DNA from: Takakia lepidozioides
Taxonomy: Eukaryota; Plantae; Bryophyta
Length of the DNA: 64,000 nucleotides
Reading direction: 5' to 3'
Assembly (NCBI GenBank): GCA_030704615.1
Contig: CM060731.1
Coordinates: 12,958,001 to 13,022,000, forward strand
This document shows, piece after piece, positions 1 to 64,000 of this stretch (position 1 is the stretch's first letter; the number at the start of each line of letters is the position of its first letter). Made by a program: the position numbers and the translations under genes. The notes below the pieces were generated by a model. That model was given only the letters and a program-made list of their open reading frames with translations, was not told the DNA's origin and did no database searches.

Positions 1-2130
1 GAGAAAAAAAAAACCACGTGCTTCAAATGCGGCAAGAATAGGCATTTGCAGGAAGCGTGAGTGCCCCAATGAAGGATGGCAATACAAAGGAAGAGAAGCA
101 GGGAGGTTCATCGTACAAAGCTTGGATGGTGGACCACCTTGCTTCTTGGAGCCTGAAAGACAGAGATGCCTGCTTCACCAATTCCAAAGCCACCACTCTT
201 CTGACGGATCACCGTGAATGGTTTAAGACCTTCAAAGACATTTGAAGGCATGAGGAGACTGTAGAGGATATTGACGGCATCGAATATCTACTAGCGGACA
301 TTGGCAACATTGCTATTCGGATCAAGGCTGACAACATATGATATGACAACTTGAGCTTGCAAATGTCTTGTGGTCTTGGGAGGAATCTTTTTTCGAACAA
401 CCAAGATGAACATCGCCAAGAAACTGTGGTGATTCCTGCATTCATGATTCCTGATTTGTGTGTAACTTTGTATCTCCAATAAAGAAACGGTTTATCCATA
501 TTGCAGATCATAGTTGAAGTGGAAGAAATCGAAATATTTTTTCAGGTCCAAGGAATATTCAAGCAAGTTCTCTATAACGTTCTAGAATTACACAAGAATT
601 TATTCTCTTTTGGGCAAGCTACAGACATATGCATTGACACAATCTACAACAGTGGAGATTGTCGAATGCTTAACAATGAAATGGAAATTGTTATGCAAAG
701 AATTCAAATGGAGAAATTGTTTTAGCTCATAGTTGAGGTAATTCTTAAGCAAACATTACTAGCAGTGGAAATGCGGAGGCTTCAGATAAAACGAGACAAC
801 CCAATTTAGAGTCGACTACGAAAACAAGAAACGACCTTCAACTTTGAGCTAGCCAACATCAATGTTTATCATTATTAGGGATAGACATGGGAACCCGGAA
901 ATGTTTCTGCCAATGTGTTGGTTGTTGAATCTGAATCTTGGGCGAATCTGGGTCCTTAAGAAAGACATGTCATTGTGTCCAGATCAATCTGAGATCACCC
1001 ACATTGCAGTGCAACATGTCATCCACCTATGTCCACTAGAGTCTGATTTGGATAGATATTTGTCGTGAAGCAACATGCATTTGAGGTGGTTGGTTGGTTC
1101 CCTTGGTATGTCAATGGATTACAATAAACATGGGGTAATTGCATATTTTGTGAATCAAATAGAAAAGATATTTGGAAAGAATTGGAGTGAGAAGAGAAGA
1201 ACGTCAAAGATAAAAATGCAGATATCTTTCATGCCAAAGGTTGGACATCATGAATGTAATTACACTATATCTATGAAGTCAATGATGAGTTAACAACGAA
1301 CATGGCTACAAAAATTTCTTTGATGAAGAGAAAGCGGAAACAAGATGGTGATTTGGAATAATATGGATACCCTCCCTAACAAACTCTTAGATTCGCTACA
1401 TCTTTTGCAAGACCTTTATTATGCCTATGTTGAAAACATGGTTGACTGTTCGTGACCATTTTATATCATCACCTAGAAGTATACCAAATCTGTCAATAAT
1501 AAAAAGAAACAACATGAGTTATCTCATCCTTAAAACTCTGTCTATAATCATGTTCTCTCGTTCAAAAGTCCCATCGTCTTATATAATTCACTTCCACATG
1601 AAGAAATTAAGGTTGTTAGTAAGACTAGCTTTGGAGTCCGTCAAATATGTTCATTTATTTATCTTCTAATACATGGCCCAAGGTATTATCACCAGAAACA
1701 CCTAAAGAATTTTTTCACCTAAACGTTTGCAAGTCAATGAGTTCAAATTCCACTAAAGGTGCATACCACGTTTTGTTCAAAGACAATCACAAATAGCTTT
1801 ATGATTGTGTTTTTCGTAAAGACAAGTCTTTGTTTTCAATTGTTTCAAGAATCTTGAAGCCCAAGTGCTCAATGAAAATGGGACTAAGATCAAGGGAATA
1901 AGAATTGATGGAGGTGGAGAACATAAACGTAGAGAATTCTGTGGATATCTCCAAGAGAAGGGAGTTGCGTATGAAACCGCGGCCCCCTACACACTTGAAC
2001 AGAATGATGTGGTAGAGAGAGAGAATTGAATGATTATCTAGAGTGCACGTGCATAGAATCATTCACAAAATCTTCCAATTGGATTATGGATAGAAGCTAT
2101 GAACACGGCAGTGCATGTTCTAAACGAGTG
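1..2130 (+). mobile_element. Degenerate Ty1/Copia LTR-retrotransposon gag-pol remnant (zinc knuckle, protease, pre-integrase, integrase core); ~870-1730 is unassigned intervening sequence
   Basis: TCFKCGKNRH knuckle at the window start; ATTLLTDHREWFKTF (protease-like); VLYNVLELHKNLFSFGQ; KIKGIRIDGGGE...AAPYTLEQNDVVEREN...LPIGLWIEAMNTAVHVLN (integrase, ~1880-2125). Multiple stops and frameshifts. Confidence 0.85.
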
Positions 2131-2559
2131 AGAAACATTTGTTTGTTGATTACAATGAAGAAGTTCATATAATCAGTTAAAGTATACCGATAAATAGAAA
2201 TGGAAATGGTGATTACACATCCAAATTTCATATATCTTCAGAGTTAAATATTAGAATGGCCCATTTAAATTATTGAAATATGCCATTTGAAAAGTTGTAA
2301 GATTTAGCTCTTGTTGGATAAGTTCAAATAATCAAGTGAGGTATGACAATGAATAGAATGGAAATGGTGATCACAAAAGAATGTGATTACAGATCTTAGT
2401 TCCATATCTTTAGAGTTGAATATTGGAATGGCCAATTTGAATTATTAAAATAATCAGTGCACATTTCAACTATTGATAGTGCCACACATTGACAAATCCT
2501 AATTCCATATATCTTCACAGTTCACTTGTCTTCAGCAGATAGAAGAAGTCAGTGATTCA

Positions 2560-3070
2560 ATGTACTATAAAGATGGAGTAGGTGGAGCTATTCCAATGTC
2601 TACTAATCTTGTTTTCTCATGTTCAATTCGTATTCACCGCAAATTTGTCATGCATTTCTCCACATAGGTAAATGAGGTTGATCACGCAATGCTCCTTCCA
2701 ATTTGGCCCCTTCTCTACACCTTCATGCTTTGATGAAGAATCTTTGTCCAAATTAATAGATTTTTGCTCAGTCTTCCCTTTTTTCTTGGTGCTATGACAT
2801 TGGATTTTTTTGAAGTGGCCCATGTTCTTTTCTTTGTGATAATGACATGTGCATTTGATGGTAATTCAAATGTGACTTCTCGTCACATCTTGTCGCGGTT
2901 GACACAATTTCTGGCCTCCTAAATGCGGGAAGCTTGGTCGAGTAATTGAGATACACACTTGTGCCAATGAAGCTAGATTGCCAAGATGCTATTTCATGAG
3001 GGATTTGGCTATAGTGAAGGTCACGCGGGCCTTGGAGAGAGGTCTTCGTGGCTGATGGCTTCACACTACA
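2560..3070 (-). mobile_element. Possible second, highly decayed retroelement gag fragment
   Basis: CHYHKEKNMGHFKKIQC knuckle-like motif followed by LVDIG (protease-like). Weak similarity. Confidence 0.3.
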
Positions 3071-3200
3071 AAAGAGCTGTAGAGCAAGGTAGAAGGAAAC
3101 CAGTAGCTACAAGAAGGAGGTAAAGAGAGCCGTCGAGAAGCCTTGAACTTAGGTTTTGTATACTAGAGGTGATTTGGGGTCCGCTACTACCATGGCCGAA

Positions 3201-3348
3201 ATCTTATGTTCTTTGTCCACTGAGATGGCAAATAAAAAGCGATGACAGGACAAGTTAGGGTGCCGGACAAAGCCATCTTTTGTTCTTTGTCCACTGAGAT
3301 GGAAAATATAAAGCGATGACAGGACAAGTTAGGGTGTCGGACAAAGCC
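3201..3348. repeat. Tandem duplication, 2 x ~74 bp
   Basis: atctt(a/t)tgttctttgtccactgagatgg...gcgatgacaggacaagttagggtg(c/t)cggacaaagcc occurs twice, head to tail. Confidence 0.9.
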
Positions 3349-4264
3349 ACGTCTGAATGCGTGTAGCGAATAAGACCCAATTTTCAACCAATCACAGAGC
3401 TTATTTATTTGTCCAGTTGCTATCTGGAACCGTCAATGTTTGTTTCATCTCTTATACGTTTGTTGATCTTGAAAACATCATAATTGGAGTATAAAACTTC
3501 AGAACTAGAGGGAGCAAAGTACACTAGAGCCGTAATTTTACGTAGAAAAATAGGGGATGATGTGCAATCCCAACCTAAATGCATATACAAACAGTCTTAG
3601 TAGCTTGTTTTCGTACATTTCTCAAATTATAGTTGTCTCACAACTTATAGCTGGTTCACCTCTTTGTAGTTAGGAACTACCCTGAAACTCTACCATCTGT
3701 GTAATTATTCAAACTTCTTCGCGATACATTCTTTTGTGCTCCTCATGACTGAGAAGCCCATCCTTTTAATCTTGGTAGGTTTAGGGTTGTGGCTTCAGAG
3801 CCTATCCCCCTAATGTTCCATCACAAGGAGATGTGAAATTAATGGAGGTAGGCTTTGAAGATAGCTGACCTATTGCGGAGCCCATCAGTCCTGCGACCTT
3901 CAACTTCAAATATACTCGTAAATATCCTGCCCCAGTCATTCATTTCTTACAGAAGATATACCACACCTAGAGCGGCAGTTGGCACTAGTTAGGGCTATTA
4001 CACATGTGGGATATACCAACGGTTTCTGAGTGATGTCTATATATGAACACGTCATAGACTCCAGTAAATACGCTGTACATGACAGCCGTTGATGTGTGAT
4101 TGCTAGTAATGCAAACTAGTACAGAATTTAGAGAGAATTATGACATTAATGAGGAGGTGGTCTTCTTTGATCAAGACTTTATAAGCTCTCTCTCTCTCTT
4201 TTATTAGGTTTTTAATTTATTGTCTACTTCTTGTCACTTAGGGTTAGAAAAAATAACTATTAGA

Positions 4265-5452
4265 TAAAGATAAAGATAAAGTTTCTTTAACGTCCAGTGA
4301 ATTAGAGAGAGTTAACATTTTACAAATAGGGAGGGTGATGTAACTTAGTAAAAACTACCATATTCACAAATAACATATTGAGAGCGAATCGGAAGCACAC
4401 ATTTGTCTCAAAAAAATAAAAATAGAACGGACAGCAAACCGCTCACAAATCAGTAATTAAGTAGAGGAGAAAATGACCTCTTTCATAGAAACCTTGCCAT
4501 GAAGTGCCAATCACAAGCTCAAGGGACAGCGCCCAACGGAAGAGGGAAAGATTACCGCACCCGCACAACAATGACCTGGGTGCTCTATCCAAAGAATGAT
4601 CTTGCCAAACCAAGCGAAACTTATGATGTCGGTGATTCCGAAGGATGGGAACACATTTACGGTATATTGAGGTTGACCTGGGAAAATATAGAGGAATGTT
4701 TTATTATGCAGTGTGAAATATGTACCCCAATCCTTTCAAATGTAAAATTAGCCAACTTAGCCATCTTATGAAGTAAATCGCCAGGGTACTACTCCCTGTT
4801 CTTAATTATTTAAAAATAAAAATAAAAAACCAACCCACTAAACGTGTAAATGATAGTGGCGCCTGCATGCGGGGCCTACTGAAAATATTGTGAGAATATA
4901 AGTTAGGTCTGTTGACTGCCTCTGATCTGCATACTGATCCTATCAATTTCAGCTAATTTGGTGACCAATTTGAAACATTCAAAGATTGTCACTGTAAAAA
5001 AGATTGAATATTGAACAAAGCAGCCCATTGAAACAAGTGTGGCTAGCCTTCATGTAAGCAAATGTATTAGTGTAGAGGGTCCAAACTTAGTGAGAGTGAG
5101 TCAATGGGTCACAACGGAGGTGGGATTAGGGTTTGCTTTTGGTAGTTAGTGTACAAGCGTCAAGTGGGAGTAGGAATTTCTGAAGTGACACGTGTGGGAG
5201 GCGACCTGAGAGGGTGTATAAAGTATAAAGGAGGGGAGGGCTCTGCAGCCCTCTCCTTCCCAGCTACTTACTACTGTTACTTAGTGGGGCCCAAAAAAAC
5301 TCGAAAATGACAGGGACCATAACTATCTTAATTAATAGGAAACCACCTTGTCTGAATAAGAAGGTAAATTTGTATGTACAATCAGGGTTATGTAACATTT
5401 ACCCAAGAGCACGGGAGTAGCAGTTTCCATACAGTTACCACATTGCCTTTGT
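4265..5452. repeat. Old dispersed duplication, copy 1 (copy 2 at ~56610-57745)
   Basis: Collinear shared blocks: ataaagtttctttaacgtccagtgaatt; gagttaacatt...tagggagggtga; aaaaagattgaat...gcccattgaaacaagtgtgg; ggagtagca...cacattgcctttg. Confidence 0.75.
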
Positions 5453-6477
5453 AAAATCTCAGGGAATAGGTGGGGCGGGGGGGAAACTAATATCAAGGGC
5501 TAACACTCAATACTTACAGAGGCAAGTACTATACAAGGTTCACAGTATTTGGCTTACGAGATTGTAGTCATATGCAGAGTCGTGAAAGCCTAGGTGTTCT
5601 TGGCGTGGAATGGTAGATTGGGGAGGGGGCACTGAGTGTTGCGTCCTGAGTGTTCGATCGGGGTTTTAGAGGTGAACAAGCCGAGTAGCTACTTCATATT
5701 TTATGATCATAGAAGTTGCCTTGCATTTCAGGGACATTGGGTTGGTGGACAGTCCTGCTGTGGACAATCTAATGGGATGGGCATGTAAAGCTGCAGTTTG
5801 CGATTGTTTCTACAGATGCTCAGAATCTCATTAGGAACGGGTCATGAATTGACTGATTTACAAGCTCAGCAGTATGTACATCCTTCATACGTCGCAACCT
5901 CGAGCTGTGTAGTAGAAGCTCTCACAGCCTAGGCAGGTTTCATATCTTGCAGCATGACATTGTAACAGAGGGCAAACCAGCGAAACAATACGCTTCTGTA
6001 CAGAGATCAAATCAGTGAGGGAGAGAGCAGTTGTACAGTAGAAGTTAATAAAGATGCGTGGCACAGAGGTGATCAGACCGTAAGTCTTTCCCTAGGCCAG
6101 TCCACCCTTCGCCAAACATTCATGGATCTTAGCATCAGCTTTTTCAAATGACAAGTGCCGCCAACTTCCCGAAGCTTAGAACTGACCGCTTTCACCTATA
6201 GACAACATGTCATTCGGTCTTCGCCATGCAACTGCCAGCTTTCAAACTTTCCGGGGAGACTAATATTGGGTTGTTGTTATCGGAAACCATGCGCGCACGT
6301 TCCACAGGCAATGAAAATTTTGGGAGAGGAAAGAGTATTTACTGAGCGAGGGTCAGGAAGATGGTGAAAACTGGTTCAGGCGTTAATCGAGATTGACATG
6401 TAAGAATCCCAGATCACTGGTATACACTATACACTCATTTAAAGGTAATTCACTAGTGCACATGCAACTGTTGTATT

Positions 6478-8242
6478 TTAGTACAAATGGAGGGGCAGAC
6501 GAGGATTCGCCACCACCTTCAGCCTCGTAGCCATAGGCATCGTCATACCCTTTCCCTCTGTCATATCTATATCACTGCTACCAGCAGGCAGAGACCAGTC
6601 AAAAGCCTGTAGCAATCGTGAGAGAGATACCATGACGAAGCACTGCCCCAGTGAGGAACCAGGGCACCCTCGCCTGCCCGCACCGAATGGCAAAACTCGA
6701 AACTCTGCTGGGTCTCTCAAATCCACACTTTTGCTGCCATCGATCCACCTCTCTGGTCGAAATTCCTCGGGCCTCTCAAAGACTGCTGGGTTTCGACCCA
6801 AGCCAAACACATTGATCAAGACAGTAGTGTGCTTGGGTATATCGTAGCCAGCGATCTTGCAGGCCTCCATTGACATGCGGGGAAGCAAGAAAGAACCAGC
6901 TGGATGCAGGCGGAAAGTCTCTTTCAGCACTGCCTTGAGATACTGGAACTGATGTATATCGGATTCGTCAACTACGCGCTCCCGCCCACAACAGTGATCA
7001 ATTTCGTCTTGCACTTTACGCTGCACTTCTGGATGTCTCACAAGCTCCGCCAGCGCCCACTCCATAGTCACCGACGAGGTGTCGCTGGCTGCAGCAATCA
7101 TGTCCTGTAGGAATTACAAGAATGAAACGTTAACAAGCTTTGCATCTACCACACAGACGCAAAATGTATGATATGACTAGTACCTATCTTAGGGAAGAAG
7201 TCATGCTTTGCCAAATTCAATATTCCCGCAAACAGTATCTTCCAAGTTGCAGTAGTTCCGATTGGCTATCCTCGTGAATTGCACGTGAAGGAGTGATGGT
7301 TCATACGAAAAGCAAAGCCTCAGTTGTAGCGTCGCTTAAGTGCGGCTCTCCATTCTCCCCAGGCAGGGACAAGAGCACGTCCACGAAGTCATGACATTCA
7401 GCAGTCTCCTTCCTACCCTTCTGGCGGTGGTCTCGAATGACCACGCTCATCGTCGCCTTCATCTTCTTTTGTAACCGTTTCATTTGTCGCACATAGCCTT
7501 GGCAGTCCAAGGCTCGTAACAAGGGAACGTAGTCGCCTATATTAAATACGCCCAGAAGAAAAAACGCTTCATGCAGTATGTCTATGAATACTGCGGATAT
7601 CTCGGATGCCGCTGAGCCCCCGAAGTACCTCGTGCCAAACAGCATCCGTGATATAACATTCGTTACAAAGCTTTCAATTTTCTCCCGCATATGTATTGCA
7701 TGCCCTTGCTTGCAAGCCTGGAAGACCGTCCGGACCATGTCTTGAGCTTCTTCAGTCCTCTCTTTCCGGTAGAGCTCAATACGGTTGGGTGCGAGCAACT
7801 CCTGGACACATAGTTTTCGCATGTCACGCCAGTGGGCGCCATATGGGCTCATAGCTAAGCCCGCACCATTGCCGGCAACGTACTCACATTGTGCCAGTTT
7901 TGGCCTTGAACAGAATACATGGTCTTGATCTTTGAGAAACTCTCTAGCTATTTCAGGACAACTAGTAACAACTGTGGGCACAGAACCAAGACGAAGGTAT
8001 ACGAGAGGTCCATATTCTTTGGTGAACTCCAACATGCGTCGATGGGGGTACTCACCTATCTGAAGTAAGTTCCCCAGTACAGGCCATGGTCGAGGCCCCG
8101 GGGGAAGCTTGAGCTGGCCTCTCCTTAAGAAACTACGACGCAAAAACACCACCACCACTAAAGTCGCTAGCACTGACTGCAGAGGTGCGACCCACTCCCT
8201 CGAAACGCTGAGTCCTGCAAACTGAAAGAGAGAAAAACCCAT
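6478..8242 (-). CDS. CYP703-like: Cytochrome P450, CYP71 clan, CYP703-like (copy 1); exons 8242-7307 and 7104-6478, 520 aa
   Basis: N-terminal anchor and LPPGPRPWP hinge; DFVDVLLSLPGENG and DMIAAASDTS match CYP703 signatures; ETFR, PERW, FGAGRRGCPG heme motif; PRLPLHLY end; single phase-0 GT-AG intron at the conserved A-type position. Confidence 0.92.
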
Positions 8243-9062
8243 ATCCAGATTGCACCACCCTTCTCAGGATAGTGAGGACAGAGAGAAATGAAATGAAATG
8301 ATATGAAATGGTACTTTATAACGTTGAGAGCTCTAGAGAGAGCGAGCATGAACCAAGTACGAGGAAGGACCCGTCCACAATCAGCCCAGAGAATGAAACT
8401 ATATAGAGTCAGGGGAGAGTGTGTAACAGGTGTAAGGCACAGATGTACACAAGTGACAACATGTTTTGATTTGTTTTCTAAAAGTTTCAAATTTTGGAAT
8501 ATATAAATACCAAGATACCACTAAACTCAGAACTGTCTATCAATAAGCCTAATATAGCCTTCTATTTTGTTTTACTGATTATTAAATGAAAAGGGGACTC
8601 AACTTAGGAGGAGCCTCTCCTGTTGTCGGGGGTGTTGAAGCACAGGGACTTTAGCATTATAAAGAGAACTGCAGGCAACCTTACTAGAGCAACCCACACC
8701 GCTTCCTCTTTCATTCACATCAATGTAAGTACTGAAATCCACAGCCAAGAAATACACGAAGAAAGGCCCCCTGCAACCCTACTACAGTGGCAGATTTGAT
8801 CTCCGACAGGTTTTGGGAGAGGCGGCAAGTTGCCAGGAGACTATGTACAGTATACAAGGTGGTGACTGGTGACGCAGAGGCTGCCTACTATGTACTAATC
8901 AATGCCATACTTTACTTTGCTGCGCTAATGAATGTCATACTTTACTTTACTAATGAATGTCAGGGACCATGAATGAATAAGCCCAAAGTAGTATCTCTAT
9001 ATCCAACTCAGCATCTGACTCAGCGGAAAAAAAAGGTACTTTTAAATCATTATATGTATATA

Positions 9063-9222
9063 CCAGTGTTGGGCTGGTTTATAGGTGAGGGACTGGTATA
9101 TATAATGGTATTTTCACTGGTATTAGATACCAGACCTAGTCTGGTCTCATTTGGGAGAATACTTGGTCATATACCAGACCAGGCTGGTATCAGTTTTTCC
9201 ATACCAGCCGCAATACCAGTAC
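9063..9222. mobile_element. Possible hAT-like terminal/subterminal fragment (similar motif cluster at ~63770-64000)
   Basis: Begins cagtgttgg, followed by dense taccag/ctggta motifs in both orientations. Confidence 0.3.
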
Positions 9223-9319
9223 TCCCCCATCTTCCTCATTAACTCTTGTATGTGTGCTTCTTTATGTGTATTTTATTTGTTTTCACTTTATACTTGCTAT
9301 TTGATAAACTTGTACTTCA

Positions 9320-10085
9320 TTGTGACTGCGTATCATTTATGACTGTCATAATATTCCCATAGCTGGACATCGGGGTTTTCAGAGAACCTACGTGGCTGTT
9401 AGAAAACAATAGTTCTGGCCAAGAATGAAGAGACAGATCAAAGAGTATGTGGATAGATGTTTTCCATGTCAAGTCTCAAAATCAGAAAGGATACGTCCTC
9501 TTGGATTAGTACAACCACTAAGTGTTCCCAGTGGAAACTGGAATCGATAAGTATGGATTTTATAGTGGCACTGCCACAGACCATAAATGGACATAATAGC
9601 ATCATGGTGGTTGTTGATAGACTGTCCAAGACAACACACTTGATTCCCACAAAAATGACAGCCACACTGCCCCTGAGGTGGTTACCTCGTGAGATCCGAA
9701 AGATTTCTTTCATGAACAGTGAAGCCACCTCAGGGGCAGTGACTGTCATTTTGGTGGGAATCAAGTGTGTTGTCTTGGACAGTCTATCAGCAACCACCAC
9801 GATGCTATTATTTCCATTTCTGGTCCGTGGCAGTGCCACTATAAAATCCATACTTATCGATTCCCAGTTTCCACTGGGAACACTTAGTGGTTGTAATAAT
9901 CCAGGAGGACGTATCCTTTCTGATTTTGAGACTTGACATGGAAAACATCTATCCACATACTCTTTGATCTGTCTCTTCATTCCTAGCCAGAAATATTGTT
10001 TTCTAACGGCCACATAGGTTCTCTGAAAACCCTGATGTCCAGCTATGGGAATATTATGACAGTCATAAATGATACGCAGTCGCAA
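9320..10085. repeat. Long inverted repeat (fold-back) of retrotransposon integrase sequence; arms ~9320-9682 and ~9722-10085
   Basis: gactgcgtatcatttatgactgtcataatattcccatagctggacatc (9324) is the reverse complement of the block ending at 10081; similarity continues to the centre. Confidence 0.92.
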
Positions 10086-11450
10086 ATCCTGTAAAGAGGG
10101 AATGCACATACGCATGTGATAATATAATATCCCATCACGCAACAAGTATGGACGGTACTTGTCAATCTCATCAGCGGTCTGACGGTCATGCAAGAGGCTT
10201 TGATATGGTGCTTTGAAAAACACATCATCAGCATAATGATTCTTCACATCATCAATCATAGAGCTTTTCACAAATGACACCGCATTGACCATCGGCCTTC
10301 TAGAGAGTGCATCTGCCAGTACATTCTCTTTTCCCTTCACATACCGCAGATCATAATGAAACTGCTGAAGGAATTTAACCCATCGAATATGAGGACGACT
10401 CAAATTGGGTTGTGTACTGAGATATTTTAAACTCTCATGATCCGTTTCAATTGTAAAGTCCACAGGAAGCAAGTAGTGCCTCCATATCTTCAGTGCGTGA
10501 ATCATAGCCAAAAGTTCTTTTTCATGAACAGGATAATTCTGTTCAGCTGGACTGAGCTTTCTGGACTCATAGGCAATAACCTGACCACTTTGCATCAATA
10601 CTGCTCCAATAGCGAGGTCACTCGCATCAGTGCAAAGCACTATCTCATTCCTGGTAGGATCAATTAGCTTCAAGACTGGAGCATGAGTCAATGCAAACTT
10701 TAGCTTGTCAAAGCTAACAACACAATCTGGAGTCCAAGCTTCATTCCAATCTTTAGAAGTAAAGTTCTTTAGTAGATCAGTCATCGGGGCTACAATGCGA
10801 GAGAATGATTTGACAAAGTTTTGCATAAAGCTAGCAAACCCAACAAAGTTTCTGACTTCTGTTTTATCTTTGGGTTTGGGCCATTTGGCCACAGCCTGAA
10901 TCTTCTTTGAATCAATGGACACTCCATCCTTTGAGATATGAAATCCCAAATAGTCCAACATGATCTACAAAGAACTCACATTTACTCTTCTTTGCAAACA
11001 GATGATTCTGCCTTAAGATATCCAAGACCATTCTCAGATGTTGTTCATGCTCTTCTTCTGTTTTAGAAAATACAAGGATGTCATCCATGAAGACAAGAAC
11101 CATCTTGCCAAGGTATTTTCGAAACAGAGAGTTCATCAAGTGCATGAACGTAGCCGGAGCATTGGTAAGTCCAAATGACATTACCGTATATTCATAATGG
11201 CCAAAGCGTGATCGGAATCCAGTCTTAGGAATATCTGTATCCTTAATTCGTATCTGGTGGTAACCTGATCGGAGATCAAGTTTGGAAAAGACCTTACTCG
11301 CATATAGGTGATCAAAGATATCATCAATGCGTGGAAGTGGATAATTTATTCTTGATTGTCATTTTGTTCATCCACCTATAGTCCACACACAGCCCTAATC
11401 CACCATCTTTTTTCTTTCTGAACATGACTGGAGCGCCCCAATGGGATTTT
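9693..11450 (-). mobile_element. Ty3/Gypsy pol remnant: RT - RNase H - integrase N-terminal part (frameshifted)
   Basis: [19 protein letters not shown]; [12 protein letters not shown]; [10 protein letters not shown]; LCTDASDLAIGAVL; YESRKLSPAEQNYPVHEKELLA; GHQGFQRT..CFPCQ; WESISMDFI. Confidence 0.93.
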
Positions 11451-11468
11451 CGTGAACATCTTGTTAAG

Positions 11469-11481
11469 TGGTATCAGAGCC
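11469..11481 (+). promoter_or_regulatory. Retrotransposon primer-binding site (initiator tRNA-Met type), oriented opposite to the adjacent pol and LTR
   Basis: Exact tggtatcagagcc motif. Confidence 0.7.
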
Positions 11482-11901
11482 TGTGTACGATAAGGTCAAA
11501 AAAAGGTGAACCATAGTCCTTGTCCTATAAAAGCCAGTGACTATTTCTAGATTAACCAACTCTAATATGCACAACACCAGTATCACATCCAGTCCACCCA
11601 GCCACCACGCCGTGCCTATCTCCTATATCAGTTCTATCATATCATAGTGTCCTCCAGCCACCATCCTCAATCCTCTTCTCCTCGCTTCGTGTCTGCTAGA
11701 ACCGCCGCTCTTTCTTCGTGTACAGGTGACCTTCACCACCTGTTGACCTCCTTGGCAGGTGATCAGTACTCAAAGTTGGCAGTTGTCTCTCCAAACCTTC
11801 ACGTGACACTGCTACAGCTTCCCCCCACCTGTCATTCACACCACCCCATGGCCTTTTCCACCCACAAGTCATCCAGACTTGTTGCCTAGAGGGCCATAAC
11901 A
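11482..11901 (-). mobile_element. LTR (~420 bp, TG...CA) preceded by a polypurine tract
   Basis: On the minus strand the integrase stop is followed by agtgggggagtt (PPT), then tgttatggccc...cgtacaca. Confidence 0.7.
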
Positions 11902-11911
11902 AACTCCCCCA

Positions 11912-12950
11912 CTAAAATTCATCATTGTCCGCAATGATAGTGAAATGGGGAAAATCCAATTTCAGATCACTTTCTTTTTCCCAAGTAGCTTCAGATTCTG
12001 GATAGTGATACCACTTGACAAGATGTTCACGATATGAACGATTTCGAAGGTGTTTCGTTCTTGTCTCCAGAATAGATTCAGGTTCAGCCAATAACTGACC
12101 TTCATTCATAACTTTGGGTAGTTCGGGTAGAATATGACTGGGGTCAGCCACATATTTCCTTAGGAGGCTGACATGAAAGACGTCATGGATTTTCCAATTA
12201 GCGGGCAGATCTAGCTGGTATGCCACAGATCCATAACGCTTTAAGATCACAAAAGGTCCACTGAATTTTGGGGACAGTTTAGGACACTTGCCCAATTTTA
12301 ACTGGCTTCTTTTGGAAACAACTTTCAAGAAGACCTTGTCGCCTACCTCAAATTCACGGAAGCTTCTGCGCTTGTCAGCATAGAACTTGGCTCTTTCTTG
12401 AGCACTTCTCATGCTTCTCTTTACCAAATCCAACACCGAGTGCATTTCACGGACCATGTCATTGACAGACTAGACCTTGGACAATGGCGTGGAAAGAGAA
12501 GCTGGGGTTAGACAATCGCGTCCATAGAGTGCTTGAAACGGGTTCATCCCGATGGCACTATGGAAATTCTTGTTATAGGCGAACTCTATCAAATACAAGT
12601 ACTGCTCCCAGGAAGTCTGTCTCTGACCAACATACATTCTCAGCATATCCTCGATGGTTCGGTTGGTCCGTTCTGTTTGGGCATCTGTTTCAGGATGATA
12701 TGCAGTAAGTCTCAACTTGGTTCCCAAAAGTTTAAACAAAGCAGTCCAAAAATGACTTGTGAACTTCGTGTCCCTGTCACAAATGATCTCACGAGGTATC
12801 CCGTGGATCCGAAAGATTTCTTTCATGAACAGTGAAGCCACCTCAGGGGCAATGACTGTCATTTTTGTGGGAATCAAGTGTGCTATCTTGGACAGTCTAT
12901 CATCAACCACCATGATGCTATTATGTCCATTTCTGGTATTGTGGTCGTGA
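11912..12950 (-). mobile_element. Ty3/Gypsy chromovirus integrase core plus C-terminal chromodomain
   Basis: HGIPREIICDRDTKFTSHFW; AYHPETDAQTERTN; KLSPKFSGPF; IHDVFHVSLLRKY; EHLVKWYHYPESEATWE (chromodomain). Confidence 0.93.
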
Positions 12951-13362
12951 CACTCATACTCATACCATTATCTAGCAAAAAAATACATCCACCATTATAT
13001 AGACCACTCTATTGGACATATAGTCTGTCATGAGGAGTGCACTTTACATCCGGACTATCTATTTTACATCCACATATGTCACATCGCATCCAAAAAAATG
13101 TGGCGCCCTCCGCTCTCAAATATAGTGCTCATCCTCCTAAGCAGTTTAGGGCTTAGAGCCACGTCACCCAAAGAGCTTTCATGACGACTAGGAGAAATAG
13201 TGGAGAAGTACGTTACATCTGGCTGAGTACATTACACCCAAAAATAACGTGCTTTCCCCCAATATAGTGTATTCCCCTATAATTTTCGTTTCTTTACAAC
13301 GGGTAAAGACCTCCTCGGATTGGTGAAGTAAATGATTCGGAGATGTGTATTGAAAGTTTGTA

Positions 13363-13966
13363 CCGTAGGTCCATAGCAGATTAGGCATCCCAGCGCCTAA
13401 TAATTATTAAATTTGGAATATTCTTTTTAGGCATTTAAAAAAAGGATTTATGTAAATTAGACACTTTCATCCATAATTTTTTATGTTAGGCACCTTTCAT
13501 CACTTGGAACTTCTCCTTCCATCCCCAAAGGTCTCGCGTACCCCCTCTCTTCTTCCCCAAGACAAACACTAAGAAAAAGTCTGATTTCTATCTTGATGTT
13601 GAGGTGGTGGAGAGCATGAGTCGCTACCTTGGAAATTTGCACATTGAAGACTCAGATGTACCTGACTTGAATGGGGATGAAGACTTCAATGATGAGCATA
13701 TGGAGGATGTTCGAGACTCATTGGAAGGTCCTTTGGAGGTTGTATGGACCTACGGAGTTGGCCTATACTTTTTGAACATTTATGGAGGCATTTGTTTTTT
13801 GTTTTCAATAGAAATTATATAGAGTAGGATTTTTTTAGATAATTTTACTGAATTAGGCACTTTCATTATTTTTTCCAACCTCTTAGGAATAAATCTTGAA
13901 AAATCACAGATTTGCTCAGGCACTTTTTTAAATTTAATTTGTGCCTAATCTGCTATGAACCTACGG
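13363..13966. mobile_element. Non-autonomous Tc1/mariner-superfamily element (604 bp) with ~25-bp TIRs and TA TSD
   Basis: ta|ccgtaggtccatagcagattaggca ... tgcctaatctgctatgaacctacgg|ta; internal taggcac-like repeats. Confidence 0.88.
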
Positions 13967-14748
13967 TAAGTTCAAAACCTATTTCTATGTAAATCCTACT
14001 CAAAAAACCGTACCAAACCTACAACCAACACACATGTGACTGAAACCATCTGGCCCAACCTTGGGCTGGTTTGTTACTGGGTTTGAAGGGTCCAAGCATT
14101 GGCTTGATGAAAAAAAATATGCTTTGACCTCTTGTTGCCACTCATGTTCTAGGCATGAGGCAAGTCACCATGCACTATCACTGTTGGTTCCAAACGCCAC
14201 CAACGATGGCTCAAAGAGTTCAAAATGAGTTGGTATCTATAACATGGATTTATATTAGTTGGCAGAGAAATTGTTGTGATACATAAATCAGTTACCTGCG
14301 TTGGTCTATAAGGCTTACTAGTCCCTCGGTCCCTGGTGACCATGGGGCTCGATTGGAATTACATCAGCAATGCCATCACCAAATTTTCTTGCAATGACCT
14401 CCATGGGCTGGCTGCCAGAGAGCATGCACCTTTGGAGGATTGTGAAAGACAATGGATGACCATATGTGCCTAATCAATGAGATGGAGCTCAGAGGAACAC
14501 ATTATGGAAATGGTGAATATGGAGACACAAATCAATTGTACATTTAATTAAGAATGGGAGCGCACATAGTTTGTATGAACAGATCATTTGTTGTCTCTGG
14601 GGTTGTGTATTTCTTTTGCCAGTGATTCATAGGAAGTTGAAGCAAGTGGCTAATATCTTCTGGCAGCTTTTTTAAAATGCAGCCAATTTTTCACCTTCAC
14701 ATGTTTGAATTATCTTCTGTAATAGAGTTTAACGGAGTTTTTCAGCTT

Positions 14749-16036
14749 TGACGCACCAGGTTCATGGACCCTTGCCCTCGTGTTTGTCTCGCATATGATG
14801 GACTCGTATTCATTGGTATCATATGTCTCGCGGTATTCCCTCCGGTTCTCTATCATTTTGCTCTCATTCATCGTGATAGCTCCGTCTGCCAACAATTGTA
14901 GTGCGTGAAAACCTACACAACCAATGCCTAGCATAAATCCTCAACAAGGTATAAATGATGCGAATTGTAATTGCATGCATAACTGCAACTGAACCCAACC
15001 CTAAACCTCTGACAATGGTGTGCATGTCATTTATCCTAAACCCTAAACCCCAAAACATCATGAATGGACTGCAGATAATATGAAATATGTCAATATGGAG
15101 AGTGATCATGGACCAAAATAGTGACCTAAGTTGTCCTGGAAGGAAAAAAAAACTATAGAACATATGTGCCATTAAATTATGGAAAGTGATGCCCGAGATC
15201 ACCTTAAATTCTTGTAATACAACATCAAAAATTGCAAAGTCGGCAGCTTTATGCCTTACCAGTCTCCCAAGTCTCGAAAGTATCGGCAAAGTAACAAACT
15301 CTTCACCTCAGCTCCATGTAAAGGGTTGCATGAAGTGCCCAAAACTAGCAAAACAGGCCCACTTTTGCACTTTGCTAACTACTGTAGTAAGACAAGGAGA
15401 CCTGAGTCACATTATGCAGATTTGTGAACCTATGCATTCAATATATGTGAAAGAACCAACAAAGAACGATTGGGTTCGGATGCTCATTGCAGAACTCACT
15501 CACCCGCAAAGTATAACCTGGAGGAAGAGCAGAATGAAAATCCGGAGAAAACAAATGACAAGTCGATCGTTTTGGAGCGATAATAAGGACCTGCACGCAA
15601 GAAAGTTTGGAGCGCAAGCGTTGCAACCTCTGAACACGGCGACCACATCCTACATCGTAGCAGGAGTGCCCACTGCTGTCCACAAAATCGACGTGCATGA
15701 TGGGACGCGGTACGCCAACACCAACAATAGCAACAAAAACGAGAGTTGGTACATGTATTCTCCACCTACCCTCATAATTTTATATGCAATGGCATGCATG
15801 GGGAGGATGAAGGCATGCAGGGGGGATGGAGGGCGATGCCATGCATGAGGGCAAGATGGAAGGGATGCGGGAGAGGGCACGTCTCATGTCCTGGCAGCGG
15901 AAACATGAGGCACGGGAGGGCGTGCCGCGCGGTATGCGGGCGATGGAGGCGGGGGTGGGCGTGGGGTGGCGGGGGGTCCACGTTGGCTGAACCGGGCCCC
16001 TCGCATTCAACTCCCGGGCCTTATCTATTACTTGGC
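14749..16036 (-). mobile_element. Truncated Mutator-like element end (terminal variant 2) with the 5' part of an unknown cargo gene
   Basis: Ends ...gggccttatctattacttggc at 16036; homologous to ~27068-28550; ORF segment MNESKMIENRREYRETYDTNEYESIICE. Confidence 0.8.
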
Positions 16037-17229
16037 CTATCTGTGCAGGTATTGTACTGCCACTACAGTATTTTAAGTTTTAGCCCAATTCATACAAAGT
16101 ACAGTTGGGAAAATCAGGGTATCCATGAACTCGCCGAAGTATCATAGCACTCGTAGCAAACTAGAGTGAAGTTCTGATTTTAGCGAGATTTTAGCAAACT
16201 GCATGGTGCCCACTAGGTATTGTACTTGTTTTAGCCCATTTGATACAAAGTGGTAGCAACTTAGGGCATCCATGAGCTCTTTGAATTATCTTAGTCATAG
16301 CGTACTAGTTTGGACCGTTGAATTTTGGTGGTCGCAGAAATTTGTTGGGTTTTTAATTAGTTCCGAGCACCAATATTATGGTCGTAATTTTTATTTTTAT
16401 TTTCATTAGGTGCGACTGCCAATGTTTGATGGTCGCAATATTTTTATAATTTTTAATTAACTACGACCACCAGTATTGGCTATCGACGTATCTGTCAAGG
16501 CCACGTGGCTATAATAATTTTTTTAATCCAGAATATATATTTACTATTATCCTAATAAAATGGACGGGATGTAGGTTGCGTCAGGGTCAATTTTTGACGC
16601 GGCGTGAGAGGATGTGTGCAATTAAGACATGAGCCAACCTTCTTCTGCATAGATCCTTTGAAGATCTTCATGGACCGGGTGTATCAACGGTTCTTTTCCA
16701 ACATGCTCAGTACTTATGCAACTTTTGACTCATAGCCGGGCCACACAGGGTGCGGTGGACGCACAGTGGTTGAACGAAGGCCCCACGACGTTGCTAGACG
16801 GCGGCTGCGTTGCGGCCATACTGCCTGCCGTCCCCCAATAGGTCGAGTAGGTGGCCAGCCACAATTGAGAGAGATGCTTTGTAATCCAACGGCCCATAAT
16901 TTTTCACTGTCCCATTCTTTCTTCGCGCATAGTTACACATGATGTACATCACGGCTGTGCATGGAAGCTTACCCCGGGCTTTTGGCATCCTTATTGTTGA
17001 GCTTACGAATATCACCCAACTTCTTGAGGTCATATGTACTTGCCCCCACATACACATGCTCTCTTCGAACGTTGTGATGGTAAAGATTGGTATAGAGTTT
17101 CCCTCTCTGTTTCTTGATGGACCCGATAGAATTTTTAATGTATTTGCCCTTTTTTGCAACTAATGCAAGTTCTATGTTGCACATTAATTTTTCTGTTGTT
17201 ATGTACGGTAGTGGTGAGTGATTATGTGC

Positions 17230-17985
17230 AGTTGAGACACAAACGAGAGTGGTGAAAATTCCCCGTTCGAATCACAATTGGAGGACAATTCAAAATGATG
17301 TTTGACATTTGAGTCCTCAGGTTAGAGATGCCATGTGGTTGGAAATGTACGTGATGAAATACGTAGCATTTGGAAGGCTCTGCAATTTATTGACACTTTT
17401 CATTCAGAGGCAAACAACTAATTGGAGAAAGCCAATCGGAATTGATAGAGCATTTGCGATGGTTTTGCACAAGTTGGCATTCGGGTACTCCAACAGGCTC
17501 GTGGCCAATCTATTCTGTGTTGGCCGCAGTACTATGTACTTGTATACCAAAGCTTATCACAAAGTGTCTATCCAACAAAGATATTTAGTACTTACAATTT
17601 GTTAGCAAACCTGAAGGAGAACGATTGGAATCTATTATACAGGGATTCTTGGAGGTTACAGGTTTGCCTAATCTTCGTGGAGCTATAGACGGCTCCCACA
17701 TTGGGTTGGGTTAAAAAGCCAGACTTGAATTACATGTCAGCGGACTATTGGAACAGACATGATCATCATAGTGTGCTCCTTCAAGCTGTTTGTGATCACA
17801 ACTACATGTTTTGGGATGCGTATGTTAATGCGCCTGGAGGCACTCATGATGCAACACATTTTCGAGCATCTTCATTGTATCACAAATTAATGGGTAGAGA
17901 AATACTCCAAACATCCTACGTTGACAATTAGCTCAAATTATCTTGGCATGTGTCGCATTGCACAACTTTTGCAAGATGTGTGGAG
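17230..17985 (+). pseudogene. PIF/Harbinger transposase remnant (DDE_Tnp_4/HARBI1-like) with an internal deletion
   Basis: VANLFCVGRST; GLPNLRGAIDGSH; HHSVLLQAVCD; APGGTHDA; IILACVALHNFC; frameshifts. Confidence 0.88.
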
Positions 17986-18014
17986 AAGAACTAGTGGTGC
18001 CTTGAGTGTGGTTT

Positions 18015-18290
18015 GGTGCCTTGGTATCCTTACATAGGCCACAACACACTTATGCTATGATGGGATGCAAAGAAAAATTATTTCATACCATTAACCAGAC
18101 CTGAGATAGATCCATAGTTGTATGTCTAGGTTACAATTGAAAGACCTCTTTACATGGGAGGCTCTAATTCATGGCCAAGACACTCAAATTGAGTTTGGTT
18201 TGGGCATCCTTACATAGGCCACAACACACTTATACTATAATGGGATGCAAAGCAAAATTATTTGATACCATTAACCAGCTCTGAGATAGG
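18015..18290. repeat. Two ~90-bp direct repeats, 180 bp apart
   Basis: atccttacataggccacaacacacttat...gggatgcaaag.aaaattattt.ataccattaaccag occurs twice. Confidence 0.85.
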
Positions 18291-21200
18291 ATTTCAAAGC
18301 AATGGTGTGATAGCATTCACACACCTAAAATATCCCCTAGTGTGCTTAAATGAATCATGTGAAAGAATGTAGCATGAAGTAATAGTTTCACTCTCTTAAA
18401 TCAAGTGAGTGATGGTGCCAATGACAAATCATTGTGGTATACAAATATTTTTCACATGAAGGAAGGCAAGAAAAGGCAAGCTACACACACCTGCTGGCTG
18501 CAAGGTCGACGTTCTCCTCTTGCTTCCTCTTCAAACTCTACCCCGTTGGTGGTTTTTTACAAGAATAACGTGGTGACTTTCTAGTAAAGACAAGTAAATG
18601 AAAGTCACACAGGACGCGTGGAGCTCTACGATGCCCCCCGAGCTTCTCGGAACGTACGTTCGGCTGCATAACGCAGTTCTCTCTGGTTGGAGAACTAGGT
18701 TGCGTTTACGCGGGGGCGCCAGTGACGGGAAGCTCTGACAACGTTGCGCGCCGAGGCCCTGGGTTATGGGACCTGCGTTCCACAGACGTATATGGCCTGT
18801 GTGGCTCTGGCATCAATCAACTATGCTAGACTATTATCTTGCAAAATGGCCTTGAGCACATATGAATGCAAACCTTAAGCTTGAGATGGAGGGAACGATG
18901 CTGGTCTAAAGCTTACAACAACTAAAAAAAGACATAAAGTACAAAGACGTACACACCCTAAGCTTAAGATGGGAAGTCATGCTCATTCGGATAAAGCAAT
19001 GTACCACTCACAATTGAGACATAGACAATTTTGGTAAGCCTTAGTTGTATTGTAATCACTAAGTGTTATAATTATTAACAATACCTATATTTGTGGAGTA
19101 GATTGTCGTTACAAAATTTTGCATGATCAAAATCATGAAGAAAGGTTGTTGAATGCAATGTGATCCAAATGTGGAGGCTAATGTGACATGGACAACAAAC
19201 CTAGTACAAAGTTTGTTGAATTTGTTATAATTTATTTATTTAAATATAAAATTATTACTGAACCTCAAACATACAATTAATCAGAAGACAAAATTATTCT
19301 CCCACCTGTTCAGAACCCTAACTCACGTGGAAGTGACATTTATTATATTTTTGAGCGATTCTTAGCCGACATCGGCCAAGTGAGGGCCGACACATGGAAG
19401 TTTACCCTTGATGCACTTTACATGGTCATCCGTGCCCGTTGAATGACGTCACCATTGTCACGGGTCATATTTGTCTTTTGACCATGCTTCTAGGGCAAGA
19501 AAGCCAACATGCCTTGCAATGCTAGGATCTTTGGAAGTCTTAAGGTCATTGGCTATCATGAGCTTGTGTGCGTGGAGCTTTCCAATATTAGAGTTGCAGT
19601 GAGTTGCTTCTTGTGTTCTATAGCTATGAAAAGTGATTATTTTAATACTTGATGTAGTTGACAATTTCATCACATTAAGCTGGAAATTAAATAAATGATA
19701 TATATTTTAAGAACCCTTGATCACATGAATTGCATATGTAATACTGCAACTACATGAATCCATTGTGCAAGATAACAATATGAAACGAACAAGCACATTG
19801 GTGTTGCAAGCATTTGAAACCAAACAAGCAGCTAGACGCGTTTGGCTTCTCTTTGCGAATAGTGAAATCTACTTTCATCCATAATAAACTGAAAATTCAT
19901 CCATTTATTTTTCATAAATTGTTCAATAAGAAAGATGTTATCTGATGAAATAGTTTTCAGCAAATGAGATGAGGTAACGCATAGGGAAGGCACAACAGGG
20001 GCTCAACAATTTTTGACACTGATGCGTAGTCTCTTCCTTAGAATAAAGAGGAGCCAATAAACTTAAAACACGGAAAAGAACAACGATGCGAAGTACTAGT
20101 CGTGCATTCTAAGGGCCGTACGACACTAGCGGCATACCAACGACACTGATGTGGACATTGCAGGCTAGGGATTGTTGGATGATATAGGTCCATGTCAGCA
20201 AGCGGCAATGATTCGGCTACCACACTATAGCAGAAGCCCAATGGCAAAAAATATCGCAACTACCTTATCTTCATTCTAAAAATAACCAATTCCTCGAACC
20301 TTTGACATCGCATCGCTTCGCGATGGCGGGAGAATCGTGATACGACAAAATGACTTCCTAAAATTATGGATTTCCAGCGATGCTGCCTGGAAATCCGTAT
20401 TTCATGGTAATGTGACATGTAGGCGCCAGTTTGGAGCCATGTGAATGCCTCTCCACTGGCAACAACCGCTTGTGTGGTAGGCAGAGTGGCACACTGCCCT
20501 AAGGGTCCGAAATTGAGTGTCGCTGCCCCTTGCTGCTAGTGTGGTATCGCCCCAAGGCTAGAGATGACCTGAACCTAGATGTTTGCTATTAATATTGGCT
20601 ATAAGTAGCCAGTCTTGTACTATCACGGGCCTATAATCTACAAGACTTCGGAGTTTGCAAGCCATAGCATCCGTTAACGGATAAAGGGTACATGGTAATG
20701 CATTTTTAGCATGGGAAGGGAGAAAATAGCAGAAAATATTGGGTATGACGTCATAATCAGGGGCGAGCATGTAAATGGCTCTTAGAAGGTGGACACTTCG
20801 AACCTTGATCGCCCATGTTATGCACAGACGAGGCACAATAAATAATCGATTGTATTTTATTTACATAGCAAGTTTTCTATGTATCGGCAGCTTCCTGAAA
20901 CTGCTTGAAGACATTGGTTGTTGGCATGGTGGTCATCCATGACCCATTCCCACCAATGTTTGTTAATACATTCTCTCTGGAATCTGGCCACATATTCCCC
21001 ACGTTTCCTGCAACTATCTCATGTGAGACAGGAAGTCGTGAATTCTGCAGAGGAATTTCATGGAGGGGATCTCGCCCTGATGAGGGTTGATGCCACTACT
21101 GGCCAACAACATGGTTGCCATTGGCAGAAGAGTTGTGACGTTTGCTGTTTGGATGTCCCCAATACTCTTCCTCTGTTTGTGGGTCATCACCCCTTCCGTG

Positions 21201-21329
21201 CTTCTTTGGCTGCAATGAAAGTGTCTGAGACTTCAAAAGGGGATATCTACATAGTGCACACAAATACTTCTCTTGGCCTATCTGTTCAATAGATTTTTGT
21301 CCAACAACATTTCCAAGGGAGGAAGGTCC

Positions 21330-21430
21330 ATGACCATGTGGTGATCGATTCTGGATTTGAGTCAGATGTCTTAGTGGGTACTGCTCTTATTGCCATGTAT
21401 GCCAAGTGCGGGAGTCTGGGGGATGCAAGA
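21330..21430 (+). pseudogene. PLS-class PPR motif fragment
   Basis: SGFESDVLVGTALIAMYAKCGSLGDAR. Confidence 0.75.
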
Positions 21431-21799
21431 TATCATGCTTGTGTTCATGATATGCATACTATGTGCTTGTCACTACCTGAGAGAGTCACTTATGGAATTC
21501 CATCCTTGTAAGGATGTGAAGATGCCTAAGAACAATATACGGGGATGAATGAACCGTACATAATGTATATTGGGAATGAATGAAGATTAGAATTATCATA
21601 CTATGAATGAAAACACATACAGAAAGTATGAGTGCATATGTGCATATAGTGCCTGTACACTCATGTTGACTTGTCGTCTGCACACTGTGCTCTTCATTTC
21701 CAAGATGAGTTGTCTGATAGAGTTGAAATATTGTTCTTTGGATCCCATGTTGCATTTGCTGTTTGTTTTATAGGTTCATTGAAAGAACTTGCTGGAAAT

Positions 21800-24655
21800 G
21801 ATAAGTGTCATGTAGAACAATGCCCAGCCCGGAATCGGTTTTGATACAAAATCCAGGGTTCTGTTCTCATCATAGCCATGGAATTGGACAGCCTAGATCT
21901 TGTCCCCTATCACTTGGAAGCTCTGCTCCAGATTGCTGTCAAGCATGTGCAATAATTGGGGATGAGTATATGTATATGAGAGCTCAAGTACTCTGTAATT
22001 CATTTCTCTCTTCAAAATCCACCTTGCTTGTTTCTGCTATCGGATATCACGGATGCTCCATTGTAGCAGAGGCTATGGTTTGTGGGTGAGACAATGGATG
22101 TTGGATTAGCTAAGGCTGCTAACTTGGAGCATGCGCTAAGGATACTAATAAAGTGATCTGGTCAAGCTTACACTTTCTCGTTACATTTGCCTACAATAGT
22201 AATCAAATGCTTCCGCGCACCACGTCCTTGCTAAGATGACCCTGAAATGATCACATTCCATGAGAACACATCTCGTTCGGGCATTTTGTCAAACATTTGG
22301 CATGCATTCACAAAACCCCTGCACTAGCAATATATGTTGACAAGGGCATTGGCCACCTGGCCAACCGATTTGAGTCTAGCCTCAACTATGTCCGCATGAA
22401 GCCACTTGCCCTGTTCCAGGGCTAAGGGGCTGGCACATGAATTGAGGATGCTCAAATAGGTGATCTCATTTGGCGTCAAGCCTTCTTGTTGCGTTCTCTG
22501 CCAGAATTCAGTTGCCTTTTGGAATTGCCCTTGCTGAACTAATCCTGCAATCATCACATTCCATCAGATCACATCTCGCGGCCCTGGGCATTTTGTCAAA
22601 CACTTGGCTTGCACCCACCACATCCCCACACTTGTAGTACATGCTGACCAGGGCAGTGCCCATAAGGAGATCTGACTCAAATCCAGCCTTGATTATGCTC
22701 GCATGGAAATGCTTGCCCTATTCTAAAAGTATTCAATTGCCTCTCCGCTATGCCCTTTCTCAGCTAGTCCTGCAATCATCGCAATCCATGAAATCACATT
22801 TCGTGCATGCATATTGTCAAAAACTTGATGCGCATTCATTATACTCCTGCATTTGCAATACATGCTGACAAGACCGCCGTTGCTTACTCGAAGATCTAAC
22901 TCAAATCCAGCTATCTTGATTTCGGCATGGACCCGCTTGTCAACTCTGCATGGATCCCCTGAATTTGCAGATGCACATTGTCTTCTACAATGTATGCACC
23001 TGGTGGTTGACCTCAATGTAGCTGCGCCCTTGCTCTTTTTTGACACCTTTCTCCTCCATCATTTTTCTCACAATTGCTTTTTCCTCCCACCTACTAGCTG
23101 CACATTGTGCTAGCACCACATTACCATGAATTCTGCAGGTACCAAGTGTGGCCCCCCACACCGAAGCACTTGGTTCGATTGGCATTTTGTTAATGGAGTC
23201 CTCAGCCTCATCTGATCGTCTTGCACGACCAAGAAGTCCACCATGTAGCCAAAATGCTCTAATTTGTAGGAATTCGGCCATGATCTTGACTCCTAGAATC
23301 AAAGTAGTGACGGCCTTCTTTCACTAATCCTGCATGACTACATTAAGAGAGAAGATATATAAATGTGATAACATCCGGCTTCAAGCCTTCCTATTGCATT
23401 TGTTCACATTGTTGGAGGGCTTCCTCACACCATCCGTGCTATCCATATCCTGCAATCGTAGCATTCCATGAGATCAAATCTCGTTCACATTGTTGAAACT
23501 TGGTGTGCTTCCTTCAAGCTTTTGCATTTTGCATACATGTCAACAAGGGCAGTTTCCAGAACGATATCTAACAGGTTTGCATTTTCGATGAGGCCAACAT
23601 GGACCAATTTGCAATCTTTTCGTGGCTCCTAACATGCATTGAGAACACAATGAAAGTGACCCTACCAGGCGCCACCCCTTCCTTTTGCATTTTCCATACA
23701 TATGGAAAGCTTCCCGTGCATACTTGAATGTGCATTCTCTATTTTCCCTCACATTTGGCAGACGTGTCAACAAGGGCAGTATCCAGAATGATATCTGGCA
23801 CAGTTCCAGCTTTGATAATGTCAACATGGACTTCTTTGCCCTTTTCCACTGCTCTTAGGCCAGCACACACATTCAGAACACAACAAATGTGGCCCTATTG
23901 GGCAATTCCCCTTCTCATTGCATTTGCTCATAGATCTGGAAAGCATCCCTACCAAACCCATATTGGGCAAATGAATCACATTTTGCTTATGCTTATAGAT
24001 CTCAAATTCTTCTTTACCACACTGATGTCTGGCATATCGTACCATTCTCATACTCCAGGTAATTAACCATATCTCATTCACAAATTCTCTCAAACACTTC
24101 GTGTGCATCCACCACACTCCCACAATTGGCATACATGTTGATGAGGGTGTTCTGTAGACAAACATTTGGCTTGAATCCATTTCAGATAATGTGGGCATGC
24201 ACGTGCTTTCCAGCTGCAAGGTCTTTTATATTTTGTGCATTCCTGCAAAAGATGGACATATCTGCAGCAATTCTAGCTTTGATGATGTTAGAATGGACCT
24301 CTTTACCCCTTTCCAGGACTTCAAGGTTGGCACATGCATAGATTGCGACCTGATTGGCTATCACCCCTTCCTGTACCATTTGCTTATAGATCTTGAAAGC
24401 CTCCGAACCACACTGATTCTGAGTATATCCTCCAATCATCACATTCCATGAGACCACATTTTGTTGAGACATGGTGTCGACCACTCCTTGTGCATCCTCG
24501 GACATTGTAACAGAAAATGGATATTATCTTCAGGCCGTCTGCATACCAGGCATTGACAATCTCCTTTTCCTTTGATGCTCCCACAGTTGGCATACTGGCA
24601 GCAAGGGAGGTCTCCAGGATGATATCTGGTGCTAGCCCAGGTTTGATGATTTGTG
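21800..24655 (-). pseudogene. Mosaic of degenerate PLS-class PPR genes (organellar RNA-editing factor type) with an E domain and E+-like remnant
   Basis: GLTPNEITYLSILNSCASPLALEQGKWLHADI; NVISWIAMIAGLA; KMPIEPSASVWGATLGTCRIHGNV; VRKMMEEKGVKKEQGRSYIEV; SHPQT; many stops and frameshifts. Confidence 0.88.
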
Positions 24656-24699
24656 TTGTCAGTCATGAAGTCGGACCATCTGATTCAGCTTCATCTTGT

Positions 24700-25575
24700 G
24701 CAACAGTGACAAACTGTGACCATTCCCCACCAGCTTCATAGCTCCCACAGTAGTTGTACAACACATATAACAAAAGTGGCAGCTCGAAAAACTCACATGC
24801 TGCCGAAAGGCATTTTGGTGGGCGGCAATAACTGGGGTACCAGGCTCATAACCCTGGTAAACACAGGTAGGAAATGCTTGCTCATCTCGAAAGCAGGCAT
24901 AAACAATAGCCATAATATAACCGACATCCAGAGGAGGCCAGTCACATCCCTGTCAAGGCCCACATATCAAGGCACTGTCCCATTTGCCAGCCCCAAATGT
25001 TGTGCCATTGCCTGCAGTCAAGGTGAATGTTACTTCTGTCAGACTTCAGTTGAGCAAATAACCGGGAGAAGGAACATGGCAGTCTTTAAACAAATCTGTG
25101 AAGTGTTATGCAGGGAATGTGGCACTTTTGGACCGTGGTGTTTCTAATAGCCACAAAATTTTTCACGCTCGCCAGTGACCAGATAAGGATAAGACACAAA
25201 ATTCTAGTGAACATCATTCCTCTTTCTATCTCCCTCTCCAATTACCTGCAAAGCAACAGCATAATTGTTGGAGGAGTTGCCATGGCCAACCACAAACACA
25301 GGCGGCAAGCGACTCAATTTGTCGTCCATTTCACCTTCCTTCACTGCCATCGCTCCGCAAATGCACGCATCATAACCGCATGCTCTCTCCACAAGCTGCG
25401 ATAGAGGAAAGGGATTCCCACCACAACAATTACAGAGTATTCTGGCCCCAGTCTAGACTGAGTGCGCAAATCCCCCTATGTGTGTGGCCATATACGGCTC
25501 TGACTCCCAGACCTGCAAAGGGCTCCTGGAGATCACAAAAAAGTTCACAGCGTCCGGAAGGGTACAAATCATCTG
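24700..25575 (-). pseudogene. Decayed coding sequence of unknown family embedded in the PPR debris
   Basis: One minus-strand frame reads protein-like with few stops: VWESEPYMATHIGGF..ILCNCCGGNPFPLSQLVERACGYDACICG...WMSVILWLLFMPAFEMSKHFLPVF. Confidence 0.35.
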
Positions 25576-25635
25576 TGGCCAACTTCTAGAGGATTGTCAA
25601 TATGAAAGTGACAAGTACACATGAGTAGACCACTC

Positions 25636-25856
25636 TCAAGGAACATTTGGAAAGTTATTCTCATGACCCATGAAGAGACCCACAGCCGCGGGGCTGGCAC
25701 ATACATTGAGGATGCTCATGAAGGTGACCTTGTTGGGCTTCAAGCCTTCTTGTTGCATACTTCGGAAGTAACGAAAAACCTTTTCACTTTGCCCGTGCCA
25801 AGCTAATCCTGCAAGCATGGCATTCCAAGAGATCACATCTCACTTAGGGATTTTTT
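25636..25856 (-). pseudogene. PLS-class PPR fragment
   Basis: ISWNAMLAGLAWHGQSEKVFRYFRSMQQEGLKPNKVTFMSILNVCASPAA. Confidence 0.85.
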
Positions 25857-25859
25857 CCC

Positions 25860-28550
25860 TCGTATCTTCTTTCCCTGCCCTATCCTCACACAAACCTCCT
25901 ACTCTTTTGTTCTGCTTGGCAGATGTGGGCATGTATAGCTAGCTCCATAGTCAAAGGCAACGCCAGGCTTCTTTGCCCAGATAGCCATGGTCTTGAAGAC
26001 AACATCCTTCTCCTCCTCTGGTGCTGCATGCTGGTTCGCAGGGAAACAAGTACAAACACATTAATATAAACCACAACATTTCCAGCGATTATGTTGCATA
26101 TCTGACCCCAAACATGAGCATGTGTGAGTGAAATGGAAAGGGAAATGAATATGTGCATGAAGTACTGTAGTGTGAATTCACCTGTCGATTGATCCACCAG
26201 CGGCCATACTCTGCAACCAAGTTACATTCAGCAAAGCCCTCCGCGTCAACAAGGTGCCTGAGGGACTGTTGGAATTGAGGATTTTCCATGCTTGGGAAGG
26301 GTACATGAAGCAATCCGTAGTTAAGAAGGGTGTGAAGGCCAGGACACCGAACAGATGCAGGCTATTTTGGAACCTCCATGGATGAAGTTAGAGATTTTGA
26401 CTTGTTGGTAAAATATAAAATGGCATCCTCCCTGGAGCGAAGAAAAGGAGGATCAGGAGCCCGTGCCCCACTGACCATTTTGTTGCTTGCTAACGACTTG
26501 GATGCATGCAACTTCCCTACTTCTGAACCCCCGGCTGGAGCCCCTTTCCCAGAGTTTTCAGGAGGAAGATTACGTGATGGCAATTTTTTTCCAAGGCCTG
26601 CATGATGGGAGGAAAAACCCTTCCAAGTTTGCAAATGTAGAGCCCTCCTGCGTTTCGGCGGTTCATCAAATGTGTCATCATCAGAGTCATCTGGAAGCTG
26701 ACCTGATGTGGGATGTGTCTGATAGGAAGCGTCGTCGGCGTCTGATGACAAGTCCTGGACTACTTGACTCTGCGACCTCATGGACCTCCTTCCTGATTTC
26801 CGCTGGAGATGCTCCATTTCTTGGGACACGTCCGCCTGGGAGGCCTGGCCCTTCTTCCTATTTATGGTTCTGCGAGGTGGCATATGTCCATGGTGCCTCA
26901 GGACATCTTCCATAATACCCTTCTGGCTTGGTTAAAAAACAGGGTACATTTTGAGGACACCTTCACCTTCCCCATGCTTCATATAACCATCCATCCTATG
27001 CAAGTTCAGTTTCTTTTTATCGGCAAAAAGCAGATCACAGTGTATGCATCTGTATTGTTGTCTATTAGACGCACCAGGTTCATGGACCCTTGCCCTCGTG
27101 TAGGCCTCGCATATGAGGGACTCGTATTCATCAGTATCATATGTCTCGCGGTATTCCCTCCGGTTCTCTATCATTTTGCTCTCCTTCATCGTGAATGCGC
27201 AGTCTCCCAACAATTGCAGCCCCAGCATGCAAACCTACACAGACAACGCCTAGCATAAATCCACAGCAACGACACTTTTTTGAACCCTGAAATTGCATGC
27301 ATGGGCATTCAACCCCCTAAAACCTCCAACAATGGAGTGCATGAGCCTAAACCCTAAACCCTAAACACCAAAACAAAATGAAAGGACTTCAGATAATATG
27401 AAATATCTCCATATGGAGAGTGTTCATGGCCGCATATGTGCACGTCCCTGCAGCTCGCAACTAAACTATGGAAACAACACTTTATCCGGTCTGCTCTTTC
27501 AAATACCAAGCAAATGAAACATGCAATAAGTTGCCCTCACCTACAATTTTTGTAACACACAAAAGTAACAAGCGTCTTACCCTAAACTCCATATGAAACA
27601 AAGTGTTCACCTCAGCTTCATGTCAATGCTTGCATGAAGTGCCCATAAGTACCAGACAGCCCCACTTTTGCAGTTTCCTAAGTACTGTGTGAGAAAACGA
27701 TACATGAACGCGGGTAGTGTGCATTAAGGCTAGCACACACGTACTTCTCTAGTTCACTCATTTACCACTGCTATTGCCCTGATTAATCTGTTCCCTCCTT
27801 TTCAGTATCTGTACTTCTGGAATGTCCCACATTTCTAAACCTATGCATACAATATATGTGAAAGTACCCACAAAGAAGGAACCTGCGAAGATGATTGGGT
27901 TTCGGATGCTCGATGCAGAACTCACTCACCCGCAAGGTAAATCCTGGGAGAAGAGCACAATGACAATCCGGATAACACAGAAGAGCAAGATTGAGGTTGT
28001 GGAGCGATAATAAGGACCTACACGCAATTCAGATTTGGAGCGGAAGCGGTGCAACCATTGAAGACGGCCACAACATCCTGCTTCGTATGCCGATTCTCCA
28101 TTCCTATCCACAAACTCGATCTGCATGACAGGACGCGGTACGCCAGTGCCATCAAGCGCAACGATAGCGACATTTCGCGATGCCTGCCAACAACGCAACG
28201 TCTTGTCTCATCTGGTACGTCTATTCCACCTACCCTCATCATTTTACATGCAATGCCATACCATGTATGCAATGGACGCAAGCATGTGGCATGGGGAGGA
28301 TGAAGGCATGCAGGGGGGATGGGGGACGATGCCATGCATGAGGTGAGGATGGGAGGCGGGATGGGAGGCGGGATGGGGATGGGTGAGAGGATATGTGACA
28401 TGTCCTGGTAGAGGGTACATGAGGCGCGGGAGGGGCTGCCACGCGGTACGCGGGCGACGGACGCGGGGGTGGGCGGGAGGCGGCGGGGGGTCCACGCAGG
28501 CTGAACCGGCTCCCTTGCATTGAACTCCAAGGCCCCATCTATTACTTGGC
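25860..28550 (-). mobile_element. Mutator-like element arm (terminal variant 1) carrying a degraded multi-exon gene with a C2H2-like finger and a low-complexity tail
   Basis: Terminus ...ggccccatctattacttggc at 28550; ORFs 26932-27228 (CIHCDLLFADKKKLNLH) and 26362-26913. Left boundary inferred from the end of PPR similarity. Confidence 0.75.
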
Positions 28551-29129
28551 GTAAAGTTTCAAAGTCCCGCTTGAACTTATTTGGTTGACAACTGTATGTG
28601 GCCAAGTAATAGATAAGGCCCAGGAGTTGAATGCGAGGGGCCCGGTTCAGCCAGCGTGGACCCCCCACCACCCCACGCCCACCCCCGCCTCCATCGCGGG
28701 CATACCGCGCGGCACGCCCTCCCGTGCTCATGTTCCCGCTGCCAGGACATGAGACGTGCCCTCTCCCGCATTCCCATCCCTCCTCCCATCCTGCCCTCAT
28801 GCATGGCATCGCCCTCCATCCCCCTGCATGCCTTCATCCTCCCCATGCTACATGGTATCCCAAGCATACATCATGCCCTCTTTCAAAAATCATTCTGACA
28901 TCTATTCAAATTTCAAATGGCAAATCTGAAGAAAGAATGGACGTTGGGATATATGCCACGTCGTCACATACACTGCCACCCCAATCCAGGGTTTTGCTAC
29001 CCTCATCGTGCATTTCCTTCTATCCATGCCTTCCAAACGCGTCCCCACCCTGGCACTCTGCATTCACCTTCCATATTGAATTGTGTTTGTATGTTGTCCA
29101 TATGTTGCATACCATTGTAAGTTGCAATC

Positions 29130-32100
29130 GTGTGGATGTCTGGCCCACCTGAAGAAGTTTGTCCTTGCATAACAATTTGTTGTCTGATGCATGAATTTCC
29201 ATTGCAGTGCACTGCCATTACATCCTATCATGAGTACAAGTCTGTCCTCTCAAGCTTTGAATTCAAAGAAATAGCAAGACAAGCTGAGTTGGAGTCCATC
29301 AGAAACCAGTATGTTCAAGAGCAGTTGGCTGCCTGGGATGCCAATTGGCATCGTGAAAATGAAGCGCATCAGTGGGGTTGGTCCCCTCTTTACACCATTG
29401 TTCATAAGGGAAATGTGCCTGCTACCCTACCCACTTTCTTCAAACACTCGGATGACGAATCGAAGCTCCTACGAGAAGTCTTTACATCGTACCGCAAGGC
29501 AGGGCCCCCTATGAAATGCCCGCTGATTTTGCAGGTGTTGAGGACTATCTGGATGTCATATGCCAGTAGCACTTATGTAGTTTCTTCATCGACAAACACA
29601 CTGTTGCATGATGTCATGGTTCAACTTGTTGGAACGCCAGAGGGCAATTCCATGCTCAAGCATGCGTCAGCTAATTTCCTGTTGGTTGGTCCCTGCCTGT
29701 TTGCATACCTGCCAGTTAATCTGATGCATGAGACGAACAAATGCGTGGAGGACTTGTTGCATTTCGACCCGAGCCGGGCAGATGGTGTGAACAAGGATAT
29801 GCAAGAATTCATAGACATGACTTGATGGAGAGCTTTGGGGGATTTTGCCATTTGCAGTCCAAAGGGTTTTGACACGTTGTGGTGTATTGACACAAGCACC
29901 CTTTCTGAGAGACATGAAGCAATCGGGAACTTCCAGAACACCCTGAAACACTGTGAAGACATTGACATGGGCTGGATTTTCAGCGCGGAAGGTGATATTG
30001 TTCCCATCTTTGCCTGAATGCATTTGCCTTGCATCATCATGCCGTGCATTGTTTACATAGAGCCATTATACTCATTGTTTGTTTTGTTCATTTTGTAGGT
30101 GATGTGGACCATGGGAATGAATCATTGCAGGCTGCGTACATGGCTGCAATTGCTGATGTGCAGTGGGTGGGGGATATTAGACGCAACCTCAATCATTCCC
30201 GAATGAAAGGTTTTGACTTCTAGTATGGTGAAGTCACAACACCCCCTCAGGCTTTGCCTTCTCATGAAGTAGATTGTGGTGTCGTGCAGCGTGCTCACAA
30301 TCAGCCCCTTCCACTCACGCCTACTTCTCCGATGTTCGGGTCACCAACAGAGCTGTTGCAAGACGCTGAGCCCACACCTGGAGTGGAAGGGAAGCTTGCA
30401 CATGAACGCATTGGGGCCGATGATGCAGCGAAGCCCGACCATGTACATGACGGTCGTCTGTGTAACCATGACACCGCTGCCACAGACCTTACCCTCCTTG
30501 GCATTAATGCCATTGAACCAGGTGCTCTTACTCAAATGGAAATTGAATTGCATTCAAGCGAGGTTGTGACTGAACAGGTGCACTTGCCTGCAGTGCATGC
30601 GCCCAACAACGCTACACATGCATGTTTTCTCAACCCCGCCCCCTTGGGCATTAGGGATCCTTCTGACAAACGCTTCATTGTGACTGTTATGGTGCCTGCA
30701 GTAACACGAATGGTGTCGTCCAGACCTCCTGTATAGCATGCGAACCCTTTGCTCGGTTTTGGAGGAAGGAACACCCTCGGAACTCCTTCACCCAGAGCTC
30801 TGCCTTGGTCAACATTGACAGGTGTCCGTGGCAGTGAGGTGGGCACTATGGGAGCATCAACGAGTGCGTGTGCGGATATTGTTTCATGGCGCACAGTCCA
30901 CAGAAGAGAAGAGAAGATGGAGTCGGAGCCTCCTCATTTACACACATCCCCATTAGTACTGAATGCCCTCTTTTTGCATCTGACAATTGTACATATCCTA
31001 CCTCTGCTTGGGCAACCCCTTTGCCGGCATACTTTTTTCTGACATGAACGTGTTGTATGTCATTGCAGGCTTCACAAAGGGCTGAAAAAAGCGCTGTGAG
31101 TCAACAATCGTCTTATTTTCGTTGAATTCAAATGGTAATCTTTTGCATTATGCACTTTACTTGCCACTGTGCATGCGTTTGACATGTATCGTGATGGTGT
31201 ATGTCTCCAGGATATCAGCTGGTGCAGAAGTAAAACAAACATCAAACGTCTGGTTTTTCCAGAACTGTGTAGGCCCCAATATCGCCCTTAGACTAGACGA
31301 TGCAGATCTCCTGATTAACCCCAAGGGGTGGACAAGTGACAGAGTCATGGATTTCTATTTGCGAATGAAATTACTGTCCCTTCCCGTCCATGTAAGAAAT
31401 AAGATACGTCTTCTTGACAGTTTTACCTTGATATGCCTTCGTGACCACTACAAGGAATCCGGTGCGGGCGCTCATTCTATTCTACAGTGGATGCAAGAAC
31501 GCTTTCCTTACCTTCAGTGTGATGGGGTGGAGGCCATGATTATTCCTGTTATATATGCGTACGTACTCTGCTGCATGCTACCCTATATCACACATCGGTG
31601 TTGTATTCTCAGTGTTATGAGTGTATTCATGTTCTAATGCCGCTGTTTGCAATTGTCATGTGCAGATCGCACTGGAGTGCCGTCATTTTGGAAGGGAAGC
31701 GGTACCTCCATTTAAATAGTGTCAAAAGGTCACATATTCACAGTATGCTGAAGCCTTTGTTTGCATGTTTCTGGGCACTTTCCAGAGGATTTCTACCCCC
31801 GAGCCTCCAATGGAAGAACGCCACTGCCCCCCGCCTGTGGTTGTATCCCCCTGTCCCCCAACACGTCTCTACTTGGGAGTGTGGTTGCTTTACGGCACAT
31901 TACATAGATGTTTACTTGAATCAAACATTTGTACAACCACGAGCAGGAGGTGCTGGGCCGGTACGTTTCTCACTTTTCATCTACATTTGTTCTCTTTCCT
32001 ACTGGCTTGCACTTAATCACATGCTCATTACTTTTGAGTAAATGGTACCCTTGTCCACTGGGTTTGTTTCTGCAGCTGAACAAACATTGGTTTCCGGTGA

Positions 32101-32174
32101 TTGAGGCTGTCATGAAGAAGAGGGAAATATGCCATACTGTTTCAGTTGAAGTGCAGAGCGCCTGCCATGGCTAA
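29130..32174 (+). pseudogene. Multi-exon cargo gene ending in a Ulp1/C48 SUMO-protease-like domain; in-frame stops in the 5' part
   Basis: GWTSDRVMDFYL; IRLLDSF; MIIPVIY|SHWSAVIL; YLHLNS; VPQHVSTWECGCFTAHYI; plausible GT-AG introns. Confidence 0.75.
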
Positions 32175-32904
32175 CCATACTATGTCGTGAAAGATGAGCC
32201 TGTCCCGGATGTATTCCATGGCTATGCCACAAGACCCGCATGCTGGCGAATGCACACAAGAAAGACCACAGTGGAGGGGAGAGGACTTCCATGCAGGGAC
32301 ATGAGACTGTAGCATGATCCCGTTCATGTCAAGGGTGTTGGTGGCCGCCTTCTCTGCCCCTTTAGGAAGTTGTCTACAACATTTGTGAGCATTATGATGT
32401 ACACTCTATTTTTTCACTCTACAAAGTAAAATTTTATGAATGAGCCAATCAATGTATGTAGGTTGGCACATGGCAGTCTGCACACAGAACAGAGGAGGCC
32501 AAATCTGTTGTAACTCATGAAAATCTTGCTTTGATGTGTTCCTTCATTATAATGTAAGTACATACTCATAATCTTCCTAGGTCCAGTGAAAAGAAGTGGG
32601 TATGTAACATGGAATAGTACTGCCCCTAAATGGGGTCACATTGATGGTGTCACCCATAAGCCTAGGGTCCTTGCCTTACCCATCCTGCCAAGGAACTATC
32701 TCCGATCGCTGCCAGAGATCGAGGCTCACTTTCATATATCGGGTCCATGAATGTTGTGGATCCTATTGAGCTGGAGCCTCGGTTATCTTTGACATCGGGG
32801 CCTTACCCTGGAATGGTGAATGCCCTTACACAGTGGTGGATGCCCTTACCCTATAGAGTGCCCACAACAATTCTTCACTTCATGCAGTGCATCCACAGTT
32901 TTCT

Positions 32905-33260
32905 TCTCACAGGATGAATGGGATGAATGGTGACGGCGAAATATGGATGAAACATGGATAAGGTTGGAATGGATGGGATGGATGGGATGAATGCTGACGT
33001 CGAATATGGATGATAACATGGATAGGATGATATGAATGTGCTAAATTGGATGAATGGTGACGGCACAATATGGATGAAATATGGATAGGGTTGAGATGGA
33101 TGGGATGAATGGGGTGAATGGTGATGTCGAATACGGATGATAACATGGATAGGGATGAATGGGATGAATGGTGACGACGAAATATCGGATGATAACATGC
33201 ATAGGATTCCTATGCATTTCCAGAATGGGATGAATGGTGATGGCCTGCATATGGGGTGAT
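32905..33260. repeat. Degenerate minisatellite, ~55-65-bp unit, ~6 copies
   Basis: Recurrent gatgaatggtgacg(g/a)cgaaatat(g/c)gatga(t)aacatggatagg. Confidence 0.85.
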
Positions 33261-33949
33261 AATATGCATAGGCTTGATATGGATGAAAGGTTTTAGGGTT
33301 CCTCTTCTCATGTACGTTGCATTGTATGCATGTCCCTGTTTCCATGGCTGAAATGCGTGTGAGCAGCCGTCTATCAGCCAGCCTTCGAGGTGGTCACTCT
33401 ACCACTACGTAGGATGCATATGGAACAATGTAATGTACATGGTTTCAGGATGGTTGAGGCAAATTATGTCTTGTATCCCGGCTATTTTTGCAATGTGGTT
33501 GCATGTGCCAAAGTCTGCAAGGCAATATCCATTGTTGAGGCTTATGACGAGCATGGAATGAATGAATGAATGAATGAAATGAATGCAACACCCTCTGGGA
33601 AGAACACATTAGACATGCCATGACATGCAAAATTAACACCAAACACAGTCCAAAATCCATGCAATTTCATATCAACACGCCTTCATGATTCAACACTAAC
33701 CACTCCATACATGTATGGTAATTGTAGCCTGCATATCCACACAATTTCGGAAGACAAAGTCACAGTATTGAGAACGAAACAAATACATGAAGCATGGCAC
33801 GTCATGAGAACATTAGGATTGCAAATGTTGGGACCAATGTCATTGTGCATGGTCAAATAACTCCAGGGCCCCATCTATTACTTGGCATAACAAACAGGGT
33901 ATTGCACACTAGGAGCATGATGAACTCCCCCCCCCCACCTCCATGTGCA

Positions 33950-35829
33950 TCAAGATGGGTACAATTGTCTCTTTGCTGCATTCTGCCATTCAGGTAGGTT
34001 TGCGACATGACGCTTTCTACCGCGCGCCTCCATAAAATCTTTCCATCTCACAAGGGAGTTGGTTGCTCCATCATCAACCTCAGTGAAAGTGGGGTCTTCT
34101 TGGGGATGACGAATACCCTCGTCCATGCTGCACGTCAAGTCACAAATTTTCCTTTTGGTTGCTCTAACCATAGCAAGGAGATGTTGATGCAAGACCCTAT
34201 TATATCTTGTCATGTCTAGAACCCGAGCTCGAACTCATTGGATATTAATGACAGTAATTCCAGTCCTGGACTTTTCTGGGCGGAATTTGGTGATGCGTTT
34301 TGGGTAGGACGCATGGGTGCTTTGGAAGGCATGTCAGCTGGTGATTGAGGTGGTGCAAACAAGCTATGAAGGCCACCTCTACTGCTCCCGGTGCCACACC
34401 TAAATATCTGTTGGGTTGCTTGAGAAATTGGCACAATGATGACAAGGCAGTAACTATGCATACAGAGGTCACATGCAGCATCTTCCTCTATCACCAGCTC
34501 GGCTTGTCACTTCCCGTGCAATGTACCCAGCTCTTCTTAGAGTTTCAAACAAGATGGAGCATGGCTCCACAGGGCCCTACTTCCAAGCGTAAAAAGACAG
34601 ATCCCACCTTCTTCTCATTGGTTCCGAAGGTGGCGTCGCATGCGACAATTTGGTGATGGCCAAATTTCAACATTTGATCTTGCTGCCACACTGTCTGTAT
34701 GCCAAGAACGAATGGAAGATCAAGTTTGATGTCACTAGATGTCCAAGCCTTGTGGTTCTTTTCTTCTTGGTAGTAGAAAACACTAGCCATATTTTCATGC
34801 ACCCACATGCGGACACTCTGTGCATCATTTGGGTGTTTTTTGAATGTCTCTTCATCGCATAGCTTCGCAATATTCCGTATGTCATGGGAGAGGAGAAAAA
34901 TGTCACGGCTGACGTCCAGCCCTTGCTCCATCAACTCCTTCACTCGCATGGTGTGCTTGGCCATTATCTTGTTTATGCTCAGCCCAAGACGCAAATTGTG
35001 CAAAATCCATGATTTCATGTCATCGCTAAGATGGGGAGCCATTGCACATCGGTTCAAGTGACATGAAGGTCCGTGGCATATCTGACCTCTTCCATTTACA
35101 TGTTGTTTCTCATAATAAAAGTATCTCTGCCATAGCAGGGTCCAGGTAGCATTGCTTGACAGCAAATCGGCACATGCATCCTCTTTTGATGCCTTCTTCT
35201 GTTTTGTTGTTTGTAGTCCTTTTTGTTTAGTTTTTTTCCTGTGGATGCTGGCCCCACTATAGACTTTCTCCCCCTTTTCTTTGGTGGACCTGCACACCAT
35301 TTCTTTGCACGCATAGCCTCTGTTACCTCCACAGTGTTCAGGGTATTGTCTTGTGGGCCATAGGCGCAGTGATACCTACGCCAAAAACATGAGTGGCCTT
35401 TTAGAACCGCTCTTATGAAAGCATAAGTGCATGGCTAGTGGGATTGTACAAAACTTGTGTAGTGGCAGCATTCATTTCATTTTTCATGAATCATGGCATG
35501 CTCAAGTTGAATTCATACCTTGTAATGTTCATGGCACTATTGATGTGTGGTGCCGGGAGAATCCCAGCAGAGGTGCCTTTCTGTCGATGAGTGCGGAACG
35601 TGCATGGGGCTTCCTTCTGGGAGGACTCACCAGCAATGAAGTCCGCCACCCGATTCCAAGGGATATATGCAATTTCAATTGTGTCCTCATCAGGTATCTG
35701 TCCGTGCAATTGGGACCTCCATTGCAAGTCATGGTGTGTGAAAGTACCTGTCTTTGGTGTCTGTAGCTGACTTTGCAGATTAGAAAGAAGGTGGGGCAAA
35801 ATCTTGCCATGTTCAACCTCTTCAGCCAT
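33950..35829 (-). pseudogene. MULE-related transposase (plant SWIM-finger family type), frameshifted and internally deleted after the first catalytic Asp
   Basis: IAYIPWNRVADFIAGES; RYHCAYGPQD; KRGCMCRFAVK..HVNGRGQICHGP; FVLGIQTVWQQDQMLKFGH..IVACDATFGTN; intron 35518-35376. Confidence 0.8.
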
Positions 35830-35984
35830 GCTTACAGAAATAAGACGCTTCTGAGTTTGCTGATGTCTTCTTTCGCTGCCGTATCCTCACACGCGTCTTT
35901 TTGCATTCATATTCTGGGCATGTATAATGGAATGCTGTCAATTCATGTGGGCAAACTAGAAATGCATGGAGAGAACTGCTCTAC

Positions 35985-36411
35985 TAGGAAATGCACGACG
36001 AGGGTAGCAAAACCCTCCATTGGGGTGGCAGTGTATGTGACGACGTGGCATATATCCCAATGTCCATTCTCTTTCTTAGATTTGCCATTTCAAAATTTGA
36101 AAAGATGTCAGAACGAATTTGAATTGAGGGCATGATGTATGTTTGGGGATACCATGTATGCAATGGACGCAAGCATGTGGCATGGGGAGGATGAAGGCAT
36201 GCAGGGGGGATGGGGGACGATGCCATGCATGAGGTGAAGATGGGAGGCGGGATGGGGATGAGAGGACATGTGTCATGTCCTGGTAGAGGGTACATGAGGC
36301 GCGGGAGGGGCTGCCGCGCGGTGCGCGGGGTGGGCGGGGGGTGGCGGGGGGTCCACGCTGGCTGAACCGGCTCCCTCGCATTGAACTCCAGGGCCCCATC
36401 TATTACTTGGC
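35985..36411. repeat. Long (~420 bp) GC-rich terminal inverted repeat; inverted relative to 28601-29017, with outer part most similar to ~28260-28550
   Basis: Direct sequence comparison; ends ...atctattacttggc, followed by aaactttac. Confidence 0.88.
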
Positions 36412-37126
36412 AAACTTTACACAGTCCAGAATCCGAAACATGAACCTAGACTTGGGCAGTCTGAAAGTGCACGTCAGATTTGCCCAATTCTCCCTATTCC
36501 TGGCAGACATGCACAGGTTTCCAGGCAGTATAAATTCGGACAGCACCATTTCAGAGCCTGGACAGAGCCGGGACCGGAGGAGCAATAACTTCAAAGGTAG
36601 AAATGTTTTTGAAATGTTTTTAGTCCGATTTTGGAGCTGCCTGGAAGGGCTTCATTTCGACACCCCCAATTTATCACTACATCAGAACTTGCGGGCAGGA
36701 GAAATCTGGGAAGGTCAGATATTAGGTCAGGCATCTAATTACAATGAACAAAGTCTTATCCTGTCTAGATCCAGCTGACCAGTACAATGGTTTTTTTGCG
36801 CGCTCTACGACCCGGGTTCAGACATGAAATCTGCGGTTGATCCCAATGCTTTTATTTTGAGTGGTCGGAGGTAGAGTGAATTTCAAACCCTTGGCTTTAC
36901 AGTCAATGAACATCCAATTTTCTGGGAGAGAGAGAACTATTTAGTGAGCCAGGATCTTGGCGATAGTGTTGAAACGGGTTCAGGCGTTAAACAATCTAAG
37001 TATGAGATCGAGATTGACATGTAAAAGCACCCCCCTTACTTAGATCACTGGTCTATACCCATCTGAAGGTAGTTCATGTACACATTCGTGTAGCTAATGT
37101 TATATCTCAGTACAAATGGAGGGGTA

Positions 37127-37637
37127 AGGTAGAAACACACAAATATGAGCAGGTCTCAAAATGGACCCCTATTTTTGGGGTGTAAAGTGGTCCCCCCTGC
37201 CCTTAAATGGCGACCTGATTTAGGTTCCTTCATGGGCATTGTGGGCCCCATGGTGCTTTGTTAGATGAACAAAAACGTACTGAATACTGTGACCAGCGTG
37301 TTTGCCAAATGGAGAGCTTTTACAGGATGCCTTTTACTCTTGTGGGCCGAGCTGTTGAGTGAGTTATTGGGCCATTTCAAGTGCATATCAGGTCAAATGT
37401 AGGCTTCATATTAGATAATATTTCAGCGAGTTATGGTACCCTCTATAGCTAGGCATAGCATTTTTGTGCCCTGCCACTTTGACAATATATATCAATTAGC
37501 CACTTCGTCCAAAATTCATGCAATTCAAACCACAAGCTGTTTGTTCAATTGCTCATCCAGTCATATAATTTTTCCCCTTACTGCACCAATTGTACGGGCA
37601 TATCTGCTGAAGCGCTCACATTTGGGTGTAACTACCT
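37127..37637. mobile_element. 511-bp MITE with ~24-bp imperfect TIRs and TA TSD, inserted in the last codons of P450 copy 2
   Basis: gggg ta|aggtagaaacacacaaatatgagc ... gctcacatttgggtgtaactacct|ta gacgagg; the paralog has the uninterrupted site ggggcagacgagg. Confidence 0.9.
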
Positions 37638-39374
37638 TAGACGAGGAGTTGCTACCACCTTCAGCTGCGTAGCCATAGGCATCGTCATCCCTTGTCCCTC
37701 TGTCATATCTATATCACTGCTCCCAGCCGGCAGAGACCAGTCAAAAGCCTGTAGCAATCGCGAGAGAGCTAACGTGACCATGCACTGCCCCAATGCCGAA
37801 CCAGGGCACCCTCGCCTGCCCTGACCGAATGGGAAAAATCGAAACTCTGCGTCTCTCAAATCCACACTTTTGCTGCCATCGATCCACCTCTCCGGGAGAA
37901 ATTCCTCGGCCCTCTCAAAGACTGCTGGGTTTCGGCCCAAGCCAAACACATTGATCAACACAGTGGTGTGCTTGGGTATATCGTAGCCAGCGATCTTGCA
38001 GGCCTCCATTGACATGCGGGGAATCAAGAAAGCACCAACTGGATGCAGGCGGAAGGTCTCTTTCAGCACTGCCTTGAGGTACTGGAACTGATGTATATCG
38101 GATTCGTCAACTACGCGCTCCCGCCCACAACAGTGATCAATTTCGTCTTGCACTTTACGCTGCACTTCTGGATGTCTCACAAGCTCCGCCAGCGTCCACT
38201 CCATAGTCACCGCCGAGGTGTCGGTGGCTGCAGCAATTATGTCCTGTTGGAGTTGCAAGAATGAAACGTTAACAACATTGGCAACTACCACACGAACCCA
38301 AAATATGTGATATGACTACCTATCTATGGGAAGAAGTCATGCTTTGCCAAATTCACGACTAACGTAAATGATGTCTTCCAAATTGCACTGGTTCCGATTA
38401 CAAGCCTCGTGAGTTGCACGTGAAGGGGTGATGGTTCATACGAAAAGCAAAGCCTGAGTTGTAGCGTCGCTTAAGTGCGGCTCTCCATTCTCCCCAGGCA
38501 GGGATAAGAGCACGTCCACGAAGTCATGACAATCCTCAGTCTCCTTCCTACCCTTCTGGCGGTGGTCTCGAAAGACTGCGCCAAGCCCTTTCGTCATCTT
38601 CTTTTGTAATTGTTTCATTCGGCGCACGAAGCCTTGACAGTCCAAGGGTCGTAACAAGGGAACGTAATCCCCTATGTTAAATACGCCCAGAAGGAAAAAC
38701 GCTTCATGCAGCAACTCCATGAAGGCTGCAGTTTCCTCCATTGGCTGTGAGCCCTCCCCAAAGTACCTCACGCCAAACAGCATCCGTGTTGTGATATTCG
38801 TTACATAAATTTCAAAATTCTCCCTCATTACTATTCCATCCCCCTGCTTGCAAGCCTGGAAGACCGTCTGGACCATGTATTGAGCTTCTTCAGACCTCTC
38901 TTTCCGGTAGCGCTCAATACGGTTGGGTGCGAGCAACTCCTGGACACAAATTTTTCGCATATTACGCCAGTGGGCGCCATATGGGCTCAAAGCCATGCCC
39001 GCACCATTGCCGCCAATGTACTCAGATTGTGCCATGTTTGGTCTTGAACAGAATATATGGTCTTGATCTTTGAGAAACTCTCTAGCAATTTCAGGACAAC
39101 TGGTAACAGCTGTGGGCACAGAACCAAGACGAAGGAAGACGAGAGGTCCATATTGTTTGGTGAACTCCACCATGCGTCGGTGGGGGTACTCACCCATCTG
39201 AAGTAAGTTCCCCAGTACAGGCCATGGTCGAGGCCCCGGGGGAAGCTTTAGAGATCTCCGTAAGAAACGACGTAAAACCACTACAACCAGCAAAGTCGCT
39301 AGCACTGACTGCAGAGGTGCGACCCACTCCCTCGAAACGCTGAGTCCTGCAAACTGAAAGAGAGAAGAACCCAT
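37632..39374 (-). CDS. CYP703-like: Cytochrome P450, CYP703-like (copy 2); exons 39374-38442 and 38243-37632, 514 aa, stop codon supplied by the MITE
   Basis: Close paralog of copy 1; DIIAAATDTSAVT, ETFR, PERW, FGQGRRGCPG; same intron position; original tail PLHLY* stranded at 37107-37124. Confidence 0.9.
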
Positions 39375-39401
39375 GTCCAGCTGGTTTGCACCACCTTTTT
39401 T

Positions 39402-39480
39402 GGAGAGAGAGAGAGAGAGAGACAGAAAGATTTACAGAGCGAGCGTGCGAGAGCGAGAGAGAGAGAGAGAGATATATAGA
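39402..39480. repeat. (GA)n microsatellites immediately upstream of P450 copy 2
   Basis: Two GA runs, seen directly. Confidence 0.9.
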
Positions 39481-41101
39481 GGTCACAGACAGGTGAACAC
39501 TCACTGCTCTGTTACCTTTTATTATTACTTGTACACTCACAGGATTGCGCAGGAGCAGTCTGCTCAGCAGATACTTACTCTCCAGCTGGTAGCTGATCTG
39601 CATTCACTGAACCTCAAGTGTTTCAGGATGCTACCCCCCTTCAGGGAGGCAGTTGTATCCTGATTGTAGCCAATGAACCTAATAAGTGTTTCTGTCAATA
39701 CTTATTAGGTGCCCCCTTCAATGGCACCTTCTCATCTGTACCCAATCTGCACTTCTCACCTGTGAGGAATGTAATTTCATAAATGTATTTGCAATGGAAA
39801 ATAAGACACACAGGTATATATATATATATAGAAAAAGAGGATAGAGGTTTAAATTTATATATATATATATGTATAATTAGTTTTGAAATAACCCATTATA
39901 ATTATGCTTTTCATTCCTTGATGGGCGATAATTGTGGGGCCCTTTTGTGGGCTTTAGCAGCTTTTCCGCTCTGTTATTCAAATGGGTAGGTCAGGAAAAT
40001 AAATTCTAAGAACAACTGTAGTGATTACTGGTACCCGTGGGCAGGGATAAGATTCCCTGCCGAGCATAGCAAGCCTTCAAAATTCAGTGGCTACGATCTC
40101 AACTGCAATGCTGTACAACTTCATCCCTCCAGTGGCACGACATGGTAGCCATCAAAGTTGCTGTGACGTATGCATTACATGGCATGATACCAGTGACAAT
40201 AACTCATAGTGTATGACGAGCAGATCCACATTTTTTTCGTAGAAGTCCTGTGTAGAAGTTCTAACTTTGTTGTTTATTGCTGTGAAACCAGGGGTTGCAA
40301 AATTATTGAGGTGAAGAAAGCAATGCCAAAAATTTTCAGTATCAGCTCGGACAAATTGCTCAATAAAGTTGGTGAGTGCCGTTCAATCATCCTGATAAGG
40401 TGCTGCATACTTGAAAGCTTTCAAATGGAATGTTATATGCTGGCTTTTTGGAAGGGCTTCTTGATTTCGTTGATCAGTGTGTGGGTTCTCTCGCCCTGAA
40501 GAGGGTGGGAATGAATATGTGATCAGCCCTTTTAAAATTTGCAGCTGTTAGTATATCAGTAGTTGCATAGTCAGGGCTACCTAAATTGCACTTGTGGGGA
40601 TGAGAGAGCACTAAGAAGGAGGTGGGATCTGTAGGGACAATATGTCACAGACACGAGGAGGCAGCAATAACATGATGTGCTGGAAGACCTCACCTGGGAG
40701 CTTGCCCCATAACCCATCCACCGGAGCTTGATCCATTATCTGAAGATGAGGCGAATTGGAGTGAAATGTCTCAAAATAACCTTACATGGGTACCATACAG
40801 TTTCTTGTTACCATTCTGTCTTTATGTGATTGACAGGACTTCTGTATGTAGGGAAGATCAATCCAGAACTCCTGCGGTACCTGTAAAATTACAAATGCAC
40901 AAATTTATAGTAACAATAGTAACAATAAAGTGATCAACATATAGTGTTGCAGTAAAGCCGACGATGCACTCAGGGCAAGGAATTATGACACTGGTCCACA
41001 ACACGTTACCGTGCACTCTTATGTTCACTCTTTATTCGTGTAACTAGTAACAAGACAATCTGACTCGAAGTATACTGAAACTAAAATGCCTCTACTTATT
41101 T

Positions 41102-42322
41102 TTGTTACAATTTCCTTCGCATAAGTACTGTGAACCAGCAAACATACAAGTCAGAGAGCGCACTCTGTCTAGACTGCCTCCTCGTGTGGTTGGTAGATGC
41201 AGCATGGTGTGCAAGAGATGGAACACACTCATCGGAGCGACAGCAAAGACATTCCATCAGATGAGTAGGAAGAATTTCAAAAAAATATCAATCAATGTCG
41301 TCACACGCAATGCTTTCCATACCACCTATGTTGTATCACAAGACTGGACCATGTTGGACTTTGAGACAGGGGAACCGCACACTCTCACGGATACGTTCCT
41401 AGAGAGCCTTGAGGGCATGCAAGGCTTTCGCGAGCGGAGGACAGTAGCTGCTGGGGGCAGTCTCATATGTGTGCTATATATGGGGTCGCCAGCCGGTCAA
41501 GGCAGTGTCATGGTAGTTTGCAATCCTGTTGCCAAGACAATGAGAAAACTCCCACCCTTAAATGTTTACAGCTGCTATGGCCAAGTCAATCCAGCTGTGG
41601 TAATTGTGGTGGATAACAAAACCCGGACCTACAAGATATTTGTCATAAATGATTTCAACAAGCACCAACCTGCCTTGCCTCGACTGCATGTGTATGACTC
41701 AGCCACTCGCATGTGGCGCAGCCGATGCAATCCACCAGAACATACCACTAAGCATTCTAGCCACAATATGAGACGCCTTGTCAACAAGGTTGAGCCGATG
41801 TACTTGCAACCCCCTCTCCCCGTTTCGAGATTTATCCCTGGCTGCCACCATGAAGACGACGAGCCACAACTAGTTGAGGAATTTGGAGATTCCCAGGCAT
41901 GCGCACACCCACCTCGTTCCACTTGTCCTCCTGAATGTTGTATGCTACAAGCAAGTGGCCCATGTCATTCCCCAAATAAAATAGAGTGTAGAGCAATCCT
42001 CCATAACTGATGGTTGAGCTCGATGAAATACAGTCTGGTCGATGTAGATGCTGAAAATGATGGGCCTTGGAGTACAGTGAACCGCAACATAGGGTGCAAC
42101 CCAAAAATTGTTGCAGTCGGCAATAAGAGGAGCGTTTACATCAGGATATCACCTATGGATCCAATTTGGTATGATGTGGAATTTTCAAAAGGTAGCTGGG
42201 GCATGGTGGAGTGGGGCTACCCGCGGTCGGAGGAACCATGGCCCCCAAACTGGTTACTAACCAGACGCCAAAGAGGGTGGTATGGAAGTCAAATGAGCCT
42301 CAGCTTCAGTACTCTTCTGTGA
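41102..42322 (+). pseudogene. F-box/kelch-like beta-propeller gene disrupted by an internal inversion (~41738-42023)
   Basis: F-box ERTLSRLPPRVVGRCSMVCKRWNTLI; MVVCNPVAKTMRKLPPL; VYDSATRMW; the middle portion reads on the minus strand; true start uncertain. Confidence 0.8.
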
Positions 42323-43984
42323 ATTTGGTTGGCAATCCTGCATGCTTAGATGACCAAAGTTCAAATATCTTTGCAACCACATGAGTCCATTTAAGTTTCA
42401 TCAGTTTATATGATGCCAGCTGATCAAGTTTTGGTGTACTTTTGAAGCGTGGATGCATCCAGAGCTTCAATTTTTGAACCGTATGTACATTGAAGTGCTC
42501 AGAAGTTCAGGACTCATTTTTCATGCAACCATCGTCTCCAGCAACAACGTAGGTCGTTACTTGGGATTTGTTGAAGAAACTACTGTGAGCTTTAATGGTC
42601 AAGACTGGAACAACGTATCGCCTAGAGGCTCACACAGTTTTGACTTGATTCTGAAAGCTGTATCTGCCTATTGGTGGCATCTCTCTCAGCTCTTTCTCTT
42701 TTGTACAACATGTGATGGTTAGTTTAAGGAAGTAGATTCAATCCTTGCTGCTTGTTGACGTTCAGTGTAAATGCTCTCTAACACAAGTTTACTATGCTGA
42801 GCTTTAAAGTGTTTTCCTGATGAACCTCCATGAGGCATTTACTTACCGAATGTATGCTAGTACAGTGTGCAGTGTGCTAGACCTGCCTGTTGCCGATCAG
42901 CCATCAAATTTGATACAATCTGCCAAAGATGAGACTTCCCACCCCGTAAAGTCGCTGCAGCCATCAGTGGGGCCAGCCACACTGTAGTGAGGGAAGCTGA
43001 ATTCTTCTTTCCGAAAAGTTGTTGTAAGCTAAGGTCGAAGGGCCTCCCATATAGTGAGCACTAAGTCATTCATGGATCCCTTTGAAGTGGACAAGTCAAA
43101 GACGTAGAGGTGCAGAGCAGCAGGCTGGCGTTGAAATTCTTTTAATGTAGAGAGTTGAATGGGCGACTTGAGATCACAGCCAACTTATTTCTGCAGGTGC
43201 CAGCCTCGTTTTGGTTATGAGTTGGCTCTGAATGAGGACCTGGGATAAAGCAATAAGCCATTGAGAGATCATGAAGCTTAGTACGTATCAGTTCTAGCAT
43301 TCACACAGACTCTTGAAAATGACATCAGCAGCAGCATATGTGTAGGAATCATGTCGGTTGCAAGGTCCTTAGCCACTAGGTGGAAAGTGGGTCTGCGGAT
43401 ATGGCATGTCTAGAGAGTTGATAAGTTACCAGCGTATACAAGAAAGAAGAAGCTAAATACCGAAGTGCAGGCATTTGGGTTACATTGAGCAAGTCCAAGA
43501 CTTCACAACTCATACCGCTTAGGTGTGTAGTTATCAGTTCAGTGAGGCATATTGTGACATTTCTTGGATATTTTCTACCCTTAGTCCAAACTCCACACTT
43601 GACGGCAAATGTAATGATCATGTAGAGGTGACCAACGGTGGGCTTTGACATGACAGCTACATGAATGTTTTTCCTATGTACACGTTCTCCAACAACCCTC
43701 TTAGCTGGAATTGCCGCTTCCATTTACTTCATCTCCTCTTCTGTAAAGCACTGTCCCCGCCCTACACTGAACCCAGCACGCCAACGGAATACAGCGGTAT
43801 ACAGGAATTTTAGAAGAAATATTCCCAAAGGATACTAGAATTGATTGAAATATTCGTTACGGACGGAAGGCATCAATGTTCCCAACTCAGGGTAGTGGAG
43901 GGGAGGGGAGGGGAGGGGAGGGGTGGGGTGCGGTGAGGTGGGGAGGGACGGGAGGGGGCGAGGGGAGGGGAGGGGAGATCAGCG

Positions 43985-44679
43985 ATGGCCAAGTCGTGCA
44001 AGGGCCTTGCTCTGGAGCTCGTAAAGTGTCTCAGTGAGTCCCATTGCATGAAGGTATACACGTCTGATCCTTACCCGCTGCATTTGTTTTCATAGGCATT
44101 TTCCAGTTTCAGTCACATTGCATTCATCAGAGCCCTAAACCCTGGATGTTTGATTTCCTTTCGGATCCCACCCTCTTTTCTTCCCCAATTCTGTTTCTTT
44201 GAGAGAAATTATAGTTCTCGCCGCGTTAGAGCGCGTTGGCAAAGAGACTTTTTGGTAGGGACAACGTTTTCGTTAGACAATTGAGCTACAGACAGGGACG
44301 AATCATGAAGAGATGGACAATTGCAAACACAGGAGGAGAAGCGTTCCTACAAGGACTGTGCAGGAGGGAAGAGTCCATCGGTTCCTTCTGAATGCGTGGG
44401 CTTACGGGAGACCTACTTTCAGTGCAAGCGTGGCCAGGTTTCCTTCATGTTTGTTGAATCTCGTAAAATGTCTCTTACGAAACGAGGAATATTTGGTCAA
44501 CTACTACGGGTTGCATTGCATTAAATTCCTTGACAAAACTGAAAGAGAATTCATTTCACCTCTGATCAGAGACCAACAACTGAAGGTGTTATAAGCAGAA
44601 CCTTTCTCAGAGGATTTTCAGGGTGGCTGTGGGACAGGTGGATATGACGAAGCGAATTCGAGGAAACAAGGGCTACTGA
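43985..44679 (+). CDS. COA5: Cytochrome c oxidase assembly factor 5 (COA5/PET191), 71 aa; exons 43985-44053, 44333-44437, 44638-44679
   Basis: Spliced product MAKSCKGLALELVKCLSESHCMK-EEKRSYKDCAGGKSPSVPSECVGLRETYFQCKRGQ-VDMTKRIRGNKGY*; Cx9C pattern and conserved RGNKGY end; phase-0 GT-AG introns. Confidence 0.93.
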
Positions 44680-44789
44680 CCATCAGTGGAGATCCTCTGT
44701 TCATGATGCTGTGAGTTTGGAAGGTGTACCTATTGTAGCGCGACTTGTAGTATAGTGGTGATTGGACAGGAACTTCAGAGACTGTGGCC

Positions 44790-47700
44790 ATGGGGGATGT
44801 CTTGCCAAACTCGGCGATTCTCAATCACATCCAAGCTCTCGTCTGTGATGCCCTGCAAGTGGTATGCATTCAAGATCTCTGCCTCCCTGTTTGGGTCAGC
44901 ATTATGTTTTCTCATAGATATGACCTTGAAGTCAACAATCAGGCTTCAACTACACGGGATGATGCTGTGACATTTTGGGCTCAGTCATCCACAGTTAAAA
45001 CCATATGACCGGCTGGGGAGGGCTAGGAGACTGTGGGAACTATGCTCTCGCATGGTCTTTCCTTCCTGAGGTCACAGGAATAGTTAATGGGTTCTCATGG
45101 TCAGCTTCTTTGCTTGCCTTCTTCAGAACTCTTTAAGTTTGATATCTTGGAAGCTCTACTAAGCCATGGACTGTGGGCTGGAGGGAGCTTATGATGGTGG
45201 GCTTTCAGTCTTATGATGGGACTTTCTGCAGTAAATGTTCTTTTTAATGTGTGAGATAAAAGAGGTTTAATTGATAGAGGTAGGCCACAGTAGAGAACTG
45301 GTATTGCATGGGCTGATGGTGTCAATGTGGAGGGGGATGTGCAGGTTTCCTACAAGTGGCTGAGCCGAAAGTTCTCGGTTTCATCAAATGCAGCGAAGAG
45401 GTAGCCTCTTATCCATACCTTATTGGATGTCATATAAAAATCCATGTGGTTCTCAGGCAATAGTCCCACATCCTGCACAAGTTTCTGGCTGCTAATCTTG
45501 TAGCTGAATGTCGTTTTTTGTAGATCGTTGTCCGAGGTTGATGTCTGTGTGGGTGGGATAGGGTTCTACAGGAGTTTGTGGAACAGAATGATGGAGAAAA
45601 AATAGAGGTCGTGTATGCAGTGTCAGGGTGGACCAAGACTGAGCCCCGTAATTACTCAGTTCAATTGGTTCTCAAGGCCAAACTACAAGGTGCTAAGCTG
45701 GTATTTTGTCTCTGAAAGTCCCTTGATCATCCTGGTGTGGTTGGATCTGCTACCTTATGAATGTCTGTATGTAGGTGGAGACTTGCAACCTATGGACTTT
45801 ACTTTCTCTCTTTCTTCCCTCCTTTAGTTGCTTTTGGGCTGCTTTTTGCTCACTCTTTGTGTGGTTTCTTTTACTCATTCTTGTTTCTTGTTTATTTCCT
45901 TCCTTTGCCTGGTGAAACTTAGCAATGCGAAAAATACAGATAAAAGAGTTGAATGTTCCCTGTCTGCACAGAATGTAGCGGAGCATGCAAAATAGGTATT
46001 TATTTGTTTGAAAAGGAACTTTGACTTCCTCATCAAGAGCGGAGAAAGAAATTGGGGGGAGAATTCATTTTCTTGTGTGTTGACTGTGGCAGAGGCAAGA
46101 CAAGTGTTGGATGGGACACCATCATACCATGTGTACAGTGTGCAGCCATGTCTGCCCAAGGATTCTGCACAGCTTTGCATGGCTGACTTGGTGCAAGCAC
46201 AGGAGCTCTTTAACCAGCCCCCAGAGGTTGCCAATTGTCTTCGTGACAATCGGTAAGACTAGAAACTCCTTTTCAGATCTTTGTGGATTGTGTCTGTCTG
46301 TAGGTGCTACAGTAGGGTCCGTCAAATACGTTCGGACTGTTTGAGATCCATTGATCACCCTCTTTTCAGAGCCGATTCACTGACCTTGATGTTATATGTA
46401 ATGATGTGGGCATGGCACCTTCCCCTGGGCTCTATCAATGTGGGGTTACTTCAATGAGTTGAACTAGTGTGGGAACTTTAGTGCCATTATGGTCAACAGA
46501 AACGTGTCATCCCAGCTTGCTCTATTGATGTCAGAGCTTTACCTGGCGAATGTGTCAAGTTGACCCCTAAACCGGTAACTGCTGCTTGAAATAGATGATC
46601 AAGCTAATTTCTGCTGCATGTTCTTGTGCGTATCTGGTGTGCAGGTTCAGTGCGGTGTCATGCTCACTCGTGACAAGAAGCTTTGGAGGAAAGAAGTCAG
46701 CTCATCCCAGCCAGATACCACCCCCTTCCACAAGCAATCCTCAAAGAAGTGTTCCCCCTGTTCCAAAAGCTTTGACAGTATCAAAGGCTGTCAGGACAGA
46801 CTCTCTTGAGGACTCCACAGTAACTTGCAAAATACCCCCAAGCAGTTCGGCTGAGGTCAAGGAGATAGGCAGAGGGAAAAGCTCAAACATTACAGCTGCT
46901 GCTGGAAATGTTTCTGTGGAAAAGGGGAAAGCAGTGGCAAGAGGAGATAGTCGCAAGATCCCTCCAACTTTGGGGAATGCAGAAGGGAGGGCAGAGGTCA
47001 AGGAGGTAGGTGCAAAGAAAAGCTCCAGCATTTCAGGGGCAGCTGCAAAAGGTGCTGGTGGACATGTGGCCGCAGGAATGGGGAAAATGGCAGCAAGTGG
47101 AGGGGGTTCTTTGGCAAGTCTCTGGGGACGAGCATCCAACAAACCCAAGCCCTCTGATCCAAAGGCTTCGGATTCAAAAGCTGCAAAGCTCTCTTTGCCC
47201 AACTCGAATGCCGGTACCCTACTGATATATTATATTCCATCTGCAGTTTCAATACTAAGTATTATGTTGAGAATTTTCAAGGTCATGCATACATTGGAGG
47301 CTACACATTCCCAATAGCGAGTGTTTGTTTCTAGATTGTTTTTTGGTGTTACATAGATGGAGATGAATGTTTTGACTACAGTTGCGGTCCCATTATACTA
47401 TCAGGACTGTCAAATGGAAGGACCTAGTCTTTTTCTTATTGGAGGGTGTATGCTCTCAGGAACCATCCAAAATCACCAAAGAAGACCGATTTGGTCTCAG
47501 CAATCTGCAGTACCCTCAAGAAGTCATCTCCTTATCATACATAGTCATCCAGGGTGATTCAACTTGGAAAACGCCTGACTGATTGCCTCCATGGATAAAC
47601 CAGAACTAGTTCCTGAGATAATATATGTCTTGCTTGCAGCCGATGCTGAGGCTGGGATTCGAGCTATGGAGACCAATGGGAGTGAAGCAAGCAGTGATGA

Positions 47701-49382
47701 TGATGCCGCTGACTTTGCCCAGATCCGCCGGGGCCACGTGAAGACAAGCACAGGTAGGAAGCGACAGTTGATCATCGATGAGGAAGACGAGGGCAGGAGT
47801 GGTGATGGTTGTGGGGGCCTGGCTGCTGAGGAGATTGTGAACTTGGCCTCTCCAGAACCTCTGGCGGATGTGTCAGCAGAGATTTCTTTAAGGAGGGCCT
47901 CCGAAAATGTCACGATGCCTGCTAGCAGGATTCCGAGGACTAAGGAGAGTGATAATGAGCAGAAGGGGATGGATGTGAATTTTAGTACATCCTCAGTGGG
48001 TGACGAAGAGTTGAATCGCGAGTCTCCAATGAATCAAGCTGCAGACACATTGGAGCATGCTTCTGGTCAGTCAGTGGAGAAAGTGAGTGGGGTGAAGAGG
48101 GAAGGGGAAGATGGACCAGGGTTTGTAACCAATGAGAAAGCTTCATCATCATTGGGTGGCCCAAAAAGGAAGAAAGTGCTCAAATCACGAATTGACGATC
48201 ACGGCCGAGAAGGTACTGGGAGAGAATTTCTTTTAGTGGGGAAGCTTTCCTCTCATAGATTGATACAGGTCAAGAGGCATGGTTTTTATCCTTGTGTTGG
48301 ACCTGTGTGCCATACCCAGAGATATGAGAGTGCATTTTTGCCCATATCATGTTCCTGATATTGGGAAAGAGGATGTGGATTCATTGTAGTATCAAGGATA
48401 TGCTGGTTGCTAAGGCTCAAGGTCTCAAGGGACAGTCAAGGTGGACTGCAGCATACTAGCGCATACTGATGGAGGTCTTAGTGTCCAGTTGGAAGTCACT
48501 GGCTGTCTTAGGAACCTCTTGATTTTTATGTGCTGAACTGGATATTCTTCTTGTTTTAAGTTGTTAGTTTATTGCCCTGAAAATTTGGTGATTGATCAAG
48601 TTTAGCCAGAGCTTCTCTGTGATGTTCACATAGTTTGTAGCAGCATTTTGACAACAAAGGCAAAGGAATGACTAATGACTAATGAAACTTGTTTCTGCTC
48701 AGTGATGGAAGTGGTCTGGGAGACCGATGGAGTAGAAGAAAAGGAGAAACAGGGTCTACGGTTAGCAGCCCAACCTGCAGCGCCTCCTGTTGTACATGCA
48801 AAACATGTGGCAGACAAGTGAGATTGCTTCCCCACTCTCTCACACTATGTTCTTTTCTGCTCCTTCCACACTGTGCGCACGAGTTTATGCCACAAGGCTG
48901 TGACTAGTCTAATGAGTACTTCCCTTCTTCTCACACAGACCCATTTCTGCTCCATCCAAACTTGGTTGAGGGCCTGTGGTGACCCTACAACACACTAACT
49001 GGTATCCATGGCCACAAAAACAGGGACATTCATTCTATGAGGATATTCTCAAACTTAAGTCTAAGGCAGTAGGGACAGCGTCTGTCATGCGAAAGCATTT
49101 GCAGGGTAAATTCTATGTTACTCACACATATGCCCCTCTTGTTCTTCCTCTTGTTGTCCTGTTCTGTGAATAGGATGCTCAGGTTTAGCATTATGGCGAC
49201 TAGATTCTGATGAATGTTTTTCTGTTATCCATGTTGTTGGTGCCAGGCCTGCTGCATCAGATACCAAGGTTCCCAATATACAGAAGGGACCTTCCACCAA
49301 GGCTCCTAGCAAGTCTGCCGGGAAGGCTGCAGGAAAAGGGCCGCAGAAAGGGAATTTGTTTGCTTTCTTCAAGAAGGTGTAG
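44790..49382 (+). CDS. POLD3: DNA polymerase delta subunit 3 (POLD3/Cdc27), ~602 aa; exons 44790-44861, 45345-45400, 45562-45689, 46093-46252, 46645-47213, 47640-48212, 48703-48817, 49247-49382
   Basis: VSYKWLSRKFSVSSNAAKR..VVYAVSGW; HVYSVQPCLPKD; KRKKVLKSRIDDHGREVMEVVWE; C-terminal PIP box QKGNLFAFFKK; all introns GT-AG and phase-consistent (1809 nt total). Confidence 0.92.
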
Positions 49383-49494
49383 TGTGGAACTTCGAATTTT
49401 GACAGTTCGGAAAACTTCTTTCCATCCAGCTAGAGGCATTTGACCTCTCTCTCAAATGTGAGCTTCTCCAATTACTCCCTTTATCTGTGCAAGT

Positions 49495-49580
49495 CCTCCC
49501 TGAGACCATCTTAAAAATGTGAACCTAAACTTGGCCTCCCTGAGACCATCTTAAAAATGTGAACCTAAACTTGGCCTCCC
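49495..49580. repeat. Perfect 40-bp tandem duplication downstream of POLD3
   Basis: cctccctgagaccatcttaaaaatgtgaacctaaacttgg x2. Confidence 0.92.
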
Positions 49581-52500
49581 AGAGCCCCGCAATCTGAGTA
49601 TTTTAATCAAACCATTCACACCACACTCAACTTGACCTAATGCCATGAGACCCCTAGTACATGCGCCTGTGAAGTCACCAACAATGAGCATTATCAGAAA
49701 TATTCTTCTGAGAATAGATTGTTTGTAGAAAACTTGACAAATACAGGGTGGGGGGAGAGTGACAGAATGCCAGTGAGGACTTATGCAAGCCACTAACCTG
49801 TTATTGCGTAACATTCAGGTCTTGTTGGATTGAGAGACTGCCCCAAGTTCACCATCTCTGCAAGAAATCAACTAGGATTGAGGTGAGATTAGTAGGAATT
49901 CATCCCTTGGGATCCCTCATCCAACAAGCCAAAAACAAACCAATTTGGCTAATGCATGTGATGTTGCCACTTGGTCAAACCTGGGCAAATCCCCTCTTTC
50001 TCTCAAACACACACACACACACACGTGAAGAAGTCATAGCATGAAACTAAGAGAATTACCTCATCAAAACTTGACCCCTGCTTGTGTGATGAGACAACTT
50101 TGCAACTGGGCAGTGAATCCTGATGTGCCAAGTGCCCAGAAACACTAATTTGTTTTTACACAATTTCATGGAGAACTAAAAAGTTATTCAAAAAATTCTA
50201 AACCCAAAAGCCCAAAACCGGCTTGGTGGGCCTTTAGTAGGGGTCCCAAAGCAAAAGGATTGGTGGTACATTGTATATGTCACATAATGATGTGCAATAT
50301 GTTGTGCACATATATAATGGTGCTTTGCAGGTAACTACCTTTAATGTTTGACTTGAGTGGAGGTTATCAAGTCCGCCAGACATCAGCTAGCTGATGTTAG
50401 AGACTAGTTGGGCTTGTGGACAAACAAAGTTGTGGAGGACCAACCTATACCATCAGTCTTTTCTTAACCATCTCCTGCTCCATCAGCCTGACCATTTCTT
50501 CATACCGTGACTTTGTCTCATCGCTCTACACTTTCAAGCCAAACATCGATAACAGAGATTATGAAATAGTTGGCCACCAAATTAGAGAATGTCGTATCTA
50601 TACCACTTTCATATACATTTTATCTACTATAAAAGGTTGGATTCCCAAGTAGGTGCTATGGTAAGCCTCATTCAAATATATTTTTGGTTTGGTAAGTGTT
50701 GTAACAAAAGTTGCAAAGAAGCACAAAAATTATGAGATCGTAGCGAATTAATATCTTTGATTGATGTAAATCTGGTGTCTCAGCAAAAACTCCAATGACT
50801 TAAAGATGATTTTTTTATGAAGATTGTTGTATTGTGTTTGGAGTTTTTGGACTTTGTCATTCTTTCATAATTTTGTTTACTAGATTTTGTCTAGTCAACA
50901 ATATGTTGGAGACGCTTGTATCTAATCTACAATATAATTGGTTGAACAATATCTTTTAGATGCATAGATTATATGTAACGGTTGTTTATAACACTAATGA
51001 AATGGTACTATGGTCTAACCATTGGAGTGTCCTTGGAGTGTCTAATGGATGTCTTGAAATTCAAGACTGCTGATATAATGAAGCTCATGCGTATTAGGCA
51101 CTTGTACATAATTGCCTCATTTGTGTGCCACCAATGTTCTAAGCTATCATAGGATTACAAGTCATTTCGACTTTCATTTGAGATTCCATCAGTCAGTTTG
51201 TCCTTTTTGTGTTGCTTGAACAAACAATTACATTTTCGCTTGCAAGCAAAACATAATTTTGTGAACCCCCGAATTGATGCTACAAGCAATTCTTGAACAA
51301 CAACCCAGTTAACAATCAACCTTTTCAAATTGAAGTTCAATATTATTTCTAGAGCTAAGCTATACTATGGTTGGGCTAAAACTCAACCTCGTACATTTGG
51401 TCCAATGAATCACTCCCATATATGTGAAGGAGGAGCATGGAGCCATAAGCAAGAAGCACAAGAAGAAGCCGATTGTCGTTCGAGATTGGCCAACTCAGAG
51501 TTACCATCCTGTTTGGGACGAGGGGAACAAGAAGACGGCAATTGCTGTTCGAGATTGGCCAGAGGGTTGCCATCCTGTTGGGGACGAAGCATTAGCCTGT
51601 GGTTGTTTGGGGGATGAGGATGAGGAAGGGACTGTTGATTTTACAGATTTATGGAATTCAGCTTCTATTCGTGTATTTGGATGTTGCAAATACTTAAGAT
51701 ATATCTTTGGGTGTAGAAGCTGGCAATTCAGTCATTATGTGATTGTGCATTGACAACCAATGAAACCGTTTTGGTTTTTGTTACATGTGTATTATTTTGG
51801 GTCGATTTTTTGTTTTAAGGTCTGAATCCAATCCAATCCAATCCGATATCGATCTTGCCATGTTTGAATTCAGCAATAACAGTTTTTTTAAACGTAAACT
51901 CATACAAAGAATGAACGCCATGCAATTCATATAAAGCTTGTTGATAATAATGTATTTGAATTGTTTCAGTGATATCATTGTTTTGAATTTGCAAAGTTTG
52001 CAAGAAATGAGCCATGTTGTCACAACGTCACGATGTAGAGCTTTGGGCATTACGCAATTTTGTATATTCAGTACATTTGACATGTATAAAAATTATCAAT
52101 ATATTGCTGGTGATTGTTTGTTTGATTTTGGAGTTGGAGTGTGGCTGCAATATTGATTATGGATGTACTAAGCTCCCCTTGGTAAATCTGCCGCCGATAG
52201 GTTGATTAGACGGGTGACATGTATCGGTTTTAACCATGTGCAAGGTATTCCACGACTTAATCACAAGCCTTGACATGAAATTATTTTAAGAGAGGACAGA
52301 TAGAGACATGTGGCGCGGTGGGCCTGAAGCGGAGGGCCTGAAGCGGAGGGAAGCGGAGGTAAGCGGAGAGCAGTGTAGGAAGCGAAGAGAGTTGTGCACT
52401 TAAACCCTCCTGCCTCAACACCTCTCCTTGTTGTTAGCGCATGCACATTTTCACATTTTCACAGTAGATCTTTCTTAGTTGTTGTTTGTTGACATTAAAG

Positions 52501-52979
52501 ACATGTCTCACAAGTGGCGCGTTTTTCATTTCAGAAGACGACGGGGTTTTCACACTAATTAACGAACCTACAGCTTTAGATCCTTCAAAGCCTCCAGGGT
52601 ACGTTTTCATTTGCCTTCACTTTTCTTTGCTTTTGTAGATCTAATCAGTTTCTTATTTTATCTGTGTTTGACTATGCAGATGAAATTTGTGTTTTCCTCT
52701 CTTTAGGGCAACCATATTTTTTGAGGAAGATTTGGTGGTGTTCCACTTCCCTTTGCAACAGAGCAGTGGCACACCATAGTGTTGGTGGGATTGTTAAGCC
52801 CTGAGTACTCCGAATACAAACAATGATATTAAAAGAAAAGATATTATTGCAGCTTTAGTTTGAATAGAGCATTGAAAATACAAATAGGAATAAAAAAGAT
52901 AAACTCCCGTGCTAACGAACTAGCAAACGTCTCATTCGGCACAAAGAAGGACCAGAATTTTTGAATAAGGATCAATTGT

Positions 52980-55400
52980 TTGAATGTTTGAAAACTGTAT
53001 CAATTGTAGTTGACACGAATGTTTACTGTGAATTCACAATCATATTGGCGTAGTCAATTTTACCTCGACTACCACATGATGAAGCCACAATTGACATATT
53101 TTCAAAAACGTCGGCTTGAATATGAATATAAATCTCCATGTTTATCAAAAATGTTCATCCAAATTCTAATATGTTAGCTTTGCACGATCTTCAAAGACCT
53201 CATTATATATAGAATCTTGTGTGTCCATAGTGGGCAGGTTTATTTGTAGTTTCACAACAGATGGAGCAAAACGTCCATCATTATGATACCAACGATTTAG
53301 AAGAACATATTGATATAAATGATACTTTTGAAGAGGTCAAAGAAAACCCAACAATAGATATTTTGATTGAAAATATTCTCACTTCTGAACAAATCGAGGT
53401 CTTTCATGATGATATATTATTTATAACTCCTAGACTCTAGTGAACATTTTAATCCATCGGTCTTTTTCAAGACACTTATAGTGAAGAACTTAATTTTCCT
53501 ATTTTATACTTTGGTTTCTAAGACCTAATCAAATTTCTTCTTCTTTTAGTTATCAAACTATAGCACAATGGGAATTGATGCATCAATATCATATTTTTGC
53601 AACTCACACACCAAACTTTTTCTTTAAAGCTGTAAATATTGATTCATGATGTTATATCATCGTAGTGGATTCGTATTCGAAAGGGTAAACTTAAATGTAG
53701 AAAATGAAAAGCAGTTTTAGATAAAGTTGATGTTATCGGAACTAGAATATTTGCATTTGCAAATTTACGGCTACGATCAATCAAACGGATCCATACCCAA
53801 TTTTTTGGCCACCTTGATGTTATTACCACTGGAGATTTTTATCAAGAACAACCAGTACGAGACAAATGGGTTTTCAAAAAGAAAAAGAAAATCCAGATGC
53901 ACTAGGTCTTTAATTAAAGTCTTGCCGTGAGAATATCAAATGTTATGAATTGAATTAAGTCATGCGTCAATCTGATGTACAATTCATTGATATATTAAAT
54001 CGCCTTCAAACACCAACAACAATGCAAGATGACATAATTAATGAAGAATATTGTCGTGCTCCACCCCATGATCCGACATTTTCACATTTATAGTATACAA
54101 ATAAATTAATGCTTGTTCATAGCCAACAAGCATTTGAACAAACTCCTAGATGTGTATATGTCTCTGAGGCTATTGGTAAACACCATGATACATGTTCTGC
54201 TAGTTTTAAACCGCTTAATATTACGTATAATACTGCAAGTTTGTATACAACCATCAAATGTAAAAAAGATAGGTTAATAGAATTATGGTGTGGGAATTAT
54301 GCAGCACATGATGACATTGTTGATGGTGTTGATGGTATATTCAAATATGTCTGAGATGTAACGAACTCCACCCCATTAATCTGGATAAAATTTAACAATC
54401 CAAAATGTAGCCGAGCTACATGTGCAAAAAAAAGATAATCATGTAATTTGAAAATAAATCCGGATAGGACTCCAATTGTACCGATTTTCAAAGAAATCCA
54501 ATTGGGGCCTAATTCATCTCATTTAATTACTATAACACAATTTTCAATTCAATTATCGGTAGAGGTATACATCGTTCACGAGGTTTAACTTTAAATTATT
54601 TAGCTTTTGATCCAATTGGTGTGAACAAACATGGCTTAACTTACACAGCTCTCTCGCGTATCCGACCTAAAGAAAATTTATACATATTGACGCCTTTACA
54701 AATGAAAAACTTTCGTGTTGACAATTGTGTTGTGGATGAAATGCATCATTTTAGTACACTAGCGCGATGTGAACTATCAGTTCCAATGCTACAAACATAC
54801 GTACAATCCCTTGTACTTCTACAAGACGTTTTTATTGACCATAATTTGCGAACATATTCTTTGACTGAAAGACATTTCATAATCTGCAACTTCAAGCATA
54901 GATCATTTCATCGATTCTTCTAAATATTCACATGTGGCTATTTACGCTAGTCATGGTACAATGATATTATATCATAATTATACAATATTATCAACACATG
55001 CCATATTTTTACATCTCGATGTTGAATACATAGCAGCAACTTTCAATGTACAAACAAGAAGAGCTATACATATTGTCGTAGTACATAAACCTCCATTTCT
55101 TTCACTAATTAATTGTTTTATCTTGTTTGCAAACTATTATGGATAAAATCCCTCATTTTTGTCATACCATCCTAATATGAAATTTTACTACAGATATTTT
55201 GCAACATGATTCATCAAACAAATTAAAACAATTCAATCATATTGTACCTCATGGAATTGCTATTCATTGAAGCTACTACAACATGCGGTTCACAATTGGA
55301 TCACATTTGGACAAATGCCCCAAATCAACAATGTGTATCCGGTGTCGCCGAAGCATAGTGGAGCCACCATAAATCTATATTTATGGCTTTCAAACTACCT
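52980..55400 (+). mobile_element. Degenerate Helitron/Helentron-like Rep - Pif1 helicase - AP endonuclease remnant; possible 5' terminus at 50623
   Basis: LFQDTYSEELNFPILYFG; FATHTPNFFFKA; ELWCGNYAAHDDIVDGVDGIF; HGLTYTALSRIR..ENLYIL; IVVVHKPP; GSQLDHIWTN; a|tctactataaaagg at 50623. Confidence 0.75.
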
Positions 55401-55659
55401 AATCATGTATTACGATATCAGCATGCAGCAACTGTACATCAGCCCAACTAACATCCATGTACTCTATATTTTTTAAATTATATATTTTTAATATCTAATT
55501 TACTATTGTATTATTTATGTGTAAAGGTGGAGCGATTAAGCTTGTTAACTATCACTAGCCATCACCAACTTGGGCCCACATCCTCACATGCCCTCATTCT
55601 CCTCACCACACCAGCCGTAAGGCTTGTGGGGCCTCCTCGAGCTCTAACCCTCCTATATA

Positions 55660-56150
55660 TATACCAAAGCTAGCGTAAATAAAAGCCTCTTCCCCCTATG
55701 GGTGCTGCCCCTTTGGGGGGTTGGCTCTGTGGTAACAAGAACCAGTTACTAAGCGGCAAGCTGACCACTTTCAATCTTTCTTTTGTTGAGGATAATGGTT
55801 GTTAGTGAAATGATGGCCGTGAGGTGCAATGTTCGTAATAGGGGGGTGGTATATTTCTGAGGTAGTTTAAGGTTTTCTCTTAGGATTAGACTGTTGTGAT
55901 AGTGAGCTCCCCCTTTGACACCAGCGGTGATGATTGTCATAGGGACAGTGTTCCATCCGTATTGACGGAGGGCTAGAACTAGGGGTTCATATTTTTCACG
56001 TTTGAACATAATCGATTGATCGGGATCTCTGTCATGACAGAAGGAGGGTTGTGGGCGTGTTGGTGCTGCCAACAAGAGGGGGTCCTTGCACCTATGCAGG
56101 TCTTGGGGCGGGCTCATGGCTATACATGATGCCCTAAAAGCCCTGCCATA
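55660..56150 (-). mobile_element. 3' fragment of a non-LTR retrotransposon with a restriction-like endonuclease (RLE) domain and structured 3' UTR
   Basis: FCHDRDPDQSIMFKREKYEPLVLALRQYGW...IITAGVKG (K..KY motif); 3' end shared with 63121-63180. Confidence 0.7.
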
Positions 56151-56609
56151 CCAATCTGGTTGGACTTTACATATAGCCTCGTTTCCTACCTAAAACATTA
56201 AGGTCCAAGCTACTTATCATATTAAGGGAATAAGTGAGTGTGTAGTAAAGATAAGACTACCTAATTGTAATGTTTCAAGCTATTTTTAGTAATAAAGTAA
56301 TAAGTGAATGCATAGTCAAGACAATATTATTTACTTATAATGTCCAAGCTAGTTAAAGTAGTTGTAGACCCAAATGAATGCTTAGTCCTAATAATAATAT
56401 TAAGGTCCAAACTACTTTTAGCATTAAAATACTTTTATTGTTAAGGTAGTTGTAGACCCAAATAAATGTCTAATCCTACCGAAGTTATTTTTTATATTAA
56501 GTAGTGTAGACCCAATACTTCTTGTTAAGGTCGAAGTTACTTTTAGCATTCAGGTAGTTGTTGGCTGTAGACCCAAGTGAATACATAGTCCTTGCATGGC
56601 CCAATAAAG

Positions 56610-57745
56610 GATAAAGTTTCTTTAACGTCCAGTGAATTTAAAGAGGAAAACTAATTAAAACCCCTGGATTATTTTATTTTAAAATGTGACTCTTGATCCA
56701 AACGGGCAGGTCTCAAAGATACATAAGCAGTTTCAACCCTGGATATTAGTTAACATTAGGAAGTAAGGAAAAAATAAATATCAGAAAGAGTTAACATTCT
56801 AACATATAGGGAGGGTGAAGTTAGTCAATCATATTCGCAGGTAATATCTAGAGAAGGAATCACACACTTATGAAGGTTTACAGGGAAAAATATAGAACCA
56901 TACTTTACTGATGAAGATAGTTTGAAATACAGCTCTGTCAACTGCCTTTGATCTACTTGCTCATGCTCTCATTTTCAGCTGAAACTGATTTGTTGACCAA
57001 ATTTGATCAATGCTTGCTGTCATAAGAAAAAGATTGAATGTTACACAAGTCGTAAGGCCCATTGAAACAAGTGTGGGTTCAAACAAACCACCAAATGGGT
57101 TTATGCTGTTGTAGGGGATCGCCCAGATGAACGGCTTTATCCCTCATCTAAATGCAGTAAAAATTGAGACTTATCTGTAGATTATTAAGTGGTCAAATTC
57201 AACAAAGTATTCATATGTGGCATCTTGTGAGATTTGACGTGAAATGGTTACTGTGGGTGCAGGAGGTAGGTGGCCACCAACTGCTTCATTTGGCTAAGTT
57301 ACTTAACTTTATGATTTTGTCACCAGAGAGGTCAGATTTTCCCAAACAAGTCAAACATGAGCTGGGTGTAAGGGTTCAAAGATAGAATATGATGACAGTA
57401 GGGTGGTGGGTGGCCACTAACTTATTTTGCACATTCATGGCACCATGTTTATATATACAATTAGGGTTAAGTTTTTCTTGAGGAAATGATAATAAAAGGG
57501 GGAACAAGGCCCTGTTACTCAAATTAAATAATGGACTGGAAAAAATATCCCCTTAAAAAAAGCCATTAAGGGGATACCACCCGGTAGCCAAATATCGTAC
57601 CAAAGAGAAAGAGTGCCAGCAGGAGTCCAAGTACTAAGTTAAGTTAACATTTATAAGGCAGATTCCTGAAGTCGGAGTAGCAATTTTTTAGCAGTTAACT
57701 GTCACTTTTTTTTGTTTTCTGTTTTTGTGTCACATTGCCTTTGCT
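56610..57745. repeat. Old dispersed duplication, copy 2 of 4265-5452
   Basis: Same collinear blocks in the same orientation, with insertions. Confidence 0.75.
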
Positions 57746-58489
57746 TCAAGGAGTTAGAAGAATAATAATAGAGAGGGTTAACACTTGACACTTTACAGAG
57801 GTAACTAATAATAAAAGATACCAATACCGGAACCCACAACAGTGGAGTTCAGTGGTACTAGCTTTGTGCAGCTGAGAGGGTTTCGTGTCATGGGCTTGTT
57901 TGGCGGCATCCAACTTCTGCTCGATACGGCATACGTACCTGTTTCTGGTTTGTGGGGAGAAACAGAAGATGCCAGAAAGACCAGCATATTGATTTTCCCA
58001 CCAGTATGCGCAACCACCTTTTGAAAGCGGGCTCCGCATAATTCACCTGTGGATGTTGCCGAATGAGTACATATAAGTGAACATGAACTGGGAATTCTGT
58101 TGAATTCCCTCTTACCAAAGCATGCTGTGCGACTGCACTAACTTATCAGGCTGACGATTAGTCCCTTCGAAATCTCTCATCATCGAGGACTCTCTGGTAA
58201 TCTACCTCTCCATGCCTTCCCTCTGTTGTCCTCATCATGCATGTGGCTCCTTGAACTTTGAGGGCCACTTTCCCTCTTCCAGTATGTACTTATACCCCAA
58301 ATGGAGCTCCATTAGCTTCAACTAAGTCTGCCCTCGAAGCTGCTTGCTGCTGTAGCTGCTTTGTACCCGTGAACAAGAAAAAACAAGGACTCCCCAGTTG
58401 TCTACAATAACAGCTGCCAATAAAAGCGGGCGTAACATCGAGCTGTGTGCCCGTTCCATTATTTCTGCTTGGAAGCAAAGGTGTTAATA

Positions 58490-58810
58490 GGCATCCACGC
58501 ACTAGTTCTCATCAATAGACAAACTGGAGAGCACATCTCATATCACGATCACAAGACCATTTTCTGTCGCGACTCGCTGCCATCCGTCCCCCTCAACGTG
58601 CTGGCCCGCGCTGCGCCGTGGGCGACCGTCGGCACTGTCCCACACACTGACGGGATACTTAACTTATTAGTACCGGGCTGCCCGCCCCCACCTGCCCGTT
58701 GCGCCACGTCCTCTACGCCACGCTGGCGCCCAAGCCGTCCTGCGGGACCGCCCTGCTGCCCGTCCCTCTGCGCCACGCGGGCCACAAGCTACGGGCAGTG
58801 ACACTAGGAC
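58490..58810 (+). repeat. GC-rich cluster of short hairpins followed by CTAG/TTAG; possibly stacked Helitron 3' termini
   Basis: ggcccgcgctgcgccgtgggc; gcccgt...acgggcagtgacactag. Confidence 0.3.
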
Positions 58811-58959
58811 CTATGCTGCGGGACCCGCTGCCCCATACTTACTACAAGTATATGGCTCAATCTGAGGCCACAGGCCACCGTATAAGAAGATAGAAGATAC
58901 ACCGCTATTGCCGTACCGATATTACAAGTGTTTATTTTTTTGGTTTAATATGTACTATA

Positions 58960-59430
58960 GAAGGCGCCGGGCAGCATCATTCTCTCGGTTCTCCGCCCGT
59001 CCTTGAATTCTGGCGAAGAGGCAGCTTACCGCTGCCCGGCGCCTTCAATGGCTGGGATGGAATTTTCTGCGGTTGTCTTTTCTGGAAGTCATTCTGCATA
59101 CATAAAGCACTTTGAGATTTTTCTCTTTGTTCTCTTCATTAATATCTGCTCCTCCCAGAGCAGAATAGCCTGATTGGCGAGGGAGGGCAATACGCAACGG
59201 TGGAATGACCCTTGAAACACGGGAGGGCAATACACGAAGGTGGAACGCCCCTGAATTGCAGGAGCGTGGAATGCACCGTGAAATCTCCACGTGCTTTATG
59301 CAGGGGAAGGCCTCTCGGGTAGGGGTTCCTGGATGCCCTTAAATCAAGAAACCCCCTCCCCTCGAGACCTTCCCCTACACAGAATGGCGAGTTTGTGATC
59401 CGGAAGCCATTCTGCATGCAGAATGGTGCG
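58960..59430 (-). other. Cluster of strong hairpins (candidate structured RNA or element terminus)
   Basis: Perfect 16-bp IR gaaggcgccgggcagc/gctgcccggcgccttc (58960-59046); ~35-bp imperfect stem 59299-59379; palindrome ccattctgcatgcagaatgg. Confidence 0.45.
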
Positions 59431-60999
59431 AGTGGCACGGACGCGGCCTGATTTATGGCTTGAGAATCCTCAGCGTTTGGGGCAGAAAATGCCACCCCAG
59501 ACCTTACCGTGTATATTGAAGTATATATGAAACTAACTATTGTGCTTATAGCGTGTTTTTTTTAATTATTTTTAAAGGGAAACACCTGGGAGCGAGAGCT
59601 CACAAATCAGGAGCGTGTTCACATTCTAGTGAATATAGTGAATTTTAGTGTGAACATTTGATGAATATAGTGAATGTGAATGTGCAAAAATGAATATAAC
59701 ATACCTAGTCATGAAAAATTATTCAGAAATGACCTACAAAAATAAAAGATATGGACACATTTTTTCTTTTTTAAAACTATCTTAATGTATCATTAATAAA
59801 AAAAATTAAAAACCTTTAAAAAAAACTTGAGATATCTGAGTGATATGATTATTATTTAAAATGAACTTGATATACATGGAAGATAATAGAAATGAGGTAA
59901 GAGCTTAATGCACATGTGCAACCTCTAACAGGTACGCCACTTTGCATAATGTCAAAATCTTCCCCACCTCTCTTGAGAGCGACATGGAATTGAAGGAGCG
60001 TAAACTCCAGTTGGGGTTACGCTGGGTTACACAATGGAGTGTAATTCCACTCGGGGGTTACGCGGAATGGTGTAACTCACACTTGGTCTCGAAATTTGAC
60101 TGTCCAAATTTGGCTAAGTATAAAATGGACTAATAAGAGTTAAATGAGAGACTGAGATTACAGATGGATACACCGATTGGGATATCAGTACCTGGGTTAC
60201 ACTAAAATAGCCTCTCATCACGGATCCAACTCAGAGCCTCACTGCCTACACTGCAATCACCTTACCAACTTGGATTCTTAAGTATTTAATAGTGAAACCG
60301 ATGTAAGAGGGGGTGGGGAGGATTTGACAAAGCCCCCGCCCCCAGGAGCCGAGGGTGCCGGAATCTGGCAAAAGTACTATCAGATGGCACGAGTGCATTA
60401 AGTTCTTACCTCATTCCGATATACATGAGTAATTTTATATATGAGTAATATCTTTATATCTTATTTATGTACTGTTCAACAAGTTGTGTTTAGTTTTCAA
60501 ATGACATTTAATAGCTATGGAAGAGAGACATTTTGTTTTGATGTGTATGATTGTTTACATGTACATTAGATTATTGATGCAACAGGTGCTACTAGTAGAT
60601 AGAATTAATGACCATTAGATATTCGTTAGATATTGATGCAATATATGCCACTAATAGATAGAAATTAATGACCATATATACATGTACTCTTGAAATTTTA
60701 ACAACAATATATAGCTGACATGACTCATCCACTTGTGTCCATTATCAACTTAACCCTTAAGGGCCCGCCATTGGGCAAATTTCAGCCCCCACAAAAGTAA
60801 CCTATGGTGAGTTAATTGAGGCTACACACCTACCATATTAGTTCCAAGAAGTTGAACCTTACCATATTCACCTTGCCTACCATGTATATCCGCCCAGCAA
60901 ATTGTGGTGAACAAGAGAGATTTTAGTGTTTTAGTGGGGGATTTTCTTGTTTTTGGATTTTGCAAAGAGAGAGAGAAGACTCCGGCCGACGCCGGCCTA

Positions 61000-61790
61000 A
61001 CTAAAAGTCACTTCGCCTCACGGCTACTGCCCCCTTTTGGGGGTGGGCCCTATAAAGACAAGAGGCTGAGCCTGCAGATGCCCTGCCAAGGGGGCACCGG
61101 GTAACCTAGGGCATGGGTGTAGGGAACCGAGGGGAGGGTGGATTCAAGTTTCTGTTTATTAGTGATAATAATTGTAGCGGAATGCCGTGAGGTGGATAAC
61201 CTTGAAGCATTTATGAATAATAATATTTGACGTCTCCCAAAAGCAGCGTAAATTATGGTGTCTCTTCACCCCGAAGGGTTATTGCCTTCCGCTATGAAGG
61301 TGGACACCTTTGTGACACCAAGGGGTGGATTGAACCCACAGCCATTTCCGAGGTAGTATGTGCTCATTACCACTGGGCTACAACTTGGTTGTCAGCATTT
61401 ATGAATGGGAGAGAGAGGGATATTAAAGTTTTTGCGTAGTGCGGTAATACTGGCATTGGGAATTCCACGTCTAGTATCAGCACTGAGGACGGTTAGTGGG
61501 CCGGTGTTCCAGTCTTGTTGGTAGATTGCGAGGATGAGCGGGGCGGATTTCTATCGTTTGAGGTAACGATCATGGCAATATATAAATTCGACAAAGTGGA
61601 CGGTGAGGTTTGGGGACGGAGCAGAGGGGAGTTTTTGGCCGATAAGCCGTGGATAAGCAAGATGTCTAGGCAGAGTCTGATTGGGCAGGTACAGGGCGAA
61701 TGGAAAATACAGGGAAGTAGCCATGGTAGGACAATATGATCTGGGGTCTACCCTGGTAGGTACCTATGTTTCCACGGAGATAGAATATAA
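61000..61790 (-). mobile_element. Second, more decayed RLE-type non-LTR retrotransposon 3' fragment
   Basis: LPWLLPC..CTCPIRLCLDILL; KVIHLTAFRYNYITNKQKLES aligns with RTLHLTAIISLTTIILNKRKIES at ~55770-55840; similar ccccaaaaggggg hairpin in the 3' UTR. Confidence 0.65.
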
Positions 61791-62504
61791 ACTTTAAAGT
61801 ACAGACAGAGGGTTCCTACACGTGAATAGACACCCATAACGTATATCTAAAAACTCCAAGTTCCAAATATTTACAGGTTAAATTGGTAACCTACAAAAGA
61901 ATAACAAAGTAGGGAAAAACAAAGTTATAATAATCAACACCATCCAAAACACACAAATACCAAAGAATAATTGAACAATTTAATATAATGAGACAAACAA
62001 TGGGTTTCGCAAGTGAAATTTCAAGGTATCGTTACATAGGTCATTATCCAATGGTTTGTGCACAAAACAAAATGAGTTATGGTTTTGCATATAAGGGACG
62101 ACGTGAGGTTGTTTTATTTCGCTAACGAATTGTACGTGCTAATTGCGGTAGGTCATTACCCATGCTTTTGTGGGCGAAACAAAATGAATTGTGTCTAGTT
62201 TCCCACATTAGTGATTGCTACAAGCGTCGACATCACCGATTAAATTTGCAACTATTAATCAACGAAAATTGTTGATGGAGATGGCACTGACAGGAAATTC
62301 CCTACGCGCCAACTTCATTGCTTGTGCTCACGTGAGCAAAAATTTCCAAATGTTTCACATTTCGCTTGGTGTGAGCACGATTTAGTTTCGTTGAAGTATT
62401 TTCTTGAGAATATTCTTGGAATATTTGGCATATCCTCTCCGGCGCACTGAGGCGTGAGCTTGCGCACATGCTACCCAACCTCTTGCCCATTTCGAGGGTG
62501 GGCT

Positions 62505-62640
62505 TAGCAAGCTACTAGGTAGGCTCGCACCCGAGAAAAATTAGATTAATATCATGAGACTCGATGAACCTTGTATCAGATATTAAACTGATAAGAACAA
62601 ATACTACCCTTGATCTTAGCCGAAAGGCCGAGAAAGGTAT
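62505..62640 (-). ncRNA. U2: U2 snRNA-derived sequence, 3'-truncated and divergent (probable pseudogene)
   Basis: ataccTTTCTCGGCCTTTcGGCTAAGATCAAGgGTAGTATtTGTTCTTATCAGTTTAATATCTGAT; Sm-like aattttt; tagcttgcta loop III; no recognisable loop IV and no clear USE/TATA upstream. Confidence 0.88.
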
Positions 62641-63120
62641 CTAGGGGGTCAAAATGATCTCCATAGCTTAGCAATTCAAGAAGAGCCCATTGCAAAAATC
62701 AACTCATTTGTAGTTAGATGTTTCACTCAATCCCCGCGGCGAGGGTCTGGAATACACTCTAATAGTGAGTCTAGTAAAAACAAACTATAAATCCAATAAT
62801 AGAATTTACAAGAGAGGGCTCCACTATGGGTCAATTGTAATCACAACGTAGACAGTCAACTCTGCATGGGCCTTCTTGCAATACTGATCCAATTACTGAT
62901 TTCATGACCCCCGGGTTTTCTAGAAAAAACTATAGGTCGGATCATTCATTAAAATTTGTTGCTTTCAATGTGAGAGGGTGGGCCATGCTGTCAGAAAATC
63001 AATTGCAGTTGGAACCATCAAAAAATATTTACATCTGCAAAATACACATAGGAAAATCTACTTCATTAAGACCCGAAACAGGTCTAATGGGCCCTTAGGG
63101 CTTAAGATGTATATTTTCCA

Positions 63121-63180
63121 ACCCTGAAAGGGAGGCAGGACCCGCAAGGGAAGAGGCTCTTATTTACACTAGCTCTGGCT
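63121..63180 (+). mobile_element. Isolated 3' end of the RLE retroelement/SINE-like family
   Basis: ccctgaaagggaggcaggacccgcaagggaagaggctcttatttacactagctctgg matches the minus strand of ~55663-55720. Confidence 0.6.
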
Positions 63181-63187
63181 GGCGTGA

Positions 63188-63665
63188 TATATATATATAT
63201 ATCCCACCAAAACTAGGCCATACATTTTTTTGAATATGTATTAAATATCAACATCAAGTATGATACTAGCCTAGTTAAATGGCACTCATAAACCCATTTT
63301 CCATCACTTATACATATCTGTATGGCTACATGTACGAAAATCTGTCATACATTTTATTAATATGTCATCTAATATACCACTTAAATGGTGAGGACTACGC
63401 TTACCCAACGAGTTGAAGAAGCGTATATATATATGCCACCAAAACTAGGCCATACATTTTTTTGAATATGTATTAAATATCAACATCAAGTATAATACTA
63501 GCCTAGTTAAATGGCACTCATAAACCCATTTTCCATCACTTATACATATCTGTATGGCTACGTGTATGAAAATCTGTCCTACATTTTATTAATATGTCAT
63601 CTAATATAGCACAAGCCCACTTAAATGGTGAGGACTAGGCTTACCCAAGGAGTTGAAGAAGCGTG
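63188..63665. repeat. Recent tandem duplication, 2 x ~235-240 bp
   Basis: atatat..ccaccaaaactaggccatacattttttt...gagttgaagaagcgt repeated with few differences. Confidence 0.93.
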
Positions 63666-64000
63666 TGAGGTGGTGTGAGGTGGTGGGCCCACTTAGTGGA
63701 GCTCCGGGAGGCTTCGGTAGACTGTCAGTCAAATCTCGTCCCACATTGGGAAGGTGGGGAGCACTCCACACCGGTGTTGGACCGGTATCATAAACATTTC
63801 ATACCAGCCAAGTCTGGTATTGTTGGTGAAGAGGCCTCCTTCATACCTGGTAGGTAATGGTATCAAAGTAGATATTAAACTTTTAATGTACCAGTCTGGT
63901 ATGTACATTGTTTTTGTTTGGTATGGTATGGTATCAGTATTGCAAATTTCAATTCTTATACTGGGGGTATATCAATACTGGTATCAATACAGCTCCATGG

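What the first reader, a model, noticed from the sequence alone, without database searches (positions are those of the whole stretch)
43985..49382. COA5 and POLD3 packed 110 nt apart on one strand: candidate bicistronic nuclear transcript
Seen: an intact spliced COA5/PET191 ORF stops at 44679 and an intact POLD3 starts at 44790 (gccATGg context). The only promoter-like, purine-rich region lies upstream of COA5 (~43895-43980). The spacer has no evident AT-rich terminator/promoter and contains a possible 59-nt intron (gtgagt...acag, 44711-44769). Known: bicistronic mRNAs with a small conserved upstream ORF occur in plants (CDC26-TTM3) and are common in green algae; I know of no COA5-POLD3 case. 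Inference: a 71-aa mitochondrial complex IV assembly factor may act as a coding uORF of a replicative polymerase subunit, coupling respiration and DNA replication through leaky scanning or reinitiation.
Basis: partly seen in the sequence, partly recalled or inferred. Interest (0 to 1): 0.85.

Follow-up and report, generated by a model that had tools for sequence, protein, structure and literature searches.

The report
Moss-wide two-protein nuclear mRNA
In every moss checked, a small mitochondrial assembly protein gene (COA5) sits about 100 bases before a DNA polymerase subunit gene (POLD3), and the two appear on one spliced RNA, a rare two-protein message in a land plant that seems not to have been reported.

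Summary
Observation confirmed: intact COA5 (71 aa) stops at 44679 and intact POLD3 (602 aa) starts at 44790. A spliced RNA contig from this species runs from COA5 exon 1 through the unspliced spacer into POLD3 exon 5. The pair, with an 86-116 nt spacer, is kept in Sphagnum, Physcomitrium, Ceratodon and two further mosses, and spliced contigs span both ORFs in four of them. It is absent from liverworts, lycophytes and seed plants; hornworts were not tested. In green algae COA5 also abuts another ORF, but an ISE2-like helicase, a GNAT or a PPR protein. That points to a microprotein riding on long mRNAs rather than to respiration-replication coupling. The proposed 59-nt intron is not spliced. The algal leaky-scanning hallmarks fail: the COA5 AUG is strong and internal AUGs are not depleted. 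How POLD3 is translated is therefore open; I favour low-level leaking plus reinitiation, and a second POLD3 start site is the main rival. Contigs are not molecules, so long reads are needed. The scan noted a second copy in this genome (s1-462148). I found no paper on this pair.

The parts
43889..43977 (+). (AGGGG)18 microsatellite just before the COA5 AUG; G-quadruplex-like; leader or promoter not settled; no such repeat in the leaders of the other moss RNA contigs read
43985..44053 (+). COA5 exon 1 (start gcgATGG, strong context)
44333..44437 (+). COA5 exon 2 (Pfam Pet191_N); holds an out-of-frame AUG in weak context that opens a 40-codon ORF ending in the spacer
44638..44679 (+). COA5 exon 3 coding part, with invariant Met61 (gatATGa; 11 codons to the stop) and TGA stop; same exon continues into POLD3
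44680..44789 (+). 110-nt inter-ORF spacer, unspliced, stops in both frames, tiny ORF MML* at 44703-44714, no AUG in the last 80 nt
44790..44861 (+). POLD3 first coding segment (gccATGG)
45345..45400 (+). POLD3 exon 2
45562..45689 (+). POLD3 exon 3
46093..46252 (+). POLD3 exon 4 (weak Pfam CDC27 hit)
46645..47213 (+). POLD3 exon 5
47640..48212 (+). POLD3 exon 6
48703..48817 (+). POLD3 exon 7
49247..49382 (+). POLD3 exon 8 coding part, C-terminal PIP-box-like motif, TAG stop

Best explanation
COA5 and POLD3 form one transcription unit, fixed in the common ancestor of mosses. One capped mRNA carries a ~40-80 nt leader, the COA5 ORF, a ~100-nt spacer and the POLD3 ORF, and both proteins are made from it. 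Shown: both ORFs intact and under purifying selection, spliced contigs across both, conserved spacing, no fusion protein. Inferred: most ribosomes start at the strong COA5 AUG and make COA5. A minority scan past it; some of these are caught by short internal ORFs (the 11-codon Met61 ORF, 1-13-codon ORFs early in the spacer), reinitiate, and reach the POLD3 AUG after an AUG-free 65-100 nt stretch. This would give much COA5 and little POLD3. The pairing is best read as a microprotein riding on a housekeeping mRNA, locked in because neither gene has its own promoter and 3' end, not as a designed link between respiration and replication.
For: One 919-nt spliced contig covers COA5 exon 1 to POLD3 exon 5 with the spacer unspliced; no contig lies in COA5 intron 2 or POLD3 intron 1 in either run. 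Spliced contigs holding both whole ORFs: L008, Physcomitrium L018 plus 2 similar, Sphagnum L031, L036. Spacer 86-116 nt in 8 Sphagnum genomes, Physcomitrium, 2 Ceratodon and L001, while the flanking COA5 introns vary 200-1157 nt. COA5 dN 0.02-0.14 against dS 0.5 to saturated. Spacer frame varies and every spacer has stops. Out-of-frame AUGs: 6 in the first 35 nt of six spacers, 0 beyond, about 9 expected from stand-alone COA5 3' regions (cut-off chosen after seeing the data). Weak: in run X2 the summed depth at the COA5 exon 1-2 joint (64) matches POLD3 joints (65-67). Algal COA5 abuts three other partners.
Against: Assembled contigs cannot tell one transcript from two overlapping ones, and the spanning contig here is a mosaic of two gene copies in COA5 exon 2. 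COA5 start context is strong in 6 of 6 moss lineages and AUGs inside COA5 are not depleted (0.83 against 1.0 out-of-frame), unlike algal bicistrons (PMC11892635). In an Arabidopsis reporter a 50-70 aa uORF abolished reinitiation (PMC9786829). The AUG-free distal spacer would equally fit a POLD3 leader. No translation data.
Confidence: 0.62

Rival explanations
1. The long two-ORF mRNA exists but serves COA5 only. POLD3 protein comes mostly from a second, shorter transcript that starts in COA5 exon 3 or the spacer, driven by a promoter inside COA5. That embedded promoter is what locks the genes together.
For: Both standard routes to ORF2 look inefficient. The AUG-free last ~65 nt of the spacer looks like an ordinary leader. 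Downstream start sites that avoid uORFs are common in Arabidopsis (PMC6064979). The full POLD3 ORF is on record on far more Physcomitrium Logan contigs (238 for one gene call) than the full COA5 ORF (3), though 5' truncation and gene calling can explain that.
Against: No coverage of COA5 intron 2, so any second start must lie within about 150 nt. Run X2 shows no step up in depth from COA5 to POLD3 (weak). No conserved motif in the aligned spacers.
Confidence: 0.22
2. Two separate monocistronic genes whose UTRs overlap: COA5 mRNA ends in the spacer or POLD3 exon 1, POLD3 mRNA starts nearby, and assemblers merge them.
For: The tool itself warns that a contig across two genes shows no single transcript. 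Plant poly(A) signals are degenerate (own knowledge).
Against: COA5 would have at most 169-188 nt of 3' UTR before POLD3 intron 1, which has no coverage. No AATAAA-like hexamer in any spacer. Spacer composition (G over C, skew -0.24 to -0.44) differs from the sequence after the stop of stand-alone COA5 genes (0 to +0.39). The merge recurs in five independent species.
Confidence: 0.09
3. Bicistronic, and selected for regulation: COA5 acts as a functional uORF that ties POLD3 output to growth or energy state, for example through TOR-dependent reinitiation after the whole 71-codon ORF.
For: Kept across all moss lineages sampled; the spacer AUG pattern fits a refractory window after termination; TOR promotes reinitiation in plants (PMC9786829).
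Against: COA5 stands alone in liverworts, lycophytes and seed plants and has unrelated partners in algae. Most algal bicistrons pair unrelated functions (PMC11892635). No regulatory data.
Confidence: 0.07

Closest known systems
CDC26-TTM3 bicistron of plants and green algae (Lorenzo-Orts 2019, as cited in PMC7943633, PMC11892635)
   Same: A small conserved protein that is a stand-alone gene elsewhere, encoded ahead of an unrelated larger housekeeping ORF; stop codon upstream of introns, so a potential NMD substrate.
   Different: Different genes; confined to mosses among land plants sampled; ORF1 has two introns of its own; the upstream protein changes partner between lineages; single-molecule and protein evidence are lacking here.
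Green algal bicistronic loci (PMC7896298, PMC11892635), including ones with complex IV assembly factors PET100, COA4-like and COA6
   Same: Short upstream ORF, short inter-ORF stretch, random relative frame, unrelated functions, mitochondrial microprotein.
   Different: COA5/PET191 and POLD3 are not in the held supplements of PMC11892635. ORF1 context is strong and upstream AUGs are not depleted, so the weak-Kozak model does not carry over directly. It is a land plant.
Conserved-peptide uORFs (CPuORFs) of plants
   Same: Peptide-conserved upstream ORF under 100 codons ahead of a main ORF.
   Different: COA5 is a known twin-CX9C mitochondrial protein that is monocistronic in other plants; nothing suggests a stalling peptide.
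Arabidopsis readthrough transcripts degraded by NMD (PMC9768141, abstract only)
   Same: One RNA covering two neighbouring genes.
   Different: Those are occasional; this arrangement is fixed across mosses and the spacer is not spliced.

Membership tests
Nuclear bicistronic mRNA (algal and CDC26-TTM3 type) | Two non-overlapping, intact, same-strand ORFs close together | tested here: met
   71 aa and 602 aa, 110 nt apart
Nuclear bicistronic mRNA (algal and CDC26-TTM3 type) | Both ORFs on single full-length mRNA molecules | tested here: inconclusive
   spliced short-read contigs span both ORFs in five species; no long reads available
Nuclear bicistronic mRNA (algal and CDC26-TTM3 type) | No start site or poly(A) site between the ORFs | tested here: inconclusive
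   no coverage in COA5 intron 2 or POLD3 intron 1, no AATAAA-like hexamer; contigs cannot show ends
Nuclear bicistronic mRNA (algal and CDC26-TTM3 type) | Separate polypeptides, not a fusion by read-through or splicing | tested here: met
   spacer length modulo 3 takes all values, stops in both frames, spacer unspliced
Nuclear bicistronic mRNA (algal and CDC26-TTM3 type) | Both ORFs translated from that mRNA (Ribo-seq, proteomics) | not testable with these tools
   indirect only: purifying selection on COA5, conserved POLD3
Nuclear bicistronic mRNA (algal and CDC26-TTM3 type) | Arrangement conserved between distant species | tested here: met
   Sphagnum, Physcomitrium, Ceratodon, L001/L036, L008
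Leaky-scanning bicistron as defined in green algae (PMC11892635) | Weak initiation context at ORF1 | tested here: not met
   gccATGG or gcgATGG in 6 of 6 moss lineages
Leaky-scanning bicistron as defined in green algae (PMC11892635) | AUG depletion upstream of ORF2 | tested here: not met
   no depletion inside COA5; depletion only in the distal spacer
CPuORF (stalling peptide) | Peptide-dependent control of the main ORF | not testable with these tools
   COA5 is stand-alone in other plants, which favours a protein in its own right
IRES-type bicistron | Conserved structured element in the spacer | tested here: not met
   fold z-scores +0.8 to -1.4, no Rfam hit, no conserved alignment

The most novel reading that the evidence does not exclude
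Mosses make an essential DNA polymerase subunit solely from the second ORF of an mRNA whose first ORF is a strongly initiated 71-codon protein, by a reinitiation route that current plant rules say should not work. COA5 is a portable upstream microprotein that has been coupled to at least four different partners in the green lineage.
Probability: 0.25. Interest if true: 0.8.

Novelty: new member of a known kind. Interest (0 to 1): 0.6.

Why it matters
Deeply conserved two-protein nuclear mRNAs are common in green algae, but in land plants CDC26-TTM3 is the main worked case. This is a second candidate, present in the gene-targetable model Physcomitrium, and it breaks the sequence rules that explain the algal cases. 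That makes the open question of how plant ribosomes reach a second ORF directly testable at a native locus. COA5's partner swapping offers a natural series for how bicistrons are gained and lost. In practice, knock-outs or promoter studies of either moss gene may disturb the other.

Tried and rejected
59-nt spacer intron: not spliced in any spanning contig. Fusion protein by read-through or splicing: frame not conserved, stops present. IRES or conserved RNA structure: none. Weak ORF1 context and AUG depletion in COA5: not found. C/G skew as a sign of a start site in the spacer: uninformative, neighbours vary as much. Hidden partner ORF after COA5 in liverworts and lycophytes: none of 80 aa or more within 6 kb in Marchantia or the liverwort RNA contig, nothing within 5 kb in Riccia and Diphasiastrum; Selaginella has a convergent gene. 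Literature: ten searches and two supplement look-ups gave no COA5-POLD3 report; the library lacks most subscription papers, the CDC26-TTM3 paper was not held, and no supplement of PMC7896298 was held. A first POLD3 exon model was wrong and was corrected from the RNA joints.
Full report
Observation. The window holds an intact three-exon COA5/PET191 ORF (43985-44679, 71 aa, twin CX9C pattern) and an intact eight-exon POLD3/Cdc27 ORF (44790-49382, 602 aa), 110 nt apart on the + strand. The region is not compact otherwise: an F-box-like ORF ends 2 kb upstream and no ORF of 150 aa follows POLD3 in the window. Database searches were made exon by exon, with single unspliced ORFs by reference, or with database proteins. 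The joined models were never sent to a search tool; they were built only inside local scripts, for frame checks, AUG counts and one tree.

RNA from this species. Two RNA-like runs, kept as contigs, show all nine GT-AG joints. In run X1 one 919-nt contig runs from about 12 nt before the COA5 AUG through COA5 exons 1-3, the whole spacer unspliced, and POLD3 exons 1-5. Neither run covers COA5 intron 2 or POLD3 intron 1. So a separate POLD3 start would have to lie in COA5 exon 3 or the spacer, and a separate COA5 end within 182 nt of its stop. Limits: contigs are not molecules, the runs are only guessed to be RNA, and this contig carries two letters of a second gene copy in COA5 exon 2. That second copy, about 92% alike in POLD3 exons 5-6, is in both runs.

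Conservation. COA5 is followed by POLD3 at 86-100 nt in eight Sphagnum genomes, 97 nt in Physcomitrium, 116 nt in Ceratodon, 101 nt in an unnamed moss (L001) and 104 nt in another (L008). The spacer sequence is not conserved between lineages, but its length is, while COA5 introns range from 200 to 1157 nt. Spliced contigs holding both complete ORFs exist for L008, Physcomitrium (three runs), Sphagnum (L031) and the L001 lineage (L036). A POLD3 tree places the window as a deep moss branch, unresolved with Sphagnum and the remaining mosses. The linkage therefore dates to the moss common ancestor, some 400 million years ago (own knowledge). It is absent in Marchantia, Riccia, a liverwort RNA contig, Selaginella and Diphasiastrum and in the seed-plant contigs fetched; locus tags put the two genes far apart in Riccia, Diphasiastrum and Cryptomeria. 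Hornworts were not tested.

Partner swapping. In GC-rich green algal contigs, COA5 again ends just before a long ORF: an ISE2-like DEAD/DSHCT helicase at 4, 38 or 65 nt (L078/79, L072, L073), a GNAT acetyltransferase at 18, 29 or 32 nt (L074, L075, spliced L047), and a PPR protein at 196 nt on spliced contigs (L009-12). These algae are unnamed here, and most of these loci are DNA. Four unrelated partners make a specific COA5-POLD3 functional link unlikely. Published algal bicistrons mostly pair unrelated functions and already include PET100, COA4-like and COA6 proteins, but not COA5 (PMC11892635).

Mechanism. A fusion protein is excluded: spacer length modulo 3 takes all values, and stops occur in both frames. 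No conserved structure suggests an IRES. The algal rule of a weak first AUG fails: all six moss lineages have G at -3 and G at +4, contig leaders reach 43-78 nt, and COA5 has as many internal AUGs as stand-alone COA5 genes. Reinitiation after the full 71 codons is also doubtful, since 50-70 aa uORFs abolished it in an Arabidopsis reporter (PMC9786829). What the sequences do show is a gradient in the spacer: six AUGs opening 1-13 codon ORFs in the first 35 nt, and no out-of-frame AUG beyond, against about nine expected (shuffle test P about 0.003; post hoc cut-off, six partly related lineages). My preferred reading is low-level leaking past the first AUG, capture by short ORFs such as the invariant Met61 ORF of 11 codons, and reinitiation across the AUG-free stretch. 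The same gradient fits a short POLD3-only transcript starting in the spacer, a known way round uORFs in Arabidopsis (PMC6064979). That is the main rival. I put the existence of the two-ORF mRNA at about 0.9 and POLD3 being made mainly from it at about 0.7.

Novelty. This works like CDC26-TTM3 and the algal bicistrons and is best filed as a new, still unproven member of that kind. It fails the two sequence hallmarks of the algal leaky-scanning subtype. I found no report of the pair, within a library that lacks most subscription papers. Interest 0.6: real, old, testable in a model moss and mechanistically puzzling, but of a known class and without single-molecule or translation proof.

Noticed in passing
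window 44670: Run X2 has a contig (depth 16.7 of 51.3) lacking one G near the COA5 end; if real it would shift the frame and extend COA5 to a stop inside the spacer. May be an alignment or assembly artefact.
   Followed up: no
window 46981-48069 and 44367, 44380: A second copy of the locus, about 92% identical in POLD3 exons 5-6, is present in both RNA-like runs at similar depth: a homeolog or recent duplicate.
   Followed up: partly
L078:2292-5825, L072, L073: Green algal COA5 lies 4-65 nt before an ISE2-like DEAD/DSHCT helicase; a candidate conserved algal bicistron not found in the held supplements of PMC11892635.
   Followed up: partly
L074:936, L075:1627, L047:401, L066: Algal COA5 lies 18-32 nt before a GNAT acetyltransferase; L047 is a spliced contig, and its genomic counterpart L066 appears to have an intron in the spacer.
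   Followed up: partly
L009:61-3550: Spliced algal contigs carry COA5, an AUG-free 196-nt spacer and a PPR protein ORF of over 1026 aa.
   Followed up: partly
L017:17298, L021-L028 ~19100-20900: A NAC (NAM) gene follows POLD3 in both Physcomitrium and Sphagnum, in opposite orientations: wider micro-synteny.
   Followed up: no
window 43876-44037: A weak-context AUG before the AGGGG repeat opens a 53-codon ORF overlapping the COA5 start out of frame; it matters only if the leader extends that far.
   Followed up: no
window ~44090-44296: Run X1 has a low-depth contig inside COA5 intron 1: pre-mRNA, intron retention or DNA.
   Followed up: no
window 6478-8242 and 37632-39374: Two two-exon cytochrome P450 genes on the minus strand, with an LTR-retrotransposon remnant (RNase H, integrase zinc finger; 9438-10961) between them.
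   Followed up: partly
window 41102-42010: F-box / beta-propeller-like ORF upstream of COA5.
   Followed up: partly
window 49495-49584: A 40-nt tandem duplication in the POLD3 3' region.
   Followed up: no
L032:1-3718: A liverwort COA5 contig has 1.2 kb before and 2.2 kb after the ORF with no other long ORF on that strand.
   Followed up: partly
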